Notes under the pieces: model-generated | What the model was told of the DNA's origin: nothing | What the model saw: the letters and a program-made list of their open reading frames with translations, nothing else | Databases searched by the model: none | Source of the DNA: Savitreella phatthalungensis | Lineage: Eukaryota | Length of the DNA: 64,000 bases | NCBI GenBank assembly: GCA_051599415.1 | Contig: AP039709.1 | Coordinates: forward strand, 124,001-188,000 | Direction of reading: 5' to 3' | Program-made: the position numbers and the translations under genes | Part shown: positions 1-64,000 of the stretch, in pieces | Layout: each line of letters opens with the position of its first letter | How positions within the stretch are numbered: the first letter of the stretch is position 1

Positions 1-1062
1 TCACCGGCACATCTAGACTTTGTCATCACTGTAGGCGGGACTGACATCCACGACAAGCTCATGCAAGGTACAGGATACGGTCGCTGTGTCGACTTCCTCG
101 CTCCAGGGGACCGCATCCGCACGACAGGCTTCCGAATGTTCCGGTCGCACTGGACGAAACTCTCATATGCTCGGCCGGAGACAGTGTGGTCAGGGACGAG
201 TATGGCTGCAGGCATCGCCGCTGGTGCCATCGCCACATTCCTCCATCCGCTTCGTCGGCTGACGCGTAAGCGTGAGGAAGAGCACCTAATCCACACATAT
301 TCACTGTCCCTCCTCGTCAAGACTTACCTCGCCATCTCAACCTTCGATCTAGAAGACATCCTTCCGCCACCTGCTCCAAACGACGAAATGATCCTGTACG
401 CACCTCCCAGCTTCTTACGCAACCGTCATCGCGACGGTCGTACCCGTGACAGCTCTTTCGACCGTGTCCTCGATACACCTGGCGTCGAGCCAGAAGCTCT
501 AAGTAAAGACAGAGCACTGCGCGACCAAGCAGCCATCCCTCGGCAATACAGCCACAAGCTCCTCGATGCTCAGCGCAACGACCCAAACCGCAAACTGTCC
601 CACATGATTCACCGCTTCCAAAACGGACTCGACCCTTTCGACCAATGGCCCCAGAGAAACCAGGAGCGGACTATGGCGATAATGCGCGCCTGGCGACATG
701 GTGTTGCCTATCAGACCACACGCAAACTCGTCCAGGTGCCCTTCGCTGGTCAACATCCCTTCCAGCCATTCCCGGACTCAGCATTCCCGTTTCCCCACTC
801 CTTCACTGCCGCGCAGCTCGACCTCCAGCTCTCTTGCGACCCGATCTACAACGACAAAGAGCTACACGACAGCGTCGATCGAGCACTCTGCGAGCTCGTC
901 GAAGAACACAAGCGAGCTCAAGCGTCAGCATCCGCATCTGCCGCGCTCGATGTACATGAGCTTACTCCCGTCGCCGACCACAATAATAACGACCCAGAGG
1001 ACCTCCAAGACCCCGCAAGCTCACCCATTCTCCACCGCAGGCCAGTCCGTTCTCACCTATAG
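1..1062 (+). CDS. Subtilisin-like (S8) protease, array copy 1 (5'-truncated by window edge)
   Basis: Frame is open from base 1 (SPAHLDFVITVGGTD...GYGRCVDFLAPG...WSGTSMAAG) and includes the catalytic Ser motif. It shares C-terminal blocks with copies 2-4. Stop TAG at 1060-1062. Confidence 0.9.
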   Translation, partial: SPAHLDFVITVGGTDIHDKLMQGTGYGRCVDFLAPGDRIRTTGFRMFRSHWTKLSYARPETVWSGTSMAAGIAAGAIATFLHPLRRLTRKREEEHLIHTYSLSLLVKTYLAISTFDLEDILPPPAPNDEMILYAPPSFLRNRHRDGRTRDSSFDRVLDTPGVEPEALSKDRALRDQAAIPRQYSHKLLDAQRNDPNRKLSHMIHRFQNGLDPFDQWPQRNQERTMAIMRAWRHGVAYQTTRKLVQVPFAGQHPFQPFPDSAFPFPHSFTAAQLDLQLSCDPIYNDKELHDSVDRALCELVEEHKRAQASASASAALDVHELTPVADHNNNDPEDLQDPASSPILHRRPVRSHL

Positions 1063-1330
1063 CTCGTCCTCAATCTGCATCAAGCCTCCCATATCCATGT
1101 CTATCGAGCATTCCTCAAGTCCGACATCTATCTGGCGCATGACGAGTTCGGCGATACACTGCGTCACGCGACAACAGCTACAGCGAGGCAACTTGTGACC
1201 ATAGCAGCTCGGACTTCTCAATGGCTCCATGTGTCCGACATCACTTTTCAGCATTTGTCACTCGTCGTCCCAACAACGTCTCTCGACAGAAACATCTAAG
1301 TGCGATCCTTGATCTACAGGGCCACCATCC

Positions 1331-3352
1331 ATGAGACACCTTATACCAATATTGTTCCTCATACACACGGCGTCTGCCGAGGACAATGTCGATATAGGTG
1401 ATACTGGCTGCTTCGCATTCGTCCTGTCCTCGGAGCCGCGAGGATTCATCGATTCCCTCCATCCTTCCCTTCGAGATGGGGTCGACCGGCACGCACACAG
1501 ACACGACATCATCTCCGGAGTATATCTACCGCCGAAAGCTCCGAACGCCCTCCGAAGAAGCCTCAGCATGCAGCGTGGTCTTGTCATCTCCCCAGACGAT
1601 AAGCTGCACCCGCACGCCGACCTCGTTCAAGCAGATGCGCCATGGCATCTCACCAGATCCTCCACCTTCGATCGTCTCAGGAACATCGACGACCCAGAGC
1701 TCGCACATCTTCCCTACACTTGGGACAGTGACTGGGCAGGCCAAGGCACGTCGATCTACCTCGTCGACTCAGGCGGCGACTGCTCCTACGATTGGTTCGG
1801 CAACAGATGCGGCATCACAGATATCCCCTGGCCAGGAGAAAACGGCGTCATCCGCACTCGAGATCTCGCTGGTCACGGCACGGCCGTCATGGGCGCCTGC
1901 TGCTCCAGCGTACACGGACACGCTCGGCGCTCCCCACTGCAACCGCTCAGAATTTACGATACCCACATGGAAGGCACCATCCTGCGCTTTGTCGACGTCG
2001 CCAGCTGGATCTTCGAGCAACTCAACCAGAAAATCTCACGTCGAGGCTACCACTCAACTATCCTACTCCTGCCTTCAGGAACGATAGTGCGCAGCGACGT
2101 TCTAGATAGACTCTGCGAGCGGCTCGACAGGGCCGGAGTGCTGCTCGTCACGTCCGCCGGTAACGATGCAATCGATTCCTGTCGAACGTCTCCAGGGCAT
2201 CTCGACTTTGTCGTCACCGTCGGCGCCACCAATCCAGACGATCAGATCATGATCGGTACAGGCTTCGGCCCATGTGTCAATATCCTCGCACCAGGCCAAC
2301 TCATTAGAACCTCGGGATTTCGATCGCTACACAGCAAGTGGTCCGATCTTCGCCATCCTCGCAGCGAATCTGTATGGAGCGGCACTAGCATGGCTGCAGG
2401 TGTCGCTGCTGGTGCTATCGCCGTTTTCCTCGACCCTCTCCAAAGACTCGTCAGCCACCAGCGAGCACACCACAACAGTCGCTCTGTCGCAGAACTCGTC
2501 CACACCTACCTCGCAGTCTCGTCCGCCCAGCTCGACGGTGACGTTCTCCCTCCGCCTCCCGACGAGCGCGACCAACCTCGGTTCCTCCCGCCACAGACAG
2601 TCCGAATGCGGCACAAAGATTTTAGGACGCGCGACTCCGACTGGATCACCGTCCTAGACACCCCCGGTGTGCCCGAGCAGATGCTTGCGATCGATCAGCA
2701 CGCTCGCGAACGTCAGATCCATCCGCGCGCACACGGCAAGCAAAAACGACCTGAGGAAGCGCCAGGCGAAGGGAGCAACCCACGCGAGCCCTTGCCAACC
2801 CTCACACGAGGCAGGGTCTGGTCGCATCGAGGCAAAGCTAGACTACGTCATATCAACGACTGGCCAGTGTCATCCCTCAAATCGATGGAGACTATCTACA
2901 AGCGTTGGCAAGAGGGTATTCTCGAGCACACGACAAGGCTATTCATCCATGCATCCACCAAGCATCCTTTCGCCCCTTCTCCGGAGCAACTCACAGACAA
3001 TGAGCCGCATCACGCATCAGACGCTCACGAAAGCGACGATCCCATGGACGAAGATGACCAGACACACTACCACCAGCGCCCTCACCATCTGGTCCACCAC
3101 GAATCGCATCCATACTTTGATCCCGTTCTCGTTGACCAGACCTGTAACGACGACCCAGACTTTGTCTCTCTGATGGACCGCGCTCTCTGTGCCCTCGTTC
3201 TTGAGAACTCCGCAAAAGCCAGATCTACTTCCTACCGGATCCGTAAAGGCTTGATGCATCGCACGACCATGATGCCGATCGGCAGCTGGCCAACACGCAG
3301 ACCTCCAGGCAGACCTCGGAGGACTCCAATCGCCGTTACACCAACAGCCTGA
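1331..3352 (+). CDS. Secreted subtilisin-like (S8, proteinase K-like) protease, array copy 2
   Basis: Signal peptide MRHLIPILFLIHTASA; mature start QADAPWHL; triad VDSG (D146), GHGT (H182), GTSMA (S353); oxyanion SAGN; about 300-aa C-terminal extension. Confidence 0.92.
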   Translation: MRHLIPILFLIHTASAEDNVDIGDTGCFAFVLSSEPRGFIDSLHPSLRDGVDRHAHRHDIISGVYLPPKAPNALRRSLSMQRGLVISPDDKLHPHADLVQADAPWHLTRSSTFDRLRNIDDPELAHLPYTWDSDWAGQGTSIYLVDSGGDCSYDWFGNRCGITDIPWPGENGVIRTRDLAGHGTAVMGACCSSVHGHARRSPLQPLRIYDTHMEGTILRFVDVASWIFEQLNQKISRRGYHSTILLLPSGTIVRSDVLDRLCERLDRAGVLLVTSAGNDAIDSCRTSPGHLDFVVTVGATNPDDQIMIGTGFGPCVNILAPGQLIRTSGFRSLHSKWSDLRHPRSESVWSGTSMAAGVAAGAIAVFLDPLQRLVSHQRAHHNSRSVAELVHTYLAVSSAQLDGDVLPPPPDERDQPRFLPPQTVRMRHKDFRTRDSDWITVLDTPGVPEQMLAIDQHARERQIHPRAHGKQKRPEEAPGEGSNPREPLPTLTRGRVWSHRGKARLRHINDWPVSSLKSMETIYKRWQEGILEHTTRLFIHASTKHPFAPSPEQLTDNEPHHASDAHESDDPMDEDDQTHYHQRPHHLVHHESHPYFDPVLVDQTCNDDPDFVSLMDRALCALVLENSAKARSTSYRIRKGLMHRTTMMPIGSWPTRRPPGRPRRTPIAVTPTA

Positions 3353-3588
3353 CCATTCCTAACCTCATCATCCGGACCATCACGGGATGCGTGGCATAGC
3401 ACACAACTCCGCTTATCTCGCGTGTCAACCGAAAACGATGCTCATGACTACCAATTCATTCGCGTTCCTATCACTCCGTCGGTCGGCCAGGCACCTCGGA
3501 ACGTTGTTCAGAAACACTCGTCATAGTGTTGTAATGAACGCATGCAGTCTCATTCATCGACCGCCGTCTCCATCACTCATTACTCATC

Positions 3589-5289
3589 ATGCTCCTTCTT
3601 GTCCTTGTCAATCTCCATCAAATGCTATGGTCGAGGATGCTGGCAGAGGCTCGCGAAGGAGCAGCTTCTGACGATCGATTCATTCTCACTCATGCGCAAA
3701 CGCCCTTTCTCGACCTCGTCCACCCATCCCTTCGACATCATGTCCAAACACACACGCAGGATTTCCAAGACGCCATCTCCGGCATCTACCTCCCGAGAAA
3801 CACCACACCATCTCTCCTCGCAAGTCTCAAAGCCCACAGAGGCTTCCTCACGGCCGATAACCCGCAACTAAGGCCAGCAGCCATGGAAATGCAAGTAGAT
3901 GCTTCATGGGCCCTCAAGCGAATCTCTCGGCCAGGTCGATTAAACGTGCCCAGCCCAGCGAGGACCTTCTTCCAATACGCCTTCGACGATGAATGGCAGG
4001 GTGCAGATGCGGTTATCTGGGTGATCGACTCCGGTGTCGACTCCGGTAATCCCGACTTTGGCGAGCGCGTCCTCGTCTCTCCGAGGTCACAGCACAAGCA
4101 GATGCTCGCACGGACGGACTCAACAGGTCATGGTACAGCGGTTGCAGGCGCCTCCGCGTCCACACGCCACGGCATCGCCCGATCAGCGTGGATTAGACCA
4201 GTCAAAGTCCTCGACAACTACTTGCGCGGCAACGTCCTTGACGTCATCTCCCTCGTCACACCCATCCGGACAGCAGGCTGGAAGCTGGCGAACAAGCGCA
4301 ACGCCGTCCAAATCGTCGTCTTCGCAGCCACCGTTCCCATCAATCCGGCACTCGACGTCGCCATCACCAAATTAGATCATTCAGGATTCGTCGTCGTCGT
4401 ACCAGCCTCGAACGAACCCATCGACGCATGCATCCTCTCTCCATCTCACCTGAACGAGGTTATCACCGTCGCAGGCACAACGACCAAAGACACGCTTCTT
4501 GCGGGCAGCGGCTATGGCGCCTGTGTCGACATCCTCGCGCCCGGTCAGAGCGTCAGAGTACCCGGCATCCACGGACTCCCGGCCAGACCTTTCGCCCTCA
4601 ATAGACCAGTGCCTCGAGCACAGTCCGTCTGGACAGGTACGAGTATTGCAGCAGGCTTCGTCGCTGGCGCTATCGCCATCTACCTCAACCCTCTGCGCAG
4701 GCTTTCAACCAGGCCAGAGCCGAACTACGGCGTGTCACTCTCGACCCTCGCACGATCCTACCTCGAAGTCTCCTCGATCGAGCTCCCCGACCAGATCGTC
4801 TCAGAAGGCCTGCCAACTTCCCAAGATATTCATTACATGCTCAGAGGATCCGGATATTCGCATTTGAGCCCTGACGGCCGTATGCGGAACGACATGCCGG
4901 ACAGCGAAGCCTACGTCGTCGGTCGAGTCTTCCCTGAGGATGCCCTCAAGCAGGCTGCAGACTTATACACCGCTTGGGCATCTCGCGCTAGACACTCCAC
5001 CACACGCCGCTTCCTCCAGACCTCTCTCAAACACAACTTTGAGCCGCTTGAGATCCCCCGCGACCCAGCAGCCCAAAGAGCCTACTGCGATGAGCAAGCA
5101 GACTTCAACGAAAGCGTCGAAAGCGCTCTGTGCGAGCTCGACCGCGAGCGAGCAGAACGCGCGCACGAGCGCGAACGCAAACGTCCACGCCCATCAGAGC
5201 AAGCTCATCAGTTACTCCACGCCAGGCCGCCCATCCCGCCTGAGTACAGACCCGTCAGACCAAAGCTCATCAGGCCCCAGCATTCCTAG
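3589..5289 (+). CDS. Secreted subtilisin-like (S8) protease, array copy 3
   Basis: Hydrophobic N-terminus; QVDASWAL; IDSG, GHGT, PASN and GTSIAAG motifs; shared C-terminal domain. Start codon uncertain. Confidence 0.9.
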   Translation: MLLLVLVNLHQMLWSRMLAEAREGAASDDRFILTHAQTPFLDLVHPSLRHHVQTHTQDFQDAISGIYLPRNTTPSLLASLKAHRGFLTADNPQLRPAAMEMQVDASWALKRISRPGRLNVPSPARTFFQYAFDDEWQGADAVIWVIDSGVDSGNPDFGERVLVSPRSQHKQMLARTDSTGHGTAVAGASASTRHGIARSAWIRPVKVLDNYLRGNVLDVISLVTPIRTAGWKLANKRNAVQIVVFAATVPINPALDVAITKLDHSGFVVVVPASNEPIDACILSPSHLNEVITVAGTTTKDTLLAGSGYGACVDILAPGQSVRVPGIHGLPARPFALNRPVPRAQSVWTGTSIAAGFVAGAIAIYLNPLRRLSTRPEPNYGVSLSTLARSYLEVSSIELPDQIVSEGLPTSQDIHYMLRGSGYSHLSPDGRMRNDMPDSEAYVVGRVFPEDALKQAADLYTAWASRARHSTTRRFLQTSLKHNFEPLEIPRDPAAQRAYCDEQADFNESVESALCELDRERAERAHERERKRPRPSEQAHQLLHARPPIPPEYRPVRPKLIRPQHS

Positions 5290-5529
5290 TGACCCATACA
5301 TTGGTCACGAGCTCGCGTGTCCTTACATACAGGCCACACATGGCCATCCGACCTCGGACACCATGCCAGCAAACAGCCCGAGCAAATGTCAGGTGAGTCT
5401 TCCTAACGTGAGAGACCTCCTAAAATCCAACTCACTTGATATCAAACTCAACATCCGACCTTCATCCTGTCACTCATCCACTTCGTGCACTTCTCCAGCA
5501 CCTCAAGCATACCAAGCGAAAGTCTTCGA

Positions 5530-7386
5530 ATGCTATTCCTCGGGACAATCGCGCTCGCTCCGCTACTCAGCAGCAGCGTCATCGTCGTGGGAGCAAGCCG
5601 CCTGTCGGACGAGCGACCAAAGGGTCTTGGCCAATTCGCCGTCACTCACTCAACGCGACAATTACACTCGCTCATCCACCCAACTCTCCGCGAGAAGCTG
5701 TCAGACACCGCTCTAGACTACACAGAAGTCATCAGCGGTGTCTATCTGAGCGAATCGACGTCAGAGGGTTTGCTCCGTTCACTTAACCTCCACAGAGGTT
5801 TCACGACATCCCCAAACTCAAATCTCCAACCTTCTTCACGCCACAACCAGGTCGACGCATCCTGGGCGCTCCACAGGATGACAGGTGTCGAAAGGATCTC
5901 AAACCTCGAGCCAAATCCGGAGGGTCGTGACTTTGAGTATGTCTATGATTACGACTGGCTAGGTCATGAAGCGATCGCCTGGATCGTGGACTCCGGAGTT
6001 GACTGCAGCAACAGAGATTTTTTCTACCGAGCAAAGTGTCGTGAGAAATCGGCCCACAACGCGCTCAGATTACCGTACGACGTCAACGGCCACGGAACAG
6101 CAGTCGCGTCCGCCTTTGGCGCCAATCGCTACGGGATCGCGCGCAGATCTGTCATCCGGCCAGTGCGAATGTACAACGCTCGGATGGAAGCTGATATCCT
6201 CGACTTCATCAAGATCTCTCAGCAGCTGAGGAAATCAATCAACAGAGCTACCCAGAGCAGACCATCCATCTCACACCTCGTCCTCTTCCCCTCGTCCGCG
6301 TCGAGAAACGACGCGCTAGACCTGTCGTTCCTCTACCTCGATCGTGCTGGCATCATGTGCGTCACAACTGCATCGAATCAGCCAGTCGATGCGTGTACGC
6401 TGTCTCCAGCAAACCTAGACTTTGTCGTTACTGTCGGTGCAACGAACGTCGACGACCATCTTCTCGAGGGCACCGGGTACGGCCGATGTGTTGACATCCT
6501 GGCTCCAGGCGACCGAGTGCGCGTGAGCGGTTGGCATGCTCCGGATCCCGTGCAAGACCGGCATCCACGTCCGCCCGCTATCTACAGCGGGAGCTCAATC
6601 GCATCCGCGTTTGTCGCAGGCTACATCGCCACCTGGCTCCAACCCATCAAACACCTCTCCCTGATCCCACACCCGCACAGACAAGCCTCCGTCGCGACCC
6701 TCGTCAAAACCTACCTCGCAGTCTCATCCACAACGCTCAAAAATCAACTCATCCCCATCGACCCATCCACACACCAACCACAACCCCCATCAACCTTGAA
6801 CAGATTCATCATCCCACTCACCCGACCACAGTACTCCGAAGGCCAATCGTTCGGCCCCAAGATCGATCCTATGGCACTACGCGGCCAATACACCACGACC
6901 CTGACCCCACACCAATCGACCGCCTCGGATCCCAATCCCGACTTTGCCGGCTCATCAACAGGGACGACTAGAGCGTACAGCACGATGGACATGCACATGA
7001 CGTACTCGATCTGGGTGGAAGGTGTGATGGAGCAAACGACGCGGTCGTTTGTGCACGTGAGTGAACGCCAGCCGTTTGCTGCGAACGCTGATGGTGAGGA
7101 CGGTGAGGAGGAAGGATACCGGATGACTGGTGCGAGGACGCTAGCGATGCAGAGCTGTGAGGATCTCGCCAACTTCCAGAGAGACGTCGATCGACATCTC
7201 TGCGCACTCGTCACTCAAGCACTACACCAACCACCCTCACCATCACCACCATCGTACCTCCATCTCAGGCCAAGACCACCACACACCTTCCAGCAGTATC
7301 ACCACTTCGTTCCGACTTCAAGAGCCATGCACAAGAAACCGAGAATCCATCATCAGTCCCCCTCACCAGAACCAAGTATAGTATAG
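5530..7386 (+). CDS. Secreted subtilisin-like (S8) protease, array copy 4
   Basis: First in-frame ATG at 5530 gives a signal-like MLFLGTIALAPLLSSSVIVVGA. Motifs VDSG, GHGT, TASN and variant GSSIAS; shared C-terminal domain. Confidence 0.88.
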   Translation: MLFLGTIALAPLLSSSVIVVGASRLSDERPKGLGQFAVTHSTRQLHSLIHPTLREKLSDTALDYTEVISGVYLSESTSEGLLRSLNLHRGFTTSPNSNLQPSSRHNQVDASWALHRMTGVERISNLEPNPEGRDFEYVYDYDWLGHEAIAWIVDSGVDCSNRDFFYRAKCREKSAHNALRLPYDVNGHGTAVASAFGANRYGIARRSVIRPVRMYNARMEADILDFIKISQQLRKSINRATQSRPSISHLVLFPSSASRNDALDLSFLYLDRAGIMCVTTASNQPVDACTLSPANLDFVVTVGATNVDDHLLEGTGYGRCVDILAPGDRVRVSGWHAPDPVQDRHPRPPAIYSGSSIASAFVAGYIATWLQPIKHLSLIPHPHRQASVATLVKTYLAVSSTTLKNQLIPIDPSTHQPQPPSTLNRFIIPLTRPQYSEGQSFGPKIDPMALRGQYTTTLTPHQSTASDPNPDFAGSSTGTTRAYSTMDMHMTYSIWVEGVMEQTTRSFVHVSERQPFAANADGEDGEEEGYRMTGARTLAMQSCEDLANFQRDVDRHLCALVTQALHQPPSPSPPSYLHLRPRPPHTFQQYHHFVPTSRAMHKKPRIHHQSPSPEPSIV

Positions 7387-7438
7387 TGACGCGGCATTAC
7401 CACACACGCAGGCGTCTGTAGATGATTATCATGACACT

Positions 7439-9016
7439 TTAGGATGAGGGTCGATCTACGACGTAGTTGAAGGTGTTGGTGTTGTTGTTGGACCAGCCTG
7501 GTGCTTGGATGTCGCTCCTGGGTAGACCTGTGTGAGATGTGGTGGTGTTGGTGTTTAGGGCGAGGTTGTTGAGTCTCCTGTTGGCGACGTCTAGAGCGAC
7601 CTGTCTCTCGAAGGCTGCATTGGTAGCACGCTTCCACCGAACCACAACCTTGTCCACGTTCTCCGTCATCGCAGCCCTCAACACCAACCCACCCACAACC
7701 ACCAGCACAGGCAAGTACCCAAACGAGATCGTCCACCCGACATTCACTTCCGGATTGATCGGCGATACCGTGTACTCGGAAGCACTCGCGTTCGCCCAAC
7801 CAACACGCACCAGCAGCACACCCAAGCTCACAAGCACACACCCGCAGTGGATAGCCGACCATGCTGGAGGTTTGTAGGTGTCGAGGAATGCGGTGGTCGA
7901 TGTGACTGATTTTGAGTCGGCTGGAGCGACTGTGCCTGGTCTCGATCTCGGCGCGGTATTTGTGGAGATGCGTACGTCTTTGAGGGTGGATACGCGACGG
8001 GTGTGCGAGCGCACGTTCTTGCTCGATGGCTTTGTGGCGTCAAAGTCTGCGGGTAGGGTGTCGTCGAGGTCGCCGCCGTCGAGAGTGGCGCTGCTGCCAT
8101 CGGAGACCTGTGAGATGTGCGGGCCTGATGGAGCTTTGGAGATCTCAGTCATGACGACACCGTTGTCATGGTCCTCGGCGTTGTCGGGTTTCCCTTTGCG
8201 GCGCCAGTCGATGAACGGTCGCGTCGCATACCAGCAATTTGCAAACATCCACACGTTGATGCCCCATGCCACAATGGAGAAGATGGCACCGAGCTTGAAT
8301 CGTGCATCGGTCGCCTTTGCAATGTCCCCCCGATAGGCGTTTCCGAATGATCTTAGACTCGTCAGAAACAAAGCGATGAAGTCTGCGGCGTAGAATCCCA
8401 AAGGCATCCAGAAGTGGATTTTCGACGTCCGCAATTTGTCGTGCTCGGCCACCGCGACGTGAGGCCGCTCAGCACGGTAGTGGTCAAACTGGATCTGCGC
8501 CCAGTTTCGCGTGAGCTCCCAGACAGCGGCCTGCGCTGTCGCTAGTGAAGCCGGGAAGAATAGGCACCAGGCGCCCGTACTGCCACCCTGGACAACAGCA
8601 CGATCGATATCGATCGCGAAGAAACTGCTGGCGACGACAATAGCACTCGTGATGATCCCCCAGTAGAACTCCCACCGCTTTCCGTACGGATACAGGATGC
8701 TCTTGCGAGAGTAAGCTCGGCGGCCGTGTTTGTAGCATGCCGCGCACAGCATCGGGATCAGGATGATGAAAATTGCAGCAAACACTATGCCCGTAATTGC
8801 ATGCGATGCTAGTGGTTCGAGCGGGGAAGCGCAGCCTGTCCCATTCACAACAGTTCCGTTGTCGAAGATGAGCGGGATATAGCCTGGACGGACGATGTAG
8901 CATGCAGAAGCGTTACTCAGCGTCCCATTTGGGTAGAGTGTTCCGTTAGGATAACTGTCTGTGTAGTTGTAGTGACGCCAGACAGGTATCTGGCTGTCAT
9001 TGGCGTAAGGCATCAC
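7439..9016 (-). CDS. Fungal multi-pass membrane protein, DUF2434-like
   Basis: N-terminal YPNGTLSNASACY...NGTGCASP with N-glycosylation sequons; GKRWEFYW and IDIDR motifs; several hydrophobic segments. Confidence 0.7.
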   Translation of the reverse strand: MMPYANDSQIPVWRHYNYTDSYPNGTLYPNGTLSNASACYIVRPGYIPLIFDNGTVVNGTGCASPLEPLASHAITGIVFAAIFIILIPMLCAACYKHGRRAYSRKSILYPYGKRWEFYWGIITSAIVVASSFFAIDIDRAVVQGGSTGAWCLFFPASLATAQAAVWELTRNWAQIQFDHYRAERPHVAVAEHDKLRTSKIHFWMPLGFYAADFIALFLTSLRSFGNAYRGDIAKATDARFKLGAIFSIVAWGINVWMFANCWYATRPFIDWRRKGKPDNAEDHDNGVVMTEISKAPSGPHISQVSDGSSATLDGGDLDDTLPADFDATKPSSKNVRSHTRRVSTLKDVRISTNTAPRSRPGTVAPADSKSVTSTTAFLDTYKPPAWSAIHCGCVLVSLGVLLVRVGWANASASEYTVSPINPEVNVGWTISFGYLPVLVVVGGLVLRAAMTENVDKVVVRWKRATNAAFERQVALDVANRRLNNLALNTNTTTSHTGLPRSDIQAPGWSNNNTNTFNYVVDRPSS

Positions 9017-9639
9017 AAGGACAATCTAAAGCACCGTTGGCTGCGATTACGGTCTATAGTCACGTGGACATAAGCACAGAGTGATAGCACGCGACCCTTA
9101 ATGATCTCTCAGCGGAGTAGGAAGAGGATTCTACTGCGTTGTAGACCGTTCTGAAGGTTGTGTTGAAGAAAGATGTCGTTGTTTGTGCAAGGCTGTGATG
9201 ATGATGGTGGATGACTCTTTGTACTAGGCTGCTTTGAAATGCCTTCGGGGAATTTTGGTTGATTTTTGTGTGACGTCTGACTTGTGCAACCGTTGATTAC
9301 ACGTGTAATTAAAAAACTGATCAATTCATTAATTTTATCGTTTCAGTTTTAAGAAAGTCATTAATTTTGTAATCTCTTCCGTCTTCCACCCACTGCCAGG
9401 ACATGGACATGCCGGGATTGAAGGCAGTCAAGGGCATCGTACAGCCCAGTTGTCATCCTGGATCAGCTTCTCGGGGGTCTACAGAGACACGAGTAGTTCC
9501 TCTTATCAGTTATTGTCCTCCGAATGCCTTGCCTTCTACCTTGATCGTAACTCATATCCCTGTTCTACATACTCTTCACTTCCTCTCCTGCCGTTCATCG
9601 CTAGCCTTTCGATCAGCCTCCCTCTCGACCGCTCTCACC

Positions 9640-10666
9640 TTAGAGGTCAAACACTGAAGGCTTATACTTCAGTCTGTACTGCTCATCCAATAGGCTGGCG
9701 TTGCAGAAGATTGTCTTTCTCTTCTCCTTCTGCGAGTCATCCTCCCAAGTGCGTTCAACCACGCCTTCAGCCGCGCCTTCATCTACTCAAGTCAGTCCTC
9801 GTACTCAATCTCGACGGCAATCTTGGTCACTTACGAATATGCCCAAAGACGTGAAGCTTCGGCTTGATCTCTGCAACGTGCTCAGCCAATAGTTCACAGC
9901 CAACGGCTCCTGCCCCCGGGACATGGTCGAGAAAGTGTTGTGGTGGCGAATGTGTAACGAGTATATCAGCCTGTGGATTCATTACACCCTTCCAGATATC
10001 CTTGCCACGGGGATACATGAACGCCTGTTTGTCAGTCCTCCGTCTCGCACATTTGACGTCTCTCAAGCAAGAAATATCGAGGTGAGCTTGATGACTTACC
10101 CAATCAAAGAACTCTGTCGTGAACCCTGACAGCGAGACTTGCAACGTCCTCCCACGCACTGTGATCGTCGTACTCCCGTGCTCGACGTAGACAATCCCTG
10201 CACGTGTTGCTCTGCGCGAGGTCCACAGACTCTGCAACTTCCGAGCGACCTGCATGGTGACGCCGAGCCCGGCCATCTCATCCGCATGTTTCTCCATGAA
10301 TACATCGTCGAGCGCGAGGTCATGATTTCCTGGCACCACGAGCTTGATCTTGTGTGGAAGTTTCTCTATCTCCAAAAAAGCAGCCTCGACCTGTTCCGCT
10401 GTTCCCCCGCGCGTGAGATCGCCAGCATGAATAAGAACATCACCATCTGGAACCACATCTGTCCAACCCTTGACAGAGTGCGTGTCCGACACACACACCA
10501 CCCTCACCCGATCAGTCTGGACAGGGCGCGAGCATGTGTCCTTGGATCTTCGATCACATGGCCGGTCTATCAGCTTCCAGCCACCAGAGCTCGATCTGCC
10601 ACCGAGAGGGGGTTCAGCAGGAGGTGTATCGATGAATTCTCGCGTCACACGATGGATCCTTTCCAT
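9640..10666 (-). CDS. Calcineurin-like metallophosphoesterase (MPPED/239FB-like), 3 exons: 10666-10100, 10024-9835, 9782-9640
   Basis: Motifs VSDTH, HAGDLT, GNHD, THSPP, and FGHIHE restored by splicing. Introns 10099-10025 (GTAAGT..ACTGAC..CAG) and 9834-9783 (GTAAGT..ACTGAC..TAG). Exons total 900 nt. True start may lie upstream. Confidence 0.85.
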
Positions 10667-11112
10667 CGCACTGATCAGAATCGTCTATCAAGACCAGCCA
10701 ATTGGCGTAAGCTCCTTGTAAATCAAATCTTGCAAAAAAGAGCAAGAAGATAGACTCAGACTTGTGGCTCCTCGACTGATGTAGATGAGATGCTTGTACT
10801 TATCGTTGTAGTAGTGAAGGTTGTGCTTGTACGAGTTGAACCCATTGTTTTGGTGTAAACAGTGTATTCAACTTGCACGTGCATCAAACACTCTCACAAG
10901 ACTCAATTCAAATTTGATTTTCACCCAAACAGGAAACTAAACCATCAATCACGTGTTTGGGATATCAATCAGTACGTCAATGCACAATCACACTGACATA
11001 TATACACACACCTCTTCAAATCCCCGTCTACTGCTCGCTCTGTCGTCCTAGCCTCGCGCTCTAGAAGGCGACACAGCTGGTGATCGCCCAGTATTGCGGG
11101 ACGCTGCTGGGT

Positions 11113-13206
11113 ATGGCGGCTCAGAGTCAGGTGGAGAAGTCGCCATTTGTGACAGGAGGAACGCCAAGGAAGAGGAAGCGCAGTGATGCAACTGGAAGTC
11201 CAGTCTCTACTACTCGCTCAGCTAAGCAGGCTCGCCTTCTGGGACTCTCATCTGCTGGTCGTACCAGACTAGCACTTGACGCGCTTGCCGTGAAAGCTTC
11301 CGGAGAAGACTCGGAATCCCGTGCATCGTCTGCAGCAGCGTCAGCAGCAGCAGCAGCAGCAGCAGGGATTGCCGCTGCTGAAGCAGATGAAGCCACTGTC
11401 CACGACGCAGCCTCGGCTTCAGACGCCTCCCAGGACCTCTCTTCAGACTCTGACGCGGCTTCTGAGGCAGCCTCTGAACCTGACGAACTGGTCATCGAGG
11501 CACCGCCACCGGCACAGACCCCGCAAAAGACAGTGCAATTTGCAGATGCATCGACAAATACCACCGCAGGATCAACAGCTAGAAGACTATTCACCGAAAG
11601 TCAGAAGCCCAAGCCTCTGCAGAGCTCTCCGACAACGAAATCTCCCGTGTCTGCGGCTACCACAGTCGCTTCTGGACCTGCTCGACTACAACTTTCATCT
11701 GAAGAGTATGCGGAAGTGTTGTCACACATCATGCCGAAACTCACAGGACGTTCTTATCCGCCAGTTCTCGGTCTCTCAGACGCTTCCACCGATATCCTGA
11801 CGCTGATGAGAGAATGTGTGAGGCGTGGAGAGAGCAACAGTGCCATCTTACTGGGACCGCATGGATGTGGCAAGACGGTGGTGGTGGAGTCTGTGCTAGA
11901 TGCGCTTTCGAAGAACGGATTACACGAGGGAAGAGACTACTTGGTGGTGCGATTGGATGGTGAGATTCAGACTGACGATCGGGCTGCGCTACGTGCTGTC
12001 GCTCGTCAACTACAACCTGCCGACGCAGACTCGACAGAGATCGCCTCTGCCGACCTGATGACCGCGCTCGTCGCCATCCTTGCACACCCGTCAGAGTTTG
12101 GAGAGTCGGGTGAACCACTCGCGACAATCATGCTGCTCGATAATTTCCATCGATTCGCTGCACAGCCCAGACAGACACTCCTGTACAACCTGTTCGACAT
12201 TGCCCAGTCGAAGAAGGCACCCGTCCTCGTAATTGGTATGACTCCGGCCGTGGACGCCTTCGACATGCTCGAGAAGCGCGTTAAGAGTCGATTCTCACAC
12301 CGCGTCATTCAGCTCCCTGGTCTACCATCATTTGACATTTTCAGAAAGGTCTGCGAACGTCTGCTGAAATGTCCGGCAGCTGGACTTGCCGCCGACGCTG
12401 TTGAGTCAGCTGACGACAAAGCGACTGGAGCTCCAGTAGAACCCGTCACAACACGGTGGAACAAGCTGATTGATACTGCACTGACCGTTGACCCGCGCAC
12501 GAAGCGGCCCCCTAATGCCCTAGGCAATCTGCTCGACATCGTCCACGCGACCACACGCGATCCCCGCGATGTCGCACGCTCGCTCGTTTCTCCTCTTGCG
12601 GCACTTTCTCTTGCCGCATCTGGCGAGGATCACGGAGGTGTTGTGGTAGACTTTTCTACAATCTTTTCGCACTCTTCTGCCGCAGCGCTCGCAGGCTCAC
12701 CATTGCCTGATGGTAAGGCTGGTCTCTGCGCTGGGCTGTCGCAGCTTGAAGCCGGGCTACTCGTCTGTGCAGCCCGTATCGAGATCCGATATGCTCGATC
12801 GGCTGCCACCGCCACCGCTGCCACAGCGAGCGTGCCCATTTCATTCGCAACGACTTACGAAGAGTACAGCACATTGTCGAAGCGGGCTACCGTGGCTCAG
12901 CGCCTCGCTGGCATTGCCAACGCGCGCGTCATCTCACGAGACCTCGCACGCGCCTCCTGGGAGCGACTCACCGCGACAGGACTCCTAGTCCCGATCACAG
13001 GTGCTCAGAACACCACAGCGGCCGACATAAAAGAAGCAGCAGCAACGGGCACAGCAGCCGCAGCGACAGCAGCCTCAGGCAAGACCAAAGCTTCCGAGTT
13101 CAGACCATTCAAGGTCGAGTTGACATTGATGGAGCTGGTGGCAGCGTTGAGGAAAGTGCCTGGGATGCCAGCATCGCTCATCGCCTGGGCTCGAGAGGTA
13201 ACGTGA
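11113..13206 (+). CDS. ORC4: Origin recognition complex subunit 4
   Basis: GESNSAILLGPHGCGKT Walker A, QTLLYNLFDIAQS, LEKRVKSRFSHRVI, C-terminal winged-helix region. ATG at 11113. Confidence 0.93.
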   Translation: MAAQSQVEKSPFVTGGTPRKRKRSDATGSPVSTTRSAKQARLLGLSSAGRTRLALDALAVKASGEDSESRASSAAASAAAAAAAGIAAAEADEATVHDAASASDASQDLSSDSDAASEAASEPDELVIEAPPPAQTPQKTVQFADASTNTTAGSTARRLFTESQKPKPLQSSPTTKSPVSAATTVASGPARLQLSSEEYAEVLSHIMPKLTGRSYPPVLGLSDASTDILTLMRECVRRGESNSAILLGPHGCGKTVVVESVLDALSKNGLHEGRDYLVVRLDGEIQTDDRAALRAVARQLQPADADSTEIASADLMTALVAILAHPSEFGESGEPLATIMLLDNFHRFAAQPRQTLLYNLFDIAQSKKAPVLVIGMTPAVDAFDMLEKRVKSRFSHRVIQLPGLPSFDIFRKVCERLLKCPAAGLAADAVESADDKATGAPVEPVTTRWNKLIDTALTVDPRTKRPPNALGNLLDIVHATTRDPRDVARSLVSPLAALSLAASGEDHGGVVVDFSTIFSHSSAAALAGSPLPDGKAGLCAGLSQLEAGLLVCAARIEIRYARSAATATAATASVPISFATTYEEYSTLSKRATVAQRLAGIANARVISRDLARASWERLTATGLLVPITGAQNTTAADIKEAAATGTAAAATAASGKTKASEFRPFKVELTLMELVAALRKVPGMPASLIAWAREVT

Positions 13207-13227
13207 TTCCTCAGGATGGCACAGGTT

Positions 13228-14364
13228 TTATGTGACCGGGGCTTCAGGCTCGACGTCGAGGATCTTGTCTCCCATTGCTGTCAGCTTGCGATTGATCCTG
13301 TCGCGGATGATGGACCATGTGGCTAAGGCCACTTTCGCCGCACCGAACAGAAGGATTAGAATGAATGCGGCTTCTCCAAAACCAACGCCGTCCCCGGAGT
13401 CACCACGTCCGTTCCCGCCACGTCGGCGTCGCGTCGAACCTCCACCGAACAGCTGTCTCACCCCCAGCAACGATCGGGAGCCGAAAGCACCCACCAATCC
13501 AACCAGTCCCAGGGATGCGAAACCCTGAACAAAGTGGTACACGTCTAGTGTGAACACATCCTTCAAAGTTCTGGGTCGAGTGGGGACGAGGAGTGTCGCT
13601 GCATCGACGAGATCCTTGCCTGCGTCGATGGGAGAATACCAGAATGGCCCGCCCCATCCGCCCAGGCCGTACCCGAAGAACGAGAACGATGATCTAGTGT
13701 CCATCGCTGATCCCAGTCCCCACAACGCCAGCTTCACGACAAATCCCATCACGAAGCACCCAAAGCACATGGCGATCGCCGTCGCACTGGTCAGCGCCCA
13801 GGCGGACGACAGCGCACGCGCTACAGACGTCCGGTAGAAGTGGTAGTGATACCTGCACTGGTCGCACCTGTAGAAACTCGCGTTATTCCTCGAAGCCCTC
13901 CGCCACTCGTTCAGGCATGACAAATGCACGTACCGCGACGTGCCTCTACACCGGCATGGCGAGATGAGCCGGTCACCGTCTGCCGGCCCGCCAAGGCAGA
14001 TTCTACACTGCCGGTCGTCCAATGGCGTTGTATCTTCTGGCGACGATGTGCGTGACGGTTGTGGAGGAGGAGGAGGGCGCAAATCCTCGGGCGCAGGCTT
14101 GGACGTGTCGGTGTACGGCATCCGCACACGTTCGATCGGCGGCGCATCGAACGCGATATCTCCAGGAGAGTCATCCCCTTCATCCTTCACAGGTACATCC
14201 TCGCCCAAACCAGCGTAAGGCGTCCGATGCCGTTGTCTCAGCACAGAAGCAGCGTCTTCAGGACCAGTCTCTCCACCGGGCGCCGTAGAAACTTCCGACT
14301 CCCTCCCACCACCACCACCACCACCATATCGCTGAGCGCGAAGCCGGCGCACGTCATCGTCCAT
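13228..14364 (-). CDS. Membrane-associated RING-CH (RINGv/MARCH-type) E3 ubiquitin ligase
   Basis: CRIC...LISPCRCRGTSRYVHLSCLNEW...CDQC C4HC3 pattern followed by transmembrane segments. Confidence 0.88.
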   Translation of the reverse strand: MDDDVRRLRAQRYGGGGGGGRESEVSTAPGGETGPEDAASVLRQRHRTPYAGLGEDVPVKDEGDDSPGDIAFDAPPIERVRMPYTDTSKPAPEDLRPPPPPQPSRTSSPEDTTPLDDRQCRICLGGPADGDRLISPCRCRGTSRYVHLSCLNEWRRASRNNASFYRCDQCRYHYHFYRTSVARALSSAWALTSATAIAMCFGCFVMGFVVKLALWGLGSAMDTRSSFSFFGYGLGGWGGPFWYSPIDAGKDLVDAATLLVPTRPRTLKDVFTLDVYHFVQGFASLGLVGLVGAFGSRSLLGVRQLFGGGSTRRRRGGNGRGDSGDGVGFGEAAFILILLFGAAKVALATWSIIRDRINRKLTAMGDKILDVEPEAPVT

Positions 14365-14799
14365 CTCAGCGCGATCTAAACACGCTCAAATGAAGAATGT
14401 CGAGCCTCTAAGCGGGTCTGTAGACTGTAGAGAGAAGGTGAAAGCGATAGATGGAGGTTGTGGGAGGACCCCTTGTGTAACGTGTCACAGATGACGTTAC
14501 CCCACACTTGCACGTGATTTAACACGTGATATTCCCATCAGGCTTCACCAGCCACAATTAACATGTCGGGCTATATTTGAGCCACACGTACACCCGGGTG
14601 TTCCACGTGCATCTGTCCGCCGACTTCCGAAAGGCTTTCGTCTGCTACACTGCTGCTGATGCTGTGTCCTGCTACTGGCAAACAATCGCACAGAGTCACC
14701 TACCGGGCAGCAGCATCAGTGCAGTCACGGTGAATCGTCTCCTGTCGTCATCAGAAGTACTTGTGTCGCTGGTAAGAGCCTTCTATCACACAGACCGAG

Positions 14800-15453
14800 A
14801 TGATTGCTCGTAGACTGCCACGCAACACGAGCTCCCTGCTGGCGTCCTGCCGGCGCGGGTACGCTTCTGCAGCTGGCGGTGACAGCCAGCCGCCGATTGC
14901 GCTGTTTGGCGTTGACGGCACGTACGCGTCTGCCCTGTACACTGCGGCTGCGAAGAGCGGCTCGCTCGACGGTGTTGCCGGTGCGCTGTCGAAGCTGCAG
15001 CAGACGCTGAAGGGTGACGGGCGTGTGAGCGCGTTGATCGGGAACCCTACGCTGACGTCTGCCGACAAGTCTGTGATTGTGGAGGTACTGTCGAAGAGCG
15101 CAGGAGGCGACAAGAGCGTGACAAACCTGCTGAAGGTGATGGCGGAGAACAACAGGCTGGGTCTGCTGCCGCAGGTGTCGGAGGCATTCGCTCAGCTGAT
15201 CGCAGCCCAGAAGGGAGAGGTCGAGGTCACCATCACCTCAGCACAGCCACTCGAGTCAAAGACCATCAAGCAACTCGAGGGATCCATCGCAAAGTCCAAG
15301 TTCGCTGGAGCAGGAAAGAAGCTAAAGGTCCAGAACAAGGTCTCTCCAGAGATCCTAGGAGGACTCATCGTCGAGATCGGCGACAGGACGATCGACACCT
15401 CAGTCCGATCCAGGATCACTCGTCTCAACAAGATCCTGAACGAGGCTGTCTAA
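14800..15453 (+). CDS. ATP5: Mitochondrial ATP synthase OSCP subunit
   Basis: Arg-rich presequence; PPIALFGVDGTYASALY; ENNRL; ILGGLIVEIGDRTID. Confidence 0.95.
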   Translation: MIARRLPRNTSSLLASCRRGYASAAGGDSQPPIALFGVDGTYASALYTAAAKSGSLDGVAGALSKLQQTLKGDGRVSALIGNPTLTSADKSVIVEVLSKSAGGDKSVTNLLKVMAENNRLGLLPQVSEAFAQLIAAQKGEVEVTITSAQPLESKTIKQLEGSIAKSKFAGAGKKLKVQNKVSPEILGGLIVEIGDRTIDTSVRSRITRLNKILNEAV

Positions 15454-15634
15454 TCAGATGACTTCGGGGGTCGACGTTCAAGTCCTCCGACAACAGCAAC
15501 CATTACCATTCCAATTCTGCCAACCACATAAGAAGAGGTAGAGCGACGCAAGGAAAAGGGAATGGAAAGGTTGAAAATGAACAAGAATCCACATAAACAT
15601 CTCTGCTTCCACTGACTCTACCTGATTTTTCAAT

Positions 15635-18600
15635 CTATCCTTGACCGACGGCGTTCAAGTTCTGGGTGTTGACCATGATGCCGTCTGTAACTTCTTGAGC
15701 TAGCATGTTGAGGAGGTTGTTGTTGTTGCCGTTTGCTTGTGGTGCAGGTGTGAGGGTGAGTGCCTGGTTGAGTTCTGTCTGCTGTGCTTGCTGGACTTTC
15801 GCTAGTCCCTGAGCGGTCTGGGTACTCTGTACACCGGTATCCTGAGCGAGCTGCTGGTTTTGGGCACGAACTTGCTGGCCCTGGCGGATCAGACCCTGGA
15901 GGGCGTTGATGTCCCGATTGGCAGCACCAAAGTCACCACGGGCAAGGTCGGTCTGGATTGACCGAACGGTTGCCAACTCAGCCTGCTGAATCCGCAAGTT
16001 CTCCGCAATGCCAGCGCGCAGACGAGCTTGTGGATTGTTACCACCATTGCCAACCACTTGACCAGCAGCGCCGGCAAAGCTCGCCCGGTTGACGCCGTTG
16101 TTGACGTTGTTGAAGCCGTTGTTGACGTTGAAGCCATTTCCTCCACGATTCAATCCATTGTTGAAGTTCTGATTGTTGAAACCTGTGTTGAAGCCGTTGT
16201 TCACGTTGTTGAAGCCTGTGCCGGCTCGATTGAGTCCATTGTTGAAGTTCTGACCATTGAAACCCGTGTTCAGGTTCTGGTTGTTGAAGCCTCCATTGAC
16301 TCCATTGTTCAATCCGTTCAATCTTCCGACGTTGTTCAGGTTGTTGAAGTTGTTGTTCAACCCATTGCCGGTATTAAAGCCGTTGATGTTGTTCAGGTTT
16401 TGACCATTCAGGCCATTGTTGAAGCCATTCAGGTTGTTCAATCCGCGATTCAAGCCGTTGATGTTGTTGAAGTTCTGCCCATTCAAACCATTGAAGTTGT
16501 TCAGCCCACGGTTCAAGCCGTTGAAATTGTTTATTCCATTGATGTTGTTGAAGTTCTGCCCGTTCAGTCCGTTGTTCAGTCCGTTCAAGCCATTGAGGTT
16601 GTTCAGCCCGCGGTTCAAGCCGTTGATGTTGTTCAGGTTATTGAAGTTCTGCCCGTTCAGACCGTTGTTGTTCAATCCATTGAAGCCGTTTATGTTATTC
16701 AGCCCGCGGTTCAAACCATTGATGTTGTTCAGGTTGTTGAGGTTCTGGCCATTGAGACCGTTGTTAAGACCATTGACGTTGTTCAACCCGTTTAAACCGT
16801 TGGGACGCTGTGCATTGAGGCCATTGACGTTATTGAGACCATTCAGACCATTCAGGCGCTGAGCGTTGAGGCCATTGATATTGTTGATGGTCAGACCGGC
16901 GTTGTTGAGGCCATTGACGTTATTCAACCGTCCATTCAGGTTATTGACATTGTTGAGCCCAGCGGTATTGAGACCGTTGTTGACGCCGTTGAGGTTGTTC
17001 AAGCGGCCGTTCAGGTTGTTGACATTGTTTAACCCAGCGGTGTTCAGACCATTCAGACCATTGACATTGTTCAATCGCGCAGCGTTGGCACCGGTGTTGA
17101 GCCCGTTGATGCCACGATTGAGACCATTGATGTTGTTGTTATTGTTGAGGGCGTTGATGTTCGTTAGACGACCGTTCAGATTGTTGACGCCGTTCAGGCC
17201 TGCCGTATTGATGCCGTTGTTGACGCTATTGATGTTGTTCAATCGTCCGCTCAGAGCGTTCTGGTTATTTAACCCGGCAGTGTTGAGACCATTGCTGGCA
17301 CCATTGACGTTGTTCAGCCGTCCATTCAAGGTGTTTGGAGTGTTCAATCCTGCGGTGTTGAGACCGTTGTTGAGACGACCAGTGTTTTGGCCTCGGACGT
17401 TGTTCAGCTGGGAGTTCAGCCCGCCGTTAAAGCCAGTCGTTTGGCCTCGGACATTGTTCAGCTGGGAGTTCAGCCCACCGGTGGGACCAGCGTTGTTCAG
17501 GTTGATGTTGATGGCGTTCTGGCCAGATTGACCCCTTTGGGCAGCATTGAGGTTGTTGGAAAGACCGGGAGCAACACCGCGATTGGCTGTATTTAGCTGC
17601 GATGAAAGGCGTCCATCAGCCTGCTGTGCAGACTGCAAAGATGTTCGCACGGCGTTATTGCTGGCGGCCGTCGTTTGTCCGGTCGCGAGCTGACCAGTGC
17701 GGACAAGTGTATTCTGTTGACCGCCTCGAGCCTGTGTCGTGGTCTGCTGGCCGCGAAGCGCATTGACAGCATTACCAGCACGACTCTGTGAGCCCGGATT
17801 ATTGAGTTGCTGCGTGCCAGTGGTACCGCCTCGCGGTGCATTGATGCCAGCGGGAACTGTCGATTGGGCAAGATTGCTTCTGACACCTCCTGCGACCTGC
17901 TGGCGATTGACCGTCTGGGTTCTCTGCTGTCCAGTGAGCGTGTTGACGCCACCAAGAGAATTTCCGCCGGTCGTTGCCCCACGAGTTGTGGCCCCTGTCT
18001 GCTGGCCTGTGAGCCGCGTCGTTGTGAGCTGAGAGGTCTGAAGTCCATTCTGCCTGGTATTCGTGGACGCTAGACCGCCGGTATTGGGCGCTGTTCTAGG
18101 ACGGGCGACCTGTGATGCTTGCAGGTTTTGTGCGGCTTGAGTGCCAGTCTGAGTCCTTTGTGTGGTGCTTTGTCCTGCTAGACGACCTGCTGGTGCTGTA
18201 GCTGGGCGATTGTTTGTAGTAAGAGAAGTGGACAGTCCAGAAGTTCCGAGCGGGTTTGTCGGTCCTCTGGCACGCCCGCCGGCTGCAATGCCAGTATTTG
18301 TCGGCGTCGACGACCGCGCCGGAGCGCTGCTTCCGGCTGCAAGTGACGTCTGCAGGCCTGTTTGACGGTTGTTCTGGCCTGTCGGAGTCGTCTGTCGGAC
18401 ATTACCACGTGTAGCAGTGAGCGAGCCCTGTAAGCCCGTCTGACTACCGCTGGTTAGAGAGCCCTGTCGCGTTCGAGCAGGGGAACCTGTAGTCGTGGTC
18501 TGACGCGTTGTTGCTCGAGTGTTTGCCAATGACGTCTGCAGATTGTTTTGACGGGCACTCTGACCGCCCGATGCCGCGGGACTTCGGTTCTGGCCTGTCT

Positions 18601-19141
18601 GAGCTGCGGGACGAGTTGTCGCACGCGTGGCTCCAAGGTTCGTCTGCAAATTGTTCTGACGTGTATTTTGACCCGCCGCAGAAGCTGGGCGCGTAGTTGA
18701 ACCTGTCTGAGCGGTGGGCTGGCGCGTAATGGCACGAGTATTGGCGAGAGAACTCTGGAGACCTGTCTGGCGAGCACCTGTCTGGGTCGTCTGACGGGCC
18801 TGAGCAGCGAGTCCGCTCGTCTGACGCGTGGACGTAGTCTGACGTGTGGTCGCTCGCGTGTTGGCTTGTGAGGCTTGGAGACTTGTGCCGCGAGGTGTGG
18901 TTGCTGCTTGCCTGGTCTGGCTCGTCAACTGTCTCGTTGACTGACCCGTCGTTCCTCCAGTACGTACCGCGGAAGTCGAGGCGGTCGAACGCTGTGCCGG
19001 AGGAGTACTAGCCTTTCGTGATGTCGGCTGCTTTTGTGGAGTAGATTGCCTCTGTGGTGTGCTCGAGGCGGGCCGAGAAGCACGCTGTGCATCACCGAAA
19101 TTGCTAAGCAGGGCAAGAAGGAGCAAGCCTGGAAGGCGCAT
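15635..19141 (-). CDS. Secreted 1168-aa repetitive protein: Thr/Gln/Arg repeats, Asn/Gly/Leu repeats, C-terminal helical domain
   Basis: ATG at 19141 gives signal peptide MRLPGLLLLALLSNFGDA. 3.5-kb uninterrupted ORF with amino-acid-level repeats. Confidence 0.85.
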   Translation of the reverse strand: MRLPGLLLLALLSNFGDAQRASRPASSTPQRQSTPQKQPTSRKASTPPAQRSTASTSAVRTGGTTGQSTRQLTSQTRQAATTPRGTSLQASQANTRATTRQTTSTRQTSGLAAQARQTTQTGARQTGLQSSLANTRAITRQPTAQTGSTTRPASAAGQNTRQNNLQTNLGATRATTRPAAQTGQNRSPAASGGQSARQNNLQTSLANTRATTRQTTTTGSPARTRQGSLTSGSQTGLQGSLTATRGNVRQTTPTGQNNRQTGLQTSLAAGSSAPARSSTPTNTGIAAGGRARGPTNPLGTSGLSTSLTTNNRPATAPAGRLAGQSTTQRTQTGTQAAQNLQASQVARPRTAPNTGGLASTNTRQNGLQTSQLTTTRLTGQQTGATTRGATTGGNSLGGVNTLTGQQRTQTVNRQQVAGGVRSNLAQSTVPAGINAPRGGTTGTQQLNNPGSQSRAGNAVNALRGQQTTTQARGGQQNTLVRTGQLATGQTTAASNNAVRTSLQSAQQADGRLSSQLNTANRGVAPGLSNNLNAAQRGQSGQNAININLNNAGPTGGLNSQLNNVRGQTTGFNGGLNSQLNNVRGQNTGRLNNGLNTAGLNTPNTLNGRLNNVNGASNGLNTAGLNNQNALSGRLNNINSVNNGINTAGLNGVNNLNGRLTNINALNNNNNINGLNRGINGLNTGANAARLNNVNGLNGLNTAGLNNVNNLNGRLNNLNGVNNGLNTAGLNNVNNLNGRLNNVNGLNNAGLTINNINGLNAQRLNGLNGLNNVNGLNAQRPNGLNGLNNVNGLNNGLNGQNLNNLNNINGLNRGLNNINGFNGLNNNGLNGQNFNNLNNINGLNRGLNNLNGLNGLNNGLNGQNFNNINGINNFNGLNRGLNNFNGLNGQNFNNINGLNRGLNNLNGFNNGLNGQNLNNINGFNTGNGLNNNFNNLNNVGRLNGLNNGVNGGFNNQNLNTGFNGQNFNNGLNRAGTGFNNVNNGFNTGFNNQNFNNGLNRGGNGFNVNNGFNNVNNGVNRASFAGAAGQVVGNGGNNPQARLRAGIAENLRIQQAELATVRSIQTDLARGDFGAANRDINALQGLIRQGQQVRAQNQQLAQDTGVQSTQTAQGLAKVQQAQQTELNQALTLTPAPQANGNNNNLLNMLAQEVTDGIMVNTQNLNAVGQG

Positions 19142-19430
19142 CCTGTACAGTACAGATGAGAAGAAGCGGAGTGGAGATGGTGGTCCGACGACCTTGCACC
19201 ACAAGGCGTCTTATACGCCGATCGAGATCGATCGTTGACGGACATCTGAGACACGTCAAGACCGCACGGGATCCGTCGGAGCTTGTTACGGCCTGTAACA
19301 GGCGTTTGAAGTCACTCATCCAGCGCAAAGTTTGAGGATGTCATGAGACATAGCGGAAGATAGATTGGCATAAATGCTGTGAGAGGTTATGCATCGAAAC
19401 AAGTGCTGGGTGCCAGGCTGGCGAACTAGA

Positions 19431-19864
19431 CTATACCAGCATCGAAAGCCATCCTGCGAGCATCATGAGACCTTGACGTGTCAGTATGTCACTTGTCGAA
19501 GGAATGATTCGTTGTTCTAGAGTCGACAGGGAGAAGACTTACCACCAATGGGCGTGACTGGACCAAGGATCTTACGCAACCGGTCGGAGCCGAGGACGAG
19601 ACCATAGATACTGCCGCTAAAGGCTGTGACACCTGCGATGAGGAGCGGCGCTGTGTATCTAGAGCGCGAATATCGTGGGTGGAGCGAGACTCCTAAAAGC
19701 ACAACACTGTGAACAAGGAGATACTGGGATGCAGTTTCCCAGTTCTTGATTGACTTTGCAGGCATATCTCTCGCCTGAAGACCGTGTGCACCAAAGGCGC
19801 CCAGACCGACTGCTAGGAATCCATATCCTGCGCCTACTTTCCAGATTGATGCGGGCGATAGCAT
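19431..19864 (-). CDS. DUF423/TMEM256 family membrane protein, 2 exons: 19864-19543, 19471-19431
   Basis: GAFGAHGL, FSGSIY, GPVTPIGG. Intron 19542-19472 (GTAAGT..ACTGAC..AAG) restores the terminal GLMMLAGWLSMLV*. Confidence 0.9.
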
Positions 19865-20333
19865 ATCTGATAGCGATGTGAGATAAGATGGAATAGAGAG
19901 TGAAGTGGTCGAGGTGTCCTTAGGTGTATGGATGACGCCAGTGTGTGTTTTGTGGGGTCACGTTATTTGTGCATCTGTGCATCTGTGCATCCATTCAATT
20001 GCTTGGTATACCCGAGGGATGGTGGACACGTGCAAGCTATCGACCTGGACATGTGGCGGAAAGCTGATGGATGCACATGTTATGCACAAACTTTTGCCAC
20101 AGAGGTCGAAGAGTCTGCGGCTACCTTGCCTTGGTGGTCTCTGCAGATACTGGATTTTGAAGGCCGTTGAGCCGCGGATACCGCCGTTGTCTACAATCTG
20201 GAGAGCTACTCCCTTTTGTGTTAGTTGTCAATGTCATCTGACATGGTAGAGAAATCCACTTGCTCAGCGCTGTAGCTTATATTGTATAACTGTATGAGTA
20301 CCCGCATATGTATGAATGAGTATAAGTATGGAA

Positions 20334-20410
20334 TGTGAGTGTGAGTGTGAGTGTGAGTGTGAGTGTGAGTGTGAGTGTGAGTGTGAGTGTGAGTGTGAGT
20401 GTGAGTGTGA
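20334..20410. repeat. (TGTGAG)n microsatellite
   Basis: About 13 perfect hexamer units. Confidence 0.95.
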
Positions 20411-21656
20411 CTCTCTTTCTTGTTCAACACCCATTGTCTCTCTTACCCATTGGCAGCTTGCAATGTCATGACTGGCCTGTGGGGATCAAGTGTGTTAGAT
20501 GCTCCAGAGCATCCTAGTTGCATTACGCCATATTCTATCTACTTCATGGGAAGCTGACCCTCAAGTGGATTATCCTCTAAGAGCAATCACATGCATTCAT
20601 TGTTGCGCCACCTTTCATCCCGCTGCTATAGATAGCATCCCCCAATTAAATCACCAACACCATCAATTTGATACCCATTTAGGTCTGAGCGACGTGGTAC
20701 AAGTCTTTCAGCCAGTGAAGATCATACATTCAACAACTAAATTTAATCTAATTGATTCTGAATTCTGATTTGAATTTTTCTAAAAATCTAATTTTTTAAT
20801 CCTGAATGCACGTGAATGAACATCTTTTTTGAGTTTTGTGCGACGTCAGATTTGTGTGAGGTCGTACAAAGATTTTGGATGATGGAGTCTGGTAAGCTGA
20901 AGAGGGTCACAGAGGTTGATCTACGCGCGTCATCCACTCCACTCCACTCACTCCACTCACACTGTCTCTGTCTGTGTATCTATCTATATACTGTCTGTGT
21001 CAATCAATCACTCCACTTACCCGATACACACACATATATAAATTAGAGGAGTATTCAATCGTGCTTAGACTCTTCAGATCGATCTTTCCAGGCGGCTCTC
21101 GGTGATACCACACAGACCACAGACCACAGACCAGAGACCACAAAGCAGTAGCAGTGGCACTAGCACCACCACCAGCACTACCACTAGCCGTAGCTGGAGC
21201 TATTGGTGCATACGTGTACTTCATTAACCTAAAATCCCTTCGATCACATTAGGCGCATCACTCGGTGGCACTCTCTCTCTCTCTTCTTACACACACACGC
21301 GTACACTCACACACCCCATATAGTCAGTCGATCAGTCAGTACACAGATAGTTGTCAGGCCACCTCCAGGATACACCCTTGCCAAGAATCACCAACCAACT
21401 ACTTTATCATCACATCACGCCACTCCACTCCACTTTACTCTACTCTACTCTACTTTAATCTACTCTACTCTTCCACGACTCCGCTTCTCCCAAAGTCAGG
21501 TCATCACCTGCTCCACCATATAATTCCCTCCAAAAGTCTCCATCATATCCATATCCGTCTTCATCTTGATATCCATTCCATCGAAGGCTTTCAAAAACAG
21601 CACGACCAAAAAAAGTGATCCTGATTTCATCCGGGTCCTAGGGCATCAAACCACCC

Positions 21657-23285
21657 ATGGCTACACAGCTCTACCAGAAGCTCCCGCGGACCTATCGCAA
21701 TCTAACATTCCAGCTCAACGCACTGAAGAATGTGCTTGCAATCGTCTTTGTCCTCCGGTATGCGCTCGCAGTCGTTCAGCATTTGCGCATGTACGGTCCT
21801 CTGGGCGCAGCCAAGCGAATCTATTTAACCACCAGAGCCTACCTCTTCAGGCTCTTCCTCCAGATCCCAGGCGTCAGGGGTAAAGTACAGGCGCAGATTC
21901 AGGATGCACTCGCGGGACTCGACGAGAAGATGCTACCGAAACCAGGCGTCACCCGTCATCAGCACCTCCCTGTCAAGGGTCTGAACGAGGACCAGCTCAA
22001 GGGAGAGCTGCAGAAGCTGCACGAGATGGGTCTTTCGACTGACTGGGAGAATGGCAAGGTCTCTGGCGCAATCTACCACGGCGGCAAAGAGATGGGTGAT
22101 CTCCTCGCGAGCGCCTACTCCACATTCTCCCTCTCGAACCCACTCCACCCAGATGTCTTCCCAGGCGTCCGGAAGATGGACGCGGAGGTGGTTCAGATGG
22201 CATTAAACATGTTCAATGCGCCGACGACCGGCGGTGGCACTACCACCTCTGGCGGAACGGAATCGATTCTGATGGCGTGCAAGGCTGCACGTGACAAGGC
22301 AAGGATTGAGCGAGGTGTCACAAAGCCAGAGATGATCGTTCCAGTGACGGTGCATGCAGCTTTCGACAAGGCTGCAGCTTACTTTGGCATCAAGCTCCAC
22401 CACATCAGACTCGATCCACACACCTACCAGGTACACATCCCTACCGTCGAGCGCTTCATCAACAGCAACACCATTCTCATCGCTGGCTCTGCGCCCAATT
22501 TCCCGCACGGTGTCATCGATGACATTGTCGCCCTCTCCTCACTCGCCCTCCGCTACAAGATTCCCTTGCACGTGGATGCCTGTCTGGGCTCCTTCCTCGT
22601 CCCGTTCCTCGACCGTGCAGGCTTCCCAGCACCCTTGTTCGACTTCCGACTTCCCGGTGTTACCTCAATCTCTTGCGATACGCACAAGTACGGTTTCGCA
22701 CCGAAAGGATCGTCTGTGATTATGTACCGTGACAAGGGCATGCGCAAGTACCAGTACTTTGTGATGACGACATGGCCAGGAGGTGTGTACGCGTCTCCGA
22801 CGATCGCAGGTTCGCGTCCAGGTGCTCTGATTGCAGGTTGCTGGGCTGCGATGATGCACATGGGCGAGCAAGGGTACATCGACTCGTGCAAGGACATTGT
22901 CGGTGCTCGGCAGCGTATCCAGGAGAGAATACAGCGCGAGATTCCCGAGTTGAGGATCATGGGCAATCCGCAGGTCTCCGTCGTCGCCTTCACCTCCGAC
23001 CAGATCAACATCTACACGGTCGGTGACAAGATGTCGAAATCAGGTTGGCACCTCAACGGTCTCCAGGACCCACCAGCCCTCCACATCGCCTGCACCAGAC
23101 CAACCATTAACGCGGTCGACTCGCTCATCACCGACCTCAAGGCTGCCGTCGCAGAGACCGTGGCGGAAGGTGGTGGCGGCGATGCAGGATCCATGGCCAT
23201 GCTCTACGGCGCAGGTGCACTCCCGGACAAGAGTATCGTCGCAAGTCTCGCCGAAGGATTCCTAGACACCCTATACAAGGCGTGA
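21657..23285 (+). CDS. DPL1: Sphingosine-1-phosphate lyase (PLP-dependent)
   Basis: GKVSGAIYHG, SNPLHPDVFPGVRKM, TSGGTESI, HVDACLG, SCDTHKYG (PLP lysine). Confidence 0.95.
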   Translation: MATQLYQKLPRTYRNLTFQLNALKNVLAIVFVLRYALAVVQHLRMYGPLGAAKRIYLTTRAYLFRLFLQIPGVRGKVQAQIQDALAGLDEKMLPKPGVTRHQHLPVKGLNEDQLKGELQKLHEMGLSTDWENGKVSGAIYHGGKEMGDLLASAYSTFSLSNPLHPDVFPGVRKMDAEVVQMALNMFNAPTTGGGTTTSGGTESILMACKAARDKARIERGVTKPEMIVPVTVHAAFDKAAAYFGIKLHHIRLDPHTYQVHIPTVERFINSNTILIAGSAPNFPHGVIDDIVALSSLALRYKIPLHVDACLGSFLVPFLDRAGFPAPLFDFRLPGVTSISCDTHKYGFAPKGSSVIMYRDKGMRKYQYFVMTTWPGGVYASPTIAGSRPGALIAGCWAAMMHMGEQGYIDSCKDIVGARQRIQERIQREIPELRIMGNPQVSVVAFTSDQINIYTVGDKMSKSGWHLNGLQDPPALHIACTRPTINAVDSLITDLKAAVAETVAEGGGGDAGSMAMLYGAGALPDKSIVASLAEGFLDTLYKA

Positions 23286-23765
23286 AGAAAAAGCCAGATC
23301 TATCCCACTCCTAACACATAATAAACCGGACAGTCGGACTCTTTGAATGTGAATCTATGACATGAGCCTCAAGTATAGTCGTCCCCTGCTTGCGTGCCTG
23401 CATGTGTGGTCCGTGCCCAAAATGCAGAACGATGTCTGTGCGCTTCGCCTTAACATTCAGCTTGGACGCGCATAGATCAGATCAGATCTCATCCTTCCAG
23501 TGCCGTGTCCTCAAACGATGGGGATGGCTTGCATAAGCGAACGGACGCTTGAGCACCACTCAGCACATCATAGAACAGCACAGACCCAGAGACCGCTCGG
23601 ACGTGTTATGTATCATGGTGACACGGATGCGACATAGTCCGTGTCTAACTCCAAAACACGCCCACTGAGCAAACCGTGTAGTGGAGCGACTCTAGAAATC
23701 AAGCAGCAGACAGACGTCTGTAGTGAATTACAGCATACCTACGGCATCACGACTGATCTATCGCG

Positions 23766-26700
23766 ATGCTGATGACTTGGCGACCTCCGCAGTCTCCGGT
23801 AAGAGTCAATGCCGCTTGCGCCATCGACGAGCGAGTCATAGCTGCTCAGACAGGCGAAGCAACGTCCTTTGCGAGTAAGGACACAACAGGTCGACAGTCA
23901 CTCCCTACACTTCTTCCCGAGACATCAGTGATAGCCGACAAGCGACAGAGACGTGACGCAAACAACCTATCTCCAGAAGCGAAATCGATCGACGCCAAAG
24001 CTAGAGTCATCGTCAGTCTCCCATGTACACGAGCAAATCTATGTCTAGCATCAACCAGATGCGCCAATCCAATCCTGACTCCCACCACTTCCAAGCCAAA
24101 GCCAAATCCAAAAGCATCGCCACAAACCCTGAATACATCGTCATCGGAAGCACGCGTGGATGAACAAGATACACCGTCTTCGGTCTGGACTAATCAACTC
24201 GAAACTTCACGCGTCAACCACGCTCCAACCTCTGAGCAATCTATCTGCCACCTTCTCCTCAACCCATTCACGCCAGACGGTATTCAGCTTCGAGAGAAGA
24301 TCTTCAAGGGAAATCCACGCGATCGCTTAGACGTCCAGGTTCGTGACAAAGCTCACGTTCACACCCACGTTCAATTCCACGCTAACAATCACGTTTACCC
24401 TGACGCTCATCGTGCAGCTCGATCAACTACAGAGCTATTCAAGAGTGCGTGGGGGTTTGAAAGTCGGAAGGAAGTGTCGCGTAGATTACCAATTGAAGAA
24501 TTACATACGTCTGCAGCCCATCACCACTCAACCTCAAACATCCCTCATCCCTCCAACAAACCCATTTCGCCTTCACAGCTACACACACCTCTACACTCAC
24601 ACCAGGAGTCATACTCAGAGTCACTACCACAGTCACAGTCAGAGTCAAACACACTCCCATCCACAGTCACACTCACAATCACGCCAGAGGTCAACGCCAT
24701 CCTCAAGACGCTAACCAGTCATCCACAACATAGGTCACCTTCAACATCATTATCAGCAGTAGTAGAATCAAGAAGCTACAACACATCTAGACGGCAAACG
24801 CTTCATCAGTCATCAATCAACCATCAAGAAACTCATTCCCCATTATACGCACGACAAGTGAAGCAGGTATTCAGTCAGAAAGACCCTCAAGGGCTATCAA
24901 CGTACTCACAGTCGCAATCACCTATATTCATCCCTTTTCTTCAGACTGTCTCTCAACATCAAATCAGCCAGACAACAGACAAGACGAAGCGCCTAGCCCA
25001 TCTCATTCGCTCTGGCCTGCTCAGAGCCAGAGGAGGCTCACAAGACCAATCTGGTCAGCAGCAGCAGCAGCAGCAACAGCGAGGAGAAGCTTGCAAGCAA
25101 GCAGTTCAAGACTCCCATCACGACACTCTCTCGCTCTCTGCTGCAAGTAGTAGCATCACAAAGCACCAACCAGCGTCCAAGCGTCCAAAGCACGATAAGC
25201 CAATCGTCCATCTACAGCCATCGACCAAGATGCCCACGGAAGACTCTCAACAAGCAATTGCAGAAACGCCTAGTGAATCAGCTTATCAACCTCCAGTCAT
25301 CAAGCAGTACATCCTCGCGAACAGGTACGAAATCTATCGAGAAGTCGGTGATGGCTCTTTCGGGACCGTCTCACTTGCCAGACGCCGTGAATCCCGTGCC
25401 TCAAGCGGCAGCGGCAACAGCAGAAATCCTCAGCTCGTTGCTGTCAAATCGATGAAAAAGCCCATCACGCCAATGACCGAGTGTCTGAAGCTACGTGAGC
25501 TTCAATCACTCACAGCACTTCCGCCACACCCTGCCATCGTCACTCTCAACGAGTTCTTCTACGACGCAGAGACAAAGCTCTTCCACATGGTCATGGAATT
25601 CCTCGACCAGAACCTCTACCAATTGATGAAGTCACGTGAGGGCAAACCATTCGACCTTTTGACCGTTAAGCAGATCCTCCTCGCCATCCTCGAAGCTCTT
25701 GACCACTGCCATTCCCACAACTACTTCCATCGCGACGTCAAGCCGGAGAATATCCTGATCTCGTACCGTAGCGCAACCGACCTGTCGAATGCATCCACAT
25801 CTTCACAGTGCCTCGGGACGCCAACGGCATCAAAGTCTTACCTTGGCACTCCGCCAACCACGCCAGCACGTATGATTGTCAAACTGGCTGATTTTGGCCT
25901 TGCGAGACAGATCGACAGCAGGCCTCCATACACGTCGTACGTGTCGACTCGGTGGTATCGTGCGCCAGAAGTACTGTTGCGTGCTGAGAAGTACAGCGCA
26001 CCGGTGGACATGTGGGCTCTCGGGAGCATGGCCGTCGAAGTCGCCACTCTCAAGCCACTCTTCCCGGGCAAAGACGAGATGGATCAAGTGTGGAAGATCT
26101 GCGAGGTACTCGGGTCACCAGGTGACTGGCGCGACCGCCAGGGCAGGCCCACAGGCGGCGGCCCCTGGGACGATGGTCCTCTCCTAGCGCACAAATTGGG
26201 ACTCACATTCCCAAAGACTCCACCACAGCCGACCACTCGCTTACTCAACGCTTCATGGCCAGACAACTTTGTCGAGTTCTGTCTGAGCTGCATGACATGG
26301 GACCCGAACGTGAGGTTGACGTCTGCATCGGCCATTCGGCTTCCCATGTTTGCCGATGTCATTCGTCCACAATCGAATGTCATTAGCACGCCGACCACTT
26401 CATCGGGCAAAGCGGACACTTCGCAACTGTCCAAGTCGACACAGCGACACTCGTGGCTAAGCAAGACTCGGAACGTCGTCATGGCTACCACACTCCAGAA
26501 ACAGGCACGGCAGCCTCACGCCTCACAATCGATCACTGTCCCTGCCACGGTCAACACTAACGATCCATCTGACTCACCTTCGCAAAACACCCGGAGCCGA
26601 AAAAAGGAACAGCGCGCCTCCCTCGTGCTCCCCGATCACGAACGCCACTCCCAAGCCGCCAAGACGAAAGAGCCAACCACCTACGCATCAGCTGCTGCTG

Positions 26701-27269
26701 CTAGCTCTACCACCGGCACGACAGGAGAAGACCTCGTTGTGCCAACGCCTCGAAAACTTCGAAAGACTTCGAAGCACACTGGCCCCGGCCCTGATGACGT
26801 CGATGCGATCTCTCCTGGCTCCTTGGCTTCCTCGTCACACGCGACGAATCCCTCACTGACGTCGCTGGACGAGGCGATGCACCTTCTCGACGTTCCGGCG
26901 ATCCCCATCACGATCTCGACAGATCCCATGGACGTCGTCTTGGGTGGCACCTGTGGGGGCGGCGGAGGCGGTGGAAGCATCGGCGTCCCATCCATCCACA
27001 CTTCCACCTCCACTCCTACGCGCGATGCCAAGCCGCTACGAAACCCCACAGCCACCGTCACAACCCCAAGAGGACCTATCCCGCTGCCAGGGTACGCGAG
27101 ATCCACCATCGCCTCCTCAAGACGTGCCTCCTCAAACATCTCACCAGACCTAGAGACCATCCAATCTCCACAGCAACAACAACAACCACTACCACAACAC
27201 CATCAGCCCACACCAGCTAAGAAACAAGGTAGATTGTCAGCACTCTTCGGATCATCCTTCACCAGATAG
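23766..27269 (+). CDS. IME2: Ime2/Mde3/Pit1-like (MAK/ICK family) Ser/Thr kinase with long N- and C-terminal low-complexity extensions
   Basis: GDGSFG, VAVK, HRDVKPEN, DFGLAR, activation loop PYTSYVSTRWYRAPE with a TxY motif. Alternative start at ATG 25230. Confidence 0.85.
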   Translation: MLMTWRPPQSPVRVNAACAIDERVIAAQTGEATSFASKDTTGRQSLPTLLPETSVIADKRQRRDANNLSPEAKSIDAKARVIVSLPCTRANLCLASTRCANPILTPTTSKPKPNPKASPQTLNTSSSEARVDEQDTPSSVWTNQLETSRVNHAPTSEQSICHLLLNPFTPDGIQLREKIFKGNPRDRLDVQVRDKAHVHTHVQFHANNHVYPDAHRAARSTTELFKSAWGFESRKEVSRRLPIEELHTSAAHHHSTSNIPHPSNKPISPSQLHTPLHSHQESYSESLPQSQSESNTLPSTVTLTITPEVNAILKTLTSHPQHRSPSTSLSAVVESRSYNTSRRQTLHQSSINHQETHSPLYARQVKQVFSQKDPQGLSTYSQSQSPIFIPFLQTVSQHQISQTTDKTKRLAHLIRSGLLRARGGSQDQSGQQQQQQQQRGEACKQAVQDSHHDTLSLSAASSSITKHQPASKRPKHDKPIVHLQPSTKMPTEDSQQAIAETPSESAYQPPVIKQYILANRYEIYREVGDGSFGTVSLARRRESRASSGSGNSRNPQLVAVKSMKKPITPMTECLKLRELQSLTALPPHPAIVTLNEFFYDAETKLFHMVMEFLDQNLYQLMKSREGKPFDLLTVKQILLAILEALDHCHSHNYFHRDVKPENILISYRSATDLSNASTSSQCLGTPTASKSYLGTPPTTPARMIVKLADFGLARQIDSRPPYTSYVSTRWYRAPEVLLRAEKYSAPVDMWALGSMAVEVATLKPLFPGKDEMDQVWKICEVLGSPGDWRDRQGRPTGGGPWDDGPLLAHKLGLTFPKTPPQPTTRLLNASWPDNFVEFCLSCMTWDPNVRLTSASAIRLPMFADVIRPQSNVISTPTTSSGKADTSQLSKSTQRHSWLSKTRNVVMATTLQKQARQPHASQSITVPATVNTNDPSDSPSQNTRSRKKEQRASLVLPDHERHSQAAKTKEPTTYASAAAASSTTGTTGEDLVVPTPRKLRKTSKHTGPGPDDVDAISPGSLASSSHATNPSLTSLDEAMHLLDVPAIPITISTDPMDVVLGGTCGGGGGGGSIGVPSIHTSTSTPTRDAKPLRNPTATVTTPRGPIPLPGYARSTIASSRRASSNISPDLETIQSPQQQQQPLPQHHQPTPAKKQGRLSALFGSSFTR

Positions 27270-27538
27270 ATTTACTTTTTCTACTCGACTTTTTCAAAAG
27301 ACTAACGCAGCCTACTATATCATGCTTTCATTCTGAATCTTCCATCTCGCGAGTGACGCTGACGACGACGTAATACTGAGCCTGTGTGTGTGTAGATAAG
27401 GTTCATGATCGTCTTGAGAAGGCCAAGAACCGTTAGTCCCGCAGGTAATGAGATTTTTGCAATACCACTGGTCAGACGTCCTGATTGACGTCTCCGACAT
27501 CTGGTTGGCTTAGCCGGGTGACCTGATTGACGCCACTC

Positions 27539-28634
27539 TCATGACTCGGTCGGCCGCCGAGCGAGCCAGAAGACGGAAAACTTGTTATCGACAGGATGCT
27601 CCTTCACATCTGCGAAGCCAGCATCGTTAAGAAACTTCTCGTGCATTTCAGTCCCCCATGCAGCACCAATCCCCTGACCAGCACACGCGAGCGACTGCGT
27701 CATACAATGCAGGAGGGAGATCCCGTACAGGAACCCGCCGCGGTCGGAGATATTTTGTGAAGTGGGGTGTGTGTGTGCGTGGCTCGACCATCATGTAGAG
27801 GCCGTCCCGTCGGAGGGAGTGGCGAATGGCGCGGAGTGCTGCGAGTGGGTTAGGCCTGTCGTGGATCACGTCGAACGTCGTCACCAAGTCGAATGTACCC
27901 TCGGGCAACCTCTCCACCGACATCACCTCAAACCTCAAGTTCCCAAGCCCCCTCGTACACAGACCTACCCCTCTCCACAGACGCCGCAGACCTATCGTAC
28001 CCAGTAAACGTAGACCGCGGGTACCGCCGTGCAAGCTCACAGACCAACTGCCCTGTACCGCAGCCGACATCGGCAAACGCGCAGCCGGCAGCGAGGCGGT
28101 TGTGAAACGGGGCGATAGGGCGGTGGAGTGCGTGGTGGATGGATGGGGCGTTCATTCTGCGAATGCCCTCGACGACGTGGGGGCCGAACGCGTGGAAGGG
28201 GACACCGGCGTGTGGGCTGTCGAAGGGGGGAAACAAGCGACCACATCGTCGACCGTGTGCTCTGTGAGGACGCCGCCGGTGGCGTGGAAGGGCGACAGGC
28301 GATCGAGGAAGATGGCCTTGCCTGCAGGTGTCAGGCTACAGAGGGACCGAGCAACGTCGAATGACACGAGTCGAGAGGCAGCAAGTGACCGAAGGGGTTC
28401 AACCACATATCGCTCCCGAAAGCCACAGGCAGCAGCAACAGCACAAGCAGTAGCGTTACCCTCAAGTTCAAAGAGGTGGCGGAAAATGTCCAGCTTGTCA
28501 GCCATGTAGATCACATTCACGAGGATCGTGGAAGCACAGGCTTCCGAGATTCGCGTCGACAGTTGTTCCGCAGATTCAGAGGTCGATGGGAGGTCAGGGA
28601 TGGGTGGAGGTGGAGGAACGGTGTCTCCTGACAT
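27539..28634 (-). pseudogene. Frameshifted class I SAM-dependent methyltransferase, Rv2258c-like (N-terminal wHTH + MTase)
   Basis: Four consecutive frame segments give ADKLDIF..GFRERYV, ADVGCGTG..YPRSTFTGYD, FDLVTTFDVIHD..GLYMMVEP and FLYGISLLHCMTQSLA..GIGAAWG..LNDAGF. Shifts lie near 28225-28230, 27948-27952 and 27753-27777. Confidence 0.8.
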
Positions 28635-29147
28635 CTAGGACAGGAGGAAGGACAACGAGGATGGGGTGGCAGGGAGAGCAGTAGATGAGCTGGAGAGCAG
28701 TAGATGAGCTGGACTGTGGGAGAGAGCAGATGCAAGGTAATACACGGGAGATTAGGGTCGGAGATGAACCCGTACTATACCGGGCATGCGCAGGAGGTGC
28801 GTGTTAGAGGGTCAAGGTCTAAAGGAGGAGTGTGAGTGGGATCTGTGCGTCCACAAGTGATTTGATCGCGTCTTTGTCGTGCACGGCCGAAAGTCACACC
28901 TGTCAGGAATGTTCAGGTGGGGCCCAAAGCGTGGATCAGGGAAGGGCAACGGCAAGGAGAGTCAAGACAAGAGCAACGGTGGATTTGGTACTCGGGTATT
29001 GTGTACTCTGCACAACTTGAACCCTATGATCCTTGGTCGATCTGCTATCTGTAGAGGATAATTTGGCGCTGCTGCACGGGAGATTGCCGAGTATGCGGGA
29101 CTCTCAACCAGGTCAAGTACACCACAGAGAAGGATTGTTGAAGCTCG

Positions 29148-29232
29148 AGTAGCAGTAGCAGTAGCAGTAGCAGTAGCAGTAGCAGTAGCAGTAGCAGTAG
29201 CAGTAGGAGTAGCAGTAGCAGTTGCAGTAGCA
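29148..29232. repeat. (AGTAGC)n microsatellite
   Basis: Tandem hexamers with two variant units. Confidence 0.93.
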
Positions 29233-30373
29233 CCACTTCTGATAGATCGAAGGACAAGATTGCCTTGTGTTGTACGTGCGAGGGAGATTACACCGAGGAT
29301 GGCCTTGTTTACTGATGATCCTTGTTCCTGAATTTCTGAGTCTGTGCGAGGTCAAACAAACCTGAAATCTTTTTTTTAGTTTTGTACGAGGGTCGCTCAA
29401 ACCTTTTTCGAGAAAACCATCTGTGAAGGGTCTGACTTGACTTAGACCATCACCTCTCATCTTACTCCCGCTCCTTCCCATGCTCACCAGGGTTCCAAGG
29501 ACTGTTGAGGAGGGTGATAGTAAGCTGAAGGGAGCCAAGAAAAGGGTTCAGCTGAGAGCCTAGCTGAGGGTTGGATAGCTAGACGACCGATCGCCTGAAT
29601 GGCTTATCCGTTGGCATGGGGCACTTCCTGCTACTCAAACTGACCCAGGTGCAGATAGGTGAACGAGTCGGGCGTCTTTCCATCTCTCATAGCATTGCTC
29701 TCTCGGGATAGCTGCCGGTCAGCCTCTGGACGGCCGCTGTTCGAAATTCTTCTTTTCATCTGCAAACCTCCGCTGTGGCTTCCAGTCCACTGCCGCTGCA
29801 GAGAACCAGGCGCCGAGATCGTCCAGCCTACCTCAGAGACCGGATCTCGCTCAATCAGCCCAGACATACGCGCGAAGGATTAGCTCCCTTCTGAGGTTGG
29901 TCCGAGGTCAATGGATCGATCTGCCAGGAATTCGTTGCGAATCTCTGACGTAACTAGGTCAATCGCCTTGGTCTTTCCCTATTAACTTCCCCGAGCAATC
30001 AATCGATCGTCAAGAACGACCTATCCTCCGTCTCAAAAAGCTCTTCAACCGGCTGTAGAATCAATCTGTGCGGGTAGCTCGGGAATGCTCCCTGACAAGT
30101 TCCGAAGAATTCAAGTTACTCTCAATCTATCCTTCCTGTGGCCTTAGCACTTCCATTACACCCTGTCATCCTCGCTCATTCATCTCGCTTCTTCCCGAGG
30201 GACTGCAGTCAGTGTCCGCAGCCGAGTTGACTGCTTCTGCCAGGAATCCGTTGATTTTCACGTGAAAAGAGTATAGAGGATCATCTTTCCACCAGCCTAC
30301 GCAGTCAGTCACTCGGTCATATCACTCCAGGACGATCACCGGCGCTACTCTTCCTCTTCCTCTTCCACATCCA

Positions 30374-30428
30374 CATCCTCATCCTCATCCTCATCCTCAT
30401 CCTCATCCTCATCCTCATCCTCATCCTC
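30374..30428. repeat. (CATCCT)n microsatellite
   Basis: About 9 tandem hexamers. Confidence 0.93.
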
Positions 30429-31445
30429 GATCTCTCCCATCGCAGTATTCCGAGAGCCATCTGTCCATCCCCCTGTCGGCCTCTGAATCAGGCATCTTCT
30501 TCAGACAGTCATTCCGAGTCGCTTCACGTCCAGCTTCCAGACACATAGACACACAGACACACACGCACATACACTCTCTCAGGTTCACAATCTTTCCCTT
30601 CTATACTGTACCTCTACTCTTTCCTTCTGATACACTTCTCTCTCCCTGTCGACACAGACTTGACCGTATAGGGTCAACCCGAGACGCCTATAACGCATCA
30701 TTCCATAGGTCATCTGCCATCTAGAGGTCACGCATCGCACGCACGCTCTCCAGCAACGCTTCTCTCGAAGCTTAGACAGGCGTGTATCAGCAAAGGTGAA
30801 CATTCGTCATCGGTGTGTCATCCATCATCGACGCACTTCAAACGCTATTCGGCAACGCTAAGCAGGTGCAGGTCATCGCTAGCCAACATCTATACAGGAG
30901 TCACTATCAGTAGACGATAGGCTCTGCGACAATTAAGGGTGGGTCGTCATACTCTCGTCCGCACAGACACAGCACACAGACGCGCTTCTCTTCCCAACCC
31001 TTCTCATTAGTCGCCGTCGCACTTGCCGCCTTCGCACTCGCACACGCGCCCACTCGGAAATCTGAAACGTGTTCGCGCTCGTACAACCTCGCACAAATTT
31101 GTACAAGGGTCAGTAGAAAGCCTCGGTCACTCCACCAGCCTAATCACAGGTTAGACACACACTCACGCACACACACTCTCTCCGTCTCTGTGTGTCTCTC
31201 TCTCTCTCTCTCTCTCCTTCCCCTCCGCCCACAAGTCTACAAGCTTGTCTTCACGTCACGCATCCATCACATATCCTGACGCAGCTCTCACGCCTCTCTT
31301 GACGTCACGTAAGAGCCATCGTCATCACCACCATCACCACCACCACCACCACCACCAGCTGCGGCAGCATCACAACCCTTACTCCAAGGATACATAAGCA
31401 CTCGTGAAACCGTCCTTCTTTACGACTCAAACCGTCTCATACAAC

Positions 31446-32246
31446 ATGTATAACGGTATTGGCCCACTAGACATGACCACGGACGGACGTCCCACCAAAA
31501 TTGCCAGACCCTCCTTGAGTCTCACCACCGGACAAACTCATCACCAGAACACAAATCGGGCTAAACGTCTCGTCCAACGCAACATGAGCCTCAACAGCTC
31601 TGTTCCGTCTCTCTACCATGATGATGAAGAAGAGCACCTTGATGGAGACGACGAGGAGGACACTGACGAACTCGAGTCAAACCTCCTTCCAAGCAGGGGA
31701 TCTCACGAACATGACGATGACGATATCACTCGAGAGCCTTGTCTTGCAGACGATGGCTTGGCAGAGGCTCGTAGACAGGCCTGGTTCTCCTCTGCGCTTG
31801 CGTCTGCCATGGTTGAGTCTCCTCGAGAAGTAGAACTGATCAAGTCATGGCGCGGCGCGATCGAACACGGCGCCGACTACGACGACGACCACGACCAAAC
31901 TCTACTCGACTGTGACCGGATGGTGACGATCCATGAGCTTGGAGGCGATTCGAGTGATGAAAGTCTCTCACCCGATGATGGCCGCAAAAGCGTCAGTTTC
32001 GGCACTGCAGAGGTGGTCGACGGTTCAGACTACTTTGCCACAGCAGCTCAACCGCTCTCCCGCGCGTCCTCGATTAGCAAGCCGTGCCTGCGCTCCAGAG
32101 CCTCCAGCATCTCCTCCAACGGCAACCACAACCTCACTCACCTGCGGAATCATCCTTATCCAGGAGCTGGGCCGGGTGCCGGTGCAGGAGCAGGCATTAC
32201 CGACTCGGCCTTTACCACTATTCGCGAGCTCCCTTCCGAGCGCTGA
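31446..32246 (+). CDS. Hypothetical acidic, probably disordered protein
   Basis: 801-nt ORF from ATG 31446 with protein-like composition. No family recognised. Confidence 0.65.
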   Translation: MYNGIGPLDMTTDGRPTKIARPSLSLTTGQTHHQNTNRAKRLVQRNMSLNSSVPSLYHDDEEEHLDGDDEEDTDELESNLLPSRGSHEHDDDDITREPCLADDGLAEARRQAWFSSALASAMVESPREVELIKSWRGAIEHGADYDDDHDQTLLDCDRMVTIHELGGDSSDESLSPDDGRKSVSFGTAEVVDGSDYFATAAQPLSRASSISKPCLRSRASSISSNGNHNLTHLRNHPYPGAGPGAGAGAGITDSAFTTIRELPSER

Positions 32247-32955
32247 AATTTGAAGAGTAAACGCTGCTACTCGTCTCGAGTCTTTTAATTACCTCTCTTA
32301 CGCTTTCTCTCGACGTTCTCTACCCAAACCTTCACGATCACCCTCAAATCGGAGTTCAACTGCAGACATTCTTCTCTCTTCCGTACTCCATTGATTACCT
32401 TAACGATACAATTTCCATCCTCTAATCCCATGACCCGTGCCGTCATATCATCTGGACCGACAAGCGAAGGTTCTTATCTGCAGAACGCGTGATGTTCAGA
32501 CATCGGCTTCTTTGTATGCTTGCCCGAAAAGGAGAAGTACATCGGCTCTTCATCGCTTATCGATCACTTCGACTCTTGACCATGTCGTCAGCCATTTAGC
32601 TGACCTGTGAAATGGACGCCCAAGCGAGTCTCCCAGCCCTTTGACGAGCGTAGACTGATCTAGGCTAGTGTAGACTTGCTGGAACAGTGTGTAGACTCCC
32701 AAGGGCAAGGGCTTCTGAGGAGACTTACGAGAGCTTTTGACTCGACTCGAGTGGCAAGGTCATGCACGTGCTCGTATCCTCTACGTCAGCATAGCAATCA
32801 CGTGAAAATTACTTTTTGACTTCCAGTCGACGTAACCACCTGCAGGATACCCTCACACACACTCACACCTACTCCTTACACTCGTACAACAACACTCCTA
32901 GGACCTTATCTCCCGTTCAGAGTCATCTTGAAGCTCCTATAACATCAAAACACTT

Positions 32956-33780
32956 ATGATGAGACCTCTCATTCCCACTCTCAGGCTATCGCAGTCATCT
33001 ACCACCACAACCACCACCTTCTCTCCTAAAAGACCCTACTCTCTATTACGTACATCTATCCGACCGCAGGTCCCTCCCACTGCACGCCTCCCTCTATCGC
33101 CTCTATCGCGATCGCTGTGGATTCAGACTGAGCAGACTCCGAACTCGGACGCTCTTAAATTCGTGCCTGCGGGAACAACCATCCTCCCATCATCCTACAC
33201 TGGCGGGACGATCGAGTACGTGAACGGTCGTGAAGCATCCGGTTCACCGCTTGCTCGGAAACTGTTCAGCGTCGATGGCGTATCGACGGTCTTCTACGGT
33301 CGCGATTTCGTGACAGTGACGAAACGCGCAGACGCCGCCTGGCCATCGATCAAGACAGAGGTGTTTGGAATCCTGATGGAGCACCTATCTGCGGGTGAAC
33401 CGGTGCTCGTGGACGTCAACACAGGGGCAGCACCAGACACGGCAGCCGCGGAAGGCGACGACGAAGTCGTAGGCATGATCAAGGAACTCCTAGATACCAG
33501 AATCAGACCATCCATCCAGGAAGACGGCGGCGACATCGAGTACCGCGGCTTCGAAGACGGCGTCGTCAAGGTCAAGCTCAGGGGAGCGTGCAGGACGTGC
33601 GACTCGTCAACAGTCACACTCAAAAACGGAATCGAGAGTATGCTCATGCACTACGTTCCAGAAGTCGAGGCCGTAGAACAGGTCCTAGACCCTGAAGAAC
33701 AGATGGCAGAACAGACGTTTGCAGAATTCGAAGCGAGTCTAAAGGCTAAGCGACACACGAACGGGGATACTCAGGTATAG
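32956..33780 (+). CDS. NFU1: Mitochondrial Fe-S cluster carrier Nfu1
   Basis: Presequence; IQTEQTPNSDALKF; IRPSIQEDGGDIEY; LRGACRTC CxxC motif. Confidence 0.95.
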   Translation: MMRPLIPTLRLSQSSTTTTTTFSPKRPYSLLRTSIRPQVPPTARLPLSPLSRSLWIQTEQTPNSDALKFVPAGTTILPSSYTGGTIEYVNGREASGSPLARKLFSVDGVSTVFYGRDFVTVTKRADAAWPSIKTEVFGILMEHLSAGEPVLVDVNTGAAPDTAAAEGDDEVVGMIKELLDTRIRPSIQEDGGDIEYRGFEDGVVKVKLRGACRTCDSSTVTLKNGIESMLMHYVPEVEAVEQVLDPEEQMAEQTFAEFEASLKAKRHTNGDTQV

Positions 33781-33840
33781 TCGTGTGGAAGTGGAAGGAG
33801 AAGGAAAGACACACGAACGGGGATACTCAGGTATAGTCGT
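33752..33840. repeat. 33-bp exact direct duplication spanning the NFU1 stop codon
   Basis: GACACACGAACGGGGATACTCAGGTATAGTCGT at 33752-33784 and 33808-33840. Confidence 0.95.
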
Positions 33841-33892
33841 CTGGAACGGAAAAGAAGATCTGTATACATTTGAATGATGTGCTCTTGACATT

Positions 33893-36061
33893 TTATCGAC
33901 CTACCCTGATCGGAATGAAGTTGCCAACGATACAAGACGGGATGTTGTACCTGTCGCGCTTGATGGTGAATGAGAAGCAGCAGGAGACGACTTCTGGCGG
34001 GTGTGACGATAGGTTGTTTTGTGAGGGGAAGGGGGTTCTCGCGGATTGACCGTTGACCGGTGTGAGGACGCCTGCTGAGCTTGTGCCTGCGGTGTTGACT
34101 GTGCTGTTGTTGTTGTTGTGGTGGTGTGGGTGTGCTGAGAAGGGCCGTGATGCCTGGTGGAGGAGTAGGCAGGATGTGAGGACTGCTTTTTGAGCGCCAT
34201 CGAAAGCGATGTTGCCGTACTTCTCCCAGTAGTTGACTGCAGAGTCCTCATCCATCAGCTCCGTGATGGCCAACCTGCCATCCCGCAGCTGGTCAATGTC
34301 GACCCCGAGCAGCGCAGCAAACTCCTTGTTCCCACGAAAAATCTCACCCGTCCGTCGCCACAAGCACGACGGCACAGCCATCGACGTAAACACCCGATCG
34401 TAGTCCAGCAGCAACCGCTCGAACGCCTCCTCCACCAGCACCAGATCCACGTCCGTCAGACGCTTCGCGATCGCCCTGAATGCTGGGCGGAACTGCGACA
34501 GCGGCGCTAGGATCCTCTGACGCGATTCAGCAGACATGTTCTTCTCCATGTACTTCTGGAGGCGGGCGTAGCCGCGGACGTAGTCGAACGGGCGCATGAG
34601 GCCGGCGTCGACTTTCGCGTTGATCACCTGCTTCAGCCGGTCCTCTGCAGATTCCGGGACAGGGTCGGCAGCAGCGAGGAAGAACTTCTCGGCCGGCGTG
34701 TCACCGAGCTTGGATACGTCACCACTTCCACCACCACCAACAACATCCACACCGGAGCTCGAGCTCTGTTGCTGCTGCTGCACACCCTTCGACACGGCAA
34801 ACGACTCTCGCCGTGACGGCGCAGCAGAACCACCGGCAGACCGAGGACCAATCGATGGGTTACGCACGAACCGCGCGGCTTCGCGAGCCAACGTCTGACG
34901 CTGCTCCTGCGTCAGGTCTGGTGTTCTGTCTGCTGGCAGTGGGGCTGGGACTGTGGTGGGGACGGAGGTTGGGCTTCCTGGCCGGGTACCGCCTGGGCTC
35001 CCCATGATGTTGAGGAAGTCTGAGAGGACGAGGAACTCGTTGTTGGTGTGCTCGCTTGCAAAGTGGGAGAAGGGCGCGTTCGAGAGGCCAAACAAGGAGT
35101 TGTCATACAGCATGCTAAAGTCATTCAAAGCCGCAGCAGCAGCAGCAGCACCACCATCCGCGCTACCGGGACCCCCACCCGCCAGCTTCCCGTTCCCAAG
35201 CACACTGCTGCCAATCTCAGTCCCGGGTGTATAGCCGAGTATTCCAGGAGCGCCTGTGGAGGCTGCAGCCGCAGCTGCTGCCGCTGCGGAAGCCGCTGCT
35301 ACTGCTGCACCAACAGCTGTCGAAGGCACGCCTGTAGATGTGGACGTTGTCGCGGCACTCCCGCTCGTCGGAGGTCCACCGTGACCCATGCCTGTGTCGC
35401 CGCCGGTGCCGGAAGCCGTACCGGTTGGCGGTCCAGCCAGGCCTTCCGAGACACTGCCAGGGATAGAGTGGGGTGAGTGGGAGGCCGCGTGGATGGATGC
35501 GCCCGCGGGAGACGAGACCACGCTCGGCGACATCCGCAAGATCGACGATCCCGGACCAGTGCCAGCGTACACTGTCGAGCCAGGCGCCGCCGGCATCTCA
35601 CGGGCCACACCAGCCTTCGCCGCAGTAGAATGATGACCCTGCGGTCCCTGCCCGTCCTTGTACTCGTCATGGCACAGGTGACCGATGTTGCGCTTCACAC
35701 AGCGCGTGCACGGTCTTGCGGCATCGCACGTCATATGCGATCGACGACAGTAGACGCATGCGTGGTTGACCTTCCGCCGCTTGCTTGGAGTCGCACTTGA
35801 TGTGGCGGTCGCGGTGGCCGCCGTCGATCCATTTGACCCGTTCTTCTGCGGCATCTGGGTGGCGCTCGGAGCTGATTGTTGTTGCTGTGTCTGCTGTGGT
35901 TGCGGCTGTGGCTGCTGATGGGCAGCTGCCGGTTTTTGGCTGCCATTAGCAGCTCCTTCAGCCATGTCGAGGGTAGAAGGATCAGGCCGTGGATGGACAG
36001 ATGGAGATGGAGGTCGAGAGGCGCGTGGAAAGGCGGCAATCACTGATCCTGCCTCCTCCAC
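33893..36061 (-). CDS. RDS2: Zn(II)2Cys6 transcription factor with PAS-like C-terminus, Rds2/AcuM-like (gluconeogenesis regulator)
   Basis: KRRKVNHACVYCRRSHMTCD..RPCTRCVKRNIGHLCHDE; PFDYVRGYARL; WRRTGEI; SAVNYWEKYG; CCFSFTIKRD. Start may be the later ATG at 35965. Confidence 0.88.
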   Translation of the reverse strand: MEEAGSVIAAFPRASRPPSPSVHPRPDPSTLDMAEGAANGSQKPAAAHQQPQPQPQQTQQQQSAPSATQMPQKNGSNGSTAATATATSSATPSKRRKVNHACVYCRRSHMTCDAARPCTRCVKRNIGHLCHDEYKDGQGPQGHHSTAAKAGVAREMPAAPGSTVYAGTGPGSSILRMSPSVVSSPAGASIHAASHSPHSIPGSVSEGLAGPPTGTASGTGGDTGMGHGGPPTSGSAATTSTSTGVPSTAVGAAVAAASAAAAAAAAASTGAPGILGYTPGTEIGSSVLGNGKLAGGGPGSADGGAAAAAAALNDFSMLYDNSLFGLSNAPFSHFASEHTNNEFLVLSDFLNIMGSPGGTRPGSPTSVPTTVPAPLPADRTPDLTQEQRQTLAREAARFVRNPSIGPRSAGGSAAPSRRESFAVSKGVQQQQQSSSSGVDVVGGGGSGDVSKLGDTPAEKFFLAAADPVPESAEDRLKQVINAKVDAGLMRPFDYVRGYARLQKYMEKNMSAESRQRILAPLSQFRPAFRAIAKRLTDVDLVLVEEAFERLLLDYDRVFTSMAVPSCLWRRTGEIFRGNKEFAALLGVDIDQLRDGRLAITELMDEDSAVNYWEKYGNIAFDGAQKAVLTSCLLLHQASRPFSAHPHHHNNNNSTVNTAGTSSAGVLTPVNGQSARTPFPSQNNLSSHPPEVVSCCFSFTIKRDRYNIPSCIVGNFIPIRVGR

Positions 36062-36824
36062 TTTAGCTCAGTCGATCTGGTTTTGCGCGCGTGGCTGCGA
36101 GTTGGACGTTGAGAGAAGATGAAGGTGCTTGAGAGAGTATGTAGGCGAGGAGAAGCGAGACAGAGGGGAGAATGAGTTCTGCGAGGGCGGCCTGTGTAAG
36201 AGAGAGATGAGCAGCTGATACGTCCTGACTCGGCTAAGTCTGCAGAAGTGGCGATGACGCAAGGGACTATGTTTGTCCGGAAGCGTGGCGTAGAGAGTGA
36301 CGGTGGTTGACGAGCTGCTGGCTCGTGCTGTCGCGGGAGAGAAGAGAGAATGACAGGCTCAGTATCGATAGGTGCCGCGTGACAACAGCGGTGTCGAGGT
36401 GGAGGCGATTGTGGGTTATGAAGGCGCTGGAAAGCGATATGAAGGGGGCAAGGTCACCGGTTGCGGGAGGGCTTGCTGGAGAGTACACAGTGATGAAAGG
36501 TTGACTCAGATAGAAGACGCTTGCTGCACTTCTGGGATCAGCGAGTAGCCTGCAGCGAGGTGAAGAAGGAAAGCCGATTGAAGGACCTGCTGAGGTTGTT
36601 ACTCCACTGTGCTGGTGCAACTGTTTGTATACACATACAGTATACAGTATACTCCACTGTAGAAGAAGAATCCTGACCCACGCATAGTTTTCCAGCCAGG
36701 CAGGGAGAAGGCGTAGAGTACAGAGTACAGAGCACAGAGTACAGAGTAGAGAGAACAGAGTGCAAAGAAGGCTGAGAGCAGTCTACACTCGCACAAACAA
36801 CAGTTTTATAAATGCCTTTTTAAG

Positions 36825-36985
36825 CTTTGTGCGAGGTCAAGTTACTGTTTTATAATAATCTAATCTAAAGTACTTTATCCAGACTTAATTATTCTAGTCA
36901 AATTAGAAGAAAATTAGATTCGACCTAAATAGGAAGGTCGCACAAGTACAAGTCACGTGTATCTGAATCTTGACCTCGCACAAAG
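36825..36985. repeat. AT-rich element bounded by a perfect 17-bp inverted repeat
   Basis: CTTTGTGCGAGGTCAAG (36825-36841) and CTTGACCTCGCACAAAG (36969-36985). No target-site duplication seen. Confidence 0.9.
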
Positions 36986-38240
36986 ATTCGAATCTGGGGT
37001 ACAGAGTCACGTGAAACTACATCCACACATTTATGATATCACACGTACGTACGTATGTACATATCATCTCACAGACTCCAGTCTACTCTGGCTCTGACGA
37101 CATCGCTCATACGGTCTCCAGGGTCTCCAGGTTTCTGGAAGCACTCCTGAGACACTAGGACGGTACAAGTAACCCTATTTGACATTCTCATGACCTTGAG
37201 AATCACGTTAGAATGAACTCAGACCGTGACATACTCCTGGACCGTGCTTGGAAGAAGCCCCCCGACTGGCTCGTCTTCTAAAACAGCTAGACCTGCTGAT
37301 ACACACACACACACACATACATACACATACACACACATCTCCATCTTCACAGGTCTCACACCTGATTGAATCACGCTCAACGGTCATGGATCTATCGAGC
37401 TCTTATCCTGGCATATGGAACAAGCTTTGCTAATCACTGTGGCTGATGTTTCCATCCGAAAAGCGTCAAGAGCAGCTGCTTGAGACTTTAGACCTTGATT
37501 GGAAGGACTGCCCACTGTAATGACCAATCCGAGAGCTGATCATCATCGTGACGGGTCCATTGATCCAGGAGATTACGCAGAGAAGCTGGATTCCTTTTCA
37601 CATCTTGATCCAGATACACGTGACTGAAGAGATGATCTTCTTCCTCCCAAAGACAGGATATCATCCATTCGTCATCCTGCTTCACTGTCGAGTCCGCAAG
37701 TGATATCATCTAGGGTGAGGACGATGTGGCCGAATCTGAAGACACCTATACTCTCGCTCTGCAGACCACGCTCATGAGCGCATAGCAGCTGCCTGTATTC
37801 GCTTGCTGTTCGGTCCGAATTGCTCAGAGATCACTTCACCGAGTGCTGCCCATGAGCATACAATTGCAATCGCGAGTCGACCATTGTGACAAGAAAGCTG
37901 CTTCGGCAGATCTAGTTCTGACAAAGACGCGCTCTTTTGACACATTCACGGACTACAATCGTCCTCTCAGACACAGTCTAGACCACGCGACCTTGCTGCT
38001 CCTTACGCCACGAGGTCGAAGGTCAAGTGTTCTCGGTCAGATCTCCCAGAGGCTAGAGCTCGAGCTTGAACAACATACACTCTAGTTCTGGCTGAGCCGA
38101 TCTTCGGCGGATCTCACAAACTCCTGTACCCAGCGCAACTCGACGTCTCGGAAATTCATGAACAACATCGATTCTCGGTGCAAAAATGGTTCCTCCTCTG
38201 TTGCAACACACTCCACTTCAACTGACATTCCGATCAATCA

Positions 38241-39344
38241 ATGAACAACATCGATCTGATTAGTCAGACTTCTGCAGGGACATCCGTCCGCCTGCTACGA
38301 AAGCGTCGACAGCTCGACGCGATGGTGGACGACCTGCAGGCTATGGAGGAGCGTCTGCGCTTGATCGAGCTGAAGACGAGTGTTACGGAAAAACCCACCT
38401 CGAACCCGCGGCTGCCGACGAAACAGCGAGACCCCTCGTACTTTCTCGATCCGCTTGATTTCTCATCCATCTTCTCGCCCACATCCTCGGCGTCCGCCGC
38501 AAGAGGGAGCTACTCGATCGGCCGGCCGACTAATAGCAGGGTTCCAGGTGGTCCACGGAGCTCTCACTCTCCAGCAGTTTCCAACGGACAGCGGAAGCCC
38601 AGTGTGGCATTTGTCCGAGCGGTTGAATTTCCGCCGCCCTGGTCACCCCTGCGACCTGTGAGAACTCCGCCGCAGAAGCAGCGTACCACACAGCGCTCGG
38701 GACTCTCTGGTGCTTTTGTTGCCGGGCGCATAGATGACGCCAGGAGACACAGCATACAGGTGAGCGACTTGACGCAAGGTCATCCACGGGTGCCCTCCCA
38801 GAGGCCTCCTGTAGCGGTGCAGCGTCCAGAGGATGATAAGTGGTCGAGGAGAAGCTCTCTCCCGGTATCACTCGCCGGGAGTCACGCTCGGTATATTCCG
38901 TCCGTGTCGTCCCCACTGGCATCCACATGCACGCGAGGGAATATCCCAAGCACATACGCTGTCAAGCACCGCGATGACCACTACCAAAACAAGTCGCAGC
39001 AGCAAGCACTTGGCATCTCGGGAAAGACGTTCTCGAGTGGTGATACTTCTGCAGATGCATATGACTGGCGTTCCTCGGGCATTTCTCCTCATACAGAGGC
39101 CTCAAACGATGTAGACGCAAGGAGAAGATCACCGAATCGATCAGGAAGAGATGCACAGCAGAGGCCTAGCTCAGACTGGGGCATCTCTACTGCAAGGCCG
39201 CAGCTAAAGACACTACCACGACAGCCTGGAGGTGCTACTAAATCAGTCACCCCTCGAGGTAAGTCCATGTGGAAGGAAAGCATGATGACCATGTTTGATC
39301 GTCATGTCATCTCAAGAGCTAGAAGAGTACTCCTAGGCAAGTGA
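38241..39344 (+). CDS. Hypothetical Ser/Arg/Pro-rich protein with a short N-terminal coiled coil
   Basis: 367-codon ORF. No family recognised; 5' structure uncertain. Confidence 0.55.
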   Translation: MNNIDLISQTSAGTSVRLLRKRRQLDAMVDDLQAMEERLRLIELKTSVTEKPTSNPRLPTKQRDPSYFLDPLDFSSIFSPTSSASAARGSYSIGRPTNSRVPGGPRSSHSPAVSNGQRKPSVAFVRAVEFPPPWSPLRPVRTPPQKQRTTQRSGLSGAFVAGRIDDARRHSIQVSDLTQGHPRVPSQRPPVAVQRPEDDKWSRRSSLPVSLAGSHARYIPSVSSPLASTCTRGNIPSTYAVKHRDDHYQNKSQQQALGISGKTFSSGDTSADAYDWRSSGISPHTEASNDVDARRRSPNRSGRDAQQRPSSDWGISTARPQLKTLPRQPGGATKSVTPRGKSMWKESMMTMFDRHVISRARRVLLGK

Positions 39345-39846
39345 AGTGTATAGAAACCCTCCTGCTAGACTATCGTAGAGAGAGACACCAACACTTTCCA
39401 TCTACTGCATTGCTGCGCTCGTGTGACCTTTGTACGAAGCTCACCTCAGCTCAACCCACGACAGAACAGGTCAGCTCGGAGAATAAATCGGAAGAGGCAA
39501 CTGCAGTGAACAATCACGTGTTGGAATAACTTTTAAAATGCCAAAAACAGAAACAGACAAAATCAAATTTAGGTTACACAAAGATCTCACACACACACAC
39601 ACAGCACAAAACAGGGTTACACAAGAGAACGACATCACTGACGACATCATCGATAATAACCTCGTCTTCCATCCCCTTCTTGAACCTTCTACATCGCTCT
39701 GATTCTGTATTTATCCTGTGTCTAGCTTGCTCCGAGTCAAGACAAGACATTCCTCTCCTCGATCTTCGGTCCACAGGTCAGCGCATCTCATTTAGCGCCC
39801 CATTCACAAGCAGCGTGGCAGGCGTGCCGATTGTGACCCCAAAATC

Positions 39847-41718
39847 ATGACGATACGGTCATGGCGGATAGCTCGGCCATTCAGCGGAATGGTCAATGAC
39901 TTGCGTCTACGGGCGCCATGGTACATTGGAGACTGGGTTGGTAAGGAGGATGTCTACAAGGACTTCGCAACAGTCTATCGAATCCTTTCTGGCACCTTGC
40001 GCATCTTCTTCGTCAACCTCCTCCCTGCACTCAGCTACGGCCTTGACATGTACTACCGCACAGACAGAGCCTGGGGCACAAACGAAATCCTCCTTGCATC
40101 AGCACTCCCAGCAGCATTCTTCGCAATCTTCTCGTGTCAACCTCTCACCATCGTCGGCATCACTGGACTTATCTCCCTCTTCGGGTACACGACATATGAC
40201 ATTGTTACCGTCAGATACGGTGTCGATTTTCTTGGATTCATGGGCTGGGTTGGCATTTGGGGAGCCGTCTTCCACTGGCTGATTGCTATCTTTAACTGGT
40301 GTGACTATATGCGGTATGTAACGGACTTCTCGTCGACAGCGTTCGGTGAGTACGTGGGAATCATCTATATTTTGAAGGGCGTCGAGCTGCTCGTCGAGGA
40401 GTTCCCTCCAAATGACGGCATCTCCCTCGCAAATGGATACCTCTCTGTCATCATCGCACTCCTCTACTTCGCACTAGTTTGGTTCACCGAGCGGATCGGC
40501 AAGGGTAGATACCTCCACTGGTATATCCGCAGCCTGTGCAACGATTTTGCCCTCATCATCTGGGTCGTATTCTTTGCAGGCTTCGCACATATCCCAGGCA
40601 ACCTCAAGAACGTCCACATCGAGACCTACCCGATCTCCAAGGCCTTCCAGCCCACCACTGATCGACCGTGGTTTGTCCCATTCTGGGAGATCCCAGTCAA
40701 GTGGTGGTTTATCGCGATTCCCTTTGGCGCACTCGTCACAGCACTGTTCTATTACGACCACAACGTATCGAGTCTGATGGCACAAGCGAGGCACTACCCG
40801 CTCCGCAAGCACGCAGGGTTTCACTGGGACTTCTTCCTCCTCGGCTGCACCACCCTTGTCGCAGGCTTCGTTGGCATCCCGTACCCGAACGGACTTGTCC
40901 CGCAAGCACCCCTTCACACGGATTCCTGCAGCATCATGCGATGGCCGAAGAGCTCAGACTACGAGCACCTGGCTCCCGGAGAAGAAGAAGAGGCCGAGGC
41001 TGAAGCTGCAAGCGGTCCGAAGATTGTCCGGATTGTGGAGCAGCGATGGACGCACTTCCTCATGGCCCTGCTTCTATTCGGCATGATGACAAGACCACTC
41101 CTCGTCGTCCTCAGCACCGTTCCGAGAGCTGTCTTTGCAGGCGTCTTCATCGCCGTCGGCTGGTCATCCATCGAGACAAATCCAATCACGAAGCGGACGA
41201 TCGACTTTTTGAGAACGCCGATCCGGACACCGACAGTCAGGCGCAGGGCAACCTTACTCTTCCTACTCATCCAATGGATCACAATCGGCGCGGAAGTGGC
41301 CATCTCCCAGACTCTCGGCGCTATCGGCTTTCCAGTCATCATCCTCTTCCTCATACCGCTCAGGTGGACGTGGATGCTGAAGTGGTTCACCTTCGAGGAG
41401 CTCCACCAGCTCGACAATCCGACCGCGGAAGCCGATGTTGTCCTCGCCAGTCTAGGCGGTCGTCCTGATATTATGGATCGCACCATGCCAGAGAGCGAGC
41501 GACGGAGGAAAATCCAGCATCACGCAAACGGTCCCCGCGAGAAGGACCTGGATGCACCACACACGACACTACACCCAACGCAACCATCCTCCGTCGCTTC
41601 GGACACGCCGACCACCCATTCATCCAGGGACACAGATGTGGGTCACCAAGCAACCAGTCGCAAACCAAGCAACGCAACGAGCGCACTCGGGCGCAATGCC
41701 TTTGCCTTCAGGAACTAG
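39847..41718 (+). CDS. BOR1: SLC4/HCO3- transporter family borate efflux protein
   Basis: FSCQPLTIVGITG, YYDHNVSSLMAQ, GFHWDFFLLG, NGLVPQAPLHT, VEQR; many transmembrane segments. Confidence 0.93.
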   Translation: MTIRSWRIARPFSGMVNDLRLRAPWYIGDWVGKEDVYKDFATVYRILSGTLRIFFVNLLPALSYGLDMYYRTDRAWGTNEILLASALPAAFFAIFSCQPLTIVGITGLISLFGYTTYDIVTVRYGVDFLGFMGWVGIWGAVFHWLIAIFNWCDYMRYVTDFSSTAFGEYVGIIYILKGVELLVEEFPPNDGISLANGYLSVIIALLYFALVWFTERIGKGRYLHWYIRSLCNDFALIIWVVFFAGFAHIPGNLKNVHIETYPISKAFQPTTDRPWFVPFWEIPVKWWFIAIPFGALVTALFYYDHNVSSLMAQARHYPLRKHAGFHWDFFLLGCTTLVAGFVGIPYPNGLVPQAPLHTDSCSIMRWPKSSDYEHLAPGEEEEAEAEAASGPKIVRIVEQRWTHFLMALLLFGMMTRPLLVVLSTVPRAVFAGVFIAVGWSSIETNPITKRTIDFLRTPIRTPTVRRRATLLFLLIQWITIGAEVAISQTLGAIGFPVIILFLIPLRWTWMLKWFTFEELHQLDNPTAEADVVLASLGGRPDIMDRTMPESERRRKIQHHANGPREKDLDAPHTTLHPTQPSSVASDTPTTHSSRDTDVGHQATSRKPSNATSALGRNAFAFRN

Positions 41719-42118
41719 TTTCCGCCCAAATAGCCGTGTACTACACGATATATGAATCTTGACCGCATGACTTGGACGTGACGTGATTTGATGTGAGATG
41801 ATCAGGATATGGTTGTCGAAGATCTCCTGACCCCGCAACATACAGAGGCGCAGCCGGCCGAGAACTGGCTCATCGGCAATCCTTGCCAGTCACCGTCCCC
41901 TATCGTACACCGCCTCACCTGGGCCAGGGACCAAGTGACATGTCGTTGACCGCCCATAGGACGTGCCATCTGCCCTCCACATCGTCTGTACACCTTTCAG
42001 CGCAACCCCATACAAAACACCGCAACTCCATCACCATTATCCAATTCCCCCACCACTCCATTTATTTACACGTGATTAAACCAGAGCTCACCACCCACAT
42101 TCAAAATACCATCGTCCG

Positions 42119-42730
42119 ATGACGACAGCGCCCTTCTGCGTACGCCCTCGTCTCTCACGCCGGCGGTCTTCCTGCATGTCGAATACGGTCCTGCTAACCG
42201 ATCTGCCATCGACCGTCTTTGACGATACCGTTGCGATGAGGGCGCTTCGGGATACGGTGACCTGTGCTGCTGGGGTCGCTCCTGTGCACTGGGTTCCGCT
42301 CCGATCGTTCTCTCGCGTGGTCGCTGTGTTTGGCGAGGCTGTGCGGGTGGGTGGTTTGGGCGGTATCACGGCAGGTGTGCCTGCGGCGGCGTGGGCAGGT
42401 AGTGGGAAGGGGCTGCAGCCGCCAGAAGCAAACAGAAACTGGCTCATCTCACCACCAGGATCCCCACCCGTGGGATGGCATCAGGTCAGGGAAGACCCGC
42501 CAAACGCGATCGCAACTGCAGACGATCTAGCGACGCTGTTGGAGATAGCAGGGGCAGCAGGGGAAAAGAGGTGTCTGACGTTGTTGGAGCCGGAGAAGGA
42601 GACGGTTGCCGGGGCAGGGTTGAGACCGCCCGGGATCGTGCTCCATGTGGACGACGGAGGGGACGACAGGGAGAGAGGTAGGGGGTACGGCAAGGTAGAT
42701 ACAGTTAGGACTGCCATGCCGCCGAAATGA
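42119..42730 (+). CDS. RCN1: Calcipressin (RCAN family calcineurin regulator)
   Basis: LRSFSRV; LQPP (LxxP); NWLISPPGSPPVGW..EDPPN; PxIxIT-like PGIVLH; terminal RTAMPP. Confidence 0.88.
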   Translation: MTTAPFCVRPRLSRRRSSCMSNTVLLTDLPSTVFDDTVAMRALRDTVTCAAGVAPVHWVPLRSFSRVVAVFGEAVRVGGLGGITAGVPAAAWAGSGKGLQPPEANRNWLISPPGSPPVGWHQVREDPPNAIATADDLATLLEIAGAAGEKRCLTLLEPEKETVAGAGLRPPGIVLHVDDGGDDRERGRGYGKVDTVRTAMPPK

Positions 42731-43005
42731 CCATAATCATGAATGACCGCAACACTGCACAGGAACACAAACACGAGAGGCTATGAGGCAGAGTGCTAGG
42801 TGATCGAGACAGTAATGTAATAGATATGACGACAGGATTATCTGTCTGAGCTCTGTCCTTGTCGTCGCCCTGTACAGTAGCGGTTGTGATGGATAGATGA
42901 ATGGCGAGAAAGGATGACAGAGTTGGAGAGGGAGGAGTGGAGGCGCTCTGTTGAATGGGAGCCTTATGATATCGAGTGATTGTTTTGAGTGTAGCGATGA
43001 TTAGC

Positions 43006-43890
43006 TCACTTGTGCTTGCGTGGTGAGCGCCTGATGGGTGCGGATGAGTCACTCTCTCCGTCGCTCTTGAGGAGGTGTTCTGTGGATGTGGGTGTAGCTG
43101 CCCTTGTTGCTCTGGCGCTGCGCCTGGTGGTGGTCGATGGAAGGTCTGATGCTGCGTCGTCGTCGGTAGCGGGTGAGGGTGCGATCGCGGCAGCCGGCGT
43201 GACCTTGCGAGGGGAGGAACGTGACTTAGGTGCGATGCGCTTCTTCTTGTCCTTGGCTGCGTAGATGGCTGCTGTGTACGGCTCCTCGAATCGCAGTGCC
43301 AGCACGTACATCACAAACACTTCTGCCGTCAGCGCAAATCCGAGCGGCTTGGCGTAGTAGAGCGCGGTACCGAGGAAGGCCAAGGTCGAACCCCAGTACA
43401 TCGGGTTGTCCGTGACGTTGAAAGGGTACGAAGTCACGCGGGCGTCCATCAGAATGCCAAAGTAGTCACCCAGATACGTGCCTGTGATGCCGAGCGCAAA
43501 CATTGACGGAAGGACGAGCGCGTTGCCGGCAAAGAATAAGAGCGCGCCTAATTCGCGGTGAATTGGGATTGTCTTTATCAGACCGGCAGACACAGGAGCG
43601 TATCGGAGGGCCTCGTGGAACAGGTGGTCGCGAACGAGACCGAGGGCGAAGATCGAGATGGCGAGCAAGTAGCAGCCGGCGTATGGGCCGACAGCTTTCG
43701 AGAGCGAGTGTGTGCGGTACTCGAGCTGAGCGACTGAGTTCCAGTAGATCGGATTGAATGCGATCATCAGTGCGGCCGCCGTAGAGTACTCCAGCCCAAA
43801 TACTGTCTGTGAACGTGACTTGATGACGAGCGACGAGAGATGATCGAGGTCGATGCCATAAGTGGCCAGAAGCCGTGTTACAGAGTCCAT
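43006..43890 (-). CDS. OPI3: Phosphatidyl-N-methylethanolamine N-methyltransferase (PEMT)
   Basis: FNPIYWN..A..EY, LGITGTYLGDYFGILM, YPFNVTDNPMYWGS, EEPYT. Confidence 0.95.
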   Translation of the reverse strand: MDSVTRLLATYGIDLDHLSSLVIKSRSQTVFGLEYSTAAALMIAFNPIYWNSVAQLEYRTHSLSKAVGPYAGCYLLAISIFALGLVRDHLFHEALRYAPVSAGLIKTIPIHRELGALLFFAGNALVLPSMFALGITGTYLGDYFGILMDARVTSYPFNVTDNPMYWGSTLAFLGTALYYAKPLGFALTAEVFVMYVLALRFEEPYTAAIYAAKDKKKRIAPKSRSSPRKVTPAAAIAPSPATDDDAASDLPSTTTRRSARATRAATPTSTEHLLKSDGESDSSAPIRRSPRKHK

Positions 43891-44281
43891 AGCTGACCGT
43901 GTTAGATGCTAGTCAGATGAACGACTGGCCTGATGGCTAGACTAGTAGTTGTAGAACTGACAAGTAGGCGGTACTACGTCGATGTCGTTGGCCTGTGAGT
44001 ATGTATGATTGTGTGCATCTGTTTTGTTTATGTTGTTGTTATTTGATCCACAGCTCGATTGCCCTAGCACAAATGACCGAGTACGGGAATTCACACACGT
44101 GATTGACATCCTCAGCAGCAGGAGCAGCAGCAGCAGAAGCCTGCCTACCTGACCACCTTCCTCGACAGTCCCAGGTTGCACAGTACACGTCCAGGTGGGT
44201 TGACAAAGCACAGCATCGTAAATTTTGTTCTTGTAGAGACAGCAGCAAGGCCAGACTCCCTAGCTCTGAAGAATCATATAG

Positions 44282-47220
44282 CTACTCATTTGATGACGAC
44301 TGTCTCATCATGACGATCTGATGCAGCTCATCCTGCTGTTTCTTCGGATTCACCACATCGATGCCTCGCTTTTTGTACCAGACAGTCAAGTCTTGGACGG
44401 CGGCCAGGGTATCTGCTTTGACGAGCTCGTCCGTAGCGAGGGTTGCGAGGTGGACTGCATAGGTGAGCCACCTGCCTGCGTGCGTGATGGATTGGAGTCC
44501 GTGGTTTGTGTAGTTGATGGCAATTTGGTGGCAGCGAAGCGCAAGGTGATGGAGCTCGTCCTGCGGGTACGTTGATCTAGAGTCGTAGATCAGCCTGATG
44601 AGGTCTCTCATGTAGTTGCCTGTGGCAGTGATCGCCTGGAGCATTCGAGTTGGGAGAGCGTTGGGTAGGTAGACCACATGCTCAAGCTCACGCTCGACCA
44701 CGCATCTAAACAAGACACGCTGCCAGCGCGCAATTTTGATGACGTCGGTCTTACCGTTTGACATTGCCGAGCCAACAAGGTGCTGGAGCAGGTCAGCCAG
44801 CTTGTTTGGGTCGTTCAGTCGGTCTGCGTGGAGCAGTAGAGCGTCTGCCATGGCCGTGTGGCACATTCGGGACAGCTTCCAAGACTCGGCAGTATCAATT
44901 AGGACATTCAAACGCTCCGGATGGTCTGTGTAGCATGCAGCTTCGAAAGCAGCCACAAGGATTAGACCCATCTGCTGTATGGCCTCAGCTCGCCATGTCT
45001 CGTCGCTGTCAAGGTCGCCCATGTCGCGAACGATCTGCTCGTATTGACTTGCTGTGCCAGCCGTGCTTTCGAAGAATCTCGCCGCTTCGATCTTACCGTC
45101 AGCATCCACATTTGCCGAAGCTGCGGCGTTGCGCGCCTGGAGAAGCTCACTCATGGTGAGCAAGTAGGTGGCACGTGCAAGCCGTCGGCTGGGCATCTTG
45201 CTTGGATCGGCGTATGAGTAGATGAGCTTGATACAGCTCTCGAGAAGTGCGGATATCGGAGCTTCATCCCAGATGGTAAAGTATTTGATGGCCAGGTTGA
45301 GTGACATGGCAGAGAAGACGTCACGCTCGTCGTCCGTGCATCCAGAGAGTCCTGCGTTCTCGGTCCGGGCGATCCGTGAGACAGCTGCAAAGCTCTGTGT
45401 GATAGCTCTGATGATCCAGAGCTCTGGCTGCGGTGAGGATGCACACACATGCGCTAATTTACGCACAATCAGTCGGTGCACTGCCATGAGATTGACGCGC
45501 GTAGGATCGGAGTCTGCGAGGATGAGAACGCCGCGAATCAAGCTGACGACGACTTCATGAGCATCGACTGATTCTGCTGCCTGAATACAGCTGGCAAGCA
45601 TCTCGAGGGAGCAGTCGTCGTTGGCGCGCTGCGCGAGGTTGGCCGCATACTCTTTCGCCTCATCGAATCGACGGGCAGTGAGCGCACAGCGTAGTGCGAG
45701 TAGATGAGTGATGGCATTTTCTTGCTGTGCCGGCACAGTCGAGAGGACGGCTAGACCTTCAGCTGGACGATTTGCCTCCAGTTGGCAAAGTGCGATCCGC
45801 CGAGCAAATTTTGCTTTGTTTGCATCGTCTCCAGACCGCAGGGCATCATGTAAGCCAGCTTGACACCACGCGATACATTTGTCGTGGTCTGACTTGTCCA
45901 AAAGTGACTCCGAAGCCTTCCACATGAGCTACTGGTCAGCTGGGCGATGGCACGATCAGGATCACTCACCACTTGACTCGCGTTGACAATGTCGGCTGAC
46001 AGGGGATGCGTCAAAGCGAGTTGATCAAAGATGCCGCGTAACTCGTCCACGTTTTCAATACCCGTGGCCATGCTGACGCGTCTAACAATCAATGCGTCCA
46101 GCTCGTGGTGTTCAATCTTGATCAGACGCTGTATCAGACGATCCATACAGGCACGACCCAGCGCGTGGTCGTTCTCGTTGAGTTGGAGACAGCGTGCGAT
46201 GATAGGCTCGAGAAGCGTCTCATCGGATTTGTCAAATAAGTCTATTGCCTGCATCAGTCTGTCGACCGGCTGCATGTCTTGCGAGAGCTCGATGTCCGCT
46301 CTGAGCAGCTCAAGCCAGGTTGTAGGTCGCCACCGCTGGCCTGCATCCTCCAATACAGTCTGTGCTTTGACAGATGCCTCCAAAGTACCTAGTGCCAGAC
46401 ACGCCTGCACCAGCCTCTGAAGAGCGGCTTGGCGAAGCTGCCCAAAATCCGCTTCGTCGAAGGTGTGATATGCCTTGTCGAGAAGGGCGATACGCTTTTC
46501 GGGTGCTAGATCATGATTTTCAGAGAGGCTTAGCATGGCACGAGCTATTTCCTGCCGGGTTTCCCGTGTCGCATTACCTGCAAAGATGGCGACATACTGA
46601 TCGAATGTGTACTCTGCCAGCTCATGCTTGCCTCGGCTCATTTCGAGTCTGACGCGAGTGAGTGCCCATCTGAGGACATCTGGATCTGCCGGGTCTGAGA
46701 GATGGAGTCTTTGGTGGTGCTCGGCACTTGCTTCCACGAGTCTGGAGGCGACCTGGGATTGACCAAGATCCAGAGCAACCTCGCATGCTTGTGCGTTCGC
46801 ATTCACAATCTTTCTCAGATCTTCTGTGTTTGGTCCAGACGATTGGACCGATGCCTCGAGCAGTAGGCATGCTACAAGGAGCGCCATAGCAATGGTCGAT
46901 TCGGCTTCGCTTGGAACCAGACGCCGAAGTCTCAACGCGGTATTGTAGAGATGCACGGCGTGCTGATTCAGCGCAGGCTCGCAGAAGTATCGACCAATGT
47001 TCCGGACAAGGCCGATGTGCCTGGAAGCTGTGTCATATAGATCGGAGAGCGCTTGGTCAACTGCAGAAGGTGTATGATACTCGTTTTCTAGCAGGCGGGA
47101 AGCTTCACGAGCTTGACGTTCAAGCATCTCAGCACGACTTTTGACTGAAGGTGGTTGTCCAGTATCCAGAGTCATTGGCTTGTCTAGCATCCCAATCGGA
47201 CGGTCTTCGGAGGTCGACAT
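44282..47220 (-). CDS. SPO22: Meiotic TPR-like ZMM protein Spo22/Zip4 (TEX11), 2 coding exons: 47220-45970, 45928-44282
   Basis: A 41-nt intron (GTGAGT..GCTGAC..TAG) joins two long ORFs into a 965-aa all-helical protein. LMWK..AWC..LH..NKAKFARRIALC, IARW.R.LF and YPQDEL blocks resemble fungal Spo22. Confidence 0.7.
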
Positions 47221-47508
47221 AACCTGTAAATCAGCGTGGATAGTCAAGTTGAGATCTGCAGAAGCCGTTGTCTATAGACTTTGTTGATTAGTGTGAGTGA
47301 TGATGACGATGGGATGATAGTGGCCTTTAGGACTAGGCGGAGAAGGTCACGCTGCACGTGCAGTGTGGCTCTGGCTCATCACATGCAATCCGGTGACACA
47401 TGCTCATCACTCACGCTCGTACTCGTACTCATACTCATGTTCTTACTCTCACACCCAGTTACACGCAGTCACTCTGTGCATGCATACTCATTCAAGATCT
47501 TCTCAGGT

Positions 47509-48414
47509 CTACTCTAAGTCATATGGTGTACTCGTACTGGCCTGTGTGGAGTCCGCTGCGTCCATGATCTGATACGGTCAGTACCTTGTATCTTTCTTCT
47601 GAACGTTCAGATCGTCCTGACTTGTCGTTGTCAAAGCTCACCTCTTCCCAATGCTTGAGTTTGATGCCCTCGAGCTGAGCGATGCTGTTGGCCATGAAGG
47701 CTGCCTGGAGAAGTTCGTCCCTCGAGGCGCCGTGGCGCTTGCTCGAGTCGATGTGCCCTTTTGCCTGCTTTGGCGTGTCGACGGCCGTATTGCAGAGAAA
47801 CATGAGCACGCACGCGTCCTTGAGTGACAACGCACTCGTGTCTGCGTAGATCCCACCGTAAACCAGTGGGACAGAGTAGTATCCTGGCAGGAGGTCAGCA
47901 ATCTGGGGAGCGATGCGTCCGAGTAAAGTTACCTAGTCGTGGCGATAGCGTCCACAGAGCCTGCTCAATCCCAGCAGCTTTCTCCTGCCCATAGACGTCC
48001 AACAGGAACTGGCTTCCACGGGCTTGCAAATCTCCCACGGATTCCTGAAGTCGTGTGTCGTCTACGCTTGACTCGCGGAGTTCCTGCGGCATCGCTTTAT
48101 GTAGTTCTTGCAGCGCCTGCGTCCGTCAGCTTGGTAGCCTTGATTGCGAGCTGAATTCAGTGATCGGGAAGGCTTACATTGATCGCCTTGCTCATCCCGC
48201 CAAAGATGCCAGCACGTAGGATAGCTTCACGGAATTGCCGCGCTATCCGCAGATCAGCTTCGACGCTCTGATGACCTCTGAGTCCGGCTGCATGCTTCCG
48301 TGCAAACTCAAAGACGGCAGGGATAGCATCAGGCCGGTTGTAAATGCAGAAACAGCTGGCTGCGAGGTAGTGATATGTATCTGGCAATGCAGCTGCGTAC
48401 TTCTTCAGCGACAT
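47509..48414 (-). CDS. AhpD/carboxymuconolactone-decarboxylase-like protein, 4 exons: 48414-48178, 48116-47933, 47883-47642, 47568-47509
   Basis: Three GT-AG introns with CTGAC branch points give a 240-aa ORF: REAILR..FGGMSKAINAL, VYGGIY, QAKGHI..SKRHGAS. Confidence 0.75.
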
Positions 48415-48510
48415 ATCAAGAGAGCAAGCCACAGGATTCTCCGCTTTCTACTTCATCGCTTGGTCATCTGAGAGAGAGATAGGACAAGAGCTAGAGTACG
48501 CTTACCGTGA

Positions 48511-50217
<1,707 letters not shown>

Positions 50218-51285
50218 GACTTCAGACCAAGAGTTTCACGGTGACTCCCTTGGACTGTGTGTATCTAGTAGATCTTTTGAATGGGCAGATCATTGACCCC
50301 GTAGAACAAATGTCGATGAGTAAAGCGAGGTGAGATGATGATGAAGAGGTGGAAGTAGGTTCGTGCATCGAAAGTGTTGAAAATTGACGACGTGATGACA
50401 CGTGTCCTCTACAAAGTTGAGATGATCGGATATATATAGATATCTCCATATAGTGATTGATGAGTATGAATTATAGAATCAGCTATACTTTTTGGTGACT
50501 GCACTAGCTGCTGGAGATTGACCTATTATATTCTGTATGTGATGAGTTCTGGCCCAATGTAGATTAGAAAAGATACCAGCCATCGGGATGACCTCCTGTA
50601 GATTATGACTTGTACATCATCGTTTGACGTAGATTGATGATAGACTTGGAAGTATCTGACTCAGGTCAGAAACAAACTTAGCCGAAGCGCATGGCAAAAG
50701 ATGAAAATTTTTTCTCAGCCAATTGAAATTCGTTTGACCCGGGTCAGATCCAATTGAGCGCTAGAGACTGTAGAAATTCATCGCAACCCCTGAACACCAC
50801 CTTCGGAGGTACTTAAAGGATCGAGTCTGCCCGCATGGTGCATCTGACGGAAATAAACATCAGAAAGTTTCAAGCGGAGCAGGATCACACAGATCACTGA
50901 AGAGGAGTGAGTTCGATTGTGGCTGGGAATTTTATCAATCCAGCATTCGCCACAAATCATCACACACATATACCAAGAATCGCCGGGAGCACAGTGCACG
51001 TGCTTTGAACCGGGCAATTCTTGTGACACCTCTCTCTTTCTCTCTCCTCTCCCCGCCTTTCCGGAGCTCTTCTTCCGCATCTCCCACTCTCTCGCAATAC
51101 ACATATACACAGGGTCTACTTAGCTGAAGACTTTTGCCCTTTCAACAATCATTCCGAATCTGCATCTCATCTCATCCTCATCCCCATCTTCAACTGAGTG
51201 ATTCTTTATTCGGAGGTACATATTCAAACTCCTATCAACGACTGCATTTCCCATCTCATCATCGAAAACTCTATCTAACATCAGC

Positions 51286-53823
51286 ATGTCCGACACTCTA
51301 GACGCCTCTGCACCAGCAGCATCACCCTTACCCACAGCTGCCGCCGCGCCAGTGCAGCCTGACTCTACATCCTCTGCAACTTCTGCTCCACAGGAACCTT
51401 CTCCGGCGGTCAATTCGAACGACACGGCCTCACACGATGTCAATACGGCCACAGTCAACTCTGCATCCGTATCGGGCAATGTTCCTGTCGAGCAGATATC
51501 AGACGTCCCAGCTGCAGATATTCCGCAGCCAGGCGCCTCGCTTGGTCAGGAGATTCCAGCGGCACCAGCAGCATCAGAGGATCCCGCAGTAGCGCTAAAT
51601 CATACAGCTACCGTTGACGCGCCACTTTCTGATGTTCGTGAGGAGTCCGAGCCAGAAGCCAAGCCGACAGCAGGAACAGATGCAGAAGCTAAGCCAGAAG
51701 CGGCGGTGGTTCCATCGGAGCAGCCAATCGAGACGGGCTCTCCTGAGTCAAGACCGGTGGAGACTACTACCACAGCTGCACCATCGGATTCAGCACCAGT
51801 TTCCGCGCCAGCTCTAGCAGAGACGATGACAGCAACAGAGGAATCCACGGAGGCCACCGCGAGCTCTGCCCCGGTGGAAACTGTCACCGAGAATCAGCCC
51901 GACGTGGCAATGGAGGATGTCGCAGCGACATCAGCGATCACTGACTCGCCAGCTCCGCCTGCCGATGCACCATCTACGACAAAACACGAGCTGAACGATG
52001 GCGCTGAGCCGTCCGCAAAACGCGCTCGTGTTGAATCACCTTCCGTCTCGTTCGACCCTGCCACCGTGGACCCTTCACGCCGTATGGCTTTCAACCGTCA
52101 AAAATATAGCCAGGCAGTACTGCGGCAATTGAAAAAGAGCAAGGACGCCGGCCCCTTCAACCAACCTGTCGATCCGGTCAAGCTCAACATTCCACAGTAC
52201 CCGACCATCATCACAAAGCCGATGGATCTCGGCACGATCGACAGGAAGCTCTCAAAGGGTGAATACGCGACGATCGACGGCTTCATTGAAGATGTCGAGC
52301 TCGTATGGACGAATTGCGTCAAGTTCAACGGACCTGATTCCGTAATTTCTCAGATGGCAATGCGGGTGAAGGAGCAATTTGAGCGACAGATGCGATCACT
52401 GCCAGAGCCCGAGGACAAGCCGGTGAGTGCGACGAGCAAAGGCGGGCGTGTCTCTGCAGTCGGCACTCCCCAGGGCACGCCTCAGTCTCGCCCGCGCAAG
52501 AACAGCAGTCCGGCAACGCAGAACGGAGTGCCGATCATAAGGCGGGAGTCCGTCGGGGTTGACGGCCGTCCGAAGCGCGAGATTCACGCACCACCGCCAA
52601 AATCATTACCGTATTCAAATCAGCCGGCTCGAAGTAAGAAGAACGCGATGCAACTCAAATTCTGTGAATCCGTCATCCGCGAATTGTTCAAGAAGCAGCA
52701 TGAGAGTTTCGCATTCCCTTTCTACCAGCCCGTCGATCACGTCGCTCTCGGCATCCCAGAGTATCCGAAAATTGTCACTGAGCCAATGGATCTCGGTACG
52801 GTTCAAACGAAGCTCAAGGCTGCCGAGTACGGGACGGCGGATGAGTTTGAGCATGATGTCAGACAGGTCTTCCGCAACTGCTACAAGTTCAACCCTGCGG
52901 GATCGCCGGTCAATGTGATGGGCAAGCGACTCGAGTCTGTATTCAACGAAAAGTGGGCTGAGAAGCCAGTGCCAGTGGCTCGAACATCGACCTCGCAGTA
53001 CTCGGACTCCGATGGAGAGAGTGACGAGGACGACAAGAACGAGACTGTCCAGATGTTGCACAAGCAGCTGGAAGCGATGAAGAACCAAATTGCCGACCTC
53101 TCACAGAAGAAATCGTCCAAGGGCAAGAAGAAGGGATCTGGCAGTGGTCATTCCCGCCGGCATTCACAGATCGATGACGATGATGACTTCCACCGACGTG
53201 GCGGCAGTGCGAAGAAGCGCAAACACGGTGGCAGTAGTGCCAACGCTGGTGCATCTGCGCCTGCTGCTGACGAAGTGGACGAGTCTCCCATGCTGCCTAC
53301 ATTTGAGCAGAAGACCGCACTATCGACACGGATGGGATACATGACAGAGCACCAGATGCCTGTGGTGATCAGTATCTTGAAGCGCACAGACCCGAACTTT
53401 GACCCTGAAGACGAAGAGGTCGAATTGGATGTGGACAAGATCCACCCAAAAACGATCCGATTGTTGTGGAACTGGATCATGGAAGGTATCGAGCCATCGT
53501 TCCTAAGAGCTGCTCACTCGAAAAAGGGACAGAAGCATAAGAAGAACAGGGCAATCCTGACAGAGGATGAGCAACAACGTCAGATTGCAGAGTTGGAGAA
53601 GGAGCTACACAGAATGAAGAACGGAGGCGGAGGTGTCACGAGCGGTCTCGTCGGCACTGCAGGACCATCCGACCTCGCAGGTGCCAACCAACGTAACGAT
53701 CGGTACGGCGGTGGTGGTGGTAATAATGGTCACCGTCGTGGCGGCTCTGCTGACGACGATGAAGATGACGATGAAGATGATGACGATGCCGGCGATTCAG
53801 ATTCCTCTGAAGACGACGACTGA
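51286..53823 (+). CDS. BDF1: BET-family double bromodomain protein with ET domain
   Basis: Two bromodomains (PFNQPVDP..PMDLGT..NCVKFN; PFYQPVD..PMDLGT..NCYKFN), RPKREIHAP, ET-like EVELDVD, acidic tail. Confidence 0.93.
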   Translation: MSDTLDASAPAASPLPTAAAAPVQPDSTSSATSAPQEPSPAVNSNDTASHDVNTATVNSASVSGNVPVEQISDVPAADIPQPGASLGQEIPAAPAASEDPAVALNHTATVDAPLSDVREESEPEAKPTAGTDAEAKPEAAVVPSEQPIETGSPESRPVETTTTAAPSDSAPVSAPALAETMTATEESTEATASSAPVETVTENQPDVAMEDVAATSAITDSPAPPADAPSTTKHELNDGAEPSAKRARVESPSVSFDPATVDPSRRMAFNRQKYSQAVLRQLKKSKDAGPFNQPVDPVKLNIPQYPTIITKPMDLGTIDRKLSKGEYATIDGFIEDVELVWTNCVKFNGPDSVISQMAMRVKEQFERQMRSLPEPEDKPVSATSKGGRVSAVGTPQGTPQSRPRKNSSPATQNGVPIIRRESVGVDGRPKREIHAPPPKSLPYSNQPARSKKNAMQLKFCESVIRELFKKQHESFAFPFYQPVDHVALGIPEYPKIVTEPMDLGTVQTKLKAAEYGTADEFEHDVRQVFRNCYKFNPAGSPVNVMGKRLESVFNEKWAEKPVPVARTSTSQYSDSDGESDEDDKNETVQMLHKQLEAMKNQIADLSQKKSSKGKKKGSGSGHSRRHSQIDDDDDFHRRGGSAKKRKHGGSSANAGASAPAADEVDESPMLPTFEQKTALSTRMGYMTEHQMPVVISILKRTDPNFDPEDEEVELDVDKIHPKTIRLLWNWIMEGIEPSFLRAAHSKKGQKHKKNRAILTEDEQQRQIAELEKELHRMKNGGGGVTSGLVGTAGPSDLAGANQRNDRYGGGGGNNGHRRGGSADDDEDDDEDDDDAGDSDSSEDDD

Positions 53824-54251
53824 GCCAAACATACTCTCAAATCTCTCCCGTTCCCGTACTTTTTGTCTATGTTTCCAATCCATCAGACTGTCTGTTCTTA
53901 GCTCATCTCATAGCGTCTCATTTCCCCTTGCCTGATCATGGCTCTCCCTGGATATCCCCCTTTTGTGCTCATAGGTGAATGAATGAGTGATTGAGTGAAG
54001 GTTAGTGAGTGAGTGAGTGCCTTGGCATCGGTGTTAATGTCTTCGATTGACGCAAGTGGCTCATTTCAAGAAATTCCAAAACACACCAATCAGCACGGGA
54101 TTTTTGTACGACCATCCGAATCTGGATCAACCCCACAACCCCATTCACCCATGCCAAGGTCTTCACATGCAGATCGTATATAACCCCCTACACGACCCCT
54201 GTGGTATGTGGGGGTTAAGTGTTAACACAAGAACACTGTTCCATCTTTCTC

Positions 54252-54848
54252 ATGTCGTCTCGAGACCATTCTCCTGGTCCATTCCTAACGATCCACCGGC
54301 GCCTCTCGACCACTTCCTCCCCGCCATCCGAGGTCATCCTCCCACGTCGACCACGCCACGTCCGGGGTGGCTCGATTACCGAGCGTGAGACGTCGCCATC
54401 GCCATCGTCAGTGCACGTGCCGCTGCAGGCATGTGATCACACAATCCTCGTACCACTCCTACACCGACACGACGAGATGCGCATGCTCCTAAGACACAAT
54501 AGCCAACTGTTCGACCGCGTGCGCGCGCGCGTCGGTACGGACCTCTGGGACAAGTGTGTGGGCTTGTGGGTGTGGACGACGAGGGAGGCGATGGATGATA
54601 GGACGTGGCTTGCAGAGACAAAGAGGTTGCTACCGCAGGATGTGTGGGTCGGCTGGGCTGAGTGTGTAGGGTGCGATCCGAGGATTGCGCTCGCGCCGGA
54701 GCCCGGGTACAGGGTGGAGGAAGGGAAGGAGATCGGGGTCGAGGATGTGCCGAGAGGGAGGGAGGTGGAAGGTGAGGAGGAAAAGGCGAAAGGGTTCGGA
54801 CACCGTCGAAGGGAGAGTCTGCTCGACACGACGATCGAGGAGGAATGA
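54252..54848 (+). CDS. Hypothetical protein with a small Trp-rich helical domain
   Basis: ATG 54252; core VPLLHRHDEMR.LL..N..LF..W..DDRTWL. No named family. Confidence 0.65.
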   Translation: MSSRDHSPGPFLTIHRRLSTTSSPPSEVILPRRPRHVRGGSITERETSPSPSSVHVPLQACDHTILVPLLHRHDEMRMLLRHNSQLFDRVRARVGTDLWDKCVGLWVWTTREAMDDRTWLAETKRLLPQDVWVGWAECVGCDPRIALAPEPGYRVEEGKEIGVEDVPRGREVEGEEEKAKGFGHRRRESLLDTTIEEE

Positions 54849-55039
54849 AGTGATTAGGCCACAGCAGCCACACGTATGACGATTAAGATGACAGACCCAC
54901 ACATAGCAGGGATGGCTGGAATGCAATGAGATAGGAGACAAGGTGGCAGTGAAGCAAAAGTTGGATTCATGATGACGTGAAAAGAAAACTAGCTAGAGTG
55001 TAGACAGTGAAGGGGTTTTCCGGCGCAAATTGTTAAATT

Positions 55040-55990
55040 TTACTGCTTGAGGATTGATGACAGTTCGACTGCCTTGCGCATCTCAGGTCGTTTGTCGAGC
55101 GCTTTGAGTGCTTCTGAATGGGTGAGCCAGTGACGTGTACGCTTGCATGATTCAGGCCAAACCGTCGAGGGTGGTGCTGAGGGGAAGCAGGCGAAGAAGT
55201 GGTACTCCGCTCGCGAAGGGACGGTGCCCTTGGCCAGGTGAAGACCTTTGTAAGTGAAAGAGCCGTCCGCATGGACGGAAGCTCCGATGGCTGGGGAATA
55301 GTCCTTGGGTGGTCTTGCATCTGCGATGTGGAGAAGCAGATCCGGATCCCTGGATGGGTCGCCGGCAGGTACGGTCGAGAGGCAGGAGGAGGAGGAGGAG
55401 GAGGTGGTGGTGGAGGAGGTGGCAGACGACGTCCGGGACAAGGTCTCTGAACGGACAACGTCTGTGGCAACGACACCGGCCTCTTCCCAGAGCTCTCTCA
55501 AAGCCGCCGCAGCACACGACTCATGGGTCTCCCATCCGCCCTTTGGCAAAACCAGTTTGTCGGCATGGCGTGATGACGAGATGGTGAGAACGTACTTGCC
55601 GGGTGGCTCACCAGGGTGGGTCAGCTCATTCGATAGGCATACGACGCCAGCAACGAGCCGTGCGCCAGTCTCAGGGTTGAATCGATCACGAGCCGTGTCA
55701 CGGTGACCGGGAGGTGGCTTCTCCAACAGTGGCAGGGCTGGTGGAGCAAGTGCGACCGGCGGAAGCGTCGATGGGGACTGCGGACTCACACTGATCCCAC
55801 ACGACTGCGATGGCGAATGTGCGTGTGAGGGTGAGTGCGAGGGTGAGGTCTGATGCCTGATGACCATAGAGTGGTCTGCCGGTGTGGTTGCGCTGTGAGC
55901 CTCGAGAGAGGATGAATAGGTCGTGACGGATGATGAAAGGATGTTGGCGTCTTGATCGACCGGGGAGTCACTTGTGGATGATAAAGGCAT
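55040..55990 (-). CDS. DDP1: Nudix hydrolase, diphosphoinositol-polyphosphate phosphohydrolase (Ddp1/Aps1-like)
   Basis: GARLVAGVVCL; Nudix box LPKGGWETHESCAAAALRELWEEAGV; WPE..R.R.W. Confidence 0.88.
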   Translation of the reverse strand: MPLSSTSDSPVDQDANILSSSVTTYSSSLEAHSATTPADHSMVIRHQTSPSHSPSHAHSPSQSCGISVSPQSPSTLPPVALAPPALPLLEKPPPGHRDTARDRFNPETGARLVAGVVCLSNELTHPGEPPGKYVLTISSSRHADKLVLPKGGWETHESCAAAALRELWEEAGVVATDVVRSETLSRTSSATSSTTTSSSSSSCLSTVPAGDPSRDPDLLLHIADARPPKDYSPAIGASVHADGSFTYKGLHLAKGTVPSRAEYHFFACFPSAPPSTVWPESCKRTRHWLTHSEALKALDKRPEMRKAVELSSILKQ

Positions 55991-56534
55991 GACGAAGGGA
56001 GGAAGCGGCTGTCTGTGGAATAGAGGGTAGCGTGAACGAGCGAAAAGATTACTGATGATGCGGCGAAGGATGAACGAGATGAGAGAACGAGATGAGATGA
56101 GATGAGATGCTGAGGCGCTTGTAAAATGGAATTACGGGTTATTGACTGGTCATGATGGGCGGTCGTGTGAGTTGTTTAGAGAGCGGGTGAACTGTCGGTG
56201 TGCCCGTCGAGAGAGACAGACAGATCTACGAGCGCTGCAGCAGGGAGATGTCCTTTGATGATGTTGTTTGATCCGGAGAGGTTTTCTGGGCAGGCTGGAA
56301 CACAAAAGGCCTTGCGCGGGCGCAACAAGACGGGTCTTGTGCAAACGGCTGGGCGTGAAGCCTGATCGCGAGAGGACAGCAACTTTGAAGAATTGACGTT
56401 TTACAGGGACGAAGGCTGTTGCTGTCCTCCGAGGAGATGCTTGGGGGAATGCTCTCTGCAAGGGAGGTCGAAGAGGGAGTGTGTGTGTGAGTGCAACTTG
56501 CTGTTGTGAGAGGGATCCAGGCGGATAGCGAGCG

Positions 56535-56605
56535 TGTGTGAGTGAGTGAGTGAGTGAGTGTGAGTGTGTATGTGTGTGAGTGAGTGAGTGAGTGAGTGAG
56601 TGAGT
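56535..56605. repeat. Compound (GTGA)n/(GT)n microsatellite
   Basis: Directly visible tandem units. Confidence 0.85.
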
Positions 56606-57138
56606 CTGTGTGAAGGGAACTCCTCGGACGACAGTAGGTTTGAGGTCGGGCGAGCTTTTGATTCCGAGGGTTGTGGGATCTGGGTGTCTGCAGGTACACC
56701 CAGAAAAACAATTCTGAAAGTGAGCTTGTTCGTGTTAGCAGTGTGTGCAGTAAGTGCAGTCTGAGCAGTAAGTGCAATAAGTGCAGCGTGTGCAGTGTGA
56801 GAGTGCGTATATCCTCCCACTCGGCACCAGAGAGAGAGCGAGCGTAGACAGACTGCTAGAGCGAGAGAGAGCGAGGGAGCGAGAGAGAGTGCCGGTAGGA
56901 AGTGTCAGTCCAGCAGTTCAGAGACCCACAAGGGTTCTCTCGAATGCTTGAACGCTTGAACTTTAGACCGCTCCAACACTTCAACGCCTTTTTCACAGAG
57001 CAGGATGAGAATTGGTTCAAACACTTGACCTTCTGCTGATACTCCTTCCTGGGATCCTTCAACTGGGCTTGATTATTTTCCCTTTTCTGACTCGGAGTAG
57101 ATTGGGAATTCCTTCCAAAAGACTTGTACACTTCTACC

Positions 57139-57182
57139 AGCCTGTGAGTAGCCTGTGAGTAGCCTGTGAGTAGCCTGTGAGT
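57139..57182. repeat. 11-bp tandem repeat (AGCCTGTGAGT)x4
   Basis: Four exact copies. Confidence 0.93.
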
Positions 57183-58287
57183 AAACCCTAGTCAAGAAAC
57201 TCACTGAACCGCAGCGACTCAAACCACTTGGTTGGGTCAAGACGGTCGGTATCGGAGTTGTTGTGCCTTCCACAGCTTCAATTCGGACGGGCCGATCTCT
57301 TAAGGAAATTACTTGAGCCCAAGATGGTCAAAGGCTCCATGCATATCGATGGAAATTCACTGACGCCCGTCGCAAGGGAGTACTGTGAGTAAGACAACAA
57401 GCCCGAGGATATCGGAATTCCATCAGTCGTCCCTATGCGAAGTCTGTGACAAGGGCTCGAAAAGGTTGCCACGTCGCACAGGAGAAGCCTGGGGCTTTGT
57501 GACAGGTCGTGCTCTCGATTCTGGGAGGATTCGTGCACGTGATTGATACACGTTCTTCCAGCCCTATCAGAGCTGGTCACGTGCTCCTTGAAACGTGACC
57601 AGTGATGTGATCACGTGCACTGCAGACTTATTCTATTTATAGCAACACCGACTTATCCGTTCCCCCCAGGTCGCATCCCTCGTGCACGTGCTCATGACAT
57701 GGGTAGTACAGTATATCCTCCCTGACGACTACCTCAAAACGCACATCACCTGGCTCTCCGACGCTCTACTGCTCAAGTCATCGCCAGAGCTATATATCTC
57801 ACGGCCGGAAGCTTGAAGCTGACAAAGCGCTTAATCGCCCAGCAGCTGTCCGATACAAGGAGCTCATAGATACTGTCGGATCTGGCGTCGGCTCCGCCCG
57901 AAGAGCTTTCACTCATCTGTGTTTCTGGTGCGTCCTAGCAGGTCGTCGCCATTGAGCGTCTCAGGCAAACAAGTCCACGGATCAGACAGGACAAGACGTC
58001 TCATTGAGCGAGAGCAAGCGCATGATAACATCACCGTCACCATTACCATCACTCGGCTGAAACGACCTTCGCCGGGAGGGAGGCGCTCTTCGACCCGCTC
58101 GGTTACGAACTGACGTCTCCGGTCATTCGCACGTTAGGTCGTCGTGAGACCGGTGGGGACGCAGCCGAATCGGCCAGCAGGCTGGCACGCACTGTGTCAA
58201 TTTCATACACCTGCCCACATTCCCCTGTAAGCCGTCCATCATCCGCCGTACTCCTCTTCATATAAGCAGCGCGCCTCACTGCCAAGC

Positions 58288-59715
58288 ATGGGTTCGCGCC
58301 GGACGGCCAGTAGCAGCAGCAGCATGACGAACCCGCAGGACATGCTCGAGTACACTGGCTATGTGTCTGAATCGCGGTGCGGTTACTGCGGTAGCCCTAC
58401 AGGCTCGCGCTCCTTTGGCGTCTGGGCACATGCGTTGAGCCCAGGAAGCTACAAGAAACTGATGGACCGTGGTTGGCGACGGAGTGGAAGCTATCTGTAC
58501 AAACCAAACATCGCCCTGGCCTGCTGTGCCCTCTACACCATCAGACTCGACCCTCGAGCATTCAGTGCACACAGGACACAGCGTCATGCCCTCAACAAGT
58601 TCAATAGATTCGTCCTCGGTAAGGAGGCCTATGAGCTTGCGGTCAAGCAGGAGCGCGAATCTGAGCATCGGCCACAGAAACGTCAACGCAAGGACAACGA
58701 GAACGCTTCCTCATTCGACCTCTCATCCGCGGTTCACCTGGCAGAGCAGCATAGCCTAAAGAGCACAGCTCATCGATGGGAGATTTCCCTTGAAGCTGCA
58801 TCGCCGTCCGAAGAGAAGTTCGACGTGTATCTCAAATACCAGGTCGATGTTCATAACGACGACCCTGCAGACGTGACTGCTAAGGGTTTCGACCGATTCC
58901 TATGCCAAAATCCACTCTCGCGCGAACGCATCCCTTACGCTGCTGATAAAGTCTCTGATGATCTTCCGACACACTACGGCGCCTATCATCAGGTGTACAG
59001 GCTCGACGGCACCATCATCGCTCTTGCTGTGATCGACGTCCTGCCAGGGGCTGTCTCGAGCGTCTATTTCGCCTACGATCCAGAGTACGCACACCTATCA
59101 CTTGGCAGGGTCTCAGCCTGCCGGGAGACCCTGCTGGCGCGAGAACTAGATGAGGCGGTGCCTTCGGTCGACTTCCACTACTATATGGGCTACTACATCC
59201 CTGACTGCGCCAAGATGGCGTACAAGGGCGAATACTCGCCATCCTTCCTAGCGGATCCCGTCAGTCTCACCTGGGAACCACTGACCCGATTTGCAGACGC
59301 CTGGAAGAAACATCCCGAGGATCTTCGGGTGACATTCGTCAATGATTATACGTTTCCACCTCGCCAGGCGCAACAACCTGAACGGGACGAGGACGCAGTC
59401 TCCCTGATGACAGGCCTGTTTGATGCGCCATCGATCGACCGGATCGGCCGATCAGTGTGCATCGTGAAGGACCTCGGTAGCGCAGGTCGTGTGGTGACGT
59501 TGTCGCAACTCAACACGATGCTCACCCAATTAGACTCTCGCGAATCGTCTCCCCACGCATCGACTTCGGACAACAGCGCGGACGATGAGGAAGAAGAGCG
59601 AGCACTCGTCCGGCGCAAGCTCAAATCACACATCCGACAAGCCCACCTTCGAATCAGCCAACTGTGGAGAACACTCGGTCATGATATCGCGTCAGCCGCC
59701 TTACTGATCATCTAA
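58288..59715 (+). CDS. ATE1: Arginyl-tRNA--protein transferase
   Basis: CGYC, LMDRGWRRSGSYLYKP..CC..YTIRL, YQVDVH, YGAYHQ.YRLDG, SSVYF.YDP, YYMGYYI..C.KM.YK. Confidence 0.95.
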   Translation: MGSRRTASSSSSMTNPQDMLEYTGYVSESRCGYCGSPTGSRSFGVWAHALSPGSYKKLMDRGWRRSGSYLYKPNIALACCALYTIRLDPRAFSAHRTQRHALNKFNRFVLGKEAYELAVKQERESEHRPQKRQRKDNENASSFDLSSAVHLAEQHSLKSTAHRWEISLEAASPSEEKFDVYLKYQVDVHNDDPADVTAKGFDRFLCQNPLSRERIPYAADKVSDDLPTHYGAYHQVYRLDGTIIALAVIDVLPGAVSSVYFAYDPEYAHLSLGRVSACRETLLARELDEAVPSVDFHYYMGYYIPDCAKMAYKGEYSPSFLADPVSLTWEPLTRFADAWKKHPEDLRVTFVNDYTFPPRQAQQPERDEDAVSLMTGLFDAPSIDRIGRSVCIVKDLGSAGRVVTLSQLNTMLTQLDSRESSPHASTSDNSADDEEEERALVRRKLKSHIRQAHLRISQLWRTLGHDIASAALLII

Positions 59716-59738
59716 GGAAACCACCTCCTACCCGAAAA

Positions 59739-62700
59739 TCACGACCGATCTTTCAGACCACGTAGAAATCGACCGACCTTTGACCTCGCCTTCCTGATAG
59801 CGTTCCCTCCTTTCTTCTTGCCCTTCCAGCCACCTCCATACTGCCTGTGTGAGGATGCGATGGAGGACGAGCCGCGATTTGAGAGGTGCGTGGTTGACGC
59901 GTTCTGATAGATGCTTGTGGTGCTATTGAATTTGGCGGTTGAGTTTGACCTTGCGACCGCTCCTCCCTCGCTCTCAAACAGCTGCCTGTGCGACACCGCC
60001 GTCACAGTACCGTTCAACCGCGCTACCCCACCGCTACTCACCCACCGCCTTCCCTGCAGAACCCCACAGGACATCACACTCCCTGCAGACACAGGCGTCC
60101 CATGCTGCACACGTCGCACACCACCACCACTGCTCGCAGTCCCGTAGGCGTTCACAGCCTCGGCCACCTGCGCAGACAGCGCCTCCATCGGGTCTTCCAC
60201 GGCCGCCCCTGGCGGTGCGGGTGAGCTTGTGAGAGTGGTGAGTAGTGTGCCGACAGACGCTGGCGGCTGTGGTGTAGGCCCGGTGTTTGTGAGGATTGGT
60301 GATTCGGGTGGGCGTGAGGTTCTGGTAGTGTTTGGGAGGAGACGCCATGACTCTCTTGGGAACGGGAGCACGGTGGCTGTGTCTGAGGGTGACGATGATG
60401 GTGACGATTTCGCGGCATCGGTCACAGGTGCTCGCGTGTCCACGCGCATCCCCACAGGAGCTTGTCGGAGCGTGGCGGTCTCGATCGAGAGTCGAGTCTC
60501 CGAAGACGTCCGCGTAACGCTCCGGGCACCAGGGTCCCCCGTACCGCGAGCCCCAACACCGCTATGCAGAGGCGCAGCCACCGACGGATCTATCGATGTG
60601 CGTCGGCGCTTGAGGAGGATGTATCGGTGGTTGACTGGGTGTGAGTGCGGGAGAGCAGGTTGCGGGAATGTTGATGGGATGTCATCGCCCGTAGGCTCGC
60701 ATAGGTCTTTAGAGAGGGTGTAGAGCCAGTCGTTTGGGACTTGGACGAATGTGTCCAGCTTCAGTTTGTCCGGATTGGCGGCAGGGGTCGGGTGGAAGGG
60801 CGGGTGTGGGGACGGCGACGACGGCCGCTTGGGGGCTAGAGGCGGTGGCGTCTTCGGCGAAGCCGAATTGGTCTGTGAGTCTGTGTAGAATGGGGGAGCA
60901 AGTGGTTTGAGCTCACGAGAGAGACGCCGCGGCTGGTTCCTCTGCGTCTTCCGCTTTCCACGAAGCCGCGCTGTCGCCTGGACGACTGAGAACGGATCGA
61001 ATGCGTATGAAGACAGGTCTCGGTCACCGGAGTGAAATGATGGTACATTCTTCTCGTCGTACGTGTCCCGGGTCGGGCTCCCGGCGGCTTGTGAGTTCGT
61101 GTTGTGTGTGGTGGCTGATGATCTGCCGGGGTTTGAGTCCTGCTGGAGGATCGCCACTGCAAGCGTCTCAACGGAAGATGGATCGAAGCTGAGTGACCGA
61201 CTGGCAGCTTCGTCGGGTGTCTCGACGGTATGGGGGAGAGCCGTGGTGAGGACGCTGTCTAGCAACTCGTACGTGCGCCAGTTGATGAGTTGGCGAATGC
61301 GACCGGTCGCCTCGTCTCGGACCTCGAGCGTATGGCGATTGCCGACGGAGGTACCAATGAAATCCTGCAGGTGTACACCGAGGTAGGGCACGACGCGTGA
61401 TGCTGGGACAGGGTTCGGAGGGATTTCGTGGGGCGGAGGCCATGGAGCCCCTGTGTCTGTACTTGCCGCGATCGAATTGGTTTCGAGGTCGTCTTCGTCG
61501 CCGCGGTCTGTGATGAGGGCGCCTTCGAGGGCTGCTCGGTAGACGGCCCAGTTGTTTGATGGCTGTGTGATGGCTGCTAGTCTCGAGAAAGTGGTGAGTG
61601 AGCGTGGGGAGACGGCGGCCCAGGTGTTGCCCAGCCTGGCAATGTAAGAGTGCTGGAGACCAGCGACCACGGCAACCACAGCATCGAGCGATCTCCAACC
61701 AGCCAGCAGCACACATGCATCCACTAGCTTCTCCAGCATACGAGCTCGCTGCGAAGGTCGGCCGCCAGCGAGAACCATCACTGCAGCCCAGTCGGACAGT
61801 CTGTTGTGGAGTGCAATGCTGCGTGCGACCGGGTGGTCGCGCAGGAAGGTTGTGCGGAGGGTGGCTGGAGCGGCGGACGTCCAGATGTGCCGGATAAGAT
61901 CGCGACGCCGGATGCGCAGGTGGCACTCACTCGTTGCCGCATGCAGACTCAGAGCAACGAGGTACGGGGACGCGCCAAGGCATGCTGCTACTTGGGGTTC
62001 CTGCAGCTCGAGTGTGGGCACTCTGTGTGGGGCGGCTGAGTCTACGGCGCTCGGTGCACCACGTGTGTCCTTTGAACGCTCGGGACTGCGGACGGCTTCA
62101 GCTTGGGTGCGGCGTGCGACGGCTGCGCTGACGAGCTCAGAACGCCTGTCTGCGCCGGTGGTTGAGGCGGCCCAGCCGACTTCGAGGTCGATGTTACCGA
62201 GGACAATCCGGCCTGCTAGCTCGCTTGCTTCGTGAGCGTGGTGAATGTAGCCGATTTGGGAAGCCAGACGTCGACGAAGCTTGTGAAGTGCGTGAAAGAT
62301 TGGCCTGTCTGTGAAGTCTTCTGGGTACTCTCTGAGCCAGGTGAGAAAGAGACCACCGAGTGCTTGGCCTCGTGGCCGCACTGGAGACAACTCGAATATG
62401 AATTGCTTCTGGTTGCGCCGATTGTTCGCATCGCTTATCTCGTCCTCGTACCTGGTGGCGAGGGCGCTGAGGAGGGCGGAGGGCGTGCACCAGCGGCGGT
62501 AGAATGTGAGGAACGTGAATTTCGAGAAGGATCCATCTAGGACCTTGTCTAGGGTGACTTGCCACTCAAGTCGAGCTTCTACATCGCGGGGATCGCGATC
62601 GCGATCACGTCGACGGATTGTGGTCTTCCTGCCACCTGGCAGGGCCTGGCGTGCTGAGCTACATAGCTCTGGTGAGGCTGATGTGGGTCTGCGGTTGAGG

Positions 62701-63164
62701 GGTGCTTTGCCGCGACCGAGAGGTGCCTCTTTCTGCTCCTGCAGCTGTTTTTGCCGCTGCTGCTTGAGATTGAGTTGGTGGAGGAGGTAGGAGCTCGAGG
62801 ATGTGGGTCTGGGGACTGTGGCTCTGTGGGTGCGTGCTTTGGCAATGTTGCGGGCGAGTGCGTGGAGTGTTGCTTTGGGTTCCAGCAGGAGCTGAATCGG
62901 GAGATGGGTCGGAAGCACGGAGGTGAGGACGTCGTCGAGCTGGACAACGATGACTCCCTCGACACAGACGACGACATTCTGTCGGACGGGCGGATCAGCC
63001 AGGTTCGCCACTTCCCAGGCAGACAATTCTACTAGGTCGACACCGACCTCGTCTGCGGCCTCGTACAGACCTGCCAGCACGCTGTGAGCCAGTGAGCACT
63101 CATCTAGGATCAATGCTACTTCGGCAGTGTGACGGAATCTGGCAACCCGCGTATGTGGGCTCAT
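59739..63164 (-). CDS. Ras guanine-nucleotide exchange factor (REM + CDC25 domain) with long disordered C-terminus
   Basis: REM-like FLTFYRRWCTP..LL and WLREYPEDF; CDC25 motifs HN.LS.W, I.RL..TW, NW..YR, VPYLGV.L.D, INW. Confidence 0.85.
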   Translation of the reverse strand: MSPHTRVARFRHTAEVALILDECSLAHSVLAGLYEAADEVGVDLVELSAWEVANLADPPVRQNVVVCVEGVIVVQLDDVLTSVLPTHLPIQLLLEPKATLHALARNIAKARTHRATVPRPTSSSSYLLHQLNLKQQRQKQLQEQKEAPLGRGKAPLNRRPTSASPELCSSARQALPGGRKTTIRRRDRDRDPRDVEARLEWQVTLDKVLDGSFSKFTFLTFYRRWCTPSALLSALATRYEDEISDANNRRNQKQFIFELSPVRPRGQALGGLFLTWLREYPEDFTDRPIFHALHKLRRRLASQIGYIHHAHEASELAGRIVLGNIDLEVGWAASTTGADRRSELVSAAVARRTQAEAVRSPERSKDTRGAPSAVDSAAPHRVPTLELQEPQVAACLGASPYLVALSLHAATSECHLRIRRRDLIRHIWTSAAPATLRTTFLRDHPVARSIALHNRLSDWAAVMVLAGGRPSQRARMLEKLVDACVLLAGWRSLDAVVAVVAGLQHSYIARLGNTWAAVSPRSLTTFSRLAAITQPSNNWAVYRAALEGALITDRGDEDDLETNSIAASTDTGAPWPPPHEIPPNPVPASRVVPYLGVHLQDFIGTSVGNRHTLEVRDEATGRIRQLINWRTYELLDSVLTTALPHTVETPDEAASRSLSFDPSSVETLAVAILQQDSNPGRSSATTHNTNSQAAGSPTRDTYDEKNVPSFHSGDRDLSSYAFDPFSVVQATARLRGKRKTQRNQPRRLSRELKPLAPPFYTDSQTNSASPKTPPPLAPKRPSSPSPHPPFHPTPAANPDKLKLDTFVQVPNDWLYTLSKDLCEPTGDDIPSTFPQPALPHSHPVNHRYILLKRRRTSIDPSVAAPLHSGVGARGTGDPGARSVTRTSSETRLSIETATLRQAPVGMRVDTRAPVTDAAKSSPSSSPSDTATVLPFPRESWRLLPNTTRTSRPPESPILTNTGPTPQPPASVGTLLTTLTSSPAPPGAAVEDPMEALSAQVAEAVNAYGTASSGGGVRRVQHGTPVSAGSVMSCGVLQGRRWVSSGGVARLNGTVTAVSHRQLFESEGGAVARSNSTAKFNSTTSIYQNASTTHLSNRGSSSIASSHRQYGGGWKGKKKGGNAIRKARSKVGRFLRGLKDRS

Positions 63165-63543
63165 CCGCGACCGTCAAGCAGAGCGAACTGGTCAGTCGGG
63201 CTTCCTTTTGAAAGAGTGAGAGTGAGGTGAGAGAGAGCGTGAGTGGGACATGATGACTGTGTATGGTTGTTGGGGAGCGAGAGTAGTAGAAGTTGTAGGA
63301 AGCCACATGGGAGAAGGAGATGTGAAGTGCAAGGGCTAGAAGAAGGCGGCTTCTCAGGAATGCTGCGTGGGAAATAACACGAGAGGCACAGGAGGAGAGT
63401 ATGGTAGCAGACGCGTGTCGGTCACGCTGGCGCATGGGTATATACATATCGCCTGGAGTAAAAGCAGTCCTTGTAGAAGGACAAGTACGGTCGGGTTGAC
63501 TCGGCTATAGACATGCTTATTGGTAATCTACAATGGTTGTGTT

Positions 63544-64000
63544 TTAGCGACGAGCTCGCTTCCGTAGCCTGGTATTGACACTACCTGAGTCCTCCTGTTC
63601 CTGTTTGTGATGCGGTCGTACAGGAGTTTGGATCGGGGTTGCGGCAGATTGACGTGATGGCCTGCGGGTGGATGACGTTGGGGCGACCATATCGCCACGG
63701 ATGCTCTCGAGCATGGAGACTTCCGAAGAACGTGTCTTGCGCTTGAGCGAGCTGACTGAGACTGGGGTCTTTGTCGGGGTCGCTTCTGCTGCTGCTGACG
63801 CGCGAGTCGTAGATCGTCGCGTGGACGATAGAGGTACCGACGGTGGTACTGGAGGTGTAGGTCTCGCGCGGGTGGATCGTGGTGACTCTACTTGCTTTGC
63901 GACAGTGGCGACGACGCTTGATGGAGCTCCCTTGCGACGGGTGACCCGTGTCGAATCAATTTCTTGCGCACTTGCCGCTGCCACGGGCGTCTCATCTTTG
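63544..64000 (-). CDS. C-terminal Ser/Thr/Arg-rich end of an unidentified gene (5' part outside window)
   Basis: Frame is open from the window edge to the stop at 63544. Basic, low complexity. Confidence 0.55.
   Translation of the reverse strand, partial: KDETPVAAASAQEIDSTRVTRRKGAPSSVVATVAKQVESPRSTRARPTPPVPPSVPLSSTRRSTTRASAAAEATPTKTPVSVSSLKRKTRSSEVSMLESIRGDMVAPTSSTRRPSRQSAATPIQTPVRPHHKQEQEDSGSVNTRLRKRARR

Follow-up and report, generated by a model that had tools for sequence, protein, structure and literature searches.

Four tandem, strongly diverged subtilases of Savitreella phatthalungensis within a large lineage-restricted S8 family

The closest described systems are the fungal proteinase K-like subtilases of family S8A (proteinase K, PL646, Ver112 and Alp1), with which the proteins considered here share the fold, the Asp/His/Ser triad, the oxyanion Asn and the order of signal, propeptide and catalytic domain. 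The subtilase propeptide acts as both a chaperone and an inhibitor, and the proteins POIA1 and YIB2 are stand-alone I9 inhibitors of subtilisins (PMC10580911, in part). In 83 fungal genomes, the proteinase K-like genes number 0-19 per genome, as given in the part of PMC5371821 that is used here. For the S8 family as a whole, selected table rows of PMC5567314 list 43-44 genes in Metarhizium, 40 in Arthrobotrys, 40 in Torrubiella and 39 in Conidiobolus, and 1-4 genes in 10 rows of Taphrinomycotina, with the exception of 13 in Pneumocystis carinii. A secreted subtilisin family, OG102, is reported to be expanded in some Protomyces lineages (bioRxiv 10.1101/594028, in part), and we infer that P0017-P0019 are members of this family. 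Two more distant precedents are the SMIPP-S pseudoproteases of the scabies mite, which inhibit host complement (PMC4031079, in part), and an antifungal serine protease of the leaf yeast Aureobasidium (PMC8329847, in part); PMC3828140 and PMC13531029, both in part, provide context. A literature search, with subscription journals outside its scope, found no paper on the S8 expansion described below.

Savitreella phatthalungensis, classified as Taphrinales incertae sedis, was described from healthy pineapple leaves (PMC8877625, in part). We analyzed a stretch of 64,000 nucleotides (hereafter, the window; G000:C21:124001-188000) of an assembly of 12.7 Mb in 27 contigs. The window opens inside the first of four proteinase K-like S8A genes, all on the forward strand and separated, stop to ATG, by 268, 236 and 240 bp (Table 1). 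All four match Pfam Peptidase_S8 above the cut-off, the identity among their catalytic cores is 34-44%, and both the open frames and the database gene models indicate single exons. A sequence-only reading of this DNA had described the genes as co-oriented, close-set, intronless and strongly diverged subtilase paralogs, and on all these points it holds. Its suggestion that the array runs on past the left edge does not: when the contig is extended to the left, copy 1 starts 777 bp beyond the edge, and an Fe-ADH gene that ends at C21:123016 lies 207 bp upstream of it. Because this gene bounds the left side, the array has exactly four members, and a leftward continuation is rejected; the right border is a DUF2434 gene that is outside the array.

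Table 1. Positions of the four subtilase genes, their parts, the right-hand neighbor and the free propeptide (positions in the window unless a contig is named)
Feature	Position	Strand	Description
Copy 1, 3' part	1-1062	+	full ORF G000:C21:123224-125062, 612 aa
Copy 1, catalytic Ser codon	199-201	+	followed by insertion, final strand and tail; propeptide and triad in the full gene
Copy 2	1331-3352	+	673 aa; signal-like start; propeptide at about 1406-1642; Asp146, His182, Asn278, Ser353; array-specific insertion and tail
Copy 2, diverged propeptide	1406-1642	+	beta-alpha-beta I9-like fold in the model, mean pLDDT 85.2
Copy 3	3589-5289	+	566 aa; signal-like start; propeptide at about 3667-3906; triad Asp147/His181/Ser352, Asn275
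Copy 3, array-specific C-terminal region	4801-5286	+	insertion, last fold strand (TTR motif), two-Cys helical tail
Copy 4	5530-7386	+	618 aa; signal-like start; propeptide at about 5623-5862; triad Asp154/His188/Ser356, Asn283
DUF2434 gene	7439-9016	-	right border, outside the array (Pfam)
P0155, free propeptide	C3:384522-385514	-	signal-like start, Ser/Pro/Thr-rich flanks, family propeptide

The triad in the subtilase order, which the same reading had recognized, is present in all four copies together with the oxyanion Asn; in three of the four, Ser replaces Gly immediately before this Asn. The signal-like N-termini attributed to copies 2-4 are recovered under a crude hydrophobicity rule, and the diverged propeptide said to be shared by these copies (HP..ISG..SL..RG) is found in copy 1 as well. 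Copy 1 lacks a hydrophobic N-terminus under this rule, its ORF opening directly at the propeptide, and 0 upstream signal-exon models were found for it. The AlphaFold2 model of copy 3 (mean pLDDT 80.4) adopts the proteinase K fold, with 3f7o as the best structural match (Z 39.7, rmsd 2.0, 281 aligned residues) and 8rse close behind (Z 39.2, rmsd 1.9, 277 aligned), so that, as modeled, the fold of copy 3 is closest to those of fungal proteinase K-like enzymes. Compared with these enzymes, the window copies are only about 25% identical, their propeptide is invisible to Pfam I9, the substrate-strand motif is lost, and there is an insertion before the last strand followed by a helical tail with two Cys that is common to the four copies only. 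Because the structural alignment extends to model residue 467, the final fold strand is most probably formed by the conserved TTR motif, and the low-confidence stretch that precedes this motif in the model most likely represents an insertion within the catalytic domain. The C-terminal region belongs to no Pfam family and matched the array copies only when searched against the genome; that of copy 1 retrieved its own sequence alone among 719 candidates. The S-L-G-G strand, which we take to be the substrate-binding strand of proteinase K-like S8A subtilases, was not seen on inspection in any of the four copies, an absence that is informative on specificity, not on descent.

None of 31 family propeptides matches Pfam I9. 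For the propeptide model, the 4 best of 48,161 chains are all subtilase propeptides, at Z of only 5.1-5.4 (rmsd 2.9-3.3, 59-68 residues aligned), and POIA1 is also among the fold matches (Z 4.9, rmsd 3.1, 66 aligned); Foldseek with this model returned nothing at E 0.001 or better, and no PDB sequence was a significant match to the propeptide profile. When 131 outside proteins were scored with the profile, the top 7 all came from the Taphrinales-type secreted group, and hhalign assigned a probability of 96.6 to the Taphrinales-type propeptides, whereas three other sets reached 12.7, 7.4 and 0.5. On these profile comparisons, the family propeptide is clearly homologous to the Taphrinales-type propeptide. 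The 31-sequence profile run against 1.84 billion representative proteins produced 30 matches, all from this genome, of which 29 are exact matches to family ORFs and one is the free propeptide P0155.

The sequence-only reading also proposed an old lineage-specific protease expansion. The expansion is confirmed, and its scale had been underestimated: the genome encodes at least 57 S8 genes, comprising kexin, TPPII, PRB1, two conventional secreted enzymes and 52 divergent paralogs. The count proceeded from 48 Pfam matches through additional protein queries to an iterated profile over fetched stretches that yielded 58 ORFs, and these amount to 57 genes, a lower bound, given that one ORF pair is a single intron-bearing gene; an additional genome query with a dead copy added 0 new S8 places. 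By inspection, the apparent split gene at C6:493946-495468 contains a 62-base canonical intron and was counted as intact. The median core identity over 1539 S8 pairs is 26%. Among the 52 divergent paralogs, 36 are grouped into nine arrays of directly adjacent genes (13, 4, 4, 4, 3, 2, 2, 2 and 2 members), which are placed amid housekeeping genes, not in repeat-rich compartments; under the crude rule, 14 of 56 S8 ORFs, about a quarter, lack a signal-like start. Proteinase K-like genes account for 55 of the total, 41 of them with the triad, and the triad-bearing S8 genes number 43 when kexin and TPPII are included. This last figure is the one to be compared with PMC5567314 because that study, in the part used here, excluded inactive homologs, and it is comparable to those for insect-, nematode- and animal-associated fungi, whose S8-rich genomes are 28-42 Mb in size as opposed to 12.7 Mb in Savitreella.

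Several other assignments of the window copies were considered and rejected. The features of kexin (S8B) and TPPII, that is, length, motifs and extra domains, are those of separate single genes on contigs C2 and C16 (family names by inspection). The vacuolar cerevisin/PRB1 ortholog is C5:241716-243239, the sole Pfam I9 match in the genome; the window copies belong to another branch than PRB1/Isp6 and have no canonical I9. Horizontal transfer or contamination is not supported either: the GC3 (0.62-0.64) is that of the host (median 0.63 for neighboring housekeeping genes), and the neighbors are fungal housekeeping genes. A sequence search with copy 3, in which 8000 candidates were scored, found no close homolog; the best distant matches were weak bacterial-type S8 proteins, 31% identical over 33% of the query.

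Of the 80 catalytic domains in our phylogenetic trees, 54 come from this genome and 26 from outside proteins, with SH-aLRT as the only support measure; kexin and TPPII were left out of both alignments and trees and the intron-split gene out of the trees, and Pezizomycotina secreted enzymes are absent from the outgroups. The window array forms one clade (SH-aLRT 100 and 99) and is not split among separate conserved subfamilies, in accord with the sequence-only reading, and all 51 divergent sequences in the tree fall on one branch (95 and 97). Under the mixture model, this branch is the sister group of 9 Taphrinales-type secreted sequences (support 88); LG+G4 leaves the relation open, and long-branch attraction may affect the placement. 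The similarity of the propeptides provides independent support for the relation, and the expansion is probably sister to the secreted proteases of Taphrinales. The Protomyces secreted subtilisins have the same domain order and propeptide type and likely form this sister clade. The Protomyces proteins compared here are conventional, unlike the window copies; three of them are the nearest named matches (50-56% identity) to the conventional enzyme on contig C24. A metagenome scan for the array detected 4 loci, 28-32% identical over part of the query and not orthologous, and an atlas search returned generic S8 clusters only. The restricted distribution may reflect unsequenced sister genera.

The age of the duplications and the maintenance of the genes can be read from the codon positions. 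In all six pairs of array copies, fourfold sites are 0.28-0.43 identical, compared with 0.56-0.65 for second positions, and in all five pairs of dead copies the respective ranges are 0.25-0.37 and 0.60-0.65; the second-position values are inflated by the protein-based alignment. Near-random fourfold sites combined with conserved second positions imply old duplicates with maintained frames. The age that the sequence-only reading had assigned to the expansion accordingly stands, and our searches found no close homolog outside this genome.

In 109 conventional homologs, 79 columns reach a conservation of 90% or more; over these columns, the live divergent copies (37 sequences, excluding the intron-split gene) retain the scaffold and triad columns at 0.9 or higher, as opposed to 0.27 and 0.03 for the two substrate-strand glycines and 0.22 for the Met that follows the catalytic Ser. 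The substrate-strand motif S-[LFWYI]-G occurs in 103 of 109 conventional homologs, 5 of 37 live divergent copies and none of 14 dead ones. Loss of the glycines could equally mean that proteolysis was lost. Among the 52 divergent paralogs, 34 have both triad and propeptide, 4 the triad only and 14 neither, with 0 dead copies retaining the propeptide; because 12 of the 14 dead copies share one cluster, this association is not phylogenetically independent. The 14 triad-less paralogs (12 on contig C3 and 2 on C6, 12 of them with a signal-like start) resemble the SMIPP-S proteins, a comparison that does not extend to the window array, in being putatively secreted paralogs with lost catalytic residues that are kept as a family. 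The SMIPP-S proteins belong to another kingdom and to another, chymotrypsin-like fold.

The free propeptide P0155 has no catalytic domain that we could find nearby and is unlike POIA1 and YIB2 in its signal-like start, its Ser/Pro/Thr-rich flanks and its derivation from the propeptide of its own family. A complex model of P0155 with the mature domain of a paralog on contig C15 scored 0.68, compared with 0.00 for the best of 3 controls; the mark for this score was reached by 51 of 78 solved pairs and 2 of 108 mismatched pairs. Between runs, at least 83% of the contacts coincided, the partner pLDDT was at least 69, and in the model the C-terminal strand of P0155 sits in the active-site cleft of the C15 paralog. 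The model shows likeness, not binding, because similar complexes have already been solved and the score may be memory.

Our preferred explanation, to which we assign a probability of roughly 0.55, is that the four genes are old, tandemly duplicated secreted S8A proteases with diversified, narrow specificity and biotic targets. One alternative, that they are relaxed, decaying duplicates of little function, could draw on the copies without a signal peptide, the 14 lost triads and the very long branches. It is largely refuted, and we consider it very improbable: frames of 350-670 codons remain open at near-saturated fourfold sites, including all five dead pairs; dead copies hold scaffold residues at 0.93-1.0 while the catalytic ones go; and there is no stop within any of the 48 Pfam matches. 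A nutritional toolkit of broad or complementary digestive proteases that scavenge nitrogen on the nutrient-poor leaf surface from pollen, insect or microbial debris, with no specific target, deserves more weight but still seems unlikely. It would suit an isolate from healthy leaves (PMC8877625, in part), the association of S8 expansion with saprotrophic soil and dung habitats besides pathogenicity in the relevant part of PMC5567314, and the link of the Protomyces secreted subtilisin family to nutrient acquisition in that of bioRxiv 10.1101/594028. Such a toolkit, however, leaves unexplained the altered cleft of 32 of 37 live copies and the maintenance of 14 dead ones; the genome already encodes two conventional secreted enzymes that share 66% identity and have the consensus cleft; and the aspartic proteases, with 12 matches at about 9 places, are not comparably expanded.

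A different kind of function is exemplified by PCSK9, in which catalysis is limited to autoprocessing, the propeptide stays bound, and the protein acts by binding. Applied to this family, the triad would serve only to cleave the propeptide, which would remain attached while binding takes place through the C-terminal domain and the variable surface, and the dead copies without a propeptide would be where this path ends. This would fit the restriction of the propeptide to triad-bearing copies, which is what a triad kept for maturation predicts, as well as the remodeled substrate strand, and PCSK9 chains are the best sequence matches of copy 2 (76 bits vs at most 62). At about 25%, however, that similarity may come from divergence that both have in common, structure searches place fungal proteinase K-like enzymes above PCSK9 (Z 39.7 vs 34.3 in one of them), and the four copies that have the triad without the propeptide do not fit; we regard this possibility, too, as an improbable one.

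The preferred explanation combines components of unequal strength. Intact catalytic machinery, a propeptide of probable I9 fold, a single clade and long-kept frames follow from the sequence, the model and the tree. We have little doubt about the history, in which one member of the 52-gene lineage-restricted expansion, most likely of Taphrinales secreted S8A origin, was duplicated locally a long time ago to give the four-copy array. The chances are about even that the products function as narrow-specificity extracellular proteases in biotic interactions on leaves; narrow specificity is suggested because the substrate-binding strands differ both from the consensus and from each other, while the triad and scaffold are kept. 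From what is known of the family, copies 2-4 would enter the secretory pathway, and the propeptide would chaperone folding and block the active site until its autocatalytic removal. Each paralog would then be aimed at a different protein of the leaf habitat, be it an apoplastic or defense protein of the plant or a protein of competing microbes, with no bulk digestion. That the array serves as an effector locus in a fungus associated with a host is conjectural; the isolation from healthy leaves and the location of the arrays amid housekeeping genes count against it. Triad-dead paralogs without a propeptide might act as binding or decoy proteins, and P0155 as an inhibitor or a trans-chaperone. 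A secreted system of three parts, namely, diversified proteases including the array, pseudo-subtilase decoys or binders without propeptides, and a regulatory free propeptide, is a tentative proposal that we would not favor at present. Under it, the pseudo-subtilases would target plant or microbial proteins, and a leaf yeast of harmless appearance and small genome would have a subtilase set that ranks among the densest of any fungus.

By itself, the window array is of modest interest, and its value lies in the genome-wide context of the family. Early-diverging ascomycete yeasts usually have 1-4 S8 genes (selected rows of PMC5567314), and the large S8 sets on record belong to moulds that associate with insects, nematodes or animals and whose genomes are two to three times the size of this one. 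Standard Pfam annotation does not recognize the propeptide and finds too few family members, with 48 matches vs 57 genes. A single genome offers a testable ladder from the consensus enzyme through the remodeled cleft, the propeptide-less enzyme and the dead scaffold to the free propeptide, which bears on two questions, namely, how a subtilase can fold when its propeptide is missing and by what route specificities diverge. If the three-part system is real, it would show, within a single fold, the natural steps that lead from a protease to a binding protein, and would suggest that the yeast has a hidden life stage as a parasite, predator or antagonist. The 55 proteinase K-like genes, against the published range of 0-19, suggest an unrecognized ecology of this lineage.

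Judged from their sequences, the 13 adjacent, propeptide-less subtilase (S8) paralogues on contig C3 of Savitreella phatthalungensis (assembly G000) appear to form a pseudoprotease cluster: 12 of them lack the complete triad, while the frames remain open and the scaffold is conserved. A recognisable propeptide is absent from four S8 paralogues that keep the triad (C3:180176, C3:548799, C20:222158 and C23:22415).

Other live S8 copies, namely C9:429119, C13:265535, C13:270099, C13:271596, C17:121512, C17:123589, C18:208694 and C21:123224 (copy 1 of the window array), open directly with the propeptide's first strand and have no signal-like segment under the hydrophobicity rule; these copies may have short upstream exons or non-ATG starts, or may be intracellular forms.

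Several S8 paralogues carry acidic, Ser/Arg-rich tails, and in another (C13:333626-336832) the C-terminal tail is low-complexity and spans ~570 residues. Adjoining the C13 array, a gene for a pectinesterase, a plant-wall enzyme, lies between two S8 genes (L040:5322-6482).

Four environmental proteins (P0014, P0015, P0020 and P0021), 51-63% identical to the conventional secreted S8 enzyme, are placed with Taphrinales in the tree and possibly come from uncultured relatives.

Coordinates of the C3 group, the propeptide-only gene and the long window ORFs
Feature	Location	Strand
13 side-by-side propeptide-less S8 paralogues	C3:180176-200103 (L033-L035)	
P0155 gene, propeptide alone with signal-like start	L071:1498-2493; C3:384522-385514	minus
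ORF, 1189 aa, no Pfam match	window 15635-19204	minus
ORF, 280 aa, no Pfam match	window 31404-32246	
ORF, 367 aa, no Pfam match	window 38241-39344	
ORF, 547 aa, no Pfam match	window 44282-45925	

The product of the propeptide-only gene, P0155, is a candidate inhibitor or trans-chaperone.

Follow-up and report, generated by a model that had tools for sequence, protein, structure and literature searches.

Subtilases are known to carry C-terminal extensions, some of them rich in Cys, and PCSK9 is classed with the proteinase K group of S8A (PMC9549277). In StmPr1, a PPC domain lies beyond the catalytic domain, where it may aid folding and may be self-digested (PMC12181431). Fungal pyrolysins are described in PMC2717940 as carrying a large PA-domain insert within the catalytic domain together with a C-terminal extension. 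Among fungi of a genus related to the present host, a lineage-specific expansion of secreted subtilisin-like proteases (OG102) has been reported for Protomyces (bioRxiv 10.1101/594028). A table in PMC5371821 gives 4 subtilases for each fission yeast. The excerpts of PMC6169396 and PMC5371821 contain nothing on tails, and the literature searched, which leaves out most subscription papers, holds no description of such a tail or insert in a proteinase K-group enzyme. Here we describe four tandem proteinase K-like proteases whose C-terminus is a real, constrained and lineage-restricted remodelling of the S8A end and probably not a new domain of 200-300 aa.

The gene array and its genomic setting

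The window, i.e. the whole stretch of 64,000 nucleotides that was analysed, comes from a fungal assembly of 12.7 Mb in 27 contigs. The host is a Taphrinomycete, as judged by its Rvb1, for which the nearest named proteins are those of Protomyces lactucae-debilis (82%) and Taphrina deformans (81%). Four S8 protease genes are arranged head to tail at positions 1-7386, all on the + strand, as are the features below unless stated otherwise: copy 1 (1..1062, with its start 5' of the window), copy 2 (1331..3352), copy 3 (3589..5289) and copy 4 (5530..7386). No fifth copy was found in the 10 kb upstream. In a quick tree of 61 rows the four copies form a single clade (SH-aLRT 100), with copies 1 and 2 as sisters (SH-aLRT 97). 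Identity between the S8 cores of the four copies is only about 51%.

Copy 2 encodes an S8A (proteinase K-like) preproprotease of 673 aa with D146, H182, N278 and S353 intact, and the same catalytic triad and oxyanion Asn are present in all four copies. All four score above the PF00082 cut-off (copy 2, E 1.6e-14), S8 being the sole domain found in the Pfam scan of the full-length copies. In VIA comparisons the copy 2 model superimposes on proteinase K-type chains over 276-282 residues with an rmsd of about 2 Å (Z 35-37), and these chains score above other subtilases. The four proteins belong to the proteinase K group of S8A. Judged by their residues, they appear to be catalytically intact, and they are probably secreted. 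Hydropathy indicates a hydrophobic N-terminus in three of the four (copies 2-4), the signal-peptide-like segment of copy 2 being located at 1331..1378. The open frame of copy 1 (L031:9170-10000 and window 1-1062) lacks one and no one-intron model supplies it, so that copy 1 may have either a missed exon or be a non-secreted copy. The propeptide region of copy 2 (1409..1621) can be aligned to the propeptides of homologs, and its model is of high confidence (aa 31-90, pLDDT 86-95); the Pfam I9 propeptide (PF05922) gave no match in the four full-length copies. By alignment, model and VIA, the S8 catalytic core extends from 1622 to 2485, where the loop preceding the last helix is reached.

At E 0.001, copy 2 has 52 matches in the genome, corresponding to roughly 50 genes, and S8 genes in this yeast-like genome are often found in tandem clusters. 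D, H and S are kept in 30 of 43 aligned S8 rows; the rows without the full triad come mostly from a pseudoprotease-like cluster on contig C3, and two are artificially shortened rows. One S8 paralog, a 1069-aa open frame (L033:2627-5836), has a low-complexity tail of ~600 aa with basic clusters, and basic clusters also end several other S8 paralogs. On its downstream side the array adjoins a DUF2434 gene (7439-9016, - strand), and its upstream neighbour (L031:7703-9016) presumably encodes a protein resembling an iron-containing alcohol dehydrogenase. Further along, the - strand carries an open frame of 1189 aa (15635-19204) with a signal-like stretch, a Thr/Gln/Arg-rich part and then Asn/Gly/Leu repeats, in which a Pfam scan detected no family.

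Conserved blocks, constraint and distribution of the tail

The earlier note had placed everything from 2480 onward past the catalytic domain. The first block in this region, YL.VS (YLAVS at 2507-2521 in copy 2), is instead the normal last S8 helix: it begins 39-42 residues past the catalytic Ser, falls on the last helix when aligned to sister paralogs and is modelled at a pLDDT of 79-87. This helix (aa 386-397) and the following loop occupy 2486..2560 (pLDDT 78-87) and are part of the catalytic domain. A canonical paralog has 58 residues from the catalytic Ser to the stop, and proteinase K-type domains have one further strand, T-x-N-L-L, after the last helix. The Pfam S8 match in copy 2 stops at aa 369, and profile-based domain ends of this kind can disguise part of a catalytic domain as a new C-terminal module. 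That the 200-300 aa module proposed earlier is autonomous found no support in this analysis: its first block lies in the S8 fold, its W/TTR block most likely completes that fold (see below), and about half of its length is variable spacer modelled with low confidence. The tail region is probably not one new domain.

The ordered blocks said to be common to the four proteases were all found in copy 2 and its three paralogs, although several patterns had to be rewritten. The first motif, present in copies 1 and 2, has the correct form R.RH.D.RTRDS (RMRHKDFRTRDS at 2603-2638 in copy 2); together with VLDTPGV (2651-2671) it is confined to this sister pair, as had been noted. The W/TTR block (2906-2938) exists, but four residues separate G and TTR (W..G....TTR) and copy 3 lacks the G. 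It is followed by PF (2966-2971) and by C-x14-C (3143-3190), whose Cys pair is kept in all copies, with a spacing of x17 in copy 1 as originally given. The F of this block lies 6 residues past the first Cys and is missing in copy 1. Past the usual S8 end, the tails of copies 1-4 measure 217, 252, 148 and 189 aa. Their alignment recovered the blocks, and the similarity exceeded chance in all six pairs (z 5.7-22.5), a level reached by none of 1000 shuffles. Averaged over pairs, the blocks are 26-40% identical, compared to 9-16% for the spacers, which, as described before, are variable and rich in His, Asp and Pro (23-33%). The W, TTR, F and two Cys are invariant in the four tails.

The coding status of the tail was assessed with low-depth contigs (depth 2-4) from two public runs of one other study. 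The 20 listed tail differences from the window comprise 14 synonymous and 6 nonsynonymous changes, two of the changes sharing one codon, which gives an omega of 0.13-0.19 (p 2e-5 to 3e-4), varying with the transition bias. When four unlisted differences at contig ends were added, all as nonsynonymous, omega was 0.22-0.31 with p at most 0.004. The synonymous excess indicates therefore that the tail is coding and constrained; the purifying selection on which the earlier note had made its module depend is thus present. An overlapping ORF at 2667-3173 was rejected as the constrained frame, since six of six differences alter its residue or stop, and no canonical intron-like match was found in the tails. 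The differences are unevenly spread: 3172-3259 holds 10 in 88 bases in both runs of the other study (8 of the 10 synonymous) and is possibly a divergent haplotype block spanning the Cys helix and the sequence downstream of it, and 3031-3171, covered entirely by one run and from 3091 by the second, holds none.

The tail blocks were found only in these four genes. A search of 1.84 billion representatives with the four-tail profile (hmmsearch) returned five matches, the four copies and P0007 (E 3.7e-7), a protein with 17 repeated stretches that on inspection was discarded as a repeat artefact. A region search for the tail among proteins of 370-1178 aa returned self only, genome-wide single-protein searches with the tail returned array copies only, and the tail profile, applied to 1890 ORFs taken from 57 loci in addition to the window, detected the four copies, the next match having an E of 0.4. 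The module remained unassignable to a library family, as stated at the outset: in Pfam and NCBIfam searches none of the four tails exceeded any cut-off (best E 0.27), and none matched the S8-associated domains PA, PPC, P, Fn3 or DUF1034; a PDB sequence search was likewise empty. The best scores in ESM Atlas searches, 0.77 and 0.85, are at chance level. Fold searches with the tail model gave no Foldseek match at E 0.001 and a best VIA Z of 5.3 for one helix, a result that identifies no known fold and does not establish a new one.

Candidate terminal strands and the fold of the tail

On balance, the evidence leans towards a fold-back of the chain through a Trp-anchored helix and a TTR strand, by which the distal Cys helix would be tethered to the active protease. 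The chain would exit the S8 domain after the last helix as a long variable loop, at the beginning of which the old terminal strand would have decayed. An added helix (aa 513-533, 2867..2929), anchored by the invariant W526, would bring the chain back to the enzyme, and the TTR-x-F strand would fill the slot that the terminal T-x-N-L-L strand normally takes, so that the enzyme domain would close only at about aa 545. Beyond this point would follow HPF, a spacer with acidic and His residues, and a single amphipathic helix with two Cys, which would most likely be held by a disulfide and serve to bind either a partner or another copy. Even after a nick in the loop, this distal part would stay tethered.

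The docking of the added helix and of the TTR strand is predicted by an AF2 model of copy 2 only. In this model aa 511-540, including the added helix, are docked on the protease with a pLDDT of 79-89, and strand contacts are seen at 399-400 and 537-538, whereas the flanking aa 411-510 (pLDDT 35-60) and 551-673 (pLDDT 29-52) are of low confidence. The hydrophobic moment of the added helix is 0.7-1.1 in three of the four copies and 0.18 in copy 4. VIA aligned proteinase K 1-279 with model residues 98-545 (277 residues, rmsd 2.1 Å, Z 34.9), and in each of the 17 top rows the alignment stops at 543-549 of the model. Because the W/TTR part docks and proteinase K aligns over this range, the motif TTR-x-F/L-h-H/Q (2930..2953), a look-alike of the S8 terminal strand, is most likely its replacement. 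If the end of the alignment is gapless, T534 and R536 would be superimposed on the T and N of TVNLLA in proteinase K, a register that we infer, as VIA reports first and last residues only. The 39 non-array rows of the AF2 alignment were truncated so that none ran beyond the catalytic helix, and they therefore carry no homolog hint on the position of the last strand, the C-terminal part of the alignment having a depth of 4, i.e. the four copies only.

Sequence comparisons were divided on the same point. MAFFT placed the terminal strand on TTR in all 20 displayed database rows (60 aligned), and a strand profile of 31 paralogs, selected by motif from 51 non-array ORFs, ranked TTR first in all four copies among 164-269 windows. 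Jointly, TTR scored 8.8, the runner-up among 81 windows scored -0.1, and none of 300 column shuffles reached the TTR value, the 8-residue TTR window having been chosen after the MAFFT result was seen; copy by copy, 19, 12, 3 and 178 of 300 shuffles reached the TTR score. If TTR is the strand, it lies 119-181 aa from the catalytic Ser, compared to 46-58 in 28 paralogs; of 102 database homologs with a motif match, 88 have a distance of 44-47. Measured from the last helix, the added stretch would come to about 60-125 aa. Inserts of ~20 aa occur in the equivalent loop of the database proteins P0010 and P0020. By motif, the S8 protein P0026 of Podila clonocystis has perhaps a ~55-aa insert in the equivalent pre-strand loop.

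Against the fold-back, the segment following YL.VS (2561..2593, pLDDT 56) matches the terminal strand in register when aligned to the six closest paralogs, and it appears to be what is left of the ancestral strand. This worn segment is least well preserved in copy 2 and clearer in copies 1, 3 and 4, copy 4 retaining T-x-N-R-F-I. With a 13-residue profile of the six paralogs this proximal segment ranked first in copies 1 and 3, in which TTR ranked 15 and 13; the slot of the terminal strand is thus contested, the worn strand outscoring TTR in these two copies. Profiles of 17 and 31 residues did not give TTR significance except in copy 1 (p 0.044), copy 4 being mis-anchored, a database profile ranked TTR 4, 4, 1 and 22 in copies 1-4, and the hhalign match was weak (probability 1.5%, P 0.035). 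In a tail-only model of copy 3, TTR lies within a helix. AF2 may have filled the empty slot of copy 2, the copy with the most worn proximal strand, with the best look-alike. An internal duplication of the last helix and strand was not detected (hhalign P 0.31; no informative DNA repeat).

The distal extension starts with the H/Q-P/N-F motif (2963..2971), which contains the invariant F547 in the four-copy alignment. It is followed by a His/Asp-rich spacer (2978..3139, pLDDT 29-40) of 12-54 aa across copies, by the C-x14-C helix (F...MDRALCAL, 3143..3196) and by a Pro/Arg-rich end, of low complexity by composition and model, with the stop codon (3203..3352). TTR and the Cys helix are found at 715 and 835-897 in copy 1, at 4999 and 5086-5139 in copy 3, and at 7036 and 7156-7209 in copy 4. 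The Cys helix is amphipathic in all four copies (moment 1.0-1.8); its pLDDT is 73-83 in the tail-only model and 40-52 in the full copy 2 model, in which it is not docked. The two models also differ on whether the first Cys lies inside the helix. Two Cys 15 residues apart in one continuous helix are separated by about 22 Å, so that a bond would be possible only between chains, whereas a helix that begins only at 614, as the full model has it, would possibly allow a loop-to-helix staple, in agreement with the 3-residue insert of copy 1. The sole other Cys pair of copy 3 is within the S8 domain, which leaves its tail Cys without a free partner. In a secreted protein the tail Cys would probably be oxidised, and from the sequences a disulfide between the tail Cys of the array copies is plausible. 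The targeting, inhibitory or cargo function suggested in the earlier note found no support in these analyses. An extension of at least 40 aa past the terminal strand is present in 13 of 31 paralogs, and two Cys in 2 of the 31; the genuinely new part of the tail is the HPF motif with the C-x14/17-C amphipathic helix.

The contested slot also fits, with a lower but still appreciable probability, an S8 domain that ends at the usual place (~aa 421) and is joined by a flexible linker to an independent helical domain of W/TTR helix, HPF and Cys helix, comprising ~70-90 ordered residues and hence smaller than the module first proposed. The invariant W, TTR, F, C and LC.L would resemble a small core, both helices are predicted from the tail alone (pLDDT 73-87), and the recognisable proximal strand of copies 1, 3 and 4 and the purifying selection agree with such a domain. 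However, the two helices are unpacked in the tail-only model (pTM 0.28), which matched only generic helices, a point weakened by its depth of 4; moreover, the full model is confident for W/TTR and low for the Cys helix, and the spacer joining these two parts varies from 12 to 54 aa.

It is rather improbable that the tail is a constrained but mostly disordered extension, in which the blocks would be short motifs inherited from the array ancestor without a structural role. The frequent long extensions of the paralogs, a pLDDT under 60 across most of the tail and the failure to find a relative outside the array would agree with it, but it is weakened by the selection test and by the invariance of W, TTR, F and two Cys between copies with such divergent cores, and aa 513-540 are docked confidently in the copy 2 model.

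Least probable of all is a strand-exchange switch of interchangeable terminal strands, in which TTR would hold the slot in the precursor and clamp the Cys-stapled peptide until a cut in the loop let the proximal strand take over and released the Cys piece as a cargo or signal directed at a host or competitor: there are two strand-like segments for one slot, the variable loop with R.RH.D.RTRDS and VLDTPGV in copies 1 and 2 (2594..2854, pLDDT 35-60) is long, with dibasic sites in these two copies, and other subtilases self-digest their C-terminal extensions (PMC12181431), but T-x-N has been lost from the proximal segment in three of the four copies, the segment scores only 2.4-5.2 where the paralogs have a median of 13.5, and neither a conserved cleavage motif nor a trace of internal duplication is visible.

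Comparison with known subtilases

If the fold-back through the TTR strand is true, the proteinase K fold tolerates an insertion of about 60-125 residues ahead of its last strand, and this strand can be replaced by a new one, a natural domain remodelling at a tolerant insertion site. Its reach is narrow, being limited to four paralogs in one lineage, and the Cys helix is a small orphan element.

PCSK9 is the best PDB sequence match to the catalytic part of copy 2 (E 1.7e-20, query 94-367). According to the PDB title it carries a Cys/His-rich C-terminal part, but its match to copy 2 is confined to the S8 domain. The C-terminal domain of PCSK9 is resistin-like, with many Cys and beta modules; a domain of this type was rejected for the array tails, which have two Cys each, a helical prediction and no Pfam match. 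The PPC of StmPr1 is an eight-strand beta domain, whereas the array tails have no match to PPC or any other Pfam family. The array copies differ from the pyrolysins in lacking a PA or DUF1034 match and in that their insert follows the last helix and is of low complexity. No Protomyces protein matched the array tail in the profile and region searches, and OG102 is comparable to the array by its expansion. The closest likeness is to proteinase K, aqualysin I and the fungal cuticle-degrading proteases, which share D-H-N-S and the whole fold with the array copies; from this group the array copies are set apart by a far longer Ser-to-strand distance, the change of N to R in the putative terminal strand, the added helix and the Cys-helix extension.

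What the first reader, a model, noticed from the sequence alone, without database searches (positions are those of the whole stretch)
16080..17560. About 490-aa Asn/Gly/Leu repeat in a secreted protein: functional amyloid or beta-solenoid candidate
Seen: near-continuous x-(L/I/V/F)-N triplet periodicity with higher-order units. A 25-aa repeat G(L/I)NTAGLN..N.L(N/S)GRL(N/T)N(V/I/L)N...N occurs 5 times, and a 25-32 aa repeat GLNGQN(L/F)NN..INGLNRGLNN about 5 times. The region has no Asp, Glu, Cys, Trp or Tyr and grades from Leu-rich to Phe-rich. Established: Asn ladders stabilise cross-beta and solenoid folds, but N-rich prion-like domains are mostly intracellular. Inference: an extracellular matrix, adhesion or ice-interacting fibre protein.
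Basis: partly seen in the sequence, partly recalled or inferred. Interest (0 to 1): 0.75.

Follow-up and report, generated by a model that had tools for sequence, protein, structure and literature searches.

The report
Secreted fungal Asn-Gly-Leu repeat protein
A fungal gene encodes a secreted, strongly positively charged protein whose middle 494 residues are an unusual asparagine-glycine-leucine repeat, conserved in sequence and free of N-glycosylation sites; it probably makes the protein stick to itself outside the cell, but its structure is unproven.

Summary
Window 16079-17560 (minus strand) encodes residues 528-1021 of a 1168-aa ORF (15635-19141). This stretch is 39% Asn, 18% Gly and 14% Leu, and lacks D, E, C, W, Y, H, K and M. 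Both higher-order repeats are present as described.

The protein has four parts:
- a signal-peptide-like N-terminus;
- a 508-aa Thr/Gln/Arg/Ser-rich basic region;
- the Asn repeat;
- a C-terminal four-helix bundle (AF2 pLDDT 86), shared with about 10 clusters of 153-248-aa secreted ascomycete "hypothetical proteins" that have no Pfam family.

New points:
- The real unit is [G/N]-Φ-N. 118 of 124 hydrophobic residues are followed by Asn, and NG occurs 56 times against GN twice.
- Repeat copies are saturated at synonymous sites (pS about 0.7) but keep the peptide (pN/pS 0-0.2).
- The whole protein has 1 N-x-S/T sequon, where 21±4 are expected.
- Net charge is about +73, almost all from Arg.
- An unrelated family (P0029, L001) carries a convergent, sequon-free NGΦN tail.

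AF2 finds no fold for the repeat (pLDDT 37), so the beta-solenoid and amyloid readings remain untested. No orthologue and no RNA data were found.

Best reading: a self-associating, unglycosylated extracellular low-complexity domain. It is a new variant of a known kind; interest is moderate.

The parts
15635..19141 (-). Whole CDS, 1168 aa plus stop (P0001). It is uninterrupted, and 19141 is the first ATG after the upstream in-frame stop.
   Evidence: Of 21 in-CDS differences to a 95-99% identical relative, 12 are synonymous and 9 are not, and there is a 6-nt in-frame deletion.
19085..19141 (-). Signal-peptide-like leader, residues 1-19 (MRLPGLLLLALLSNFGDAQ). Probable cleavage after G-D-A.
   Evidence: Read from the sequence. 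Mean Kyte-Doolittle hydropathy of residues 4-15 is 1.76. No signal-peptide predictor was available.
17561..19084 (-). Residues 20-527: basic low-complexity region rich in Thr, Ala, Gln, Gly, Arg and Ser. 30% Ser+Thr, net charge +52, with loose repeats such as NTRATTRQ and LQTSL. Probably O-mannosylated (inferred).
   Evidence: One N-x-S/T sequon against 9.9±2.6 expected.
16079..17560 (-). Residues 528-1021: the Asn/Gly/Leu repeat region of the finding, built of [G/N]-Φ-N units.
   Evidence: AF2 mean pLDDT 36.9.
16901..17365 (-). Residues 593-747: five copies of the 25-aa repeat GLNTAGLNNVNNLNGRLNNVNGxNN, at 593, 618, 643, 698 and 723. A 30-aa insert lies between copies 3 and 4.
   Evidence: Between copies pS is 0.71 and pN 0.146. 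TRF period 75.
16772..16873 (-). Residues 757-790: two copies of the 17-aa unit GLNAQRxNGLNGLNNVN.
   Evidence: TRF period 51.
16337..16759 (-). Residues 795-935: five units of 25-32 aa that start with GLNGQN[LF]NN. Four of them contain NGLNRGLNN.
   Evidence: pS 0.71 with pN 0.033, and pS 0.57 with pN 0. TRF period 96.
16079..16336 (-). Residues 936-1021: Phe-rich degenerate end of the repeat (GFNN, NFNN units).
   Evidence: TRF period 81.
15641..16033 (-). Residues 1037-1167: C-terminal up-down four-helix bundle. It belongs to an unnamed family of small secreted ascomycete proteins.
   Evidence: 10 representatives at E 1e-8 to 8e-4. 19 invariant columns. AF2 pLDDT 86.0, pTM 0.78, helices at model residues 23-53, 57-88, 94-114 and 120-153. 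Only generic helical-bundle structure matches.

Best explanation
The region is the central module of a real fungal gene for a secreted, cysteine-free, arginine-polycationic protein of 1168 aa. Its order is: signal peptide, a Ser/Thr/Gln/Arg-rich region that is probably O-glycosylated, a 494-aa [G/N]-Φ-N repeat, and a C-terminal four-helix bundle that otherwise occurs alone in small secreted ascomycete proteins.

Most likely mechanism: the Asn repeat is an unglycosylated, prion-like, self-associating low-complexity domain. Outside the cell it links molecules to one another through Asn side-chain hydrogen bonding and Leu/Phe contacts, forming a cross-beta or gel-like assembly. The Arg-rich part holds the protein on anionic wall or matrix polymers. 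The result is a multivalent, matrix- or surface-bound form of an otherwise soluble secreted domain.

Shown here: gene integrity, architecture, repeat anatomy, purifying selection on the repeat peptide, near-absence of sequons, and the fold and relatives of the C-terminal domain.

Inferred: secretion (from the leader and the relatives), O-glycosylation, self-association, cross-beta character, and binding to polyanions.
For: (1) It is coding.
- A 3.5-kb ORF runs from a signal-like leader to a domain with relatives.
- Differences to a 95-99% identical relative found in a second study are 12 synonymous to 9 non-synonymous. Two of the 21 lie in one codon of one contig and together read TTA>CTC, Leu>Leu.
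- The only indel seen is 6 nt, in frame.

(2) The peptide is constrained, not just the composition.
- Copies of the 25-aa unit differ at 52, 40 and 120 sites at codon positions 1, 2 and 3. pS is 0.71 and pN 0.146.
- The two shorter motifs give pN/pS of 0.05 and 0.
- Asn, Leu and Gly each use mixed codons, so this is not a DNA microsatellite.

(3) Sequon avoidance.
- There is 1 N-x-S/T in 1168 aa and 0 among the 194 Asn of the repeat. Region-wise shuffles expect 21.3±3.7, with a minimum of 9 in 5000.
- The reversed motif [ST]-x-N occurs 12 times.
- The Ser/Thr-rich N-terminal region has no Asn lattice that could explain this away, and it has 1 sequon against 9.9±2.6 expected; 0.0002 of shuffles reach that.
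- N-glycans inhibit peptide aggregation by steric hindrance (abstract of PMC10830103).

(4) Composition.
- Up to 41 Q/N per 80 aa.
- P 0.6% and G 18%. PMC8786786 (passages read) follows Rauscher 2006 in classing low P+G repeats, and G/N-rich proteins generally, as amyloid-type.

(5) Strict local grammar. NG occurs 56 times against GN twice (shuffles give 34.6±4.1), and Φ is followed by N in 118 of 124 cases.

(6) Convergence. An unrelated family (P0029, and L001 at 76% identity to it) ends in a 251-285-aa NGΦN tail with the same composition and 0 sequons, against 4.9±1.8 and 6.3±2.0 expected.

(7) Charge. Net charge is about +73, from R 81, K 3, D 7 and E 4.
Against: - AF2 on the repeat alone gives no confident structure: 441 of 494 residues are below pLDDT 50. 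That result is what a permanently disordered chain would give.
- No orthologue with this architecture was found; 10 short hits only; no close relative. Conservation of the repeat across species is therefore unknown.
- The N lattice breaks phase every 5 triplets or fewer, which argues against a long regular fibre.
- Within the repeat, the lack of sequons could follow simply from the lattice, because position +2 after an Asn is always Φ or N.
- The short motifs used for pN/pS were chosen because their peptides are conserved, which is ascertainment bias. Only the whole 25-aa unit (pN/pS 0.2) is free of this.
- There is no signal-peptide predictor result, no expression data, and no GPI signal, Cys or PIR-type motif that would show wall attachment.
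- 21 Arg in the repeat, +52 next to it, and probable O-mannan would all oppose tight packing.
Confidence: 0.4

Rival explanations
1. The repeat is a passive disordered spacer. It is a hydrophilic, permanently disordered stalk that grew by replication slippage. It only extends or tethers the C-terminal four-helix bundle, which carries the function, and no ordered self-assembly occurs.
For: - AF2 mean pLDDT is 36.9 with no stable secondary structure.
- Asn and Gly are disorder- and turn-promoting residues.
- Relatives of the C-terminal domain work without any repeat, at 153-248 aa.
- No orthologue conserves the repeat.
- In-frame indel polymorphism occurs.
- Secreted G/N-rich intrinsically disordered proteins are described in Glomeromycotina (PMC8786786, passages read).
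Against: - A spacer needs composition, not sequence. Here copies are saturated at synonymous sites yet keep the peptide (pN/pS 0-0.2) and a strict NG/ΦN grammar.
- 25% hydrophobic residues (124 of 494) and no acidic residue is unusual for a soluble spacer.
- Sequon avoidance is unexplained, because glycans would suit a spacer.
Confidence: 0.3
2. The protein is a polyanion-binding condensate former that works like honeybee MRJP-3. The Arg-only polycation and the Q/N-rich repeats bind extracellular nucleic acid or acidic polysaccharide (phosphomannan, pectin, bacterial surfaces) multivalently. They form granules or coacervates rather than amyloid.
For: - Net charge is about +73, with R 81 against K 3 and almost no acidic residues over roughly 1000 aa.
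- Q/N-rich repeats carry interspersed Arg, about one per repeat.
- MRJP-3 is a secreted protein with a 'prion-like' tandem repeat region of Q/N and positively charged residues, and it binds RNA and forms granules (PMC6509358: title, start of abstract and one figure legend read).
Against: - No nucleic-acid- or carbohydrate-binding domain was detected.
- There are no aromatic residues apart from Phe, and no RGG motifs.
- The hydrophobic ΦN grammar is not needed for charge-driven binding.
- This reading overlaps with the best explanation rather than excluding it.
Confidence: 0.15
3. The repeat is a monomeric beta-solenoid. Each 25-32-aa repeat forms one coil with stacked Asn ladders, giving a rigid rod that could present a flat surface for adhesion or for ice.
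For: - Repeat lengths of 25-32 aa lie in the range of known solenoid coils (recalled).
- There are five plus five imperfect copies with conserved Asn, Gly and aliphatic positions.
- The peptide is under purifying selection.
- Curli CsgA and FapC build beta-solenoid amyloid from imperfect repeats (PMC11005368, PMC12392863 and PMC12822426: search listing and start of abstracts only).
Against: - AF2 gives no solenoid (single sequence, so weak evidence).
- A hydrophobic spacing of 3 does not fit the in/out alternation of beta-strands (inference).
- No Pfam family matched at E<=1, so no match to any solenoid, ice-binding or ice-nucleation family in Pfam.
- Nothing points to ice: no Thr arrays, and the organism and its habitat are unknown.
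Confidence: 0.07
4. It is not a functional protein. The long ORF is a chance by-product of repetitive DNA, or a decaying gene.
For: - The opposite strand also carries long ORFs over the repeat: 16028-16795 and 16866-17531, + strand.
- The protein was not found in the protein collections.
- No listed sequencing run holding the stretch is on record as RNA.
Against: - The frame is open for 1168 codons, from a signal-like leader to a domain with 10 relatives and a confident fold.
- Synonymous changes are in excess both between strains and between repeat copies.
- The one indel seen is in frame.
Confidence: 0.02

Closest known systems
Secreted or GPI-anchored Gly/Asn-rich intrinsically disordered cell-surface proteins of Glomeromycotina (AGL-like IDPs; PMC8786786, passages read)
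   Same: - Fungal proteins selected for an ER signal peptide.
- Low complexity, with Asn at 12-39% (33-39% in Paraglomus), high Gly and almost no Pro.
- Predicted there, from composition only, to be of 'amyloid' type.
- No experimental structure or function.
   Different: - Homology was not tested, because those sequences were not at hand.
- Some of those proteins are GPI-anchored, and the paper's title calls these cell-surface proteins unique to Glomeromycotina.
- This protein has no GPI signal. It has a folded C-terminal four-helix bundle, a 508-aa Arg/Thr-rich region, a strict NG/ΦN grammar and 25-32-aa higher-order repeats.
- Relatives of its C-terminal domain are from Ascomycota.
Bacterial functional amyloids curli CsgA and Pseudomonas FapC
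   Same: Works-like comparison only. These are secreted proteins with several imperfect repeats of about 20-30 aa, rich in Gly, Asn and Gln, that stack into a cross-beta solenoid (PMC11005368, PMC12392863, PMC12822426: listing and start of abstracts; repeat consensus recalled).
   Different: - No Pfam family matched, so no sequence match to the curli or Fap families.
- This is a eukaryotic gene with no dedicated nucleator or secretion partners.
- The region is 494 aa rather than about 130.
- Hydrophobic residues are spaced by 3.
- AF2 gives no solenoid.
MRJP-3 tandem repeat region of honeybee royal jelly (PMC6509358)
   Same: A secreted protein with a Q/N-rich 'prion-like' tandem repeat region interspersed with positive charges. 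It self-associates into extracellular granules (figure legend and start of abstract read).
   Different: - It is an animal protein, and its repeats are short and follow a folded MRJP/yellow domain.
- Its ligand is RNA.
- There is no homology, and no ΦN hydrophobic grammar.
Q/N-rich yeast prion domains (Sup35, Ure2, Rnq1 type)
   Same: - Meets the Q/N-richness rule, with up to 41 Q/N per 80 aa.
- Asn-dominated, few charges and few Pro, with interspersed hydrophobic residues. These features are recalled as prion-promoting (Halfmann 2011; Toombs 2010; not read here).
   Different: - Those domains are cytoplasmic. This protein has a secretory leader and avoids sequons.
- This region has ordered higher-order repeats and 21 Arg.
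- There is no homology.
Unnamed family of small secreted ascomycete four-helix-bundle proteins (e.g. XP_007714698.1 Bipolaris zeicola, KAF4831432.1 Colletotrichum siamense, KAH9876509.1 Plenodomus biglobosus, TLD19196.1 Pyricularia sp.)
   Same: The C-terminal 131 aa belongs to this family: E 1e-8 to 8e-4, 29-38% identity, 19 invariant columns.
   Different: - Every relative found is 153-248 aa, made of a leader plus the bundle.
- None carries about 1000 aa of low-complexity sequence.
- All are annotated 'hypothetical' or 'uncharacterized', apart from one record named 'ATP binding', and none has a Pfam family.

Membership tests
Unnamed fungal small-secreted four-helix-bundle family (C-terminal domain only) | Significant sequence similarity over the whole domain, with the conserved motifs GIxxNLxxQxxE, GxxxRxxNQxxA, GLxxVxxAQxxE and GxxxNxxN | tested here: met
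   phmmer against 1.84 billion representatives gave 10 hits at E 9.9e-9 to 8.1e-4, covering query residues of about 10-154. The 11-sequence alignment has 19 invariant columns.
Unnamed fungal small-secreted four-helix-bundle family (C-terminal domain only) | N-terminal secretory leader, and a size of about 150-250 aa | tested here: not met
   A leader is present. However, the protein is 1168 aa, with about 1000 aa inserted between leader and domain. No other long form was found.
Q/N-rich prion-like domain (Michelitsch-Weissman type) | At least 30 Q+N in an 80-residue window (criterion recalled; the paper is listed in the references of PMC6509358) | tested here: met
   The maximum is 41 per 80 aa. 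381 windows reach 30 or more, spanning residues 575-1044.
Q/N-rich prion-like domain (Michelitsch-Weissman type) | Forms self-propagating amyloid | not testable with these tools
   No amyloid predictor was available. The complex predictor was unavailable. AF2 on the monomer gave mean pLDDT 36.9.
Curli CsgA/CsgB (Pfam Curlin_rpt) and other amyloid families in Pfam, such as the HET-s prion domain | Match to the family profile | tested here: not met
   hmmscan of the whole protein against Pfam-A at E<=1 returned 0 families.
Ice-binding (DUF3494-type) and bacterial ice-nucleation repeat proteins | Match to the family profile | tested here: not met
   0 Pfam families at E<=1. phmmer against PDB sequences gave 0 hits at E<=1.
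Ice-binding (DUF3494-type) and bacterial ice-nucleation repeat proteins | Confident beta-helix fold with a flat ice-binding face | tested here: inconclusive
   AF2 single-sequence mean pLDDT 36.9 and pTM 0.23. No alignment could be built because there are no homologues.
Collagen-like or polyproline-II (Gly-X-Y)n proteins | Gly at every third residue in long uninterrupted runs, with high Pro | tested here: not met
   Gly is 18% and Pro 0.6%. The recurring third residue is Asn, not Gly, and no phase persists for more than 5 triplets.
Glomeromycotina G/N-rich AGL-like IDPs (PMC8786786) | ER signal peptide plus a low-complexity sequence rich in Gly and Asn and poor in Pro | tested here: met
   Leader. 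N 39%, G 18%, P 0.6%, against N 12-39% (33-39% in Paraglomus) and P 0-6% in the paper (passage in section 19).
Glomeromycotina G/N-rich AGL-like IDPs (PMC8786786) | Sequence homology or a shared repeat unit; GPI anchor in some members | not tested
This protein's C-terminus is a hydrophilic folded domain (mean hydropathy of the last 20 aa is -0.3), so a GPI signal is unlikely.
HsbA / Mp1p lipid-binding helical bundle (PF12296) | Profile match, or a specific structural match | tested here: inconclusive
   No Pfam hit for the query or for the 10 relatives at E<=1. Structure searches list only generic and de novo four-helix bundles; a family that is not listed is not thereby excluded.

The most novel reading that the evidence does not exclude
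N-G-Φ-N, an Asn-Gly turn dipeptide flanked by an aliphatic residue and Asn, is a previously undescribed building block for extracellular self-assembling protein material.

It arose at least twice: in this fungal protein, and in the unrelated Cys-rich P0029/L001 family. It is kept free of N-glycans so that Asn side chains can ladder.

Because Asn-Gly is the fastest-deamidating dipeptide (recalled), the 56 NG sites could also act as a built-in chemical timer. Over time they would turn a +21 domain acidic and so mature or dissolve the material next to the +52 Arg-rich region.
Probability: 0.15. Interest if true: 0.8.

Novelty: new variant of a known kind. Interest (0 to 1): 0.5.

Why it matters
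Extracellular Asn-rich, prion-like sequences are rare. In eukaryotes they should be N-glycosylated by default. Here a secreted protein has 247 Asn and only one sequon, and its repeat peptide is conserved although the copies have diverged at synonymous sites. That makes it a clean natural test of whether eukaryotes use unglycosylated Asn-rich repeats as extracellular assembly modules, in the way bacteria use curli and Fap.

It would also give a first functional handle on an uncharacterised family of small secreted four-helix-bundle proteins found in plant-pathogenic ascomycetes.

If the repeat proves to be only a disordered spacer, the finding is an ordinary low-complexity expansion.

Tried and rejected
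- **Own genome:** none is held for this window, so paralogues and taxonomy could not be checked. From introns and neighbours the organism is a fungus. Relatives of the C-terminal domain point to Ascomycota.
- **Homologue searches at near length:** the C-terminal part gave 0 hits. The repeat gave 1 hit among 7997 scored candidates, P0029, by composition only.
- **Search for longer fused forms with alignment A1:** 0 hits among 8000 scored candidates. The tool itself calls this weak evidence.
- **ESM Atlas:** the C-terminal domain scored 0.78 and 0.75 ('hypothetical protein' and 'Lea domain protein', Ascomycota). Both are below the level where chance hits are common. The repeat gave no usable hit.
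- **PDB by sequence:** 0 hits for the whole protein. The A1 profile hit only a de novo design, at E 0.17.
- **Structure searches with the C-terminal model:** the best Foldseek E-value was 1.6e-2. VIA-align gave Z up to 18, but on designed and generic helical bundles, which is uninformative for helical bundles.
- **Metagenome loci:**
  - The A1 alignment was not searchable, because it has no conserved 7-10-column stretch.
  - The C-terminal protein alone gave 375 pattern matches but no relative.
  - The repeat segment gave 1 locus, L001, which belongs to the P0029 family and not to this one.
- **Sequencing runs:** no RNA holder is listed, so there is no evidence on expression either way. Parts of the gene without cover in runs X3-X5 are not interpreted.
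- **Earlier findings of this scan:** nothing by place or by sequence. The word search returned only prokaryotic Asn-rich surface proteins unrelated to this gene.
- **Kex2-type processing into peptides, as in Ustilago Rep1 (recalled):** rejected. There is no KR or RR, and only one RK.
- **Collagen or polyproline-II reading:** rejected.
- **LRR, pentapeptide and hexapeptide solenoid patterns:** considered by eye and rejected, because hydrophobic spacing is mostly 3.
- **Gene context:** uninformative. The neighbours are housekeeping genes, and no second copy of the domain or of an Asn-rich ORF lies in the window.
- **Literature searches:** among the listed titles and abstract starts, none describes this repeat or the C-terminal family. 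Only listings, one abstract and passages of two papers were read. This is not proof that nothing is in print.
Full report
**1. What is there**

The finding lies inside one uninterrupted ORF on the minus strand, 15635-19141. It encodes 1168 aa plus a stop (P0001).

The window is eukaryotic and fungal:
- No prokaryote genome is held for it.
- The gene just upstream on the same strand (DUF423) has a GTAAGT...CTGAC...AG intron.
- The neighbours are mitochondrial OSCP, a RING-variant protein, ORC4, a kinase, NifU, an ERT1/AcuK-type regulator, DUF2434 and three tandem subtilases.

None of these says anything about the function of this gene. No second copy of its domain, and no other Asn-rich ORF, lies in the window.

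**2.

Residues 528-1021 (window 16079-17560) have this composition: N 194 (39%), G 88, L 71, R 21, A 20, F 19, Q 18, T 18, V 18, I 16, S 8, P 3. Eight amino acids are absent altogether: D, E, C, W, Y, H, K and M.

The period of 3 is significant, at z=6.2 for Asn and z=6.9 for hydrophobic residues against 2000 shuffles.

- five 25-aa units at residues 593, 618, 643, 698 and 723;
- five GLNGQN[LF]NN units at 795, 827, 858, 885 and 910, of which four have the full motif.

There are also two 17-aa GLNAQRxNGLNGLNNVN units. The Leu-to-Phe gradient is real.

Two refinements:
- The true unit is [G/N]-Φ-N. 118 of 124 hydrophobic residues are followed by Asn, and they are preceded by G 61 times and by N 46 times. 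NG occurs 56 times and GN twice, where shuffles give 34.6±4.1 NG.
- The lattice never stays in one phase for more than 5 triplets. This rules out a collagen-like or polyproline-II-like continuous helix.

**3. The whole protein**

- Residues 1-19 look like a signal peptide (MRLPGLLLLALLSNFGDA|Q).
- Residues 20-527 are Thr/Ala/Gln/Gly/Arg/Ser-rich, with 30% Ser+Thr and a net charge of +52.
- The Asn repeat adds +21. The C-terminal part is neutral.

The protein has R 81, K 3, D 7, E 4, and no Cys, Trp, Tyr or His. Net charge is about +73. It has no KR or RR site and no hydrophobic C-terminus that could signal a GPI anchor.

**4. The C-terminal domain**

An exhaustive phmmer search of residues 1015-1168 against 1.84 billion representatives found 10 proteins at E 9.9e-9 to 8.1e-4, and none below 1e-10.
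- All are 153-248 aa and start with a hydrophobic leader.
- Those that carry names are 'hypothetical' or 'uncharacterized' proteins (one Colletotrichum record is named 'ATP binding') of Bipolaris, Colletotrichum, Plenodomus and Pyricularia.
- None has a Pfam family at E<=1 above chance level.

The alignment has 19 invariant columns. With this alignment, AlphaFold2 gives a confident up-down four-helix bundle: pLDDT 86.0, pTM 0.78.

Foldseek and VIA-align return only designed and generic bundles. The fold is therefore common and says nothing about function.

No long, fused relative was found (the second is weak evidence by the tool's own note). The protein itself is not in the collections searched.

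**5. Evidence that the repeat is a constrained coding sequence**

(a) Low-depth contigs from a second study (coded runs X3-X5, two samples) are 95-99% identical to pieces of the gene, including the repeat.
- Of 21 differences inside the CDS, 12 are synonymous and 9 are not.
- Two of the 21 sit in one codon of one contig and together leave Leu unchanged.
- The one indel is 6 nt, in frame.

(b) Between the five 25-aa copies, differences fall 52, 40 and 120 on codon positions 1, 2 and 3. pS is 0.71 and pN is 0.146. For the two short motifs pN/pS is 0.05 and 0.

The copies are therefore old, and the peptide has been kept, not only the composition. The short motifs were picked for their conservation, so only the value of 0.2 for the whole 25-aa unit is unbiased.

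**6. Sequon avoidance**

The 1168-aa protein has 247 Asn and 191 Ser+Thr but a single N-x-S/T (NRS at residue 185). Region-wise shuffles expect 21.3±3.7, and none of 5000 fell below 9. The reversed motif occurs 12 times.

Inside the repeat this could be a by-product of the lattice, because position +2 after an Asn is always Φ or N. The lattice-free Ser/Thr-rich N-terminal region shows the same avoidance, with 1 sequon against 9.9±2.6 expected.

This is what one expects of a protein that passes through the ER and must keep its Asn free. N-glycans are reported to block aggregation sterically (abstract of PMC10830103). Sequons are reported to be under dual selection in secretory proteins (PMC5562741; listing and start of abstract only).

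**7. A convergent case**

The only hit to the repeat, P0029 (706 aa), has an unrelated head with 13 Cys and no Pfam family. Its 251-aa tail is 31% N, 18% G and 15% L, with hydrophobic spacing of 3 in 53 of 79 gaps and 0 sequons against 4.9±1.8 expected.

A metagenome locus, L001, encodes a 76%-identical relative. Its tail is 285 aa and has 0 sequons against 6.3±2.0 expected.

The source organism of this family is unknown, and its N-terminus may be incomplete. I cannot say that it is secreted.

**8. Structure of the repeat**

AlphaFold2 on residues 528-1021 alone gives mean pLDDT 36.9 and pTM 0.23, with 441 of 494 residues below 50. This does not support a monomeric solenoid. It was a single-sequence run, because no homologues exist to build an alignment.

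The whole protein matches no Pfam family at E<=1 and no PDB sequence. The oligomer test could not be run.

**9. Interpretation**

Shown: a real, constrained gene for a modular, probably secreted, Arg-polycationic protein with a sequon-free [G/N]-Φ-N repeat.

Inferred: the repeat is a self-associating extracellular low-complexity module (cross-beta or gel), and the Arg-rich part binds anionic wall or matrix polymers (confidence 0.4).

Rivals:
- a passive disordered spacer (0.3);
- an MRJP-3-like polyanion-binding condensate former (0.15; PMC6509358, title, start of abstract and one figure legend read);
- a monomeric beta-solenoid or ice binder (0.07);
- not a functional gene (0.02).

The closest described proteins are the G/N-rich secreted disordered proteins of Glomeromycotina, with N up to 39% and predicted 'amyloid-type' from composition (PMC8786786, passages read). 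By mechanism, the closest analogues are curli and FapC (listings and starts of abstracts only).

**10. Limits**

- There is no signal-peptide or amyloid predictor result.
- There are no expression data: no RNA holder is listed, which is not evidence either way.
- No fungal genome collection could be searched, and no orthologue was found.

Statements on Asn-Gly type I' turns, Asn-Gly deamidation rates, prion-propensity rules, the curli consensus and the HET-s fold are recalled, not read here.

Noticed in passing
P0029 residues 456-706; L001 587-1396 (+): An unrelated family has a Cys-rich head with no Pfam match and ends in a 251-285-aa tail of NG[LIM]N triplets. The tail composition matches the repeat here (N 31-34%, G 17-18%, L 14-15%), with no charged residue and 0 N-x-S/T sequons. 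The two members are 76% identical. This looks like convergent use of the same repeat grammar.
   Followed up: partly
window 15641-16033 (-) and alignment A1: The invariant residues of the four-helix-bundle family are mostly polar and spaced i, i+3/4, i+7. They form Q-x-x-E on both helix 1 and helix 3, R-x-x-N-Q on helix 2 and N-x-x-N on helix 4, and each helix follows a conserved Gly. This suggests an internal two-helix duplication and a conserved polar site for a ligand or metal. Whether these residues face the core was not checked.
   Followed up: no
window 16079-17560 (-): The repeat contains 56 Asn-Gly dipeptides against 2 Gly-Asn. Asn-Gly is recalled as the most deamidation-prone dipeptide, so an extracellular protein of this kind should turn acidic with age unless structure or low pH protects it.
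   Followed up: no
window 15635-19141 (-): There is an extreme Arg-over-Lys bias (81 R, 3 K) with only 11 acidic residues, giving a net charge of about +73. No Cys, Trp, Tyr or His occurs in 1168 aa.
   Followed up: partly
window 1331-7386 (+): Three subtilase (Peptidase_S8) ORFs lie in tandem, at 1331-3352, 3589-5289 and 5485-7386. This looks like a local paralogue expansion.
   Followed up: no
window 16028-16795 and 16866-17531 (+): Long antisense ORFs of 255 and 221 aa, rich in Val/Glu/Gln or in Leu/Pro/Arg/Phe, run across the repeat. They are by-products of the repeat's codon pattern and not genes. The minus-strand frame is the one with the leader, the conserved domain and the synonymous excess.
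   Followed up: yes
window 15400-19400: Short low-depth contigs from a second study (coded runs X3-X5) are 95-99% identical to scattered parts of the gene and its 3' flank. They include a 6-nt in-frame deletion at 17174. A close relative or another strain therefore exists in other samples.
   Followed up: partly
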